In this document: positions 1-36,262 of the stretch, one piece after another
Position numbering within the stretch: the first letter of the stretch is position 1
How the letters are laid out: each line of letters opens with the position of its first letter
Origin: a virus
Virus record (IMG/VR): IMGVR_UViG_3300045988_169357
Location: 1 to 36,262 of that record
DNA length: 36,262 nucleotides
Direction: 5' to 3' (one strand)
Notes under the pieces: model-generated
What the model saw: the letters and a program-made list of their open reading frames with translations, nothing else
The model's database searches: none
Told to the model about the DNA's origin: nothing
Program-made: the position numbers and the translations under genes

Positions 1-119
1 AAGTTTGACAATATGGAAAGTGAAATTCAAAAAACAAAAGAAAAAGGAGAAAAGAAAGAAGTTATTAATTCTTATACAAAAGAAGAATATAAAAGTGTTT
101 TAGAACTATTAAAAAAAGA
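1..119. repeat. Terminal overlap (circular-assembly closure), identical to 36144-36262
   Basis: Base-by-base reading of both ends: aagtttgacaatatggaaag...aaaaaaaga is present at both. Confidence 0.95.
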
Positions 120-633
120 AGAGCCAGGCAAAAGAATTTTAATAGAAACTGCCTTAAAAAGTGGTCTTTCTAAGGAAGAATTGTTTGGGTTAAGATGGTC
201 AGATTTTGATGTAGAAAATAGTACTCTTTCCGTTAAAGTTGTTCGATTATATACAAAAGAAACTGGTATAATAGAAAAGCAACCCAAAGCTCATAGTCGT
301 ATTAGAACAATTTCAATACCTAATTCATTGTGTGAAGCATTAAAGTCTTTTAAAACTAAATTTGATAAGAATGAAGACTACATATTTAAGGACATAAATA
401 TAAATTCAATTGGATCTTGGTTTACAGATTTTCAAAAAAGAAACAATATACGAAAAATCAGATTTCATGATTTGAGGCATACTCATGCAACTTTGCTTTT
501 ATATAAAGGTGTAGATATAAAAACTATTTCTAAAAGATTAGGACATAGTAAAATAGGAATCACAATGGATACATATACAGATGTACTTAAAGAATTGGAT
601 TTATCCGCTTCTCAAAAAATGGATGAAATATAG
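1..633 (+). CDS. int: Tyrosine integrase, C-terminal catalytic part (continues 35649..36262 across the circular junction)
   Basis: The frame is open from nt 1. It contains FHDLRHTHATLLL and LGHSKIGITMDTYTD, the HxxR and catalytic Tyr region of tyrosine recombinases. Nt 1-119 duplicate 36144-36262. Confidence 0.9.
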   Translation, partial: KFDNMESEIQKTKEKGEKKEVINSYTKEEYKSVLELLKKEEPGKRILIETALKSGLSKEELFGLRWSDFDVENSTLSVKVVRLYTKETGIIEKQPKAHSRIRTISIPNSLCEALKSFKTKFDKNEDYIFKDININSIGSWFTDFQKRNNIRKIRFHDLRHTHATLLLYKGVDIKTISKRLGHSKIGITMDTYTDVLKELDLSASQKMDEI

Positions 634-637
634 AAAA

Positions 638-659
638 TTACACCAAAATTACACCAAAA
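638..659 (+). repeat. Two tandem TTACACCAAAA repeats, candidate integrase arm-type sites (left arm of attP)
   Basis: Exact 11-mers at 638-648 and 649-659, immediately after the int stop codon. Confidence 0.5.
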
Positions 660-668
660 CCTAAAAAT

Positions 669-700
669 AAACCGCTGATATATTGAAATATCAACGGTTT
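669..700 (+). terminator. Hairpin after int (aaaccgctgatat...atatcaacggttt)
   Basis: Stem of about 12 bp with one bulge and a short loop. The trailing T-run is weak. Confidence 0.45.
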
Positions 701-712
701 ATTAAATATAAA

Positions 713-732
713 TGGTGCGGATGAAGGGACTT
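713..732 (-). other. Candidate attP core resembling a tRNA 3' end
   Basis: The minus strand reads AAGTCCCTTCATCCGCACCA. This parses as part of a T-loop, a T-stem 3' half (CCCTT), a 7-nt acceptor strand (CATCCGC), a discriminator A and CCA. It lies between the two arm-repeat clusters next to int. Confidence 0.4.
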
Positions 733-802
733 TTGGTTTTTTTTAAAACATTAAAAAGTATTGCAAATACTGGCTTTTATTGTTTTGTACATTTGCTTAA
801 AA

Positions 803-854
803 TTGCACCAAAATGATTGTTTTACACCAAAATTGCACCAAAATCACACCAAAA
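803..854 (+). repeat. Four further T(T/C)(A/G)CACCAAAA repeats, candidate arm-type sites (right arm of attP)
   Basis: ttgcaccaaaa at 803-813, ttacaccaaaa at 822-832, ttgcaccaaaa at 833-843 and tcacaccaaaa at 844-854. All share the orientation of 638-659. Confidence 0.5.
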
Positions 855-981
855 AAGTAGTTATATATTTTTCTATAATTTTATTATTAATGTTATAATA
901 TTTACATATATTGTAATAGCAATTTAATACAATTTTATCAATATTTACTTTCTCAATTTCTTTCAACATTTCTTTTTCCAT
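844..981 (-). CDS. Small hypothetical protein (45 aa), below the ORF-track length cutoff
   Basis: ATG at 981 preceded by GGGAGGAATACAT (strong SD). Translates MEKEMLKEIEKVNIDKIVLNCYYNICKYYNINNKIIEKYITTFLV. No recognisable motif. Confidence 0.3.
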   Translation of the reverse strand: MEKEMLKEIEKVNIDKIVLNCYYNICKYYNINNKIIEKYITTFLV

Positions 982-994
982 ATGTATTCCTCCC

Positions 995-1023
995 TTGACA
1001 AATTTTGTAAGGAACTGTATACT
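995..1023 (+). promoter_or_regulatory. Near-consensus sigma-A-type promoter
   Basis: TTGACA (995-1000), a 17-nt spacer, then TATACT (1018-1023). Confidence 0.55.
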
Positions 1024-1029
1024 CTAACT

Positions 1030-1107
1030 GTTACATTTGTTTAGATTAGAGTAACAATCCTTGAGAGATAGATAAGTTCCAGTTGTCTATCTCTTTTCTT
1101 TTTTTAT
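1030..1107 (+). ncRNA. Candidate small RNA (about 75 nt) between the promoter and an intrinsic terminator
   Basis: No ORF or SD is present. There is a 5' hairpin tgttac(1029-1034)/gtaaca(1051-1056). The terminator stem is 1063-1072/1086-1095, followed by ttttcttttttt. Confidence 0.4.
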
Positions 1108-1117
1108 TATATTTTAA

Positions 1118-1149
1118 TGTCGAAAAAAGTCAAGAAAAATCGTTCGACA
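1118..1149. promoter_or_regulatory. Spo0A-box-like sites upstream of the XRE/Spo0E-like gene
   Basis: TGTCGAA at 1118-1124, a degenerate AGTCAAG at 1128-1134, and an inverted TTCGACA at 1143-1149. The 0A-box consensus is TGNCGAA. Confidence 0.45.
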
Positions 1150-1231
1150 CAAAGCGTTCTCTACCAGCTACATCTAGCACTTTTTTGAATAATTATATAA
1201 AATAATAAGATACTATTTTAAGAGGTATTTT

Positions 1232-1555
1232 ATGTTTATTTTTAGAATTAAAGAGGTTAGAGAAAAGAAAAATATGACTTTATATAAATTAGAAAAAGAA
1301 ACTGGTATTAGTAGAAGCTATTTACACGCATTAGAAAATAATAAAAAAAGCAATCCTTCCTTGGCTACAATGTATAAAATTTCTAATGTATTAGATGTAA
1401 ATATAAGAGATTTATTTTATGCTACAGCAGATATAAATAGTTTAAAAGAAGAAATGTATGCCAGGATAGATAAATATGGTTTAAATTCTCCTGAAGTTAT
1501 GGAAATAAGCCATGTAATAGATTTGTTAATCAATATTGAAATGCAAGAAAAATAA
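1232..1555 (+). CDS. XRE-family HTH protein with a Spo0E-like C-terminal helical domain
   Basis: The N-terminus LYKLEKETGISRSYLHALENNKKSNPSLATMYKISNVLDV looks like HTH_3. The C-terminus LKEEMYARIDKYGLNSPEVMEISHVIDLLIN resembles the Spo0E-family SQELDxLI region. SD AAGAGG precedes the ATG. Confidence 0.7.
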   Translation: MFIFRIKEVREKKNMTLYKLEKETGISRSYLHALENNKKSNPSLATMYKISNVLDVNIRDLFYATADINSLKEEMYARIDKYGLNSPEVMEISHVIDLLINIEMQEK

Positions 1556-1564
1556 TAGAAGAGC

Positions 1565-1768
1565 TTAATACTCTTCTATTTTATACAAATCTGTTAATTC
1601 TACATCTAATGCGTAAGCAATTTTAACTGCATTATTGAATTTTATATTAATATTCCCGTTTTCAAATTTTTCTAGTTCTTTTATGTCCACATCTGCTTTT
1701 TTTGATAGTTCTTCTAATGTAATTTTTTTGCTATCTCTTATTTCTTTAACATTAATTTTTACTTTCAT
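1565..1768 (-). CDS. Small XRE-family HTH regulator
   Basis: ITLEELSKKADVDIKELEKFENGNINIKFNNAVKIAYALDV is an HTH_3 pattern. SD GTAGGAGGA is present. Confidence 0.75.
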   Translation of the reverse strand: MKVKINVKEIRDSKKITLEELSKKADVDIKELEKFENGNINIKFNNAVKIAYALDVELTDLYKIEEY

Positions 1769-1868
1769 TTTTTATCCTCCTACATATATATATATTTCCC
1801 AATTATAAAAAAATATTTTGGCATAGCAATACATTTTAACAATAATATGTATACAACAGTAAAAGAGA

Positions 1869-2015
1869 CTAACTTGCGTTAATCTCTTTCATTTTTGCAT
1901 TTATTAATTTGTCCAGCTTTTTACTTTGTCTCAATATTATGCTATATTCTTTTTCTTCTGTAATTAATTTTTCTAGTCTTGCACGGTTGCGGATTATTAG
2001 CAAGTCTATACTCAT
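1869..2015 (-). CDS. Spo0E-family aspartyl-phosphate phosphatase-like protein (48 aa), absent from the ORF track
   Basis: ATG at 2015 with SD GAGGTG (2021-2026). Translates MSIDLLIIRNRARLEKLITEEKEYSIILRQSKKLDKLINAKMKEINAS. SKKLDKLI matches the Spo0E signature SQELDxLI. Confidence 0.65.
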   Translation of the reverse strand: MSIDLLIIRNRARLEKLITEEKEYSIILRQSKKLDKLINAKMKEINAS

Positions 2016-2056
2016 TTAATCACCTCTATTAATTATAGCATATTATGTTAATTATA

Positions 2057-2075
2057 TGTGTCGAAATTTGTCGAT
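2057..2075 (+). promoter_or_regulatory. Tandem Spo0A boxes upstream of the Spo0E-like ORF
   Basis: TGTCGAA (2059-2065), ATT, then TGTCGAT (2069-2075). The 18-nt block tgtgtcgaaatttgtcga is identical to 18245-18262. Confidence 0.55.
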
Positions 2076-2080
2076 AACTA

Positions 2081-2110
2081 AAAAAAAGACTAGTTTTGCT
2101 AGTCTTTTTT
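2081..2110. terminator. Bidirectional intrinsic terminator after doc
   Basis: The sequence reads aaaaaaa-GACTAG-ttttg-CTAGTC-tttttt. The doc stop codon sits in the stem. Confidence 0.6.
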
Positions 2111-2578
2111 ATATGTTTTATTAATAATTTTAAATAAATTTTTAAACTTACTCATTTTTGATATCCTTATATATGGTTTAATTTTTTCTGTTATTTGTGA
2201 AATTGAACTTTTTTGCTCAACTATTTCTTTAACTAAACTATATAGCTCTTCATTACTACCTCTAATTTTATATCCATTCATTTCTAGGAAAATAAGTGTA
2301 GATATTAGAGCTGTTCTTTTATTTCCGTCATAAAAAGGATGATTCATCGCTAATGATCTTAAATAACATGCTGCCTTATTTATTATATCTGGATACAAAT
2401 CTTGCCCACCAAAACTCTGTTGTGGCTCATATAATGCCGATTTAAATAAGTTTATGTCCTTTATTCCTCTCATTTCATCTTTGTAACGAACCTGGCCTCC
2501 ATATTCACAAAATTTTTCATCTATTACTACCATGTGAATAAAAATTACAAATTCAGGTGTTAAATATTCTACTTCCAT
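2099..2578 (-). CDS. doc: Doc (death-on-curing) / Fic-family toxin
   Basis: HPFYDGNKRTA matches the Doc variant of the Fic motif, HxFx(D/E)GN(G/K)R. A 1-nt TAATG overlap couples it to the upstream small gene. Confidence 0.85.
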   Translation of the reverse strand: MEVEYLTPEFVIFIHMVVIDEKFCEYGGQVRYKDEMRGIKDINLFKSALYEPQQSFGGQDLYPDIINKAACYLRSLAMNHPFYDGNKRTALISTLIFLEMNGYKIRGSNEELYSLVKEIVEQKSSISQITEKIKPYIRISKMSKFKNLFKIINKTYKKD

Positions 2579-2742
2579 TAATTCTTAGATAATTTTTTTA
2601 ATGCTTCTTTAAATCTTATTGCCATTTTTGTTGCCATCTTTTGTTGTTTAGGAGAAATGTTTTTTTGCCAGTCTTCACTTAATCCTAAATCTCTAACAAC
2701 ATATGATGGTATACTATTTAATCTTTTCATCGTCCTTGTCAT
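2578..2742 (-). CDS. AbrB/SpoVT-like antitoxin partner of Doc
   Basis: The likely start is the ATG at 2742, after GAAGGAGGAG. SIPSYVVRDLGL resembles the AbrB/MazE swapped-hairpin motif. It is translationally coupled to doc. Confidence 0.65.
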   Translation of the reverse strand: MTRTMKRLNSIPSYVVRDLGLSEDWQKNISPKQQKMATKMAIRFKEALKKLSKN

Positions 2743-3134
2743 AATTTCTCCTCCTTCTTTTTCCATTACACATCACCTCATATAAATATATTATTCACTA
2801 TGTTTCTAAATGTATTCATAATTAGTAATAATATAATTATATCATAATTTATTATAATGTGCAATTATGTCTACTTGTTGTAATAGATATTTAATATTAT
2901 ATATCATTCTTCGTTACAAATTGCAATGGTTTTATTTCAAAAAATAAAACACGCCTTACAATCGATTTTAAGCCGTTTTTATTTTTAATTAATATAGTTT
3001 TATACCTCTGTTTTAAGGAGGGTTGAGTTTTTTTTAATTTTTTAATTTTCTTTGAAAAAATTGTATATATACTTATTGAATATAAATGTCCCTAATGATA
3101 TATTCATTATATAATAAAAGAAAGGAGGTCACTA

Positions 3135-3473
3135 ATGAATAATCATGATGAAAAAATCCCACATTTTAAATTTGTGGAACTACAGTCAACATTTAAAAAA
3201 TTTTTTCCACCATTAAATAATCAACAATCATTCATATTATTTAATGAACATTTTAATGCTGATAGTTTTGAATATGAAAATGGTTCCCTTTATGAATCGA
3301 TTACTTATTTAATGAATCTTTGTAATGAATCTATTCGAACAAGCTTACAAAATGTATTAACTGATTACAATATTACGGAAAATAATTCATTATCTAATAT
3401 GGATATAAACACATTTAACAATTTAATAAACTCAATAGTTAATATTTCTTTAACAGAAGAAGAGGAGCAATAG
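3135..3473 (+). CDS. Hypothetical protein (moron, opposite orientation to its neighbours)
   Basis: SD AAAGGAGG at good spacing, and a promoter-like TTGAAT..TATATT upstream. No recognisable motif. Confidence 0.6.
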   Translation: MNNHDEKIPHFKFVELQSTFKKFFPPLNNQQSFILFNEHFNADSFEYENGSLYESITYLMNLCNESIRTSLQNVLTDYNITENNSLSNMDINTFNNLINSIVNISLTEEEEQ

Positions 3474-3489
3474 CTCCTTTTCCCCTGTT

Positions 3490-4842
3490 TTATTCTTCTT
3501 TACAATAATTTAAACATATCCAACCACTTGCTGTTTTGCCCCATTTTCCATTTATTTGCGTTACTGTACAAGTTACACCTTTTAAATATCCGTTGTAATA
3601 TTGATTTCCTAATCGTTTATTTTGAACTTTAGCATTAGATGTTAATTGTTTATATGTCTTTGCAGTGTAATTTGTTCCTGCTCCTGTCCTAACGTGTAAA
3701 TTTGCTGTTGTTTTATATGTTCCTGTTGTATAACCTTTAATTGTAATGTTAGAAATAGCTGTAGATGATAAATAGCTATTACTTACCCATCCTGTTGTCG
3801 GATTTGATATTCTACTCCAATTTCTGTTTGTTTCTACTACTTTTACTGCAGTACCTTTTTTCAGTGAACTTATCACAGAACCGTTTGGTGCATTTCTTAC
3901 ATTTAAATTGCTTGATTGTGTTGCTACATATCTAGTATATGTAGCTGTGGCCACATCTTTATCTGTTGAATTAGTTGTATTTACTGAGTTTTCATCATAT
4001 CCGTAACAAAAAAACTGTTTGTAATTTGCATATTTTTTAAAATTATCTACTGTTACATAAACAGTATTACCATTTACAGTTGCTTTTCCTCTTCTTGTAG
4101 ATGTATCAAATTTTCCAGAATACAAATATGGGTCATATATCTTAATTGTATCTCCATCAATTCCATATAAAACTATGTAATGTCCTCCACTTGTGAAAAG
4201 ACCATTTCCACAACTAGAAATTATATAATGATTATTTCTTAATAAGTTTAACATATTATCAAAATTAGATGTTTCAGTATAGTCAATATCAAATTCATCA
4301 GCCACTGCACGATATGCACTCCAATATGTTCCACTATTTGCTGAACGATATCCATTTGCTACAAATGTATCTGCTAATTCTGTTACTGATACATTACCAA
4401 CTATGCTGTCAATTATCATTGCAGCACTTGCCACACCACAACCACTTGTACCTATCGTTTGGCTTGAATTTCCGACTGATGTATATGGATAATATCTCCA
4501 CCTACTATCAATTTGAGAAATATATGTTAATTGAGGTTTGCTACCTATTTTTAAATTCCATTTGTTTGATTTGTCTCCATTATATGCAATCTCTCCTTGA
4601 AGTTCAAAAGACTCATTTTCAACCTCTTGTACTTCCAATTGTTTTTCTTCTTGTTCTGTTCCTTCCGGAATTTCTGTTGTAGATTGGTTATCTACAATAT
4701 TATCTACAGTATTTACAACAGTTTCCACAGAATCGCTAATTTCTTTTACATCTCGTTCACTATAGTTGACTCCAAAAATTGCACTTGACACAGCTAAAAT
4801 AATTGTTACTATTGCAGTTATAATCATTTTTCTTTTACTCAT
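3490..4842 (-). CDS. Endolysin: N-terminal membrane anchor, C39-like cysteine peptidase domain, and C-terminal SH3b-type repeats
   Basis: The TM segment is MIITAIVTIILAVSSAIFGV. Peptidase motifs are QIDSRWRYYPY..GTSGCGVASAAM and GGHYIVLYG. The SH3-like repeats are LNVRNAPNGSVISSLKKGT..WSRI and LHVRTGAGTNY..KWGK. It occupies the last position in the late operon. Confidence 0.8.
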   Translation of the reverse strand: MSKRKMIITAIVTIILAVSSAIFGVNYSERDVKEISDSVETVVNTVDNIVDNQSTTEIPEGTEQEEKQLEVQEVENESFELQGEIAYNGDKSNKWNLKIGSKPQLTYISQIDSRWRYYPYTSVGNSSQTIGTSGCGVASAAMIIDSIVGNVSVTELADTFVANGYRSANSGTYWSAYRAVADEFDIDYTETSNFDNMLNLLRNNHYIISSCGNGLFTSGGHYIVLYGIDGDTIKIYDPYLYSGKFDTSTRRGKATVNGNTVYVTVDNFKKYANYKQFFCYGYDENSVNTTNSTDKDVATATYTRYVATQSSNLNVRNAPNGSVISSLKKGTAVKVVETNRNWSRISNPTTGWVSNSYLSSTAISNITIKGYTTGTYKTTANLHVRTGAGTNYTAKTYKQLTSNAKVQNKRLGNQYYNGYLKGVTCTVTQINGKWGKTASGWICLNYCKEE

Positions 4843-4844
4843 AA

Positions 4845-5090
4845 CTATCCAACCCCCATCCCTATTTTTATAAATAATGCTATTATAGATATAATACTTG
4901 TTATACAGGCTCCTACAGTAGTTCTAAATAGCCATTTGTTATTGTCTTGTAATTTTGCTATTTCTTTTTGGTTTTGTGCAGAAGTAGTATATGCTACTTC
5001 TGCTTTTTCCTTAATGTTCTGATAATCATCTAATTTGCTTTCTATTACTGCTAATCTTGTTAAAACCTCTGTCTCGAAAGTCTTTTCCAT
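4845..5090 (-). CDS. xhlA: XhlA-like lysis-associated membrane protein (holin-position gene)
   Basis: A coiled N-terminus plus NNKWLFRTTVGACITSIISIIALFI, resembling PBSX XhlA. It lies directly upstream of the endolysin. Confidence 0.65.
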   Translation of the reverse strand: MEKTFETEVLTRLAVIESKLDDYQNIKEKAEVAYTTSAQNQKEIAKLQDNNKWLFRTTVGACITSIISIIALFIKIGMGVG

Positions 5091-5091
5091 A

Positions 5092-5760
5092 TTATTCAGC
5101 CTCGCTTTCTACAGTTTCTTCTTCTTCTTCTGCTGATTGTTCTACTAATTCGGAATTTTCTTCTTCTAAATCTGCTATTCTACTAGTAAAAGTTTCTACG
5201 TGTTTATTATAATCTGCAATTTTTTCTTCTGCATTAGAATTAAAAGCGTTAATTTTTTCTGTGGAATTGTTGTTAAATTCTGTTGTTTTTGTTTCTACAT
5301 TACTATTAAATGTATTTGTTTTTTCTTCAACATTTGCATCAAAACTATCAGCAATATCACTTATTTCGGTTTTCTTTTCTGTAGCATTGCTATTAAACTC
5401 ATCCGTCTTTTCTTTTGCATTAGTATTAAACTCCTCTGCTTTTGTTTCTGCATTGCTGTTATAATCTTCTATTGCTGTATTAGCTTGTTTTGCAAATTTT
5501 TCTGTTTCTTGTTTCATTTTGTTTGCCAATTCAACATTTTTGTTATACTGTTCTAATATGTTATCTTCTAATGTTTTTATTTTCTCTATATCGCCATTTA
5601 TACCTATAGACACATTGGTTATAGCTTGTAAATATTTCTCGTAAATATTTGCGTCTTCATCGGTATATTCTTTATTTGGCTCGTATTCTGCTGAAGATGT
5701 TATTATTGTTTTTGTAACTAGGTTTGTTGGGATTCTTTTTACTATTTTGTCTTTTTGCAC
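5092..5760 (-). CDS. Tail-fibre-associated coiled-coil protein with 11-residue repeats (probable C-terminal part of a frameshifted gene)
   Basis: The only available start is GTG, with no SD. The frame is +1 relative to 5672..5998. (F/Y)N(S/T/N)N repeats recur every 11 residues. Confidence 0.7.
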   Translation of the reverse strand: MQKDKIVKRIPTNLVTKTIITSSAEYEPNKEYTDEDANIYEKYLQAITNVSIGINGDIEKIKTLEDNILEQYNKNVELANKMKQETEKFAKQANTAIEDYNSNAETKAEEFNTNAKEKTDEFNSNATEKKTEISDIADSFDANVEEKTNTFNSNVETKTTEFNNNSTEKINAFNSNAEEKIADYNKHVETFTSRIADLEEENSELVEQSAEEEEETVESEAE

Positions 5761-5998
5761 TAAGAAACCGAACTACACCAATCTGGTATCTGCCATTTGG
5801 TAAGTTCGGTAATACTGTTTTATTATCTACTATTTGTTGCACATATACATCAAAATCATTTATGAATAACATTTTTTTAACTAGGTTGTCCCACTCTTCG
5901 GAGAAATCAATGTCTATGTTATACAGGTCTATTGCTTTCGCATACGTATTTTCTGTTTCTACTATTTCTAAATAGTCTTTTTTTACTTTAAACTGCAT
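5672..5998 (-). CDS. Tail-fibre-associated protein, N-terminal part
   Basis: ATGA start/stop overlap with the fibre gene. The last ~29 codons (SAKRQNSKKNPNKPSYKNN..) look out of frame. Confidence 0.65.
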   Translation of the reverse strand: MQFKVKKDYLEIVETENTYAKAIDLYNIDIDFSEEWDNLVKKMLFINDFDVYVQQIVDNKTVLPNLPNGRYQIGVVRFLSAKRQNSKKNPNKPSYKNNNNIFSRIRAK

Positions 5999-7497
5999 TA
6001 TAACACCTCTTCTTCCGTTGTTTTTGTATATTCTAATGTTACATAACCATTAAACATACTCCTATCACCGTCAGTCTGTATTTCTATTGTTGTATTATCA
6101 ACAGCCAATGCTGTATTGTAAAACATTTCTGTATTCTTGTATACTAGTGGCAAAGATTGCGTAAATTTTGTTTCATCATTTCTTATTGCTATACCCTCTA
6201 TTTTTGTAAAAATACTTATATTACTTATATTGTGTTGTACTTCTTTTTTGGTTGCATTAGGTAATGTTCCAAAATTTATAACTTTTCTATATATTGTCTT
6301 GCCATCTATCCAGGTGCCTACTGCTTGTTCCTCCGTTGAATAAGTGCTGTTCCTTGTTATTTTTTCATTTAGTTCTTTCCCTTGTTTTGCGCTTAAAGCA
6401 TCTGTTGCGCTTGTACTTTCTAAACTGTTTACTACTGTAGCAACTAATCCAGCACTTTGTTTTGCTTTTATTATGTAGGCCGCTACAAATGAAGGTTGAA
6501 TGTTGTTATGTGGTTGTGAGCCTCCAGTTTTCCCTGCTAAATCATCTCCTGTGTAAAGATATTGATTTGCTGGAACAGACCAACTGTATGCAGCTTTGCC
6601 TGAATTTCCACTGTTTCCTCCAGCCAACGATTGCTTGTGGTTATGTTCTGGCATTTCTTTTATTGTTAATGTATGTGTCTTTTCTCCAATAGTTTTTCCT
6701 ATTGTGTTAAAATCTGCATCGTCTGCATTTAATCCAACAATAGTTCTTCCTTTTATGTTTGGAAGATTAAATGTTGTACTTCCATCTCCTTCTCCAAAAG
6801 TGGTTCCGATTATAGCGAATAAATGATTATATTCTGTTCTATCTAATTCACTTCCATCACAAACAAGCCAATTTTCAGGAGCAGTTGCTTTGGGATATGG
6901 CATTATAGAACCTACCGGCAATGTATCGCCTGTTGCACTTCCTCCTCCAGTTTGGTTTACCCATTCTACATCGTTATCTGTATCTGTTTTTTTGGCTAAT
7001 ACTTGTCCTGTTGTTCCTCCAGTTGGGATTAATTTTGCTTTATCTTCGTTTGTGTAGTCGTTTGTGCTCAGTCCTTTTCCTTTTTCTTTGTCTACTTTAT
7101 TATTTAGGGTTTTTTTAGCTGCTGTTGATATTGGCTTATCTAAATCAGCTGTGTTATCCACATTATTTAATTCTACATCCTTTTTGTTTAAGACTATATT
7201 CACAATTTTATTTGCAATAGAAATATCTTTTCCATTTTTTTGTATTTTTTCAATTACATTAGATTGTGCTTCTTTTTCTATATTATCTAATTTTTCTTTG
7301 TCTTCTTTACTCATAAAGCCACTTAAATCTGCTGTTGCATTTTTATGTACTAATTGTGTATTTTTAGTATGTGCGTCAATTTTATTATCTAATTTATCCC
7401 AGTTTTCATTTAGTGCTTTATCTATGTCAAATTCTTCTTCACCATCTTTTTCTGGTTCCCATTTAAATAGGTTTAATAAATTTGTAAAAACACTCAT
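5998..7497 (-). CDS. Tail fibre / receptor-binding protein with a phage tail-collar domain
   Basis: LPVGSIMPYP..PENWLVCDGSELDRTEYNHLFAIIGTTFGEGDGSTTFNLPNIKGRTIVG matches the tail-collar domain pattern. Confidence 0.85.
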   Translation of the reverse strand: MSVFTNLLNLFKWEPEKDGEEEFDIDKALNENWDKLDNKIDAHTKNTQLVHKNATADLSGFMSKEDKEKLDNIEKEAQSNVIEKIQKNGKDISIANKIVNIVLNKKDVELNNVDNTADLDKPISTAAKKTLNNKVDKEKGKGLSTNDYTNEDKAKLIPTGGTTGQVLAKKTDTDNDVEWVNQTGGGSATGDTLPVGSIMPYPKATAPENWLVCDGSELDRTEYNHLFAIIGTTFGEGDGSTTFNLPNIKGRTIVGLNADDADFNTIGKTIGEKTHTLTIKEMPEHNHKQSLAGGNSGNSGKAAYSWSVPANQYLYTGDDLAGKTGGSQPHNNIQPSFVAAYIIKAKQSAGLVATVVNSLESTSATDALSAKQGKELNEKITRNSTYSTEEQAVGTWIDGKTIYRKVINFGTLPNATKKEVQHNISNISIFTKIEGIAIRNDETKFTQSLPLVYKNTEMFYNTALAVDNTTIEIQTDGDRSMFNGYVTLEYTKTTEEEVL

Positions 7498-9599
7498 TGT
7501 TCACCCTCCTTATACTGTATAAGTCCTTCTATTATTACAGTAGCATATATTGCCCCTGTTTTTGTTGCTCCATCTGTTCTATCATTTACATTGCTTAAAG
7601 ATGTTTCAATTTTTAGTCTGTTTATTCCTTCTACTAATTCTTCAGCAAAATTTATAGACTCAATTTTTTCGGATGCATAAGATTCTTTAGATGGTACCTG
7701 TGCAGTAAAACCATTTTGACCAAATGCACTACTAATTTCATCGTAATTGTCATTATCTGTATTTTCCCATGCATCGCCACCAAAATCGGCAGCTATCATA
7801 CGATTATTTATGTTATTACATTTGTATAATTTAACAGATCTTGCATAGCCCCATGTATATTGTACTTTTCCAGTTTCAAAATTAGTTATTCCCCAATATA
7901 CTGGAACATGTGTTATAATTACTCTTGCTTGTTTTATTTTTAAATTTTTGGGTATTGATACATCAATAATTATGCTTTTTTTTTCTAAATTTTCTTCTCC
8001 GAAACTATATTCAAAGCCTACATTTCCACTTTCAGAATAAATATAAGTATTCATCAATCCATCTTCACCTAGAATCTGAGTATTACTACCCATTAAAATT
8101 CCTGTTTCGTCTATTGTTACAATTGCATTACCTTCACTATCAAGGACTTCTATTTTTCCATTAGAACCATTTATTCCTCCAACTTTTAATGTTCCACCTT
8201 TTATTCTGTTAGCGGATAATGTTCCTGCTGTTATAAAATTTGCTACTATTTGTCCGTTCATGGTTATTGCTGTTTCATATGGTCCATTTATGCCTTTGCT
8301 CGAGTAAGCAAATCCATTTATATTCCAACGCCATAAGTGTTCTGCTTTATCAATGTCTAAATTATCGGAAATATACAATTCACCATCTTTTTTTATTACA
8401 TATCCACCATTAAATTCTTTGATTAATTCAGTGGCTTTACTAACTGCTTCTTCATACACATTTGGAATTTCTTTAGTAACTATATCAGATATTTGTTTTT
8501 GTATAGGACCTTTCGTTTTATAGGTATTATCAAACTTGGTTTCACCTTTTGCACTCCAGGTTTGTGAAACTGCTCCAGTATACTCCCACGAAATTCCTCT
8601 TATGTAAGTTAAATAATTAATATTTTTCGTATCAGTTATATCTATCATATCTAATACATCCATAGATATATCAGGTATACTCGCTTTATACTCATAAGTT
8701 ATGTATGTATACCCTTGCATTTTTATTAAGATTTTTTGTGCCACTTCATCAGTTATAAATGGATTCTTTTCACTTAGCTCTAATATATATCCATTATCCT
8801 CGCCTATTACATAATCTTTATTGTATTTTATTTTTTGAATATTAATATAACTTTCTGCTGGAACAAATTTATTATAGGCTCCTTTTTCAATTTTCTTTAC
8901 AGGTTCATTGGCAAATGTCCTTATTTCACCTCTTCCTGATCTGTTTATTATATATATACCACAGGCACATTCTGCAATGTATCCTAATATTTCTTTCCCA
9001 GTATATCCTTTTGGAACTTCATTTATTATCACATCTTCATTGTAAAAACTGCTTGAATTTGAATTGATTTTGAAATAATTGTGTACATCTTTATATAAAT
9101 CTTTAATTGTAAATGGTGGTGTTAAACTACATTCATATTCTTCCTCTAAATATTTTGTTTTATCTTGTAATTTTATTGTTATAGTTTCATTTTCATTTTT
9201 ATTAATTTTAGTAGGATAAAATATCCCTTGTGGAATCCACAACGATGTAAGGTGCTTTATTTTAAGTTTATTTATTTCTTTAATAGATGTTTTATTAATT
9301 TTTTTTACCGTATACAAATCATCCACAGATAGTTTTAATTCAATTTTAAATTCTTTATTTTCAAATTTTATATTATCTAACTCATTTTCAAAATTTAGTA
9401 ATGTTATATCGACTGTTGCTCCGTATACACCACCAATAGTAAATTTTTCACCATCATTTGTATTTAAATCGTATTTTATACTTTTTATATCTTTATTTGT
9501 TAGAACTATATTATTTAATATAATTCTTGCTATAATTAATAGCTCTTCATTTTTTAATACCTCTTGATAATAAGGATTTTTATTATACATATATATCAC
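7494..9599 (-). CDS. Tail-tip / Tal-like minor structural protein (prophage tail endopeptidase family)
   Basis: 701 aa, positioned after the tape measure and Dit-position gene. The call is based on position and size. Confidence 0.7.
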   Translation of the reverse strand: MIYMYNKNPYYQEVLKNEELLIIARIILNNIVLTNKDIKSIKYDLNTNDGEKFTIGGVYGATVDITLLNFENELDNIKFENKEFKIELKLSVDDLYTVKKINKTSIKEINKLKIKHLTSLWIPQGIFYPTKINKNENETITIKLQDKTKYLEEEYECSLTPPFTIKDLYKDVHNYFKINSNSSSFYNEDVIINEVPKGYTGKEILGYIAECACGIYIINRSGRGEIRTFANEPVKKIEKGAYNKFVPAESYINIQKIKYNKDYVIGEDNGYILELSEKNPFITDEVAQKILIKMQGYTYITYEYKASIPDISMDVLDMIDITDTKNINYLTYIRGISWEYTGAVSQTWSAKGETKFDNTYKTKGPIQKQISDIVTKEIPNVYEEAVSKATELIKEFNGGYVIKKDGELYISDNLDIDKAEHLWRWNINGFAYSSKGINGPYETAITMNGQIVANFITAGTLSANRIKGGTLKVGGINGSNGKIEVLDSEGNAIVTIDETGILMGSNTQILGEDGLMNTYIYSESGNVGFEYSFGEENLEKKSIIIDVSIPKNLKIKQARVIITHVPVYWGITNFETGKVQYTWGYARSVKLYKCNNINNRMIAADFGGDAWENTDNDNYDEISSAFGQNGFTAQVPSKESYASEKIESINFAEELVEGINRLKIETSLSNVNDRTDGATKTGAIYATVIIEGLIQYKEGEQ

Positions 9600-9965
9600 C
9601 TACTGTTCAACAAAATCAGCACTTAATCCTTCCCATACAAATGTTCCGTCATCTTCAACTACAAGAACTGGTGCTGTTCTATTACCTACATACATTGCTT
9701 TAGTTTCATATTTTCCTGTTTGTGGGTCTGGATAAGTAACTGAAAAAAAGACATCTTTAATAGATGTCAAAATTTTACTTATTTCGTCCCATTTTAAAGG
9801 ACCCCACTCATTACTTATTGTTCTTTTTACAGCTACTCTATTTCTGTGCAATTTTGCATTTGCATCTGTATCAGAATTGATATCCTGGTCAGCTATTACG
9901 ACTTGACATTTTTTAGGTGCTGGAATTGCCACTCCGTTTACTTTTAATATTGTAATTCCTTCCAT
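9600..9965 (-). CDS. Small tail component in the distal-tail-protein position
   Basis: Synteny only. The gene sits between the tape measure and the Tal-like gene. Confidence 0.55.
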   Translation of the reverse strand: MEGITILKVNGVAIPAPKKCQVVIADQDINSDTDANAKLHRNRVAVKRTISNEWGPLKWDEISKILTSIKDVFFSVTYPDPQTGKYETKAMYVGNRTAPVLVVEDDGTFVWEGLSADFVEQ

Positions 9966-9978
9966 TTTTTATTCTCCT

Positions 9979-12900
9979 TTAAATAAAATCTAAAATTGAT
10001 TTATCAGTCTTTGACTGTAGCAGTTTCATGCCTCTAATTACTGCTCTTGCAATCTCTATGTCTGAGATACTTAAAACAATATCTCCTCCTGTGTTTTTTA
10101 GGTATTTCAAAATTTCTTTCAATAATCTAACAATTTCACTATTATCAGTACCTTTGAAATTTTTCAACTCGTCAGCTACGATTGAGTGTATTTTATCTTC
10201 TGGTGCTACTATTTCTCCTTGATGTCTATTATCTCCTATCATTGCTAATTGAGGCGTATTTGCTTTAACATATCCACCTTGTGCTAAATATGGGATTTGA
10301 GGAACACTAACTGTACTTAACCAGCTAAACGGCTGAAAATCCATTATTCTTACATTTCTTATTGTTCTTAAGGCTGAATTTATTGCATTAAATGGGATTG
10401 ATACAACTCTATTTATTCCAGAAATTAAACGATTTACGATTGATTTAAAAGCATTGCCTATACCATCTTTAATTCCATCAAAAATTTTCCCTCCCGCACT
10501 GAAAATATTTTTAACATTATTCCAAGCATTTCCAAAAATACTTGAAAACCAATTTCCAATTGAACCAAATACATTTTTAATTCCTTGCAAAGCTCCTTTT
10601 GCACCATTAACAACTTTATCTTTTATTGCGTTCCATATATTTCCAACAGAATCTTTTAAACCATTCCAAATTTTTCCCCAGGTATCTTTTATGCTATTTA
10701 ATATATTAGAAAGAACTGTCTTTATTAGATTTATCTTAAATGATATGTCTTCTTTTATTCCATTAAGTATCCCGGAAACAGCCTCTTTAATTCCATTCCA
10801 AATGTTTGAAAATAAATTCTTTATAGTATCTAATATTCCTGTTACAAAATCTTTAATTGCATTCCAGACTCCTTCAAAAATTCCTTTTATTGCATTCCAA
10901 ATTCCACTAAAAATTGATTTAATACCATCCCAAGCTCTGCTCCAATCTCCTGAAAATACACCTGCTATAAAATCTATTAGTCCTCCTAATGCCTCAAAAA
11001 TACCTCCAACAACACTGCTGATTACTCCAAATACATCACCAATCAAATTTCCTAAAGTTTGAATTATCGGCTGAAGAACTGGTACTACATTTTCAACAAT
11101 CCAATTTATTATTGGAACAAGCCATTGATTCCATAATTCAGAGATAACATTAACCAATTTTCCAACAAATTCTAAGAAACTATTAACCATTGGCTGTAAA
11201 TGTTGCTGCCACAAATCGTCAAATTTCTTTGCCCACTCATCAAGTATTGGTTTTATATTTTCGTTCCAAACTTTCAAACAGGTTTCCAAAATGCTGGAAA
11301 ACCCATCTTTGATATTTTCTACTGCTGGTCTAATATAAGTATCATATACCTCCCAGAATTTTGAAAATGTATCTTGTATGCCTTGTTTTATAGTTCCTAA
11401 AATAGAACTAACTGGTTGCAATATTCCTTCTAAAGATTCTTTTATTAAATCTTTGTTTTCTATAAAAGGCTGTGTTATCATATACAAAATGTCATAACCA
11501 ATTTGTCCGCCAATTTCAATTATTCCAAAAAGCCCATCGGTAAAAATTGCAATTATATCAGCTGTGCATTGTTTTGCCTCTGGTCCTCTAAAAATTGCAA
11601 AAATATCAGCAAAAGTTTCAAAAATATCTCCTGCTAAGTCCCAACCTGCAGAAGATATGCTAAACATATTTATTATATGTTCTTGTATATCTTCCTGATT
11701 TTGCTCTAAAAAATTAGCAATTCCTCCTAATAAATTATCTGCTATTGTTACTCCAATACTTGCAACACTACCTGTTAATCTTCCAAGATTATATAGTACT
11801 GTATCTATCCATTCATTTGCATATTCACTTATATCAGAATCAGTAAATATTTCAATTAAAGCTGTTTTAATTCTTTCACAAGAATTTATTATTTCATCAA
11901 ATCCAGTATTTTCAAATGCATCGTTAAATCCTTCTTTAAATATTTCTATTAGTTCTTTGGCTTTATTAGCTAAAGCTCCCATTTGCGTATTTGCTTTTTG
12001 CATTGTAGAATCTAATAAATTCGCTGAATCTATACCTCCACTTGCTCCACTTCCAGAGCTACTATCATCTTTACTTGGAGTTAAATTGTTTATTTGGTCA
12101 ATACCTCGTAATCCTTGCAATGCTTTTTTGGTTTTTTTAGCACTTTCGCCTATTCCATCTACTGCATTACTTGCATTGTTTGCTTCTGTTGCCAAATTTG
12201 ACACAGAGCTTGAACTATCATCTCCTCCTGCATTTCCAAAAATCATTTCTGTAAATGATTTAAAATAATAAGCAAATATTTGAAGCTTTGAAATTACTAA
12301 ATTAATATCTTTTATGAAAGGAGTAAATATATTTATTAATCCTTGTCCTAAACTTGCTTTTAATTCATTAAATCTTAAACTTAGCACTCTCGTTTGATTT
12401 GCCCAACTATCACTTGTTCTTGCAAAATCTCCACTTGCTATACTAAGTTTATCCATTACAAATTTATATCTTAGTGCCACTTTTTCCTGCTCAGACATTT
12501 TAGATGTGGTTTTTCCATACCCATTTGCCAAAGCATATTGGTCAAGTGCATTTTGTGTCATTACAACACCTAAATCCTTTAAGCTTTCAGTCTCTCCAGT
12601 AAAAACTGATTTTAATTTTGTATAAGACTCATCTGAACTTAAATTGTAAAAAGAAGCAACATCTCCAGTTAATCCAGTTAATGTTTCAGACATTTTTAAT
12701 GCTTCCTCATTTGAAAAACCGAACGATTTAGACATTGCTCCAAAAGTACCTACATATTTCTTTGTAACTGTTTGTCCTAATCCGAATTGTTCTATTGCAT
12801 TCTGAGCAAATTCGTTTACTTGCGTATTTAGATCCCCAAATGTAACATCTACAACATTTTGAACTTCTGATAAATTAGAGCCTAGTTCAATACACTCTTT

Positions 12901-13077
12901 CCCAAAGCTTACAATTGCTTTTACAGAAAATGCAACTGCAGCAATCTTTCCAATTTTTCCTAAAGCCCCTTCAATTCCAGAATTTTTAACTGTATTTGTT
13001 GTGTTTTTAAGCTGTTGATTAAATGGATTAGAATTTAAAACTAATTCCATATCAACAGCTCCAACATTTGTACTCAT
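9979..13077 (-). CDS. Tail tape measure protein
   Basis: About 1030 aa. The C-terminal half is full of W-x-x-I-K type repeats (GIWNAIKG, NIWNGIKE, and others). The likely start is the ATG at 13077, after AAAGGAG. Confidence 0.9.
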   Translation of the reverse strand: MSTNVGAVDMELVLNSNPFNQQLKNTTNTVKNSGIEGALGKIGKIAAVAFSVKAIVSFGKECIELGSNLSEVQNVVDVTFGDLNTQVNEFAQNAIEQFGLGQTVTKKYVGTFGAMSKSFGFSNEEALKMSETLTGLTGDVASFYNLSSDESYTKLKSVFTGETESLKDLGVVMTQNALDQYALANGYGKTTSKMSEQEKVALRYKFVMDKLSIASGDFARTSDSWANQTRVLSLRFNELKASLGQGLINIFTPFIKDINLVISKLQIFAYYFKSFTEMIFGNAGGDDSSSSVSNLATEANNASNAVDGIGESAKKTKKALQGLRGIDQINNLTPSKDDSSSGSGASGGIDSANLLDSTMQKANTQMGALANKAKELIEIFKEGFNDAFENTGFDEIINSCERIKTALIEIFTDSDISEYANEWIDTVLYNLGRLTGSVASIGVTIADNLLGGIANFLEQNQEDIQEHIINMFSISSAGWDLAGDIFETFADIFAIFRGPEAKQCTADIIAIFTDGLFGIIEIGGQIGYDILYMITQPFIENKDLIKESLEGILQPVSSILGTIKQGIQDTFSKFWEVYDTYIRPAVENIKDGFSSILETCLKVWNENIKPILDEWAKKFDDLWQQHLQPMVNSFLEFVGKLVNVISELWNQWLVPIINWIVENVVPVLQPIIQTLGNLIGDVFGVISSVVGGIFEALGGLIDFIAGVFSGDWSRAWDGIKSIFSGIWNAIKGIFEGVWNAIKDFVTGILDTIKNLFSNIWNGIKEAVSGILNGIKEDISFKINLIKTVLSNILNSIKDTWGKIWNGLKDSVGNIWNAIKDKVVNGAKGALQGIKNVFGSIGNWFSSIFGNAWNNVKNIFSAGGKIFDGIKDGIGNAFKSIVNRLISGINRVVSIPFNAINSALRTIRNVRIMDFQPFSWLSTVSVPQIPYLAQGGYVKANTPQLAMIGDNRHQGEIVAPEDKIHSIVADELKNFKGTDNSEIVRLLKEILKYLKNTGGDIVLSISDIEIARAVIRGMKLLQSKTDKSILDFI

Positions 13078-13127
13078 GCCTATTTTTCTCCTTTCTTTCA
13101 AAGGTAAAAGTAGGCATCGGCTAACTA

Positions 13128-13271
13128 CTAGTTATTTTTAACTGTGTTGCTCGCTCTATCTTTTTCATCTATATAAATTATTTTTTTGCATCGCATACAT
13201 TTTATTTCTCCTTTGCAAAAAAAAGCCTTTAGCAACAATTGCTTACAAAAAGGACATCTTATTTCTTTCAT
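13128..13271 (-). CDS. Mu Com-like zinc-ribbon protein (47 aa), absent from the ORF track
   Basis: Translates MKEIRCPFCKQLLLKAFFCKGEIKCMRCKKIIYIDEKDRASNTVKNN, following the MKxIRCxxCxKLLxKA...IxCxRCK pattern of Mu Com. ATGA overlap with the upstream stop codon. Confidence 0.6.
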   Translation of the reverse strand: MKEIRCPFCKQLLLKAFFCKGEIKCMRCKKIIYIDEKDRASNTVKNN

Positions 13272-13657
13272 TTGCTACCACCTGCCATTTCTTTAAAGGC
13301 TTTTTGCATCTCGAGGATTGCTTTTTCGTAATCTTCTTTACTTACCTTTTTTGCTATTTTATTTCTATATTCCCATCTGATGTTTTTTTGCTCTTGTGTA
13401 AAGTTTTTTAAAGTATCTTCATCGTCTTCACTTCTAATTTGAACTATATTCCCCAGTGGAGTATCTGGCATCAAGCCAGATATTAATGTACATAGCTCTG
13501 CATAATTCATATCTTTTATTTCTTTACGGATTCTTATTCCATATTGTTTATTTAAACTAGCCTCTATTAAAAGCCAGTCTTCTTCCATGTCATACCACAA
13601 TTCGTTGTTGCTATTGCTTTTGAAATCGTTTTTCCATCTCTTCATATGTAATTTCAT
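13268..13657 (-). CDS. Tail assembly chaperone, T-part (Gp15-like), probably expressed as a fusion with 13611..13916
   Basis: 47-nt overlap with the upstream ORF, and no SD before its first ATG. WYDMEEDWLLIEASL..NYAELCTLISGLMPDTPLGNIVQIRS is Gp15-like. Confidence 0.7.
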   Translation of the reverse strand: MKLHMKRWKNDFKSNSNNELWYDMEEDWLLIEASLNKQYGIRIRKEIKDMNYAELCTLISGLMPDTPLGNIVQIRSEDDEDTLKNFTQEQKNIRWEYRNKIAKKVSKEDYEKAILEMQKAFKEMAGGSK

Positions 13658-13916
13658 TGATTTGTGCTAATATCGCAACAATAATTATTTGCAATTGTTT
13701 TACTGTAACTTTCATTTCTTTTATTTCTTTTACAGCCATTTCTCCTAAAAGCATTTCTATTGCAGTATAAAACTCATTTATTGTAGAATCTTTCTTAAAT
13801 ACTTCTCCTACGCGAAGCATTGTTTCTGCAGAACAGTCTATTTCATATGTCTTGTTTTCTGCTATTGTTATTGTTTTTTTGTCACAATCTAATTTATCGA
13901 TTATATTTAAATCCAT
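13611..13916 (-). CDS. Tail assembly chaperone (G-like)
   Basis: Position between the major tail and tape measure genes, and an overlapping downstream ORF. Confidence 0.7.
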   Translation of the reverse strand: MDLNIIDKLDCDKKTITIAENKTYEIDCSAETMLRVGEVFKKDSTINEFYTAIEMLLGEMAVKEIKEMKVTVKQLQIIIVAILAQINEITYEEMEKRFQKQ

Positions 13917-13966
13917 AATTTCCCTCCTAAATAATATTTGGATAAGAGGATAAAACCTCCTATCTT

Positions 13967-14437
13967 TTATTTTTTAACTGCTTGTGTTGTTTCACTACTT
14001 TGTGATGCAGTTTCTGTATAAGTTGGTTTTCCGTTTGACATTACATCAAATTCTAATGGAATTACCTCCGTTGATTTTCCTGCTCCCCAATTTGTTATAT
14101 TATAAACTGCATTTTCGAATACTAATTTTGCTCCATCTGGAAATGTCCATTGTAAACATCCTTCAACATCTCTTCCATTTTTTAATGCTAATCCTGCTAC
14201 ATAATCATTTCCAGCATCTCCAAAATTTCTTTTTCCTGAAATAGAAATAGTAACAGATTTAGAAGTCATTAATCTTCTAACCCATCCTTTTTGATCTAGT
14301 GGATTCCATTCTTCTACTCCGTTATCTAATTTTACTGAGAAGCTTTCCATATCTGCTATATCTTTTAATGCCTCTTTACTAGCTCCTACTTGAAATTGGT
14401 TTTCATACACTGGATATACTCCTGTTTTAGTTGCCAT
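13967..14437 (-). CDS. Major tail protein
   Basis: Synteny. The ATG at 14437 follows AGAAAGGGTG. The GTG at 14446 sits inside the SD. Confidence 0.7.
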   Translation of the reverse strand: MATKTGVYPVYENQFQVGASKEALKDIADMESFSVKLDNGVEEWNPLDQKGWVRRLMTSKSVTISISGKRNFGDAGNDYVAGLALKNGRDVEGCLQWTFPDGAKLVFENAVYNITNWGAGKSTEVIPLEFDVMSNGKPTYTETASQSSETTQAVKK

Positions 14438-14840
14438 TATTTTCACCCTTTCTATATAATAAATTAAATTCTATTGAAAATTTATAAACGTTGTTTTCAT
14501 CTGCTCCTAAATCAATAGGACCATTATATAAGCACTCAATCGAGCAATTATAATCATCAACAAAAAAAGAACTACAATCTAGTAGTTCATAAATTTTATT
14601 GGCCATGGTTTCGGCCACATTATAATTTTTTGTCCATCTTAATAATAAAGTAATTGGTAATATTCCATAACTTTTTAACTTTTTATATTTAGAATTATCT
14701 TCTAATTGTCTACGATTAGCATATAAAGCAATTGCTTTATCTTGGTTTTCGTCCATTTGGCCTATTGACCACTTACTACATTCTAGTATCACAGTTTTCA
14801 AGTAATCTTTTAACTTTAATGTACTTATTTTAGATATCAT
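14427..14840 (-). CDS. Head-tail joining / minor capsid family protein
   Basis: Synteny only. Confidence 0.5.
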   Translation of the reverse strand: MISKISTLKLKDYLKTVILECSKWSIGQMDENQDKAIALYANRRQLEDNSKYKKLKSYGILPITLLLRWTKNYNVAETMANKIYELLDCSSFFVDDYNCSIECLYNGPIDLGADENNVYKFSIEFNLLYRKGENNGN

Positions 14841-15202
14841 CCTTCATTTCTCCTTTTTAATAACTTTGCAAAATATTTTGAAGGTAAATCCTTTTTGTTT
14901 CCATTTAAATAATCATCAAAATAATACTGTTTTGCATTTGGATTTTTACCTTGTTTTATATGTATTTCTGGGTCAAAATATACTTTTCTAGCATAAGGTG
15001 TGTCTACAATTATTGTTGCAACACCTCTTATTGATTTTTTATCATCGACAAATGTACTATCGTTTTGCATCGTACCAGTATCAAATGGCACAGTTTGGCT
15101 TTGAATTAAATCCGTTTTTATTGCCTCTGCAGTATCTATTAATGCTAATCTGGCATTTTCATTTATTTTTTCTATATTTTTATTATTAAATGTTATCTTC
15201 AT
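14837..15202 (-). CDS. HK97 gp10-like / minor capsid family head-tail protein
   Basis: VPFDTGTMQNDS resembles the gp10-family DTGxL motif. Synteny also supports the call. Confidence 0.55.
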   Translation of the reverse strand: MKITFNNKNIEKINENARLALIDTAEAIKTDLIQSQTVPFDTGTMQNDSTFVDDKKSIRGVATIIVDTPYARKVYFDPEIHIKQGKNPNAKQYYFDDYLNGNKKDLPSKYFAKLLKRRNEG

Positions 15203-15203
15203 A

Positions 15204-15551
15204 TTATATCAGCTCCAACGTTGTATGATGAACAGTTCCATCTGGATTCCTTGGTCTACTTGCTTGATAAATTTCATATTCTATATCATTTATTATTACT
15301 TGTCCACCACTTATTTTCTTTATATTGGGTGCTATATCTCCTAGCAATATTACTTTCCCTACAAGTTGAATCTTTCTTCCATCTGGACCAATTATAATTT
15401 TTGTTGTTTCAACAAATCTACATTTTTGTTTTTTTAAATTTAAAGAAGTTAGAGGCTCACCGTTTTCAGATAAGCCTTCTTGATATATAACTACATCACA
15501 TTTATTATTTAATAATCTTTTCAAGTGTTTTGGATTTAATTTTTTTATCAT
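15204..15551 (-). CDS. Head closure / minor capsid family protein
   Basis: Synteny and size. Confidence 0.5.
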   Translation of the reverse strand: MIKKLNPKHLKRLLNNKCDVVIYQEGLSENGEPLTSLNLKKQKCRFVETTKIIIGPDGRKIQLVGKVILLGDIAPNIKKISGGQVIINDIEYEIYQASRPRNPDGTVHHTTLELI

Positions 15552-15931
15552 ATTGTTCTGTTGGTCAATCCTGTTTTTTTCAAATAAAAAAAGGCTAATT
15601 TTGATATATTTAATTTGTCTGCTATATTTTGCGATTCCTTTTCATTTACTGTTAAGTCTCCTCCAACTGAATAACTGGATATACTATCATCATCATATAT
15701 GCCTTCTTCTTTTATATATTCTGCTTGTATACAAGTTGCTTTGATTATTAAATCTTTTTGTTGTGCTGTTAAATTATTAAATCCTCTTCTTTCAATTCTT
15801 GTTAATGTTGCCCTGTTGACATCTATTGAGGCTAACTCTAAATACTTTTCTGTTTCTTCACTTTCTAATACTTTAGAGCCATATTTGTAATAGTCCTCTT
15901 TTGTTGCATAAACATTTATCATTTGCAACAC
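15548..15931 (-). CDS. Head-tail connector (gp6/gp15-like)
   Basis: Synteny. It is the first gene after the capsid module. Confidence 0.55.
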   Translation of the reverse strand: MLQMINVYATKEDYYKYGSKVLESEETEKYLELASIDVNRATLTRIERRGFNNLTAQQKDLIIKATCIQAEYIKEEGIYDDDSISSYSVGGDLTVNEKESQNIADKLNISKLAFFYLKKTGLTNRTI

Positions 15932-15934
15932 CTC

Positions 15935-16141
15935 TTATTTTACTTTCTTTTCTAATTCAGCAACCTTTGCTGTTAGCTCTTCATTAGATTTTGTTAATTT
16001 TTTTAGTTCCTTTTCTAAATCTTTAGAATCTGCTTTTTTAGTAGCTCCTAATTTAGAAAATCCCATAGCTTCATATTGTAATAATTCTTCCTCTTCTATA
16101 GATAATATTGCATTATCTTTTTCTATTTTTATTTTAGCCAT
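15935..16141 (-). CDS. Small coiled-coil protein following the capsid gene
   Basis: Charged helical sequence. Synteny only. Confidence 0.5.
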   Translation of the reverse strand: MAKIKIEKDNAILSIEEEELLQYEAMGFSKLGATKKADSKDLEKELKKLTKSNEELTAKVAELEKKVK

Positions 16142-16151
16142 TTAGAACCTC

Positions 16152-24649: not shown

Positions 24650-24769
24650 TTATTTTCTTTTAAATTGTTTTATCATTACATCTATTATTGTAACAAAAAT
24701 AAAAAGAGTAAATGCTATTGCTAATGCTCCTAAACAACTTAATATTATTCCCAGAAATATATTCCACAT
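24650..24769 (-). CDS. Small single-pass membrane protein (39 aa), absent from the ORF track
   Basis: Translates MWNIFLGIILSCLGALAIAFTLFIFVTIIDVMIKQFKRK. It fills the gap between flanking genes. Confidence 0.4.
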   Translation of the reverse strand: MWNIFLGIILSCLGALAIAFTLFIFVTIIDVMIKQFKRK

Positions 24770-24773
24770 TATC

Positions 24774-25052
24774 TTACACTTCCTTTCCTGTTACCACATC
24801 TACTATTTTTATTGTTACATCTGCTTCCCAGATATAATAACTTCCTATTTTTGATAATTTCTCATTTTGATTTTCTAATATTACTTTTCTCTGCTCTAAA
24901 TTTAATTTTTTGCTTATTTCTTTTTGACTTTCTATTGTGTTATTACATGTATAACCTTTTTTATTTAATACCTTTATTACTAGTTCATTTTTTTCTTTAG
25001 AAATTTTCTGTATAAGATTCTTTTCCTTCTTTGATTTTACTTTTAGATACAT
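24774..25052 (-). CDS. Hypothetical protein
   Basis: ORF in operon context only. Confidence 0.5.
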   Translation of the reverse strand: MYLKVKSKKEKNLIQKISKEKNELVIKVLNKKGYTCNNTIESQKEISKKLNLEQRKVILENQNEKLSKIGSYYIWEADVTIKIVDVVTGKEV

Positions 25053-25270
25053 AATATATTACCTCCTCGCAAACATTCGTTCTTTATTAAGTATGGGCAA
25101 TAAACTTTTTGTTCTTTTAGGCTCGTTATAATTAAAAAAGAACAATTTCTACAATTCGCAGGTAACTGTTCTTTTATATTATTTAATTTTTCTCTATGCT
25201 CTGCTTTTTCTTGTGCTGTGTATTGTTCTGTTATTAATTTATCGTTGTAGATTAGTTTTCTTGCACACAT
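25043..25270 (-). CDS. Small Cys-rich hypothetical protein
   Basis: SD GAGGGAG. Contains CRNC..17 aa..CPYLIKNEC. Confidence 0.5.
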   Translation of the reverse strand: MCARKLIYNDKLITEQYTAQEKAEHREKLNNIKEQLPANCRNCSFLIITSLKEQKVYCPYLIKNECLRGGNILCI

Positions 25271-25283
25271 AATAAATCTCCCT

Positions 25284-25457
25284 CTACCACTCTGTTAATT
25301 TTGGCCTTTTTTTAAACTTTGTTTTATCTTTTATGTAATTACAACATTTTACAGATAAATCTACAGTTATATGTATATTGCAATCATTTTCATTTTTATT
25401 TGCACAATATTTACATATTTCTGTTTTATATTTTTTAAAAAGATTTTGTTTATTCAT
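25284..25457 (-). CDS. Small Cys-rich protein (57 aa), absent from the ORF track
   Basis: ATG at 25457 after GTGAGGGAT. Translates MNKQNLFKKYKTEICKYCANKNENDCNIHITVDLSVKCCNYIKDKTKFKKRPKLTEW. Confidence 0.45.
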   Translation of the reverse strand: MNKQNLFKKYKTEICKYCANKNENDCNIHITVDLSVKCCNYIKDKTKFKKRPKLTEW

Positions 25458-25480
25458 AATTATCCCTCACTTTTATTTAC

Positions 25481-25520
25481 AAAAAAACCTTAATTGCTCT
25501 TGTAAAAGCAATTAAGGCCC
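25481..25520 (-). terminator. Strong intrinsic terminator between the late activator gene and the late genes
   Basis: The minus strand reads GGGCCTTAATTGC-ttttacaaga-GCAATTAAGG-TTTTTTT. Confidence 0.7.
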
Positions 25521-25633
25521 TTTAATAAAAAATATATTGGAAAAGAAAATTAATTATTTAACTTTTCTTTTTTGGACACACTTTTAAATCTATTGATATT
25601 ATAACTTGACACTCTCAAAATTTCCACAAAAAA

Positions 25634-25677
25634 CTATCAAATTTCTATCAAATTTCTATCAAATTTCTATCAAATTT
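25634..25677 (+). repeat. Four perfect tandem copies of the 11-bp unit CTATCAAATTT
   Basis: Units at 25634-44, 25645-55, 25656-66 and 25667-77. The array abuts and overlaps the stop codon of the RinA/ArpU-like gene. Confidence 0.9.
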
Positions 25678-26077
25678 ATTTTATATGTCCTAAAGCCCTT
25701 GCAAAACTTATTAATGCACTGTTTTGAAGTCTAAAATATGTAGCTTGTGGAATGTTTTGCTTACTGCATATATCTTCTACAGTATTACCTGGCAATAAAT
25801 ATCTTAATCTTATTATACTTTTCATGTCTCCTTGCAATCTTTCAAAGACTCTTTCTATTGCAAAAATTTTTTTCCTTACTTCTTCATCGTAAACCATTGT
25901 ATTTTCTATTACAGATTGTCTCCAATTGTTTTGTTGAGCTGTAAAATTTTCTTCCCAAAAGCCACCAATTGTGACCGGTTCTCCTCCTAAGCCTTCACAT
26001 TCTATTCTAACAATCCAATCTGGGTATTTTCTTAAATCCGCAATTGTATTTCTTTTTACTTCTTTACTTAACTTCAA
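25676..26077 (-). CDS. Late transcriptional activator, RinA/ArpU family (sigma-70 region-4-like)
   Basis: 133 aa at the early/late boundary. MKSIIRLRYLLPGNTVEDICSKQNIPQATYFRLQNSALISFARALG is a region-4-like HTH. Confidence 0.7.
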   Translation of the reverse strand: MKLSKEVKRNTIADLRKYPDWIVRIECEGLGGEPVTIGGFWEENFTAQQNNWRQSVIENTMVYDEEVRKKIFAIERVFERLQGDMKSIIRLRYLLPGNTVEDICSKQNIPQATYFRLQNSALISFARALGHIK

Positions 26078-26271
26078 TTATATGTACCTCCTAATTTTTT
26101 TAAAAATTTTGTTTGTTGTTGTATTAACTCATTTAGCGCATTTTCTAATATTTTATCTGGATTTCGTTTAACCCAATTCTCTATTGTATCTTTTATCCAG
26201 TTTCCTAATGCTATTCCTGTTTTGCCATTTATATATGGCTCTTTAATATTGTTAATTTCTTTCTGTTCCAT
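26074..26271 (-). CDS. Hypothetical protein
   Basis: ORF with a 4-nt overlap to the downstream gene. Confidence 0.5.
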   Translation of the reverse strand: MEQKEINNIKEPYINGKTGIALGNWIKDTIENWVKRNPDKILENALNELIQQQTKFLKKLGGTYN

Positions 26272-26308
26272 TTTTTCCTTATTCCCCTTTTTTACGGTCT
26301 ATTAATTT

Positions 26309-26731
26309 TTATAATCCTAATTCTTCTAATGTGTACGCTTTATTGATTTCCATATTTTTATACATTGTGTTCTTTTTAAAATTTGGCAAATTTATCTGAT
26401 AATCATTTTTAATGCAAATTATTATATATTCTTCTTTTTGATTATCTTCACTATTACAAATTTCATTCTTTCTAATTCCTTTAACTTTATGTTTAAATGG
26501 TTTAATTACATTGCTTAAATATTCTTTTTCTTCTGGGTCTAATATATCTTTTACTTCTTCTAAATCATGGACTGTAAACCAATTCCAATCATTCTCTTTT
26601 ATATATTCAATTCTATAACAAGCATTAGAAACTCCACTCGTACCAAAATCTTCACTTGTTATATTATTTATTCTCCCAATCTTCCCTGTTCTAATTATTT
26701 TTACTTTTTGCCCTAATTTAAATTTATTCAT
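26309..26731 (-). CDS. Hypothetical protein
   Basis: ORF in operon context only. Confidence 0.5.
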   Translation of the reverse strand: MNKFKLGQKVKIIRTGKIGRINNITSEDFGTSGVSNACYRIEYIKENDWNWFTVHDLEEVKDILDPEEKEYLSNVIKPFKHKVKGIRKNEICNSEDNQKEEYIIICIKNDYQINLPNFKKNTMYKNMEINKAYTLEELGL

Positions 26732-26733
26732 AC

Positions 26734-27084
26734 TTATTCCTCACTTTCTAAAATCTTTATAAAATTTCTAATTAAATTCCAATAATAATCTGCTCTATCA
26801 TTATCATTTTTTCTTTTTGCTTTTTCAAATTCATAATCGAATTTATCTATTTTATTTTCTATTTTATCTATTAAACCAAAATATTGTTTCTTATATGTTT
26901 CATTTTCTTTTAATACTCTTTTATAGTCTACTAAAATATTTTTTATAGCTTGTTGAATACTTTTATAATAAAAAAATCCCATTTTATAAGAGCCTTTATA
27001 ATTTTCTAATTTATCTTTTTGGAAATTACCTTCAATAAAATCATTCAATAAAACTATATCTTCACTTATATTATTTTCTTTCAC
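26734..27084 (-). CDS. Hypothetical protein
   Basis: ORF in operon context only. Confidence 0.5.
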   Translation of the reverse strand: MKENNISEDIVLLNDFIEGNFQKDKLENYKGSYKMGFFYYKSIQQAIKNILVDYKRVLKENETYKKQYFGLIDKIENKIDKFDYEFEKAKRKNDNDRADYYWNLIRNFIKILESEE

Positions 27085-27390
27085 TTAAAACACCTCATCT
27101 CTAAATAATTGCCAATATCCATTTACATACCCTACTTCTTTTGCGTTAAATACTTTACATATTGGCTTTATAGGTAATCTTTGTTTTCTTCTAGCATTAT
27201 ATATAGGTTTGCTTCCTTGTACCAACCAAATTTCTCCTGCATATAAATCTACAAGGAAATATTCTCCTATATATGGATTAAAGTCTTGTCCAAATTTATA
27301 TCTATATTTATGTGTATCAAACCACTCTCTTGTATAATTTATTGATTTGTATGTATTTATTACTTTTTCTGTCTCATCAGCTGTTTTCAT
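27085..27390 (-). CDS. Hypothetical protein
   Basis: The likely start is the ATG at 27390, after GAAAGGAGTG. The longer ORF reaching 27459 has no SD. Confidence 0.55.
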   Translation of the reverse strand: MKTADETEKVINTYKSINYTREWFDTHKYRYKFGQDFNPYIGEYFLVDLYAGEIWLVQGSKPIYNARRKQRLPIKPICKVFNAKEVGYVNGYWQLFRDEVF

Positions 27391-27709
27391 ATGTATCACT
27401 CCTTTCAAGCTTTTCTGCCTCACAATCTTCCATAGTAGCATAGTAAACATTATCATCAAATATAAGTCTTAATAAAATATCTAAATCATCGACTATTAAT
27501 CCTTTTCTATTGCCAATTACTTTTTTTCTTGTTTCTGTTGCCACTATAGGTTCTGGCATTTTCTCTTTTATTCCAATTTGGTAAGCTTTGTGCTCTATAT
27601 CTTTTTTATGTTTGTAATTAATGCAAACTATTGGCATTTGTTTTTCTACTGATAACTGGATTGCTTTCATTGTTTTTCCGTTTGCTTTACTTCCATAATA
27701 TATTTTCAT
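27377..27709 (-). CDS. Miniature P-loop NTPase-like protein (~110 aa)
   Basis: Walker A GSKANGKT and a Walker-B-like GLIVDDLD. The likely start is the ATG at 27709, after AGAGGGGG. Confidence 0.5.
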   Translation of the reverse strand: MKIYYGSKANGKTMKAIQLSVEKQMPIVCINYKHKKDIEHKAYQIGIKEKMPEPIVATETRKKVIGNRKGLIVDDLDILLRLIFDDNVYYATMEDCEAEKLERSDTYENS

Positions 27710-27728
27710 GTCTTGTTTTCCCCCTCTC

Positions 27729-27851
27729 TTATCCACCACAACTCATTTTTAAAACTACTATAGTGCCTATAAACCAACCAAATGCTGTTGCACTAAATGC
27801 TATTGCTAATAGTTTTATTATTAATTTTAATATTGTTTTAAAATCATTCAT
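27729..27851 (-). CDS. Small membrane protein (40 aa), absent from the ORF track
   Basis: SD AAGGAGGAA. Translates MNDFKTILKLIIKLLAIAFSATAFGWFIGTIVVLKMSCGG. Confidence 0.45.
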   Translation of the reverse strand: MNDFKTILKLIIKLLAIAFSATAFGWFIGTIVVLKMSCGG

Positions 27852-27905
27852 TTTTGTTTTATTCCTCCTTAATATGGTATTTCATCTAGCCATTCAATCC
27901 ACATT

Positions 27906-28121
27906 TTATCCATCTCCTTTAACAATTCTTAGTTCTCTGTTTATGTGTTCCGTAACTTCATAAATTGCACCATTAAAATCATTATCATATTCTGCTAATT
28001 CAGCTTTAGCATCTATATAACTTTTGAATTTATCTGCATTTATAATGCTTTGCTCATCTTGCCCATCCTTCATATAGCATAGATCTGTTAAATTTACTAT
28101 TACATAATATGTTTTATTCAT
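27906..28121 (-). CDS. Hypothetical protein
   Basis: ORF with a 4-nt overlap coupling it to its neighbour. Confidence 0.5.
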   Translation of the reverse strand: MNKTYYVIVNLTDLCYMKDGQDEQSIINADKFKSYIDAKAELAEYDNDFNGAIYEVTEHINRELRIVKGDG

Positions 28122-28321
28122 TCTTCTCCTCCTTCTTTACGTAGTAATTTATAATTAATTATTAATACTTTATTTAGGTTACATTCTTTTTTTATAAACT
28201 TTTCAAGTTCTCGCAATTCTTCAATACTTTTAATTTTTTTATTCCTAGCTACTTCTATACTTCCTGTTCCTTCATCGTATCCTCTTTTTTGAAAATATAC
28301 TATAAAATATATGTATTTCAT
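28118..28321 (-). CDS. Hypothetical protein
   Basis: ORF in operon context only. Confidence 0.5.
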   Translation of the reverse strand: MKYIYFIVYFQKRGYDEGTGSIEVARNKKIKSIEELRELEKFIKKECNLNKVLIINYKLLRKEGGEE

Positions 28322-28335
28322 TTAATCACTCCCTT

Positions 28336-28704
28336 TTAAATTTTTGTAATTTCTATAATCGTTTCTTCTCTGCCCTTTTCGTAAATTATTCTGCTTCCAT
28401 CCCAACTTTGGATTATGTTGTAATTATCATCTTGCAGTACTTTATATTTAACTAATATGTCTGCTATTGCATTCTCTAAATTTGTTAAATCTCTTTTACG
28501 TTTATTTGGAACATAGAAGGTACATTTTAAATTTACTGGATAAGTTATATTGTTTTTATATTTTGTTAAAAATTTGCCACACTCTCGTTCAAAATTTACA
28601 TATATTTCAGATTGTCCTATAAACAATTTTCCAGTTCTTTTATTTACTAAAATTCTCTGCGAATTTTTCTTGCTTCTGCACATAAGTGGTATTTTTATTA
28701 TCAT
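28336..28704 (-). CDS. rusA: RusA-family Holliday junction resolvase
   Basis: KRKRDLTNLENAIADILVKYKVLQDDNYNII fits the RusA acidic motif pattern. SD AAAGGAG. Confidence 0.75.
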   Translation of the reverse strand: MIIKIPLMCRSKKNSQRILVNKRTGKLFIGQSEIYVNFERECGKFLTKYKNNITYPVNLKCTFYVPNKRKRDLTNLENAIADILVKYKVLQDDNYNIIQSWDGSRIIYEKGREETIIEITKI

Positions 28705-28831
28705 TTTGCACTCCTTTTATATAATTTTCACATCTGTAATATCCTCTAAAGTTTATATCTTCTAATAAGTTGCATCCTAGGCAGGTTACACATTTACAAT
28801 CTGGTATTGTTTCGTACTTCTGTCTATCCAT
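28640..28831 (-). CDS. Small Cys-rich protein
   Basis: Contains CKCVTCLGC...RCENY. Its 3' end overlaps rusA by 65 nt. Confidence 0.45.
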   Translation of the reverse strand: MDRQKYETIPDCKCVTCLGCNLLEDINFRGYYRCENYIKGVQNDNKNTTYVQKQEKFAENFSK

Positions 28832-29112
28832 TAACTTGCTATCCTATATATTGCAACACTTTTGTTTGTTAAATTATCTGTTTTTTTACCTACTATAATT
28901 ACATATCTTTTAGTTAATAAATCCGTTAATCTAGGACTTGCATTATTCCTATCTGGTGTATTTGTGTAACCTGCTAAATACATCTCTTCTGCTATCTCTC
29001 TAGCTGTTCTTTCTATTCCATCTTTTAAGATTTCTAGTACTTGTGCCTCTCTCTCGGTTATATTTACTTTTATAAAACTTTCTCTTCTAGTTTCTCTTGT
29101 TATTTCATTCAT
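28831..29112 (-). CDS. Winged-helix (MarR-like) DNA-binding protein
   Basis: TEREAQVLEILKDGIERTAREIAEEM is a wHTH pattern. Confidence 0.55.
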   Translation of the reverse strand: MNEITRETRRESFIKVNITEREAQVLEILKDGIERTAREIAEEMYLAGYTNTPDRNNASPRLTDLLTKRYVIIVGKKTDNLTNKSVAIYRIAS

Positions 29113-29128
29113 TTGTTTTCACACTCCT

Positions 29129-29398
29129 TTAATTTGCATAAAATTTGTTAAAATCTATATTTTCATATTCTCTCTGGTCGTAGTCAGTAAATTGTTTTCT
29201 TTGCTCTGCTCCTCTTAACTGTGCAACATTTGGTATGTATGGATTTGTTTTTATATGTTCTTTTATGTTGCTTATATATGTGTTATAATTAATGTCTTTT
29301 AAATTTTCATAGTATAATTTTAATTTTGAAACTTCAAATTTTGTATTGTAATTTTGTTGTATTATATAAATACCCTGTTTAAATTCCTCTTTTGTCAT
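29129..29398 (-). CDS. G39P-like helicase loader
   Basis: It lies directly after the replisome organizer. FKQGIYIIQQNYNTKF...HIKTNPYIPNVAQL resembles the SPP1 G39P N-terminal domain. Confidence 0.5.
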   Translation of the reverse strand: MTKEEFKQGIYIIQQNYNTKFEVSKLKLYYENLKDINYNTYISNIKEHIKTNPYIPNVAQLRGAEQRKQFTDYDQREYENIDFNKFYAN

Positions 29399-30139
29399 TT
29401 AGAAATCCTCCACTTTATTTGTATCTTTTTTTACTTTTTTTAAATTGTCTTCTTTTACGGCATTTACAACCCATTTTTTTATACATAAGTAATGCGATTT
29501 TGCTTTATATCCTTTCATTTCAATGTACTCGTCAAGATATTTTATAAGTTCTTCCCAATTTTGATAGTCTTTCTGTAATTTCTGCAATTCTTCATCTTTC
29601 AGCAATACGTTATTATATTCCCCATATTTATGTTTGCTGGCTTTTGCAGATTCAGTTTCCGAAACAGGTATATTATTATTTATACTATCCTTACCTATAC
29701 TATCCTTACCTAACCTATCCTGTGTCGACGTCTCGTCGACGGGTGGTATACAAGTCGTATCAATCAGTTTATATGCCTTATTTTCATCTAATATCAGTGT
29801 CGATTTTTCATCTTTATATGCTGTTTCATTGTATGTATCTTTTCTAATATAGTTGTGGATTCTCCAGTGCTTTATAACAACAACACCACTTTCAAATGGT
29901 ATTATAAATTTTTTTAGTATTAAAACACTTAAATCATCATCGGATGCTCCTGTCATTCTTATTATTTTTTTAGGACTGTTTACAAATCCATCATCATCAG
30001 CTCGCATTGCTAAATCGTAATAAAGCAGTCTTGCAGATGTAGGCATATCTATAAAAGCATCACTATCTATTATTGTTTTTGCAAACATTCTTCTTTCTGC
30101 CACTTTTCTTTTGCTCCTTTCTGACAAAAGGGCAAGCAA
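29399..30139 (-). CDS. Phage replisome organizer (SPP1 G38P-like / DnaD-like); start uncertain (GTG at 30103 is plausible)
   Basis: FAKTIIDSDAFIDMPTSARLLYYDLAMRADDDGFVNSPKKI matches the Phage_rep_org_N pattern. The central linker repeat GKDSIGKDSI is encoded by the iterons. Confidence 0.75.
   Translation of the reverse strand: MLALLSERSKRKVAERRMFAKTIIDSDAFIDMPTSARLLYYDLAMRADDDGFVNSPKKIIRMTGASDDDLSVLILKKFIIPFESGVVVIKHWRIHNYIRKDTYNETAYKDEKSTLILDENKAYKLIDTTCIPPVDETSTQDRLGKDSIGKDSINNNIPVSETESAKASKHKYGEYNNVLLKDEELQKLQKDYQNWEELIKYLDEYIEMKGYKAKSHYLCIKKWVVNAVKEDNLKKVKKDTNKVEDF
29681..29740. repeat. Candidate origin of replication: iterons plus a GC-rich palindrome inside the organizer gene
   Basis: TATACTATCCTTACC occurs twice exactly (29681-95 and 29696-710), followed by the partial copy taacctatcc. 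Then comes GTCGACG-tct-CGTCGAC (29724-40). Confidence 0.55.
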
Positions 30140-30154
30140 TATATTGTGCTTACC

Positions 30155-30367
30155 CTAGTTGCCTAAATAATTTTTCCCAAATTCTTTTAAGAATTTTTCT
30201 TTACTGTACTTTTTTATAAACTCTTTTCTTGCAAGTTTGTGTAAAACTTGCCTTGTATTTTTATCTGAATCGGCTTTTTGATGACATTTTCTGCAAAGGT
30301 AATAAACTAAGCCATACTCGATACTTTTTTTTCTATTTGCGCCACCAAAAGCTTCGTGTTTGTCCAA
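30155..30367 (-). CDS. Zn-binding (CxxC...CxxCH) phage protein, C-terminal part of a frameshifted gene
   Basis: The open frame continues upstream as ..KSKKLAKLEKNRFSILQEENGSCFICNRQLKKLDKHEAFGGANRKKSIEYGLVYYLCRKCHQ. Confidence 0.6.
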   Translation of the reverse strand: MDKHEAFGGANRKKSIEYGLVYYLCRKCHQKADSDKNTRQVLHKLARKEFIKKYSKEKFLKEFGKNYLGN

Positions 30368-30428
30368 CTTTTTAAGCTGTCTATTACAAATAAAACAACT
30401 TCCGTTTTCTTCTTGTAAGATGCTAAAT

Positions 30429-30572
30429 CTATTCTTTTCTAGTTTTGCTAACTTCTTGCTTTTCTTTTTTATCTGTCCACTTTTTATCGAATTTTCTGTG
30501 TTCTTCTTTCCGCTTTTCTGTCTTATTTTTGGGTGCTGGATTAAAACTATTTCTTAAATCTGTTACTATCAT
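30429..30572 (-). CDS. N-terminal fragment of the same Zn-binding protein gene
   Basis: ATG at 30572 in an ATGA overlap with the upstream stop. The frame is lost around the A6 run (30465-30470). Confidence 0.5.
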   Translation of the reverse strand: MIVTDLRNSFNPAPKNKTEKRKEEHRKFDKKWTDKKEKQEVSKTRKE

Positions 30573-31111
30573 TTGTCCCACTCCTTTAGCAAACTATCTA
30601 TTTCACTTTGCGGTTTTGTCTCTATATTTAATGTTTTTGCCAATTCAACAATGCTTTCTATCAATAAACTCATTTCTTTAGTATCGTATGTAGAGCTACC
30701 ATAATAGCAATTTACTTTTACACATTTATCTTTCTTACTTACTTCTTGTACTAAAAAGCCTAATCCTTGTTTTTCCCATATTCTTTTAAAGTTCGCATAT
30801 GTTTTTTCTTGTATTATAAATGGTTCAAAGCTTCCTATTTGTAATATTGCATCTTTGTATACATCTTCTTTAGTTACAATTGTTCTATCTTTACACAGTT
30901 CTTTTGCAATTTTGTCGCATAGCACCCAACAATAAGAATTAGCGTCTAAACTTCTTTTTTGTCTCCACTTTTTTAGCTCAATAGTTAGTTTATTTTCGTT
31001 TTTTAGTTGTTCAACAATATCTTTGTTGTTTGTATCTACAAGAAGGCTTATTTTTAATTTTCGAGTGTTTATGTCTGTATCTGTTTTTAGTATTATTCCT
31101 GTTGTTTGCAT
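30569..31111 (-). CDS. NinB/putative-HNHc-like recombination-associated protein
   Basis: The RSLDANSYCWVLCDKIA motif resembles the RSLxQN motif of NinB-type proteins. It lies next to ssb. Confidence 0.45.
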   Translation of the reverse strand: MQTTGIILKTDTDINTRKLKISLLVDTNNKDIVEQLKNENKLTIELKKWRQKRSLDANSYCWVLCDKIAKELCKDRTIVTKEDVYKDAILQIGSFEPFIIQEKTYANFKRIWEKQGLGFLVQEVSKKDKCVKVNCYYGSSTYDTKEMSLLIESIVELAKTLNIETKPQSEIDSLLKEWDK

Positions 31112-31123
31112 ATTCTCATCTTC

Positions 31124-31516
31124 TTAGAATGGCAAATCATCTCCACTAAATGTCTCAAAATCTGAATTTTCAGTTTGTTCTGTACTTTCAGCACTTCCTT
31201 TTTTATCTCCTGCAAAATAAACCTCTTCTGCAATTATTTCAGTTGCATAATGTTTTTGCCCTTGGTCATCATCCCAATTTCTTGTTTGGATTCTTCCTAC
31301 TACTGCAACTTGTTGTCCTTTACTAAAATATTTTTTACAAAATTCTCCTGTTTTTGCAAAAGCTATAATATTTATAAAATCTGCTTGTTGTTGTCCTTCT
31401 TTTGCAAACCTTCTATTTACTGCTAAAGCAAAATTTGCTACTAATGTATTTGTTGTTTGTGTATATCTAACATCTACATCCTTTGTTAGTCTTCCTATTA
31501 AAATTACTTTATTGAT
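31124..31516 (-). CDS. ssb: Single-stranded DNA-binding protein, absent from the ORF track because it lacks an ATG/GTG/TTG start
   Basis: Translates (I/M)NKVILIGRLTKDVDVRYTQTTNTLVANFALAVNRRF..VVGRIQTRNWDDDQGQKHYATEIIAEEVYF...FSGDDLPF, an OB-fold pattern with the canonical acidic DDLPF tail. SD AAAGGAG lies 9 nt before the ATC at 31516. Confidence 0.85.
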   Translation of the reverse strand: MNKVILIGRLTKDVDVRYTQTTNTLVANFALAVNRRFAKEGQQQADFINIIAFAKTGEFCKKYFSKGQQVAVVGRIQTRNWDDDQGQKHYATEIIAEEVYFAGDKKGSAESTEQTENSDFETFSGDDLPF

Positions 31517-32040
31517 AAGTCATCACTCCTTTTTCTTTCTAACATGTGTAATCTTGCATGTTCTCTAAATGTCATTAATTGTAGATTTTCTATTCTATTA
31601 TCATTTCTTTTATGATTTTTATGATGTACAACTTCATCATCTTTCAGCCATCTTCCTATATTACACTCCATCACTAAAACATGTTCCATAATATATCCTT
31701 CAGAGTTACTTTTAGGGTGGTCTGGAAAGTATATGGCAACATAACCATCTGCTCTTGTTTTCTTATGTCCTATTCCCTTCTTTAAACACTTCATTCTTAT
31801 TTTTTCTTTAGTTTTATTGGTAAGTTTATACCCTTTTGAATGCTTCTTGCCTTTATTAGCATTACTAATTTGTTCTCTAGCTTTTTTACTCAGTGTTTTT
31901 CTTGTTTCAATATTATAAATTTTAAAGTATTTATATATTTTGCCGACCGACATGTCTAATTTTTTTGCTATGTCCCCAATTGAATATTCTTGTGCATACA
32001 AATCTAATAATTCCTGTTCTTTAGGAACTACTTTATTCAT
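31504..32040 (-). CDS. HNH endonuclease with an N-terminal HTH
   Basis: GYIMEHVLVME..VVHHKNHKRNDNRIENLQLMTFREHARLH is an HNH motif. The likely start is the ATG at 32040, after GAGGGAGGAG. Confidence 0.8.
   Translation of the reverse strand: MNKVVPKEQELLDLYAQEYSIGDIAKKLDMSVGKIYKYFKIYNIETRKTLSKKAREQISNANKGKKHSKGYKLTNKTKEKIRMKCLKKGIGHKKTRADGYVAIYFPDHPKSNSEGYIMEHVLVMECNIGRWLKDDEVVHHKNHKRNDNRIENLQLMTFREHARLHMLERKRSDDLSIK

Positions 32041-36262: not shown

Follow-up and report, generated by a model that had tools for sequence, protein, structure and literature searches.

We think it fairly probable that the accessory island of this phage is a sporulation-responsive cargo module in which host Spo0A~P activates a Spo0E-type feedback, and the phage appears to sense and to damp the sporulation decision of its host. 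The stretch of DNA analyzed here (36,262 nt, referred to as the window) represents a phage genome that is circular and complete. The phage is temperate and siphovirus-like, and its host probably belongs to the low-GC, endospore-forming gut Clostridia. A megablast search of positions 600-3600 against 50,697 GenBank phages returned no near-identical known phage.

The attP core lies at 708-732 (minus strand) and corresponds, in reverse complement, to the 3' end of a tRNA-Leu(TAG) gene; a 25-nt match to an intact tRNA-Leu is found at the junction of a related prophage (L090), and comparison of L087 with L088 and L089 places the prophage junction between int and a small (45-aa) ORF. Copies of CACCAAAA flank the core at 640-660 and 810-850 and are probably integrase arm sites. 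The first-pass annotation had described the island as int-proximal, which is correct on the circular map; in the lysogen, however, attP separates int from the island, which therefore comes to lie at the prophage end opposite int.

Genes for a small acid-soluble spore protein (SASP, 99.6 bits) and a SpoIVB peptidase (272.6 bits) are located 1-4 kb outside the prophage end in two related lysogens, L097 and L098, whose island and lysin are 77-78% identical in nucleotide sequence to the window. Their presence points to a host lineage that forms endospores, and it describes the host of these related phages rather than that of this exact phage. When the collected loci were searched by tblastn with B. 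subtilis Spo0A, no host spo0A was seen and only irrelevant matches in unrelated loci were returned; the B. subtilis sequences of SpoIIID, SspA, SpoVT and SigF gave the same kind of matches in these loci and no others. The literature on the CAG-452 lineage yielded Mendelian-randomisation papers only.

The gene at 1232-1555 (plus strand) encodes a 107-aa protein (containing MEISHVIDLLI) made up of a SinR-like XRE helix-turn-helix (HTH) and a Spo0E-like two-helix hairpin. That it is an XRE-HTH protein with a Spo0E C-terminus, as first proposed, is borne out by profile searches: the protein matches HTH_3 at 59.1 bits and the SpoOE-like model PF09388 at 33.8 bits over its whole length; its C-terminal domain by itself reaches 37.4 bits, and both scores exceed the gathering cutoff of 23 bits. 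All 24 C-terminal domains of the fusion family match PF09388, and none of the 24 matches the SinI model. The Ser and Asp of the SxxxD signature, S93 and D97 in the window protein (S93-H-V-I-D97), are invariant across 64 fusion sequences; SHxxD is found in the lineage of this phage, and SQxxD is usual in the family. AlphaFold2 predicts the hairpin as helices 65-82 and 87-106 (pLDDT 92), and PDB sequence matches for the Spo0E-type domains here are 2C0S and 2BZB. Foldseek with the 47-aa hairpin alone returned generic helical hairpins only, none at E<1, and the search with the whole fusion was dominated by the HTH and thus does not test the Spo0E fold. The HTH is closest to the DNA-binding domain of SinR (E about 1e-12, 40% identity), and full-length SinR (1b0n) aligns with the fusion over 102 columns, both proteins consisting of an HTH and two C-terminal helices. 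Stand-alone Spo0E-family proteins measure about 40-100 aa; at 107 aa, with the domain placed after an HTH, the fusion is best read as a new architecture containing a Spo0E-like domain, rather than as a canonical family member. A literature search found no paper describing an HTH-Spo0E fusion, in line with the earlier remark that the architecture was not recognized as a characterized one.

The second gene of interest (1869-2015, minus strand) encodes a stand-alone Spo0E-like protein of 48 aa, within the size range of the family, that contains RQSKKLDKLI and the signature S30-K-K-L-D34. The ORF itself is present as annotated; its assignment to the Spo0E family is supported through its relatives, 17 of 18 aligned members matching PF09388 at E<=0.01 (best E 1.1e-5), while its own score of 20.2 bits (E 5.9e-4) falls just below the cutoff of 23. 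The homologue in L097 scores 22.8 bits. The gene is conserved, with 44 homologue clusters, one of which (P0158) is named Spo0E family by NCBI, and the B. anthracis Spo0E-like protein 2BZB is the top match of the family in the PDB. Residues S30 and D34 do not vary among 18 sequences, and AlphaFold2 predicts a hairpin of helices 2-18 and 23-46 (pLDDT 96). The 48-aa protein and the fusion have in common the helix motif S-x-x-[LI]-D-x-L-I-N; we rejected a close paralogy of the two, because hhalign of the families aligns the signature helix alone, at 20% probability. The small gene stands beside the fusion in a minority of loci only, most fusions having no such partner. The membership of both proteins in the Spo0E family is thus supported by sequence similarity, the SxxxD signature and the predicted two-helix hairpin.

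To these genes belong sequences that match the Spo0A binding site (0A box). TGTCGAA at 1118-1124 (plus strand; the distal box, inverted relative to the fusion gene), TTCGACA at 1143-1149 (a minus-strand box, given as read on the plus strand) and the tandem TGTCGAA-ATT-TGTCGAT at 2059-2075 are all present where the first-pass annotation had placed them, and a third paired site that it had missed, the perfect tandem TGTCGAA-att-TGTCGAA, lies at 18247-18263. In both Bacillus and C. difficile, Spo0A recognizes the consensus TGTCGAA, and in phages phi29 and Nf footprinting has placed Spo0A on a pair of boxes separated by 3 bp (PMC2731898, PMC3485338); the specificity of the Spo0A DNA-binding domain is the same in B. 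subtilis and C. difficile (PMC3485338). The window holds six copies of TGTCGAA on both strands against 1.13 expected, a count reached in 0/100 dinucleotide-preserving shuffles; the degenerate TGNCGAA alone is not in significant excess in the window (8 vs 4.5 expected). The only other box of the window, at 33517, is inside an ORF, and neither the cI/cro intergenic region (34652-34837) nor the terS neighborhood contains one. Upstream of fusion homologues, TTCGACA is the most enriched 7-mer, occurring in 27 of 33 dereplicated loci where 0.54 would be expected, although these upstream regions share descent and the enrichment p-values thus overstate independence. Boxes are kept upstream of homologues with only 50-77% protein identity, and the box at 1118-1124 is kept in the class A relatives (L010, L017, L023, L025, L028, L031 and L032). 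They are also common to mosaic phages with differing repressors and integrases. The window count, the upstream enrichment and the promoter geometry described below rule out a chance origin.

The tandem boxes are built into promoters of one layout. The promoter of the 48-aa gene (2032-2075, minus strand) reads ATCGACA (2075-2069)-aat-TTCGACA (2065-2059)-21 nt-TGc-TATAAT (2037-2032), with no -35 hexamer. A second such promoter (18220-18263, minus strand), TTCGACA (18263-18257)-aat-TTCGACA (18253-18247)-21 nt-TATACT (18225-18220), precedes cargo at 17782-18185 (minus strand) that is inserted between head genes and comprises the gene of a 95-aa zinc-ribbon membrane protein (zn95, 17898-18185) followed by tRNA-Trp(CCA) (17782-17855). 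Zinc-ribbon/TM2 genes of similar kind are found behind an identical promoter type in other phages, and the layout box-N3-box-N21-(TGn)TATAAT precedes both zn95 and Spo0E-like genes diverged below 45% identity (L037, L040). We counted at least 113 exact copies of the box-N3-box-N21 module in viral contigs, with a TGn extended -10 in 82 of 113; when spacers of 12-30 nt were permitted, 98 of 120 rows had exactly 21 nt. No -35 hexamer is present at 16-18 nt in the tandem-box promoters, whose boxes cover about -34 to -50. The module also stands before numerous small cargo genes of related gut phages, and we predict that it marks out a phage-borne Spo0A regulon.

The region upstream of the fusion is organized differently. 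The first-pass annotation had placed 0A boxes directly upstream of both genes; this describes the tandem before the 48-aa gene, but the fusion locus is more complex, with two boxes around a divergent leftward promoter and an operator of its own, a wiring that goes beyond a simple gene behind 0A boxes. The leftward sigma-A-type promoter (TTGACT-16-TATAAT, 11/12 matches; 1106-1133, minus strand) reads towards the 45-aa ORF; one box lies within its spacer, a distance of 9 nt separates the other from the -35 hexamer on the upstream side, and its GTCAAG motif is conserved and enriched. The candidate operator of the fusion, at 1156-1172, has its center 18 bp downstream of that of the box at 1143-1149. 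It is degenerate in this lineage (GTTCTCTACCAGCTACA) and a clean 17-19-bp palindrome in relatives, where it occurs in a single copy per locus at a fixed 68-70 nt from the ATG. Across five specificity groups, among them those with GTCGCT and TTCGCT, the arms of the palindrome covary with the HTH recognition helix (residues 27-36). Situated just upstream of the fusion's -35 region, the palindrome is the predicted operator of the fusion itself, pointing to autoregulation. An RNA hairpin is the less likely reading of the palindrome: its arms are fixed per recognition-helix group while its center varies, and it lies upstream of the predicted -35 with no T-run behind it. The operator varies with the HTH but the neighboring boxes do not vary, which argues for a conserved host factor at the boxes.

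Several other elements complete the island. The divergent 45-aa ORF (844-981, minus strand) has a good RBS, and an ORF of 44-54 aa takes the equivalent position in relatives. A strong promoter-like site (TTGACA-17-TATACT, 995-1023) precedes a terminator hairpin (1063-1095, plus strand; GAGAGATAG..CTATCTCTC with a T-run) whose stem is conserved in L010, L014, L017 and L023; together they could insulate by termination or give rise to an antisense RNA of ~75 nt. The hairpin has no Rfam match, and Rfam at E<=1 detects no RNA family on the island, the only hit being a spurious U7 match. An XRE HTH protein of 67 aa (1565-1768, minus strand), which is present in some relatives only, has its own promoter (TTGCTA-16-TATAAT, 1829-1802), and a bidirectional terminator (2082-2110) lies between a phd-doc operon and the spo0E promoter.

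Based on these sequences, we infer that Spo0A is the factor that binds the boxes and that Spo0A~P is the target of the Spo0E domains. Host Spo0A~P would bind the two head-to-tail boxes (7+3+7 bp), 21 nt upstream of an extended -10, and switch on the 48-aa spo0E gene, whose product would dephosphorylate or sequester Spo0A~P; such a negative feedback loop of the prophage would raise the sporulation threshold. The identical promoter type would drive the zinc-ribbon membrane protein and tRNA-Trp, as well as cargo in related phages. At the fusion locus, the HTH would bind its single lineage-specific palindrome at its own promoter (autoregulation), and Spo0A~P and the fusion would sit on adjacent sites, the 0A box 18 bp from the operator; this adjacency suggests that expression of the fusion, and possibly its Spo0E activity, is coupled to Spo0A~P. 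A bolder version, which we regard as unlikely, is that the fusion is tethered to DNA at this private operator as a phosphatase or sensor of Spo0A~P, its hairpin contacting the receiver domain of the neighboring Spo0A~P. It might then dephosphorylate the bound Spo0A~P locally, or its own DNA binding might be altered by Spo0A~P, and it would represent a response-regulator phosphatase that works at a specific promoter instead of on the cytoplasmic pool.

The boxes may belong to a factor other than Spo0A, either another conserved host regulator or one shared among these phages, in which case the promoters would report some other state, e.g., phage late or lysogenic control. That no spo0A was seen in the host DNA examined leaves room for such a factor, as does the presence in this phage of an ArpU-like activator (DUF1492) and of several proteins with an HTH. 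On the other hand, the box is the exact 7-bp Spo0A consensus arranged in the 7+3+7 tandem known from Spo0A footprints, it is repeatedly linked to Spo0E-family genes, and it recurs in phages whose repressors and integrases differ; boxes are also missing near terS and the cI/cro switch, where phage regulators would be expected, and the lack of one near terS led us to reject the late activator (DUF1492) specifically. The phage encodes no Spo0A_C-like or other obvious box-binding protein. Overall, we assign a factor other than Spo0A a low probability. Spo0A~P might also repress at these sites, silencing the cargo genes as sporulation begins, with no feedback loop. One box at the fusion locus does occupy a classic repressing position, within the spacer of the leftward promoter, and Spo0A represses phage promoters in phi29 and Nf; the tandem-box promoters, however, combine a missing -35 with an extended -10, and promoters of this kind usually need an activator. 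It is the missing -35 and the box position, and only these, that point to activation rather than repression, and we judge repression to be very unlikely.

The island could instead operate as a switch of the SinR/SinI kind, in which the fusion hairpin serves only to oligomerize and to bind a partner, enabling the HTH to occupy its palindrome, the Spo0A~P-induced 48-aa protein is an anti-repressor that pairs with the hairpin in the manner of SinI and SinR, and neither touches Spo0A~P. The SinR-like HTH and the 102-column alignment with 1b0n fit this scheme, as does the need of a 65-aa HTH for a dimerization element in order to bind a palindrome. The helix motif present in both proteins fits it as well, and sinI is itself activated by Spo0A~P. 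Yet the C-terminal domains uniformly match Spo0E-like and not SinI (24/24 vs 0), both families keep the Ser and Asp of the catalytic signature without exception although pure helix packing would not need them, profile similarity between the families is confined to one helix at 20% probability, and most fusions lack the neighbor that would serve as anti-repressor. We therefore consider a SinR/SinI-like switch improbable and retain Spo0A~P-activated Spo0E feedback as the preferred reading.

The 48-aa protein resembles Spo0E, YisI and YnzD of Bacillus and Spo0E of C. difficile in its small size, and the domains here have the two-helix hairpin and the SxxxD with invariant Asp of those proteins; C. 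difficile Spo0E has 53 aa, and SxxxD is the defining motif of the family, with a functionally critical Asp (PMC11115286). In contrast to those proteins, the copies described here are phage-encoded, one is fused to a DNA-binding domain, and the small one stands behind consensus tandem 0A boxes, which predicts a feedback driven directly by Spo0A~P. Earlier reports already describe phage-borne spo0E genes in Brevibacillus phages (PMC4909266), as matches in the Gut Phage Database and beside phage quorum-sensing receptors (bioRxiv 10.1101/2021.07.15.452460). Like ours, these are Spo0E-family genes that temperate phages or prophages of spore formers carry, with a presumed role in manipulating the initiation of sporulation; they are stand-alone and predicted to be under RRNPP peptide-receptor control, whereas here we find 0A boxes and an HTH-Spo0E fusion with its own operator. 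In B. subtilis SinR/SinI and SlrR/SlrA, the likeness extends from the nearest HTH relative, an XRE HTH with two C-terminal helices, to a small protein with a common helix motif, encoded by a gene under the influence of Spo0A~P (predicted here), but the C-terminal domain in our proteins is Spo0E-like, and the operator is a single lineage-specific palindrome at the fusion's own promoter.

As in phi29 and Nf (PMC2731898), the phage genome contains consensus 0A boxes, some of them in pairs separated by 3 bp, and its transcription is predicted to answer host Spo0A~P. phi29 and Nf follow a lytic cycle, and repression of early promoters and replication through their boxes leads to entrapment of the genome in the spore (PMC2731898); the present phage is temperate and has no boxes at its lysis-lysogeny switch, and the spore-entrapment layout, with 0A boxes at early lytic promoters or at the origin, is not seen in the window. 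Its boxes instead take the place of the -35 in cargo promoters, predicting activation, and Spo0A~P would in turn be a target of the cargo. The genes spoIIG and spoIIE have sigma-A promoters activated by Spo0A~P, with -10 and -35-like elements spaced by 22 bp (spoIIG) and 21 bp (spoIIE) and 0A boxes over the -35 region; the phage promoters resemble them in spacing and position, orientation aside, in that they have no functional -35 at normal spacing and carry 0A boxes at -35 to -50. Unlike those of spoIIG and spoIIE, both tandem boxes are perfect or near-perfect consensus, which predicts a low Spo0A~P threshold.

For many gut Firmicutes, in which prophages are abundant, sporulation governs survival and spread between hosts. 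New here are the architecture combining a SinR-like HTH with a Spo0E domain and the predicted operator for each lineage, and the work yields short DNA probes suited to existing reagents for the Spo0A DNA-binding domain. If our reading is correct, metagenomes would contain a searchable signature for "sporulation-responsive phage cargo," and a large group of gut phages would read host Spo0A~P directly through a recognizable promoter module. Some of these phages would express Spo0E-type inhibitors and thereby possess a feedback of their own on the master regulator of sporulation.

The island gene at 1232-1555 (plus strand) encodes a 107-aa protein that the first-pass annotation had described as an XRE helix-turn-helix (HTH) protein ending in a Spo0E-family domain. 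Profile searches bear this out, with 59.1 bits to HTH_3 and 33.8 bits to SpoOE-like PF09388 (cutoff 23 bits). When C-terminal domains of the family were scanned alone, PF09388 was matched by 24 of 24 (best E 5.7e-13) and SinI by 0 of 24; as a profile, these domains align over both helices to 2C0S, a Spo0E-like structure from B. anthracis, and the HTH best matches the DNA-binding domain of SinR (E about 1e-12). In an AlphaFold2 model (pLDDT 92), the HTH has five helices, and helices 65-82 and 87-106 form a hairpin after it. The family comprises at least 126 clusters at 90% identity, nearly all with both domains, and its sole name in any source is "helix-turn-helix domain-containing protein." In a 64-sequence alignment, S93, D97, L98, L99, I100 and N101 are invariant within a signature of consensus EISQIIDLLIN, which in the window phage contains SHVID; the published Spo0E signature is SxxxD, with a critical Asp through which Spo0E inhibits Spo0A (PMC11115286). 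The Spo0E domain of the fusion may act as a phosphatase, as a sensor of Spo0A~P, or only as a dimerization element. We found no description of an HTH-Spo0E fusion in the literature, in keeping with its initial characterization as an unfamiliar architecture.

The second proposed Spo0E-family protein, a 48-aa ORF at 1869-2015 (minus strand), scores just below the PF09388 cutoff by itself (20.2 bits, E 5.9e-4); the assignment is supported by its family, 17 of 18 members of which match PF09388. Its homologues, about 47 aa long, form 44 clusters, one of which NCBI labels Spo0E family, and the motif Q-S-x-K-L-D-K-L-I-N is invariant. The best PDB match of the family is 2BZB, and the predicted structure is a confident hairpin (pLDDT 96).

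The 0A boxes (TGTCGAA, reverse complement TTCGACA) reported upstream of both genes are present, and the window contains six TGTCGAA copies against 1.13 expected, a count reached in 0 of 100 shuffles; the degenerate TGNCGAA by itself is not enriched in the window. Five of the six copies fall in three paired sites: an inverted pair at 1118 and 1143, a tandem pair at 2059 and 2069 (the second box, TGTCGAT, differs at one base and lies outside the six), and a perfect tandem pair at 18247 and 18257 that the first reading had missed. Across 33 dereplicated loci with fusion homologues at 48-77% identity, a test of all 7-mers with no prior choice ranked TTCGACA first for enrichment within 200 nt upstream of the gene (27 of 33 loci vs. 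0.54 expected), with a nominal p-value that is over-optimistic because the loci share descent; just one pair of the upstream regions has appreciable sequence in common. As sequence evidence, we regard this conservation across loci as stronger than the count within the window. Spo0A~P binds TGTCGAA, and in phi29 and Nf footprinting has mapped Spo0A to pairs of boxes with a 3-bp gap (PMC2731898); this specificity is shared by Spo0A of C. difficile, and the 4.3-Mb C. difficile genome contains only 102 perfect boxes (PMC3485338).

On the coding strand, the 48-aa gene is preceded by ATCGACA-aat-TTCGACA, 21 nt, TGc-TATAAT, an RBS and ATG, and the same layout recurs at 18263 (TTCGACA-aat-TTCGACA, 21 nt, TATACT). 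It also precedes the Spo0E-like genes of L001, L002, L004 and L005 and of the far more diverged loci L040 and L037, as well as a 58-aa gene in L019 and L024. An exact search of viral contigs for TTCGACA-N3-TTCGACA-N21-TATAAT returned 113 stretches, where a rough estimate for 20 specified bases gives a chance expectation below 1. With the spacer left free at 12-30 nt, 98 of the 120 matches listed had 21 nt and 11 had 20 nt. A TGn extended -10 is present in 82 of the 113 N21 promoters, the promoters lack a -35 hexamer at 16-18 nt, and the boxes span roughly -34 to -50. Downstream in these contigs lie small cargo genes: some encode Spo0E-like SxxxD proteins, many encode zinc-ribbon or TM2 membrane proteins like the 95-aa ORF of the window, and others encode a recurrent 57-58-aa family or further membrane proteins. 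Among contigs L099-L233, both the 57-58-aa family (MNEAYxKSLQMMKYLKIRLTRKQY..., no Pfam match) and the zinc-ribbon proteins (MKCPKCGSENV...) may belong to a phage Spo0A regulon. The second tandem-box promoter of the window heads a cargo unit between head genes (17782-18263) and would drive expression of the 95-aa zinc-ribbon membrane protein and a tRNA-Trp(CCA), apparently placing this tRNA under a sporulation-responsive promoter. The gene at 18425-19507 encodes a minor capsid protein 2 (Phage_min_cap2) fused at its C terminus to an ADP-ribosyltransferase exoenzyme domain (PF03496, 35 bits), which may be delivered by the virion.

Upstream of the fusion gene, a palindrome centered 68-70 nt before the ATG changes in step with the recognition helix of the HTH: LSYSYLSE with TTCGC..GCGAA (7/7 loci), ISRAYLxD with TGACGCT..AGCGTCA (3/3), ITRSYLRD with ATGGCTCT..AGAGCCAT (3/3), ISRTY(L/I)RE with GGAAC..GTTCC (3/3), and IARTYLVE and relatives with TGTCGCT..AGCGACA (6 loci). 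The arms are constant within each helix group and the center is variable; about 2 nt separate the palindrome from a weak -35 downstream of it (TAGAAA-17-TAAAAT in relatives), and each locus has a single copy, as does the whole 36-kb window. We read it as the predicted autoregulatory operator of the fusion, which in the lineage of the window phage is degenerate (GTTCTCTACCAGCTACA). Since the operator tracks the protein and the adjacent TTCGACA boxes never vary, the pattern points to a conserved, trans-acting box-binding factor distinct from the fusion. In class A (the window and 13 loci, several specificities), the proximal box center is 16-20 bp (mode 18) from the operator center; in class B, boxes lie 53, 90 and 113 bp away. 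A strong leftward promoter (TTGACT-16-TATAAT, 1133-1106), its -35 bracketed by two boxes, faces a 45-aa ORF (844-981, minus strand). Between 995 and 1108, a conserved terminator hairpin stands 40 nt after a near-consensus promoter (TTGACA-17-TATACT). This segment, which has no Rfam match, may produce an antisense RNA of ~75 nt against the 5' leader of the 45-aa ORF, or may serve only as a terminator that insulates the prophage end. The island also holds a 67-aa XRE protein (1565-1768, minus strand), a 112-aa ORF of no assigned function and, adjoining the Spo0E gene, a Phd-like/Doc (Fic family) toxin-antitoxin pair (2099-2766, minus strand). Phd-like/Doc homologues occupy the same place in L015 and L031, and other relatives have MazF, PIN, HicB or SocA-like genes there.

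The window (28% GC) holds an entire circular phage genome (about 36.1 kb), since its first 119 bases (1-119) are identical to its last (36144-36262); the integrase gene is split across the ends (35650-36262 joined to 1-633). Upstream of it lie a cI-like repressor (HTH_3/Phage_CI_repr), an ImmA-like Peptidase_M78 and a divergent cro-like HTH. The Peptidase_M78 ORF (35179-35600) encodes 107 aa covering profile positions 2-98 of 123, and coding-like sequence runs on past its stop, so it may be frameshifted or truncated. The remaining genes, on the minus strand, encode replication and recombination functions, a DUF1492 (ArpU-like) late activator, terminase, head, tail, holin and a Peptidase_C39_2/SH3 lysin (3490-4842). 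No close relative turned up among GenBank phages when 600-3600 was searched by megablast. The attP core (708-732) corresponds, in reverse complement, to the 3' end of a tRNA-Leu(TAG) gene; in L090, an integrated relative, the tRNA at the junction is intact and matches the core over 25 nt. The core is flanked by repeated CACCAAAA motifs (640-660 and 810-850), probably integrase arm-type sites; relative to L090, the segment with the core, the terminator and two such repeats is inverted in the window. Another relative is known both integrated (L087, a 137-kb contig) and free (L088, L089), and comparison of the two forms puts the attachment junction between int and a small ORF upstream of the fusion gene. 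The core match and this junction mean that the island is "int-proximal," as first described, on the circular map only: attP separates the two, and in the lysogen the comparison places the island at the prophage end adjoining host DNA, beyond the lysin. This end is the classic site of lysogenic-conversion cargo.

In every readable context, the fusion gene lies at the prophage end facing host genes, and full-length homologues come only from MAGs of uncultured, low-GC gut bacteria named "Clostridia bacterium" or "Clostridium sp.", e.g., Clostridium sp. CAG:452. Two lysogens, L097 and L098, have an island and lysin 77-78% identical in nucleotides to the window; in their host flank, at 1-4 kb from the prophage end, lie genes for a SpoIVB peptidase (272.6 bits) and for a SASP of the alpha/beta type (99.6 bits). 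Because both genes are hallmarks of endospore formers, sporulation is a current or recent trait of the host lineage. By tblastn, spo0A was not found in the loci examined, host flanks included. Related prophages lie beside recN (L019, 1688-3361) and beside spoIVB (L097, 7353-8597; L098), surroundings that in Bacillus form the spo0A neighborhood; spo0A is absent from the flanks examined at these three loci.

The two Spo0E-family domains, the 0A boxes in fixed promoter geometry, the operator, the prophage-end position and the endospore genes of the host lineage are the observations on which we base a model. Rising Spo0A~P would activate the tandem-box promoters, which lack a -35, and the 48-aa Spo0E would in turn reduce Spo0A~P, giving a prophage-owned negative feedback. 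The fusion would tune its own level via the operator, the adjoining 0A box would tie it to Spo0A~P, and the leftward promoter would probably be repressed by Spo0A~P. Stand-alone phage spo0E genes are known from Brevibacillus phages (PMC4909266), and spo0E HMM matches from the Gut Phage Database and beside phage quorum-sensing receptors (bioRxiv 10.1101/2021.07.15.452460). Phage 0A boxes are likewise known from phi29 and Nf, where, by contrast, Spo0A silences a lytic phage (PMC2731898). In the literature, we found no description of a phage spo0E gene under 0A-box control or of the tandem-box promoter class. Every available computational test agrees with a prophage that senses Spo0A~P and feeds back on it, and we consider this reading somewhat favored. 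Phage manipulation of sporulation initiation is a known theme, to which these results would add a new protein architecture and a widespread, searchable regulatory module.

Follow-up and report, generated by a model that had tools for sequence, protein, structure and literature searches.

The window, by which we mean the whole stretch of DNA analysed here, is 36,262 nucleotides long and has a G+C content of 28%. It carries a 119-nt direct repeat at its two ends, and an integrase gene closes across the junction, so that the window is the circularly assembled genome of a temperate phage of about 36.1 kb. Nothing in deposited phages is more than about 62% identical to its large terminase, and a megablast search of positions 1-6000 against deposited phage genomes gave no match. 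A 48-codon open reading frame (ORF), which is the subject of this work, lies on the minus strand directly behind an antitoxin/Doc operon (Table 1). On its other side lies the gene of a 67-aa XRE-family protein, which belongs to a conserved module of the prophage end and stands outside the cassette described below. The gene of a 107-aa fusion protein, a helix-turn-helix (HTH) domain followed by a Spo0E-like domain, converges on the XRE gene; in the Spo0E-like domain the consensus of the fusion family reads SQiIDLLIN. In integrated copies, the prophage end abuts varying host genes (ftsY, ychF, pyruvate kinase and NUDIX genes). The interval between the lysin gene and the 48-codon gene is a cargo hot spot, the contents of which vary by prophage: Doc, SecB-like, SocA/Panacea-like, M78 peptidase or SNF2/PAPS-reductase/ParB genes. 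No RRNPP-type receptor domain was found among the neighbouring genes scanned.

Table 1. Features of the window discussed in the text, with positions counted from its first nucleotide
Feature	Position	Strand	Remarks
HTH_3 and C-terminal Spo0E-like fusion, 107 aa	1232-1555	plus	PF09388 33.8 bits, above cutoff; SHVID motif
XRE-family HTH protein, 67 aa	1565-1768	minus	own promoter-like site at 1829-1802
Hairpin of 14 bp over last codons and stop, likely terminator	1860-1891	minus	dG -21.4 kcal/mol, z -7.4
Spo0E-like coding sequence, 48 aa	1869-2015	minus	ATG 2015-2013, stop TAG 1871-1869; dN/dS 0.10; PF09388 20.2 bits; predicted hairpin, pLDDT 93.7
Shine-Dalgarno sequence GAGGTG	2021-2026	minus	5 nt before ATG; read directly from sequence
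Extended -10 TGcTATAAT	2032-2040	minus	conservation in 51 anchored upstream regions: each TATAAT position 90-100%, TG 88-92%
Proximal candidate Spo0A box TTCGACA (TGTCGAA on plus strand)	2059-2065	minus	21 nt upstream of -10 hexamer
Distal candidate Spo0A box ATCGACA	2069-2075	minus	6/7 match; 3 bp from proximal box, 10-bp phasing
Predicted terminator, hairpin and U-tract	2082-2110	minus	ends upstream antitoxin/Doc operon; dG -13.8 kcal/mol, z -6.4
Small antitoxin-like gene, then Doc toxin	2099-2766	minus	directly before the 48-aa gene
Tail genes, holin, lysin	3490-5090	minus	first in minus-strand gene order
Second perfect tandem-box cassette	18247-18263		21-nt spacer, TGaTATACT; precedes 95-aa zinc-ribbon/membrane ORF and tRNA-Trp gene

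The 48-codon gene and its terminators

The initial annotation had placed a 48-aa ORF at these positions and left its strand unstated. The ORF is present on the minus strand, and its translation, MSIDLLIIRNRARLEKLITEEKEYSIILRQSKKLDKLINAKMKEINAS, is identical to the one given there. The GAGGTG sequence described as well spaced from the ATG was also found, and a purine-rich GGTG or GGAG occupies the equivalent position upstream of homologous ORFs. The ATG at 2015 is the sole possible start because an in-frame TAA lies directly upstream. The length of the ORF is not significant by itself, since short ORFs are plentiful at 28% G+C; the first 6 kb of the window hold 41 ORFs of at least 30 aa.

Conservation revealed that the ORF is a real gene. 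The identical 48-aa protein is listed in 46 blocks of a public collection, and all 22 contigs that were read carry it. Homologs with more than 70% identity number 44; a profile search with a profile of diverse members gave 843 relatives, and an exhaustive HMMER search gave 176 clusters at 50% identity. A tblastn search of the protein against phages and plasmids found no match. Within the clade of the 48-aa protein, the mean pairwise dN/dS is about 0.10, which indicates purifying selection, and variable sites fall on the three codon positions as 11/11/32, so that the third position dominates. It might be argued that the ORF arose by chance in AT-rich DNA, as short ORFs often do at this G+C content, and an antisense ORF of at least 36 aa is also retained in 13 of 14 variants; this reading is already refuted by the conservation data, namely the dN/dS, the codon-position pattern, hundreds of homologs with an invariant motif, and a conserved ribosome-binding site, promoter and terminator, and its probability is negligible. 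Gene callers usually annotate the gene, although the intact ORF was left uncalled in two loci (L191 and L192), in line with the earlier remark that short-ORF filters easily drop a gene of this size.

The gene is insulated transcriptionally on both sides by predicted terminators. Most prophage copies keep the upstream terminator in front of the promoter boxes, irrespective of which cargo genes precede it. Hairpins of -10 kcal/mol or better occur at or after the stop codon in 40 of 53 distinct homolog 3' ends, and their sequences differ. Because hairpins recur at the 3' ends of homologs, the gene has the appearance of a monocistronic cassette of about 250 bp. The order of its elements is the upstream terminator, two tandem boxes, a 21-nt spacer, TGcTATAAT, the ribosome-binding site, the ORF and the terminator hairpin. 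No known RNA was found by Rfam in the cassette region, and the sole Rfam match was a tRNA at 17785-17855.

Family membership and predicted fold

The 48-aa protein has a single Pfam match, PF09388 (SpoOE-like), with an E-value of 5.9e-4 and a score just under the gathering score of 23 bits. No Spo0E model of NCBIfam was matched in a scan of the protein. Its relatives match the family better: of 33 close homologs, 31 matched PF09388 at E<=0.01 (lowest E-value 1.1e-5), and of 44 diverse homologs, 17 did so at E<=8e-5, approximately the gathering threshold (lowest E-value 2e-7). Some relatives carry precomputed PF09388 matches, and two have been named [quoted passage not shown] by NCBI. The best PDB match of the narrow family profile (A1) was 2BZB (E 0.011), the Spo0E-like protein BA1655 of Bacillus anthracis. 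The match runs across the S..LDKLIN helix, where the profile eYskILkQSkKLDKLiNkKmk is aligned with DHDKVLLFSRDLDKLINKFMN; a broader profile (A2) matched 2BZB more poorly (E 0.61). A PHROGs match to a "membrane protein" was weak (E 0.0039) and implausible, and this identity was rejected.

The signature S-x-x-L-D-x-L-I, on which, together with the helix-loop-helix length, the initial annotation had based the kinship with Spo0E, YisI and YnzD, is present as S31-K-K-L-D35-K-L-I38. Spo0E-family proteins are 40-100 aa long, have two helices and share an SxxxD motif with a critical Asp, which has been shown for B. subtilis Spo0E (PMC11115286). In the 48-aa protein, this motif corresponds to S31 and D35. 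Among 44 homologs down to 31% identity, the invariant residues are L14, I27, L28, Q30, S31, K33, L34 and D35; thus, the Asp that had been called conserved is invariant, and so is the Ser of the motif.

AlphaFold2, run on the shallow alignment A1, predicted the antiparallel two-helix hairpin that had been expected, with helices at residues 3-19 and 24-47 and a mean pLDDT of 93.7. With its length and two antiparallel helices joined by a loop, the predicted protein falls within the range of the family. Foldseek searches of the hairpin against PDB returned only generic helical hairpins, all at E>1, and the top 50 contained no structure of the Spo0E type. The predicted fold therefore fits the family but does not discriminate it, because generic hairpins are returned alike. 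Taken together, PF09388, the profile match to 2BZB, the SxxxD motif and the predicted hairpin support the proposed kinship, and relatives and profiles link the protein to PF09388. This suggests that the 48-aa protein is a divergent member of the Spo0E-like family. What weighs against the main model set out below is the sub-cutoff Pfam score (20.2 vs 23 bits), a phmmer search of the 48-aa protein that found no match among PDB sequences, and the generic hairpins of Foldseek.

The protein can be compared with B. subtilis Spo0E, YisI and YnzD and with B. anthracis BA1655 (2BZB) and BA5174. It resembles them in the small two-helix hairpin, predicted in our case, and in the motif S-x-x-L-D-x-L-I-N on helix 2 with the essential Asp. 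It differs in being phage-borne, in scoring below the Pfam cutoff, in its near-minimum size without a C-terminal tail, and in reading SKKLD (SQKLD in the subfamily consensus) where the Bacillus proteins have SQELD. Spo0E of Clostridioides difficile is likewise of clostridial origin, about 50 aa long (53 aa), two-helical and equipped with SxxxD; it acts as a repressor of sporulation, and its predicted position is over the phosphorylation site of Spo0A (PMC11115286). In contrast to the phage gene, it is encoded on the chromosome, and the protein binds RstA and controls toxin production and motility (PMC11115286).

A promoter with conserved candidate Spo0A boxes

On the coding strand, the region upstream of the gene reads ATCGACA-aat-TTCGACA-(21 nt)-TGcTATAAT-(5 nt)-GAGGTG-(5 nt)-ATG. 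There is no usable -35 element at 17 nt from the -10 element. The tandem boxes, TGTCGAAattTGTCGAt at 2059-2075, lie farther upstream, and the proximal one doubles as a misplaced -35-like TCGACA. Transcription is inferred to start near 2025, so that the leader would be just some 10 nt long, with its 5' end within the Shine-Dalgarno sequence; so short a leader counts against the main model set out below. Promoters with TGnTATAAT may function in the absence of a -35 element, and a promoter of this extended -10 type could be active without Spo0A, which also counts against that model. In the promoters of spoIIG and spoIIE, the spacing between the -35-like element and the -10 element is 22 bp and 21 bp, respectively, and this is a hallmark of Spo0A-activated sigma-A promoters.

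Bacillus and C. difficile share TGTCGAA as their Spo0A box, and a perfect match to it is predictive of binding; dimers of Spo0A bind paired boxes that have 3 bp between them, and the outcome may be activation or repression (PMC3485338; PMC2731898). The window contains 6 perfect TGTCGAA boxes where 1.13 are expected, and 2 tandem box patterns (up to 2 mismatches) where 0.09 are expected. Upstream regions were compared for homologous genes in 40 MAG genomes, 13 viral contigs and additional metagenome contigs. Of 54 non-redundant loci, 46 have one or more perfect TTCGACA boxes upstream of the gene; the background frequency is 0.09 per kb. When these regions were aligned at the -10 element, the information content peaked only at the two boxes and at TGnTATAAT, and the spacer was free in sequence. 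The length of the spacer varied little: among 52 regions, 36 had exactly 21 nt and 45 had 20-22 nt. A composite score of 2 or less was obtained for about 47 of 58 true upstream regions; of 2880 random 130-nt segments drawn from these loci, none scored 3 or less unless it overlapped a true upstream region. About 50 non-redundant loci, with protein identities as low as 34%, share the layout of boxes and promoter, and the candidate boxes are conserved across dozens of host lineages. These boxes appear to tie the 48-aa subfamily to the Spo0A circuit. The conserved tandem Spo0A boxes in the promoter are independent support for the Spo0E assignment and were absent from the initial annotation.

The same architecture occurs in prophage copies, in chromosomal copies among housekeeping genes (L070-72) and in conjugative-element-like copies beside TraG-type coupling proteins (L060-62 and L067-69). 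Because the cassette is found in chromosomes and in conjugative-element-like regions, it is most likely that the phage captured a host-type regulator together with its promoter. One prophage copy (L190) is flanked by a SpoIVB-type Peptidase_S55 gene, which suggests that at least one host lineage sporulates.

The promoter pattern is also not restricted to Spo0E-like genes. The exact pattern TTCGACA-N3-TTCGACA-N21-TATAAT was found in 113 stretches of IMG/VR contigs, where a rough estimate gives about 1 or fewer by chance. In 80 loci of the exact pattern that were read, only 9 matches precede Spo0E-like ORFs; the remaining ones precede recurring small proteins, which include a double zinc-ribbon protein, a TM2-like protein, a 58-aa family and a 97-aa family. 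Together with the second cassette in the window (Table 1), the recurring pattern suggests a set of Spo0A-responsive accessory genes in phages. Tandem 0A boxes, the 21-nt spacer and TGnTATAAT might thus form a portable cassette of phages, and probably conjugative elements, of gut Clostridia, which would be triggered by Spo0A~P and fire small accessory genes at the onset of sporulation, with the Spo0E-like member feeding back on Spo0A as an anti-dormancy device. We propose this wider reading tentatively, as one that could well be right but that we would not yet call the likelier case. If true, the device would keep a cell vegetative during infection or lysogeny, so that the phage is still able to replicate or be induced.

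A possible feedback on Spo0A and the alternatives to it

We consider it probable that the 48-aa gene is a Spo0E-family moron that is induced by Spo0A~P and inactivates Spo0A~P, in a negative feedback. In the proposed circuit, Spo0A~P would accumulate in the host, and a dimer would bind the tandem boxes, which lie at about -50 to -34. This would activate the sigma-A promoter, as it does at spoIIG and spoIIE. As expected from its family membership, the two-helix protein would then dock on the receiver domain of Spo0A, where the invariant Asp35 of SxxxD would remove or block the phosphoryl group. Spo0A~P would fall, and sporulation and other Spo0A-dependent programmes would be delayed or capped. 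The result would be a negative feedback loop supplied by the phage. Since a Spo0E relative sits behind Spo0A boxes, the phage probably damps the sporulation decision of its host. In lysogens the circuit would cap or delay sporulation, and on infection of a cell entering sporulation it would hold a state that supports phage growth. As part of this explanation, and with the same degree of confidence, the carrier is taken to be a temperate phage of uncultured, low-G+C gut Clostridia and the 48-aa gene to be one of its accessory genes, inserted in the variable cargo region that stretches from the lysis genes to the prophage end.

The wiring might also be the opposite. The extended -10 promoter, which may need no -35 element, could be constitutive in the lysogen and be repressed by Spo0A~P bound at -50 to -34; the brake would thus be on only while Spo0A~P is low and would come off when the host is committed to sporulating. 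Repression by Spo0A boxes that overlap the core promoter is known from the early promoters of phages phi29 and Nf (PMC2731898). The geometry of the promoter argues against this: the -35-like TCGACA stands exactly 21 nt from the -10 element in most loci, as counted above, which is the arrangement of spoIIG and spoIIE, and a usable -35 at 17 nt is lacking. We therefore regard the opposite wiring as unlikely, but it is the alternative that deserves the most weight.

A second alternative concerns the target. The 48-aa protein could be an adaptor with the Spo0E fold, mainly directed at a different response regulator or at an RRNPP-type protein, for instance RstA, and it would control motility, toxin production or metabolism and not dephosphorylate Spo0A. 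C. difficile Spo0E acts through RstA as well as through Spo0A, and its control of toxin production and motility is independent of Spo0A; moreover, Spo0E-like proteins are found in non-sporulating species too, and Spo0E proteins do not cross-complement between species (PMC11115286). Given the RstA partnership and the lack of cross-complementation, the target of the 48-aa protein could differ from Spo0A. The divergence of the subfamily from the Pfam model, with the invariant Q30 and K33 outside the quoted family signature, points in the same direction. On the other side stand the conserved Spo0A boxes, the invariant Ser and Asp of catalytic type, and spoIVB in at least one host lineage. Such an adaptor role can be compatible with the main explanation; as a replacement for it, it seems rather improbable.

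Because the 107-aa neighbour has a genuine Spo0E-like C-terminal domain, a pair of the SinI/SinR type can be imagined, in which the 48-aa protein heterodimerises with the C-terminal helical domain of the fusion protein and switches off its DNA binding, forming a phage regulatory switch instead of a Spo0A phosphatase. Some 300 bp separate the two genes, which share one prophage-end module in the window and in many prophages, and both proteins have a Spo0E-like domain. In NCBIfam, SlrR is the best-scoring model for the HTH part of the 107-aa protein, and BLASTP aligned the two proteins with 33% identity over 33 residues (E 0.02). In B. subtilis SinI/SinR and SlrA/SlrR, likewise, a small helical protein is found near an XRE-type HTH protein with a C-terminal helical domain of the same family. 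However, the similarity here is weak, the genes are independent, and the domain is Spo0E-like and not SinI-like. Comparison of the two families by hhalign gave a probability of 28.5% over 23 columns with 30% identity, in the second helix only, unlike the close kinship of SinI and SinR, and a Pfam scan of the 48-aa protein found no match to PF08671 (SinI). An HTH-Spo0E or XRE neighbour was found in 0 of 40 genome loci with homologs (34-83% identity), and chromosomal and conjugative-element-like copies of the 48-aa gene stand alone. Conversely, L186-189 and L193 have the HTH-Spo0E gene but lack the small one. The small gene also has its own promoter and terminators. A SinI/SinR-type partnership was rejected as the main explanation, given the weak similarity and the independent occurrence of the two genes, and we hold it to be quite improbable.

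The proposed feedback on Spo0A can be set beside known systems. B. subtilis spo0E is controlled through AbrB, whereas the 48-aa subfamily has tandem Spo0A boxes directly in its promoter. For C. difficile Spo0E, no promoter or Spo0A boxes are described (PMC11115286). Genes like spo0E have already been reported computationally in phages and prophages, some of them beside RRNPP quorum-sensing receptors, and a survey of the Gut Phage Database reported PF09388 matches at E<1e-5 to be prevalent among human gut phages (Bernard et al., bioRxiv 10.1101/2021.07.15.452460; PMC10075063). Those genes are alike in being phage-borne and in being proposed to manipulate host sporulation. They were found by their adjacency to quorum-sensing receptors, whereas the scanned neighbours of the 48-aa gene hold no RRNPP domain and its control is apparently direct, from Spo0A boxes. 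With its E-value of 5.9e-4 against PF09388, the 48-aa protein would be missed by surveys at E<1e-5. Phages phi29 and Nf also have promoters with host Spo0A sites, in pairs 3 bp apart, which couple expression to the sporulation state; there, the boxes serve to repress replication and the lytic promoters, and the spore traps the phage genome as a consequence (PMC2731898). In contrast, the boxes described here have the activating geometry of spoIIG and precede accessory genes, one of which is proposed to target Spo0A. Thus, phage Spo0E-like genes are known already, and within the literature searched the conserved Spo0A-box cassette is a new observation on their control.

Sporulation governs the persistence of gut Clostridia and their passage from host to host, and it is also a refuge from phage attack. 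Phage Spo0E homologs are under-counted when Pfam matches are required at E<1e-5, and gene callers sometimes skip the gene entirely. The conserved promoter element of 45 bp could reveal other sporulation-responsive phage genes by sequence alone. A phage Spo0E brake wired to Spo0A would be a simple circuit by which prophages reset the sporulation threshold in abundant, uncultured gut bacteria.

Genome completeness, gene calling and host

The first 119 bases of the window are identical to the last 119 (1-119 and 36144-36262), and the integrase gene runs unbroken over the end-to-start junction. The window is a complete phage genome of ~36.1 kb, circularly assembled. In two related prophage contigs, L191 and L192, the 48-aa Spo0E-like gene (MSIDLLIIRNRARLEKLITEDKKYSIILKQSQKLDKLINRKMKEINES, ~3650-3800, minus strand) is intact but was not called, and therefore surveys of called genes under-count it. 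In another contig, L190, the prophage carrying the 48-aa gene adjoins host DNA that encodes a SpoIVB-type protease. The protease gene points to a host lineage that forms spores.

Features of the window and of contig L190 (promoter, transcript and terminator predicted; Spo0A boxes are sequence matches)
Feature	Position	Strand	Remarks
45-aa ORF	window 844-981	-	
Near-consensus promoter	window 995-1023	+	TTGACA-17-TATACT
Hairpin and terminator	window 1063-1095, then T-run	+	3' of promoter 995-1023
Perfect Spo0A box	window 1118-1124	+	inverted relative to 1143-1149
Perfect Spo0A box	window 1143-1149	-	inverted relative to 1118-1124
HTH-Spo0E fusion, 107 aa	window 1232-1555	+	XRE-type HTH_3 domain and C-terminal Spo0E-like domain
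Cargo genes	window 2099-2766	-	small antitoxin-like gene and Doc toxin
tRNA-Trp gene	window 17782-17855	-	anticodon CCA
95-aa ORF	window 17898-18185	-	N-terminal zinc ribbon and C-terminal membrane helix
Second tandem Spo0A-box pair	window 18247-18263	+ (coordinates)	perfect, TGTCGAAattTGTCGAA; serves minus-strand ORF 17898-18185
SpoIVB-type protease gene	L190 353-1597	-	PDZ and Peptidase_S55 domains

The HTH-Spo0E gene and its surroundings

The C-terminal domain of the 107-aa HTH-Spo0E protein scores 33.8 bits against PF09388, above the cutoff, and retains the SxxxD motif as SHVID (family consensus SQiIDLLIN). The same domain architecture is common to more than 120 protein clusters, and the gene lies at prophage ends in all contexts inspected, whether the small Spo0E-like gene is present or not. 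Furthermore, the Spo0A box TTCGACA ~90 nt 5' of the ATG is retained in both alleles of the gene, which are ~60% identical. This DNA-binding Spo0E fusion might be a Spo0A-sensing regulator.

The 45-aa ORF, driven from 1133-1106, and the HTH-Spo0E gene are divergent, and the inverted pair of boxes lies between them. In addition, a transcript of ~75 nt is predicted from the promoter to the terminator (window 995-1105, plus strand), antisense to the leader of the 45-aa ORF. This region is kept in related prophages, and the unit may encode a small antisense RNA.

Between the lysin gene and the Spo0E-like gene lies a hot spot of variable cargo, seen in the window and at the corresponding position of L001-L006, L063-L066 and L186-L193. 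At the position of the toxin and antitoxin-like genes of the window, other prophages carry SecB-like, SocA/Panacea-like, PIN, M78 peptidase or SNF2/PAPS-reductase/ParB genes.

Tandem Spo0A-box cassettes

The second tandem box pair in the window has a spacer of 21 nt, as in the cassette of the 48-aa gene, with TGaTATACT as the -10 element. It lies 62-78 nt 5' of the 95-aa zinc-ribbon ORF. This ORF is an insertion that has the head-morphogenesis and scaffold genes on either side. The tRNA-Trp gene is found immediately 3' of this ORF, within the structural gene block.

Exact matches to TTCGACA-N3-TTCGACA-N21-TATAAT are present in 113 stretches of viral contigs of IMG/VR, and we read the context of 80 of them (L073-L152). 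A Spo0E-like ORF follows the pattern in only nine of these loci; the remaining matches sit 5' of recurring small proteins, which include double zinc-ribbon proteins of ~84 aa, TM2-like proteins, membrane proteins, a 58-aa 'MNEAYNKSLQMMKYLK...' family and a 97-aa 'MGLF...' family. The pattern may be a general Spo0A-responsive promoter of phage accessory genes.

Follow-up and report, generated by a model that had tools for sequence, protein, structure and literature searches.

Tandem Spo0A Boxes in the Predicted Promoters of Two Accessory Genes of a Temperate Human-Gut Phage

Results and Discussion

A Temperate Phage Genome with Two Accessory Transcription Units

The stretch of DNA examined herein (36,262 nucleotides, hereafter called the window) is the circularly permuted, complete genome of a temperate phage. 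Its first 119 nt are repeated at its end, leaving 36,143 unique bases with a GC content of 28.4%. The integrase gene spans the junction, and coding is almost entirely on the minus strand. A genetic switch is present in which a cI-like gene (34838-35179), together with an ImmA-like peptidase, faces a cro-like gene (34651..34457). None of the 31 ORFs of the early region carries a response-regulator or Spo0A-type DNA-binding domain, and an Rfam scan of the window identified tRNA-Trp as the sole family. No close relative was found among sequenced phages; the head region reaches at best 69% identity, to Anaerostipes phages, and the att-proximal cassette described below is without any match among them.

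The host is an uncultured human-gut member of the Clostridiaceae that encodes SigH. Both proteins encoded downstream of the promoters described below have exact copies in many human-gut metagenome assemblies, where they are carried by prophages on contigs that can reach hundreds of kb in length. The host genes adjacent to these prophages carry the NCBI name “Clostridiaceae bacterium” and include one for a SigH equivalog (234.7 bits, cutoff 208). No 0A boxes are present upstream of the host sigH gene beside the prophage. Although spo0A is not among the genes on some 60 kb of host sequence joined to the prophage, the presence of SigH, the taxonomy, and the Spo0E-like genes of the phage suggest that the host carries this gene.

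Two minus-strand genes, one coding for a 48-aa Spo0E-like protein and the other for a 95-aa zinc-ribbon membrane protein, are each preceded by the same short block of sequence. We refer to the corresponding predicted promoters as P1 and P2. Both genes are self-contained accessory units (morons) flanked by terminators (Table 1), which agrees with how they were classified in the original prediction.

Table 1. Features associated with the three 0A-box promoters of the window
Feature	Position	Strand	Remarks
P3, third 0A-box promoter	1106..1151	-	TGTGTCGAA-cgatttttc-TTGACT-N16-TATAAT
107-aa SinR-like HTH with Spo0E-like C-terminal tail	1232..1555	+	Pfam HTH_3; att-proximal cassette
67-aa XRE-type HTH	1565..1768	-	Pfam HTH_19/HTH_3; downstream of the Spo0E-like gene; always with the cassette
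Terminator-like hairpin 3' of the Spo0E-like ORF	1860..1891	-	
48-aa Spo0E-like ORF	1869..2015	-	GAGGTG ribosome-binding site; behind P1
P1 extended -10, TGCTATAAT	2032..2040	-	Read from the sequence; offset 18 nt
P1 proximal 0A box, TTCGACA	2059..2065	-	Perfect; ends 21 nt upstream of the -10 hexamer
P1 distal 0A box, aTCGACA	2069..2075	-	6 of 7; 10 bp from the proximal box, center to center
Bidirectional terminator hairpin dividing the Fic/Doc gene from P1	2082..2110	.	13-pair stem, T runs on both strands
Terminator-like hairpin 3' of the cargo ORF	17864..17889	-	Followed directly by tRNA-Trp (17782-17855)
95-aa zinc-ribbon membrane protein, exchangeable P2 cargo	17898..18185	-	Pfam Zn_Ribbon_1
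P2 extended -10, TGATATACT	18220..18228	-	TG.TATACT invariant in alignment A4
P2 proximal 0A box, TTCGACA	18247..18253	-	Perfect; 21 nt upstream of the -10 hexamer
P2 distal 0A box, TTCGACA	18257..18263	-	Perfect; invariant in related phages with other cargo

An 18-nt Block Carrying Tandem 0A Boxes Occurs Twice

The plus-strand sequence TGTGTCGAAATTTGTCGA is found at exactly two places in the window, 2057-2074 and 18245-18262, and no third site appears when up to three mismatches are allowed. The original prediction had named these same two copies and had judged their recurrence to be beyond chance. This judgment holds, given that shuffled windows yield an expectation of 0.03 matches to the 18-mer and that two copies were observed in none of 100 shuffles.

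Each block carries two copies of the heptamer TGTCGAA, which is the core site for Spo0A (PMC3485338). The Spo0A protein of C. difficile has the same specificity, and perfect boxes were predictive of binding (PMC3485338). The block at 18245 includes two perfect heptamers (18247-18253 and 18257-18263) and thus has the form TGTCGAA-N3-TGTCGAA that had been proposed for it, and the block at 2057 has one perfect heptamer (2059-2065) plus TGTCGAt (2069-2075). Taken together, the two sites hold three perfect cores and one that matches at six of seven positions. The boxes of both sites are arranged head-to-tail and are separated by 10 bp from center to center, as expected from the earlier description of boxes spaced by one helical turn. 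Such box pairs, 3 bp apart, have been footprinted by Spo0A in phages phi29 and Nf (PMC2731898).

When the window was scanned for boxes paired at a distance of 10 bp and jointly carrying no more than two mismatches, these two sites alone were returned, compared to a mean of 0.085 in Markov simulations. Scans of the single motif against shuffled sequence gave a divided result. The perfect heptamer TGTCGAA occurs six times in the window where 1.13 occurrences are expected, an enrichment seen in none of 100 shuffles. In contrast, the degenerate form TGNCGAA occurs eight times where 4.5 are expected, and 10 of 100 shuffles reach eight, so that its enrichment is not significant. Significant enrichment is therefore confined to the perfect core and to the tandem arrangement. 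Apart from three isolated intragenic matches, the 0A boxes of this phage are restricted to the promoters of accessory genes, and TGNCGAA is absent from the cI/cro intergenic region (34651-34838).

The two boxes account for 13 of the 18 nt of the block. The remaining five are AAT and CA, each of which is present in a minority of comparable sites elsewhere. When the flanks of the two 18-mers were compared, the similarity was found to stop at 18 nt. Because flanking homology is absent, a recent duplication of the two sites is ruled out, and the identity is one at the level of the motif.

Constant Spacing between the Boxes and an Extended -10 Element

Read on the minus strand, both blocks have the form (T/a)TCGACA-AAT-TTCGACA-CA. 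On the coding strand, the proximal box is followed by 18 nt and then by TGnTATAAT (P1) or TGnTATACT (P2), which places the distal box at about -50/-44 and the proximal box at about -40/-34 relative to the predicted start sites. This constant distance to an extended -10 element bears out the earlier assignment of the blocks to promoters. The sole -35-like hexamer in either promoter is TCGACA, located 21 bp from the -10 element and thus too distant to function unaided, and no such hexamer exists at 17 +/- 1 bp.

The block at 2057 lies 41 nt upstream of the ATG at 2015, and the block at 18245 lies 59 nt upstream of the GTG at 18185, distances that are about those originally given (45-60 nt). In P1, TGCTATAAT (2040..2032) is followed by GAGGTG and then by the start codon, and the predicted transcription start would leave a leader of only about 11 nt. 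In P2, the corresponding stretch after TGATATACT comprises a predicted leader of about 28 nt, then GGAAAGGG and the start codon.

All the computational tests run support the presence of putative tandem Spo0A boxes in promoter position before two morons. Comparisons made by eye with known consensus sequences led us to set aside other sigma factors, since the promoters are unlike those of SigH, SigE/K, SigF/G, and SigD. They likewise revealed no resemblance to the sites of LexA, CodY, or CcpA.

The P1 Cassette Encodes Spo0E-Like and SinR-Like Proteins

When compared to the Pfam SpoOE-like family (PF09388), the 48-aa protein scores 20.2 bits and so falls short of the 23-bit cutoff. Promoters of the same type precede six diverged homologues, whose scores over this region of PF09388 are 17-22.7 bits. 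A profile made from eight homologues matches PDB 2bzb (E=4e-4), which we take to be a Spo0E-like phosphatase from Bacillus anthracis, with S..LDKLIN aligned to SRDLDKLIN. Members of the Spo0E family form a helical hairpin and share a conserved S-x-x-x-D motif (SQELD in Spo0E). This motif is present as SKKLD in the 48-aa ORF and as SHVID in the C-terminal tail of the nearby 107-aa protein, and its D and the next I are invariant in our alignment A1.

The 107-aa protein has SinR as its best PDB match (E=1.5e-9), and its tail scores 33.8 bits against the SpoOE-like family, above the cutoff. The 48-aa protein and this tail are 33% identical over 33 aa. Given the weak similarity of the 48-aa product to Spo0E and its SinR-like neighbor, this small protein could dephosphorylate Spo0A~P, antagonize the SinR-like protein, or do both. 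In other words, it may hold Spo0A~P in check or pair with the adjacent SinR-like protein in the manner of SinI.

These genes are part of a cassette that consists of the Spo0E-like gene, the 67-aa HTH gene, the SinR-like gene, and an ORF of 45-58 aa. The cassette is always located at the prophage end adjoining host DNA, and it has been found at no fewer than four integration sites and on at least three phage backbones. The Spo0E-like gene is missing from one variant (L003).

P2 Is the Conserved Anchor of a Cargo-Exchange Site

The P2 slot is situated between a head-morphogenesis gene and the scaffold gene. Four related phages (L156, L216, L233, and L018) match the window at 88-89% identity between the minor-capsid gene and the end of the promoter. 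All similarity is lost within the cargo ORF, and identity resumes at 92-94% with the hairpin, the tRNA-Trp, and the scaffold gene. Where the window encodes the 95-aa zinc-ribbon membrane protein, L156 and L216 encode a 218-aa Ltp/PASTA lipoprotein, and L018 encodes a 139-aa membrane protein. L233 likewise encodes a 218-aa Ltp/PASTA lipoprotein, which is followed by a 124-nt match that is 82% identical to the leader and start of the zinc-ribbon gene of the window. Among six cargo variants, the boxes, the TG.TATACT element, and the ribosome-binding site are invariant, whereas the N3 and spacer nucleotides vary. The P2 promoter thus represents the conserved anchor of a cargo-exchange site.

In the Anaerostipes phages, the equivalent slot lacks the boxes, and in Anaerostipes phage AC844P1 its content is different. 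The cargo proteins match only PHROGs families of unknown function, and weak sequence similarity points to surface or exclusion roles as candidates. For Ltp-like exclusion cargo, constitutive expression would be the more natural expectation, which is a consideration that counts against activation.

The Same Promoter Architecture Recurs in Other Low-GC Viral Contigs

The exact 18-mer is present in 24 viral contigs. In low-GC contigs, it resides upstream of at least seven unrelated small genes with identical spacing. Viral contigs of 40-45% GC that carry the 18-mer present it in a coding-like context where a -10 element is absent, and these occurrences were taken as chance.

A scan of viral contigs in which the N3 was left free (TTCGACANNNTTCGACA) yielded at least 119 contigs, from which near-duplicates were removed before the remainder was split by GC content. 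Among the matches listed for contigs below 33% GC, there are 36 non-redundant sites, and TGNTANNNT is located at offset 18 in 21 of them, compared to about 0.1 expected from base composition. The element is found once at each of five other offsets and never in the opposite direction. Among the matches listed for contigs of 33-42% GC (26 sites), the element is found at offset 18 once and is isolated elsewhere, and the opposite direction gives scattered singles with no preferred offset. The 31 sites among the matches listed for contigs of at least 42% GC include none with the element at offset 18 and two isolated occurrences in the opposite direction.

Fifteen of the sites among the matches listed come from the unbiased scan only. 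They include ten different N3 values, and their 18-nt spacer is not conserved in sequence. However, the boxes, the TG, and the TA..(A/C)T are invariant in this same set, as is a T located 2 nt 5' of the distal box. The combination of invariant boxes and -10 element with a free N3 and spacer is the signature expected for two heptamers contacted by protein at a fixed distance from the -10 element.

The genes behind this recurrent promoter are mutually unrelated. They include at least six diverged Spo0E-like ORFs and an Ltp/PASTA lipoprotein, and further cargo consists of TM2 zinc-ribbon proteins and SHOCT/bPH proteins.

The 18-mer Adjoins spo0A and abrB in Bacterial Genomes

A search of 185,579 species genomes returned 73 matches to the exact 18-mer, 51 of which are in Bacillota. 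Chance alone would yield a number close to the remaining 22 in 596 Gb of sequence. Matches fall outside open frames of at least 150 codons in 37 of the 51 Bacillota cases versus 7 of the 22 others. The non-Bacillota matches have a coding-like context without a -10 element and were taken as chance.

Several of the Bacillota loci bear directly on the link to Spo0A made in the original prediction, and they strengthen it. Specifically, the 18-mer precedes spo0A (TIGR02875) at two loci, by 146 nt at L050 (380 bits) and by about 180 nt at L078 (212 bits). In Domibacillus tundrae (L082), it is located in the abrB-metS intergenic region with further 0A boxes around it, including the classical TGTCGAAtatTGaCGAA pair (TGTCGAA-N3-TGaCGAA) beside the abrB -10 element. 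The 18-mer is also found within a gpr-rpsT intergenic region, and several chromosomal loci carry three or four boxes in a 10-bp register.

Candidate Activation by Spo0A~P and Its Alternatives

Given the motif, its placement, and its recurrence, we consider it quite probable that the two blocks are Spo0A sites within a promoter. That the effect of Spo0A at these promoters would be activation appears to us reasonably probable. The tandem consensus 0A boxes of P1 and P2 are likely to mark moron promoters activated by Spo0A~P, and the prophage probably turns both genes on as the host nears stationary phase or sporulation.

The proposed sequence of events is as follows. Rising levels of Spo0A~P in the lysogen would lead to binding of the boxes by two molecules of Spo0A along a single face of the helix, and from -40 these would aid initiation by sigma-A RNA polymerase, as at Spo0A-activated promoters of the host. 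Because consensus boxes are expected to have high affinity, the promoters may respond at low Spo0A~P, in accordance with the high- and low-threshold scheme quoted in PMC2731898, which would correspond to an early point in the transition to stationary phase. P1 would then express the 48-aa Spo0E-like protein from the att-proximal end of the prophage, and P2 would express the exchangeable membrane or surface-protein cargo.

The main alternative, which we regard as unlikely, is that the sites are genuine Spo0A sites from which Spo0A~P represses. An extended -10 promoter that is constitutive in the lysogen would then be shut off at sporulation by Spo0A occupying -40/-50 or covering another -35, similar to abrB and phi29. 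Extended -10 promoters need no -35 element, and the boxes might therefore merely modulate, or block, a promoter that fires constitutively. Exclusion-type cargo such as Ltp would indeed be expected to be on during growth, and every characterized phage use of 0A boxes is repressive (PMC2731898). In P2, there is also a TCGACA-16-TATATT arrangement that places both boxes inside a core promoter. However, this alternative core promoter is not conserved; the equivalent spacing in P1 is 12 nt, and the other 15 sites among the matches listed are without -10-like conservation at the alternative position. Moreover, the boxes are held at strictly 18 nt from TGnTAnnnT in one orientation, which simple occlusion would not require, and they sit upstream of the core contacts of RNA polymerase, clear of the -10 element and the start. 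With strict spacing, a single orientation, and no usable -35, activation by Spo0A~P fits better than occlusion.

Other explanations dispense with Spo0A altogether. The block could be the operator of a different regulator, such as the XRE/SinR-like HTH proteins of the cassette (1232..1555 and 1768..1565) or another response regulator of the host, and two HTH genes do adjoin P1. In principle, a promoter class with constant geometry could suit any activator. However, XRE-type dimers usually bind inverted repeats, and the block is a direct repeat. Each block holds two copies of the core site published for Spo0A (PMC3485338 and PMC2731898), and the exact 18-mer is enriched in Bacillota only. Also, the architecture exists on many phage backbones and chromosomes, including beside spo0A and abrB, that do not carry these phage HTH genes. 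We thus hold a foreign operator to be quite improbable. Even less credible to us is a chance or historical repeat without regulatory role, for example a recombination scar left by mobile moron cassettes. It would account for the five of 18 identical positions that fall outside the boxes, and cargo exchange does amount to recombination at the P2 site. Nevertheless, two copies arose in no shuffle, the flanks of the 18-mers have no homology, the boxes and the -10 element are invariant while the intervening nucleotides vary, and the offset of the -10 element is statistically extreme among the matches listed for contigs below 33% GC.

Comparison to Known Spo0A-Dependent Systems

Among host promoters, the nearest parallels to the proposed activation are those of spoIIG and spoIIE in Bacillus subtilis. 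In both of these, a -35-like hexamer lies far from the -10 element, at 22 and 21 bp, respectively. Both promoters depend on sigma-A and are activated from 0A boxes that lie upstream (PMC12090719). P1 and P2 resemble them in combining a sigma-A -10 element with upstream boxes that overlap the -35 region, the position from which activation is known for spoIIG and spoIIE. The boxes are weak at spoIIG and match the consensus here, and the phage-borne promoters differ further in having an extended -10 element and in driving accessory genes.

The original prediction had likened the blocks to abrB and had cited phi29 as a phage that uses 0A boxes. The tandem arrangement is seen in both systems, but both are cases of repression, and the geometry observed here is that of an activated promoter. 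At abrB, two head-to-tail heptamers are likewise 3 bp apart, as in the TGTCGAAtatTGaCGAA pair of D. tundrae, but they are downstream of the -10 element, in the opposite orientation, and repressive. Phages phi29 and Nf carry sites for the Spo0A of their host, including pairs 3 bp apart, that couple the phage program to sporulation (PMC2731898). In contrast to the temperate phage of the window, whose cI/cro switch is free of boxes, these are lytic phages whose boxes overlap early and late promoters as well as replication origins and act in repression. No boxes over early or late core promoters or replication origins were found in the window.

The P1 cassette recalls the sinI-sinR locus of B. subtilis, wherein a small helical protein is encoded beside an HTH repressor of about 110 aa with a similar C-terminal tail, and wherein Spo0A~P activates transcription of sinI from a sigma-A promoter with 0A boxes over its -35 region or upstream of it (PMC7643835). 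Likewise, the small ORF of the window resembles the tail of the adjacent 107-aa SinR-like protein. However, both this tail and the small ORF match the Pfam SpoOE-like family (S..xD.LIN motif) rather than SinI, and the two genes are convergent and form no operon.

Phage 0A boxes that repress, phage Spo0E homologues, and the indirect Spo0A dependence of SPbeta cargo are thus already known. To our knowledge, the Spo0A boxes put to use by phages have been described for lytic phages of Bacillus, where they repress, and the Spo0E genes of phages have been reported in annotations only. Spo0E homologues, thought to manipulate Spo0A~P, have been described in temperate phages that infect Firmicutes, gut phages among them (Bernard et al., 10.1101/2021.07.15.452460). 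That work links Spo0E, AbrB, and Rap genes to quorum-sensing receptors and does not describe a Spo0A-box promoter, and the window contains no receptor of RRNPP size. In the SPbeta prophage, expression of the cargo gene sunA requires Spo0A (PMC6391423), but this control is indirect, through AbrB and Rok. In the literature that we searched, there is no account of accessory genes of prophages being placed behind tandem 0A boxes of the activator type.

Possible Roles in Prophage-Host Interactions

A temperate phage of a prevalent gut member of the Clostridiaceae appears to use Spo0A as an activator of accessory genes, and the promoter design recurs before many unrelated cargo genes in other gut phages. 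We put forward only tentatively, and with some doubt, a broader reading wherein the box pair, the 18-nt spacer, and the extended -10 element form a portable, standard moron promoter for many prophages of low-GC gut Clostridia, including Spo0E-like feedback on Spo0A~P. Such a module would tie surface or exclusion proteins, and repeatedly also small Spo0E-like proteins, to the sporulation decision of the host. In the proposed feedback loop, Spo0A~P would activate the Spo0E-like gene of the phage, whose product would then lower Spo0A~P or cause release of the SinR-like repressor. A loop of this type would determine the threshold at which abundant commensals of the human gut sporulate.

If these proposals are true, the rule TTCGACA-N3-TTCGACA-N18-TGnTAnnnT would predict which prophage genes respond to the entry of their host into sporulation. 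Prophage-borne feedback on Spo0A could also shift spore formation and hence the transmission of gut bacteria. In addition, the promoter could provide a compact, strong, and probably low-threshold Spo0A reporter for Clostridia.

A Third 0A-Box Promoter

The window includes a third predicted promoter with 0A boxes, P3, which faces a 45-aa ORF (981..844). Its second box (1118-1124) lies within the spacer, and its GTCAAG..CGTTCGACA stretch is invariant across prophage variants. The module formed by a box, cgatttttc, and TTGAC is also present at five chromosomal loci (L040, L066, L028, L046, and L055).

A Third Promoter with 0A Boxes and a Candidate Antisense RNA

In addition to P1 and P2, the promoters of the Spo0E-like ORF and the exchangeable cargo gene, the window carries a third promoter (P3) with 0A boxes, which are predicted sites for the host regulator Spo0A. 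A second, inverted box resides within the P3 spacer, and the promoter faces a 45-aa ORF located at the extreme prophage end. The module formed by the box, cgatttttc, and TTGAC also occurs at chromosomal loci in other Clostridia (L040, L066, L028, L046, and L055), and in one of these cases a gene for an AgrC-like histidine kinase lies downstream.

On the opposite strand, a near-consensus promoter precedes an RNA of approximately 75 nt (fold z = −4.29) that has two hairpins and a U tract. This RNA lies antisense to the 45-aa ORF leader, is retained in most prophage variants, and yielded zero family matches in Rfam. We consider it a candidate antisense small RNA.

Coordinates of features in the window
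Feature	Position	Strand	Details
Terminal repeats	1-119 and 36144-36262		Identical
Tyrosine integrase gene	about 35650 to 633		Crosses junction
CACCAAAA copies	641-854	+	Six, in two clusters
Strong hairpin	666-703		Adjoins CACCAAAA clusters
45-aa ORF	981..844		Faced by P3
Near-consensus promoter	995-1023	+	TTGACA-17-TATACT
Two-hairpin RNA region	995-1105	+	Candidate antisense RNA
P3	1106-1151	-	TGTGTCGAA-cgatttttc-TTGACT-N16-TATAAT
Inverted 0A box	1118-1124		Within P3 spacer
SinR-like HTH protein	1232-1555	+	Spo0E-like tail
Small Spo0E-like protein	1869-2015	-	
Fic/Doc family protein and 62-aa ORF	2099-2766	-	159 aa; overlapping ORF ahead
tRNA-Trp (CCA)	17782-17855	-	
Minor capsid protein 2 homologue	18425-19507	-	ADP-ribosyltransferase exoenzyme domain at the C terminus (E=1e-8 to Pfam PF03496)

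Box Arrangements at Other Loci

A second promoter class places the tandem boxes 14 nt, rather than 18 nt, ahead of TGnTAnnnT. Its representatives (L122, L143, L150, L170, L180, L157, and similar loci) are found in viral contigs of 34-37% GC. With the 14-nt offset, the proximal TCGACA sits at the normal 17-bp distance for a −35 element, and competition between Spo0A and sigma would be expected where putative boxes occupy this position. Another viral contig (L011, about 660-700) carries three copies of TTCGACA in a 10-bp register, wherein the middle and distal boxes retain the standard distance to the −10 element and the third box lies at about −30.

In several Lachnospiraceae genomes, the 18-mer common to P1 and P2 is followed by a conserved stretch of ~80 nt (..tctcacaatg..ttga..), which may be the end of a mobile element or a structured RNA. 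A gene for a YhcG-like nuclease adjoins this combination in Lacrimispora, Hungatella, and relatives (L035, L036, L037, L041, L052, and L097).

Gene Neighborhoods of P1 and P2

The small Spo0E-like protein adjoins the SinR-like HTH gene and resembles the C-terminal tail of its product. This layout is similar to that of SinI/SinR, although the window pair uses a Spo0E-type helical domain instead. Directly upstream of P1, the Fic/Doc protein and its overlapping ORF form a probable toxin-antitoxin pair.

The tRNA-Trp starts ~8 nt past the hairpin located after the P2 cargo gene, where a promoter of its own would not fit. Its transcript probably arises by read-through, with P2 and the late operon as the possible origins. 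In one relative (L116), an HNH endonuclease gene separates the minor capsid part from the ADP-ribosyltransferase part.

Genome Ends and a Putative attP

The window begins and ends with the same 119 nt, so the contig represents an assembled circle of 36,143 bp. The CACCAAAA copies lie between the integrase stop codon and the accessory cassette, and are possibly arm-type integrase sites of attP.

Follow-up and report, generated by a model that had tools for sequence, protein, structure and literature searches.

A homing endonuclease gene inserted behind the start codon of a phage ssb gene and the non-AUG start region that probably replaces it

Background

In Escherichia coli, AUC, AUU, and AUA are weak starts; the genes infC and pcnB start with AUU, and IF3 discriminates against such codons. 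To our knowledge, conserved AUH starts (AUU, AUC, or AUA) are very rare in bacteria. Homing endonuclease genes can also lie inside phage genes, and Friedrich et al. reportedly described in 2007 how mobE is inserted in nrdA of the Aeromonas phage Aeh1, leaving genes in pieces. In phage T4, the gene of the free-standing GIY-YIG endonuclease SegG separates genes 59 and 32; with its 3' end it overlaps the gene 32 translational operator, and it is transferred together with gene 32, the T4 SSB gene (PMC535899; PMC2988022, the latter also giving the context of mobE). A hidden HNH insertion in methylase genes has been described in mycobacteriophages, with ShiLan as the example (PMC11855218).

Here we describe a phage locus in which an HNH endonuclease gene directly adjoins an ssb gene that has ATC in place of its start codon. 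The closest analogue of this HNH-ssb arrangement is T4 segG. A literature search for phage ssb genes with an ATT or ATC start, or for an HNH gene at an ssb start, found nothing.

Results

The window, i.e., the whole stretch of 36,262 nucleotides that was analyzed (IMG/VR virus record IMGVR_UViG_3300045988_169357), represents a temperate-phage replication and recombination module (Table 1). A first-pass annotation had recognized in it a 130-codon SSB frame with an OB fold and a DDLPF tip, and this frame is intact from 31516 to 31124, with its product matching the Pfam SSB profile (PF00436) at E = 3.2e-33 (residues 1-101 on profile positions 1-103 of 104) and PHROG 44 at E = 3e-48. Since the Pfam alignment starts at residue 1 and profile position 1, the ATC occupies the Met-1 position. 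The codons from 31516 are ATC AAT AAA GTA ATT TTA ATA GGA, the stop is TAA at 31126-31124, and the protein ends in ...SGDDLPF, with the acidic partner-binding tip (D-D-[LI]-P-F) present. The complete list of in-frame ATG, GTG, TTG, and stop codons consists of TGA at 31525, TGA at 31522, TTG at 31135 (the L of DDLPF), and TAA at 31126; it agrees with the earlier claim that no canonical start precedes the DDLPF TTG, and 127 codons pass without ATG, GTG, or TTG. The in-frame TGA pair rules out any upstream in-frame ssb start. The Shine-Dalgarno (SD) sequence AAAGGAG, which had been placed 9 nt ahead of the ATC, was located at 31532-31526 and is followed by the 9-nt spacer TGATGACTT. Three further observations on the neighboring HNH gene were likewise borne out: it starts with ATG AAT AAA GTA, its stop overlaps the ssb N-terminus, and ssb lies in the -1 frame relative to it. 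All sequence claims of the first-pass annotation were confirmed.

Table 1. Features of the ssb locus, in window coordinates
Feature	Position	Strand	Description
ssb	31124..31516	-	130 codons + stop; OB fold; acidic C-terminal tip GDDLPF; ATC at Met-1 position
Downstream NinB/Orf-type recombination mediator gene	30569..31111	-	PHROG 72, E = 7.9e-19; context of a phage recombination/replication module
Upstream AAA_24 (ATPase) gene	32033..32764	-	Pfam PF13479, E = 4.1e-20
AAA_24 stop TAA	32035-32033	-	Overlaps HNH start (ATGAATAA)
Tandem TGA TGA in ssb frame	31520..31525	-	TGA 31525-31523 + TGA 31522-31520
Free-standing HNH endonuclease gene	31504..32040	-	178 aa; Pfam HNH_3, E = 1e-9; PHROG 7545
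HNH stop TAA	31504..31506	-	Begins 10 nt past the ATC (counted from its A), inside ssb codons 4-5
ssb-like HNH leader ATG AAT AAA GTA	32029..32040	-	MNKV; copy 1 of 11/12-nt repeat
Putative replacement ssb start region	31514..31534	-	AAAAAGGAG (31534-31526), spacer (31525-31517), ATC (31516-31514); within last HNH codons
Former ssb start region, now that of HNH	32038..32054	-	GGGAGG (32054-32049), 8-nt spacer, ATG (32040-32038)
524-nt segment lacking from empty-site alleles	31514..32037	-	HNH body + replacement start region, ends in ATC

The HNH gene opens with ATGAATAAAGTA. Its product has an N-terminal helix-turn-helix (a weak HTH_7 match, E = 8e-4, at residues 15-45), a basic linker, and a C-terminal HNH_3 domain; precomputed annotations of many homologues give NUMOD3 (PF07460) with HNH_3, the former in the linker region. 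H139, H140, N148, N152, H161, and H165 were invariant in 45 HNH sequences of 51-80% identity. The top PDB fold match of the AlphaFold2 model (pLDDT 87.8) was I-HmuI (1U3E), a weak one (Foldseek probability 0.97, 92 columns, E = 0.13, TM 0.34), and the N-terminal helices of the model matched LuxR/RcsB-type HTH domains. A sequence search of the PDB with the HNH protein gave no match. Homologues at E <= 1e-20 formed 422 clusters, with a functional name on none.

Relatives of the HNH gene were drawn from viral, genome, and metagenome contigs, and each of the 49 full-length relatives first found was directly upstream of an ssb. Only four HNH loci in the combined set had no detectable ssb, with 2 of these running off the contig and 1 (L188) having a diverged SSB. 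No full-length relative was identified in 50,697 cultured-phage records; IPP24 and Javan74 carry the HNH domain only, elsewhere in the genome and not adjoining ssb. The family thus consists of predicted endonuclease genes that specialize in one location, the 5' end of ssb in phages. Its common C-termini (..MTYQ, ..MTY, and ..DDLSIK, each followed by the stop) were present in 91 of the 120 closest clusters and are the start-region motif described below, read in two frames. At the N-terminus, family members have up to 7 ssb-like leader codons (MNKVILI-EE, MNSVVLI-DD), and 43 of the 120 closest homologues start with MNK. In one phage group, named after locus L109, the HNH leader AAT AAA GTG differs from the local ssb codons AAT CGT GTA; therefore, the MNKV leader travels with the element. 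The leader, from MNKV up to MNKVILI or MNSVVLI, is best read as an ssb-derived relic that the element carries. Copying of each leader from its local ssb was also considered and set aside, own-locus similarity not differing significantly from cross-locus similarity (p = 0.11).

Two kinds of intervening sequence were rejected as vehicles of the HNH gene. For a group I or group II intron, an Rfam search of positions 30400-33000 at a permissive threshold returned only one chance-level sRNA match. Against an intron or intein, the HNH ORF in the window fills the 524-nt insert, does not share the ssb frame, and is closed by a stop codon.

Alleles with and without the HNH gene were then compared. A scar left by a homing endonuclease gene entering the 5' end of ssb had been among the first explanations proposed, together with an alignment to HNH-less relatives as a check, and such relatives exist: L003, L004, and loci of the L109 group have empty sites, and a near-isogenic pair places the insert directly after the ssb ATG. 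In L003 and L004, the same AAA_24 gene is followed directly by SD, ATG, and ssb, and the SD and ATG of the HNH gene of the window align with those of ssb in these two contigs, which are without the segment of about 524 nt. The segment was delimited by alignment with L003, L004, and L002, its exact boundaries being set by analogy with the HNH-bearing L305 and the HNH-less L320 and L316. The window SSB is 97% identical to that of L002, where ssb starts with ATG and follows an unrelated gene; the DNA of L002 is 90% similar to the window from about codon 6 (window position 31501). A search with the AAA_24 protein for a closer empty-site relative found none above 87% identity with an ssb downstream.

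The L109 group consists of abundant phages of about 55 kb with SSB proteins 92-99% identical to that of L109. At 77 of its 80 loci the HNH gene is lacking, and all of these start with ATG on AGTGAGGAAAAGTA (native site AGAAAGTGAGGAAAAGTA); the other 3 bear the HNH gene and have ATT on GGAGGAATGACTT. The left flanks of the HNH-bearing L305 and the HNH-less L320 are identical at 118 of 120 positions up to ATGAAT, and the right flank of L305 resumes at AAC AGA GTA ATT..., like the HNH-less L316 and L302. The insert in these HNH-bearing alleles comes directly after the old ATG(AA). These comparisons show a putative homing element sitting immediately behind the ssb start codon. Sporadic presence at one site, a trait of homing endonuclease genes, was found here as filled and empty sites (3 of 80 filled, flanks 98% identical).

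From contigs of viral, genome, and metagenome collections, we assembled 76 distinct HNH-to-ssb junctions, their counts being inflated by related genomes, and identified ATC at SSB residue 1 in 25, ATT in 19, ATA in 2, and ATG in 13, with ATG or GTG one codon upstream (M-L/F/A-N-K...) in 17. ATT, ATC, or ATA (ATH) was thus at the Met-1 position in 46 of 76 HNH-linked genes vs 3 of 37 HNH-less controls (Fisher p = 5e-8), 31 controls having ATG. Where a canonical start has been regained, this was usually through an ATG added one codon upstream and not through a change of ATH to ATG. A neighbor-joining tree of the HNH family has the ATH types scattered across it, a scatter that recombination could mimic.

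The identical junction GGAGTGATGACTTATCAATAAAGTA was found in L001, L174, and L175; over 2-3.5 kb, these contigs share 94.5-97% identity with the window but differ from it at dozens of positions. Further, the identical HNH protein is encoded on 17 contigs from different samples, and 6 of 6 examined read ...GATGACTTATCAATAAAGTA. A G-to-C sequencing error, raised by the first-pass annotation, is refuted by this ATC junction being shared among independent strains and the 6 sampled contigs. Each gene call for this phage on these contigs has a 393-nt uncalled gap at ssb; with an ATT, ATC, or ATA start, ssb is missed by standard gene callers.

Relative to the ATH, the HNH stop lies at offsets of -18, -6, +1, +2, +5, +7, +10, and +16 among the 46 ATH junctions, and in frames 0, 1, and 2 in 11, 19, and 16 of them, respectively. 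With the HNH stop occurring in all three frames, the conserved nucleotides of the start region are not explained by HNH coding, and a frameshift fusion cannot be general. The -1 frame of ssb relative to HNH in the window had led to the suggestion that a -1 slip near A-AAG-TAA fuses HNH to SSB; in this reading, SSB would not be made separately. The distribution over the three frames refutes this, one HNH ends 18 nt upstream, the tandem TGA of the window is 5' of the overlap, a conserved slippery heptamer is lacking, and the ATH start region appears to function behind unrelated upstream genes as well, so that we assign a fusion a practically negligible probability.

The 46 ATH junctions have a conserved AAAGGWGG-AATGACTT ahead of the ATH, and their consensus is AAAGGAGG-(A/G)ATGAC(T)T-ATY-AAY-AAA-GTA-ATT-TTA. 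The spacing from SD to ATH is 8-9 nt. T was at position -1 in 45 of 46 ATH junctions vs 4 of 13 and 1 of 15 in the two ATG-type classes, and an in-frame TGA was at -6 in 41 of 46. The predicted SD duplex with the 16S tail is -13.2 kcal/mol for ATH junctions vs -10.8 to -12.0 kcal/mol for ATG-start controls (p = 1e-5). RNA structure around the start was not significant (110-nt fold, z = -1.0); therefore, the start region is not sequestered. Further, 24 of the 46 ATH genes have no ATG, GTG, or TTG in codons 2-14. The ATGAC part of the spacer is not accounted for by a plain model of SD plus start. Experiments in E. coli have shown that initiation is boosted when U(-1) pairs with A37 of the initiator tRNA (PMC10018350).

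The conserved ATG within this spacer offers another candidate start, out of frame and 7 nt upstream (ATG ACT TAT C...), from which a +1 shift or short hop would lead into the ssb frame, with the ATH read as Ile or skipped. This ATG is present at -7 in 42 of 46 junctions, the following ACN varies only at its third position, and ATT, ATC, and ATA are all Ile codons. A gap of just 1-2 nt, however, separates it from the SD, and it is missing from the ATH junctions L176 (AGATTATT), L185 (AGAGAATT), L100 (AGG), and the AGTGACTT variants, and is therefore not the ssb start; a slippery sequence is also lacking, and no more than 19 of 46 junctions have a stop codon following the TAT. We consider a start at this ATG very improbable.

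We scanned viral contigs for GGNGGNATGACTTATHAAY and obtained 122 matches, 113 of them with an SSB ORF after the motif. An HNH of this family lies upstream of only 24 among the 113 motif-bearing ssb genes, with 7 more too close to the contig end; the remaining 82 have other upstream genes, including MBL-fold, RecT, Rad52-like, other HNH types, and small ORFs. The idea that the ATH start region is a property of the HNH cassette in general was rejected on these 82 genes. Since the start region stays with ssb when the HNH gene is absent, it is a module of ssb expression and not of the endonuclease. Several non-HNH upstream genes end in ..GGMTYQ or ..NDLSIR before the stop, reading through the same motif. 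In L496, about 30 nt of the HNH 3' end are kept and the rest of the HNH gene is gone, a remnant that looks like an HNH footprint.

An unbiased pattern, SD-N8-ATN-NKVILI/M, gave 43 ATH matches, 40 of them with a spacer of the RRTGNCTT type, and 26 ATG matches with diverse spacers, the closest being AATGAATT. ATG was never found with the full spacer motif, and ATT, ATC, and ATA interchange freely. Relatives of one motif-type ssb, in Roseburia phage Shimadzu and Dulem virus 39, have GTG or ATG starts. The comparisons together show a conserved, portable putative start region, with ATT, ATC, or ATA and never ATG, in well over 100 phage ssb genes. The HNH element carries this predicted module and demonstrably introduces it into ATG-start lineages, and its persistence does not depend on the HNH gene.

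Termination-reinitiation had also been proposed for the window. In its strict form, ribosomes from the upstream ORF would be held by the SD and restart at AUC, and SSB would be made in this way only, with de novo 30S initiation negligible. The HNH stop does lie within -18 to +16 nt of the ATH in 46 of 46 junctions, and upstream ORFs at the HNH-less motif loci end at or near the motif: those in ..GGMTYQ and ..NDLSIR, a RecT gene (..VSKGE) that terminates at the TGA, and an MBL-fold gene with its stop about 20 nt upstream of the motif. A scanning window of about seven codons for reinitiation is given in a passage of PMC2988022 that cites Adhin and van Duin. The SD, however, has an unusual strength and an optimal spacing for 30S subunits to bind on their own, and the ATG-type junctions share the same stop geometry. 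Moreover, genes in phage operons are as a rule tightly packed, and stops close to the next start would be expected in any case. Stops this near to the ATH leave reinitiation standing as a possible contributor, compatible with de novo initiation and not exclusive of it; it may not be required, and the ATH region also appears to work behind unrelated upstream genes. We regard the strict form as distinctly unlikely.

All 43 complete ATH ssb ORFs were intact (123-156 aa), and nearly all keep an (L/I)PF-type tip. Between ATH alleles, dN/dS was 0.04-0.39 with dS up to 1.07, and for the window ssb it was 0.12-0.25 vs the HNH-bearing L174, L175, and L094 and 0.20 vs L002. Low dN/dS at dS up to 1.07 indicates long purifying selection in the ATH state. 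An ssb silenced by the insertion and kept as an untranslated relic, with host SSB serving the phage, would be consistent with the lack of a canonical start and with the 393-nt hole that gene callers leave. Intact ORFs, kept tips, and low dN/dS run against such a relic, as does the conservation of SD and spacer, which are themselves under selection; we give this reading very little credence. Genuine ATC initiation, the first of the explanations offered for the window, is the one favored by dozens of diverged lineages with ATH at SD-optimal spacing, intact ORFs, and purifying selection.

Discussion

The comparisons show that the HNH gene was inserted immediately behind the ssb start codon and took over its ribosome-binding site, and we consider it likely that ssb now starts at a non-AUG replacement region. 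The HNH ORF would be translated from the ribosome-binding site and ATG that formerly belonged to ssb. Use of this former start would account for its SSB-like MNKV beginning and for the overlap with the stop of the upstream gene. The last 20 nt or so of the insert would then serve as the replacement ssb start, comprising the strong SD AAAGGAG, an 8-9 nt spacer ending in TT, and ATC. From this region, SSB would be made by genuine non-AUG initiation, in which, we infer, the AUC in the P site is paired with fMet-tRNA. The weakness of the codon is probably offset by the stronger SD, and U(-1), usually along with U(-2), may also help, since pairing with A37/A38 of the initiator tRNA is open to them. 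A further supply of ribosomes probably comes from those that terminate on the HNH ORF 10 nt downstream. A phage may be able to do without its own ssb if host SSB can take its place, so weak expression is conceivable.

The free interchange of ATT, ATC, and ATA, with no ATG accompanying the full motif, suggests selection against G at +3 in this start context. Possible reasons are self-immunity of the endonuclease target, resistant alleles where the endonuclease circulates, and deliberately low or coupled expression. ATGAAYAARGT was found at 0 of 76 HNH-linked right junctions vs 25 of 37 controls. As the whole of an avoided target this sequence was rejected, the invaded L109-group alleles reading ATG AAT CGT GTA, and it is kept as a hypothesis. 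Tentatively, and with the odds well against it, we propose that the third base is kept non-G because ATG plus the ssb codons would recreate the endonuclease target at the right junction; the AAAGGWGG-AATGACTT-ATH module would then owe its spread among phage ssb genes, including HNH-less ones, to endonuclease-driven co-conversion and to selection of resistant alleles. If true, the non-AUG start would be the one change that destroys the target site without altering the protein. A hypothetical variant is that the weak codon makes ssb expression depend on translation through the upstream selfish gene.

At least 100 phage ssb loci are predicted to start with ATT, ATC, or ATA and go unseen by standard gene callers, so phage replication modules in gut metagenomes are mis-annotated as being without SSB. 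These loci form a large natural series, in which a portable start region of 20 nt is accompanied by matched ATG-start sister alleles, and the series is a ready test bed for the contributions of SD, spacer, and U(-1) to non-AUG initiation in Firmicutes. The locus also illustrates cleanly how a homing endonuclease gene can parasitise its host gene, using the start codon and ribosome-binding site of that gene and leaving it a putative replacement start in exchange. Three aspects are new: an insertion that falls exactly behind codon 1 and captures the start region of the host gene; a conserved, portable non-AUG replacement start region; and the scale, with more than 100 ssb genes invisible to gene callers.

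The HNH-ssb case extends the paradigms of T4 segG/gene 32 and Aeh1 mobE/nrdA. As in T4, a homing endonuclease gene lies immediately upstream of a phage SSB gene and is present in some relatives only. Unlike the HNH gene here, segG is of the GIY-YIG type, is intergenic, and has not captured the start codon of the SSB gene; gene 32 still has its own AUG, and its control is through a pseudoknot operator and not through a non-AUG start. The Aeh1 case shares with the present one an HNH-family insert in a coding region that supplies stop and start signals and leaves the host gene functional, and mobE expression is tied to the host gene via overlapping codons. The nrdA protein, however, is split mid-gene into two polypeptides, whereas ssb is split after codon 1, with only the start replaced, by a non-AUG codon.

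ShiLan resembles our locus in having an HNH gene inside a phage coding sequence without intron or intein and an unusual translation of two overlapping products. In ShiLan, in contrast, the host gene frame continues through the insert, whereas the HNH uses another frame and begins at GTG; in our locus, the start of the host gene has passed to the HNH, and the host gene would restart at ATH. I-HmuI of the Bacillus phage SPO1 combines, like the window HNH, an HNH catalytic domain with DNA-binding modules of the helix-turn-helix/NUMOD type, although the domain order is reversed (here, HTH is N-terminal and HNH C-terminal), and I-HmuI is intron-encoded whereas the window HNH is free-standing, with no intron found by Rfam. 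The start itself is closest to the AUU of the infC type, being a near-cognate AUH codon (third-position mismatch) that has a proper SD and is evolutionarily conserved. It differs from infC in belonging to a phage ssb and not to an initiation-factor gene, in showing no sign of IF3-linked autoregulation, in the interchange of AUU, AUC, and AUA, and in the specific conserved RRTGNCTT spacer.

Genes adjoining the ssb start region

We identified unrelated genes, including RecT, a nuclease-like gene, a 252-aa ORF, and small ORFs, upstream of the ssb start region (a strong SD, a conserved ATGACTT-type spacer, and ATT, ATC, or ATA at SSB residue 1) in comparison loci L391, L411, L414, L394, L396, and others. 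These genes ended in ..GGMTYQ*, ..GGMTY*, or ..NDLSIR*, or terminated on the motif TGA, and their C-terminal residues are set by the start region that they enter. In the window, the overlap of AAA_24 with the HNH gene represents the native AAA_24/ssb coupling layout, as in the HNH-less relative L003, now passed to HNH.

The ORF preceding ssb in locus L496 was unrelated, and the HNH 3' remnant retained there looks like the footprint of an endonuclease gene that was lost or replaced. On OROL01000192.1, a single phage contig, the ATT junction was present in both HNH-ssb modules, with a frameshift shortening the first ssb to 51 codons and the second ssb intact. The very abundant gut phage group related to L109 (L297-L376; ~55 kb) yielded more than 588 ssb matches in IMG/VR, and HNH was confined to 3 loci among the best 80 of these matches.

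Positions of ssb-associated features in the window and in comparison loci
Feature	Locus	Position	Strand
AAA_24 stop (TAA) overlapping HNH start in ATGAATAA	Window	32033-32040	
HNH-less ssb, ATC at Met-1 position	L019; also L020	2992-3400 (L019)	
ssb immediately 3' of RecT gene, ATA at Met-1 position	L023	2990-3030	
393-nt gap in public gene calls, exactly at ssb	L289-L294	3038-3429 (L289)	
Deposited SSB CDS with internal ATG as start	L538 (Roseburia phage Shimadzu, LR596903.1)	34458-34530	
Pair of HNH-ssb modules separated by 3.2 kb	L198 and L206 (contig OROL01000192.1)	50305-57063	
ssb with ATT start region and ~30 nt of HNH 3' end (GGTATCGTAATAAAAAGGAGGAATGACTT)	L496	~9348	minus

Possible non-ATG ssb starts without HNH

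In L019 and L020, the SD GGAGG lay 8 nt before ATC, with a GTG overlapping the SD, and a 120-aa ORF beginning MNKENK was found upstream. In this ssb, TGA occupied the conserved Trp position and TAG a conserved Gln position; the gene either is a pseudogene in decay or belongs to a recoded phage. The L023 ssb, with neither HNH nor the ATGACTT spacer, had AAAGGAGG 8 nt before ATA and its earliest ATG 6 codons inside, and may be an independent instance of a non-AUG ssb start.

Public annotation of ssb

The ssb of the L289-L294 phage, whose contigs carry the HNH of the window, is systematically unannotated. In Roseburia phage Shimadzu, the SSB start as deposited is probably wrong because a GTG preceded by an SD, ~70 nt upstream of the deposited ATG (GTG AAC AAA GTC ATT TTA ATG GGG), yields the full-length SSB N-terminus.
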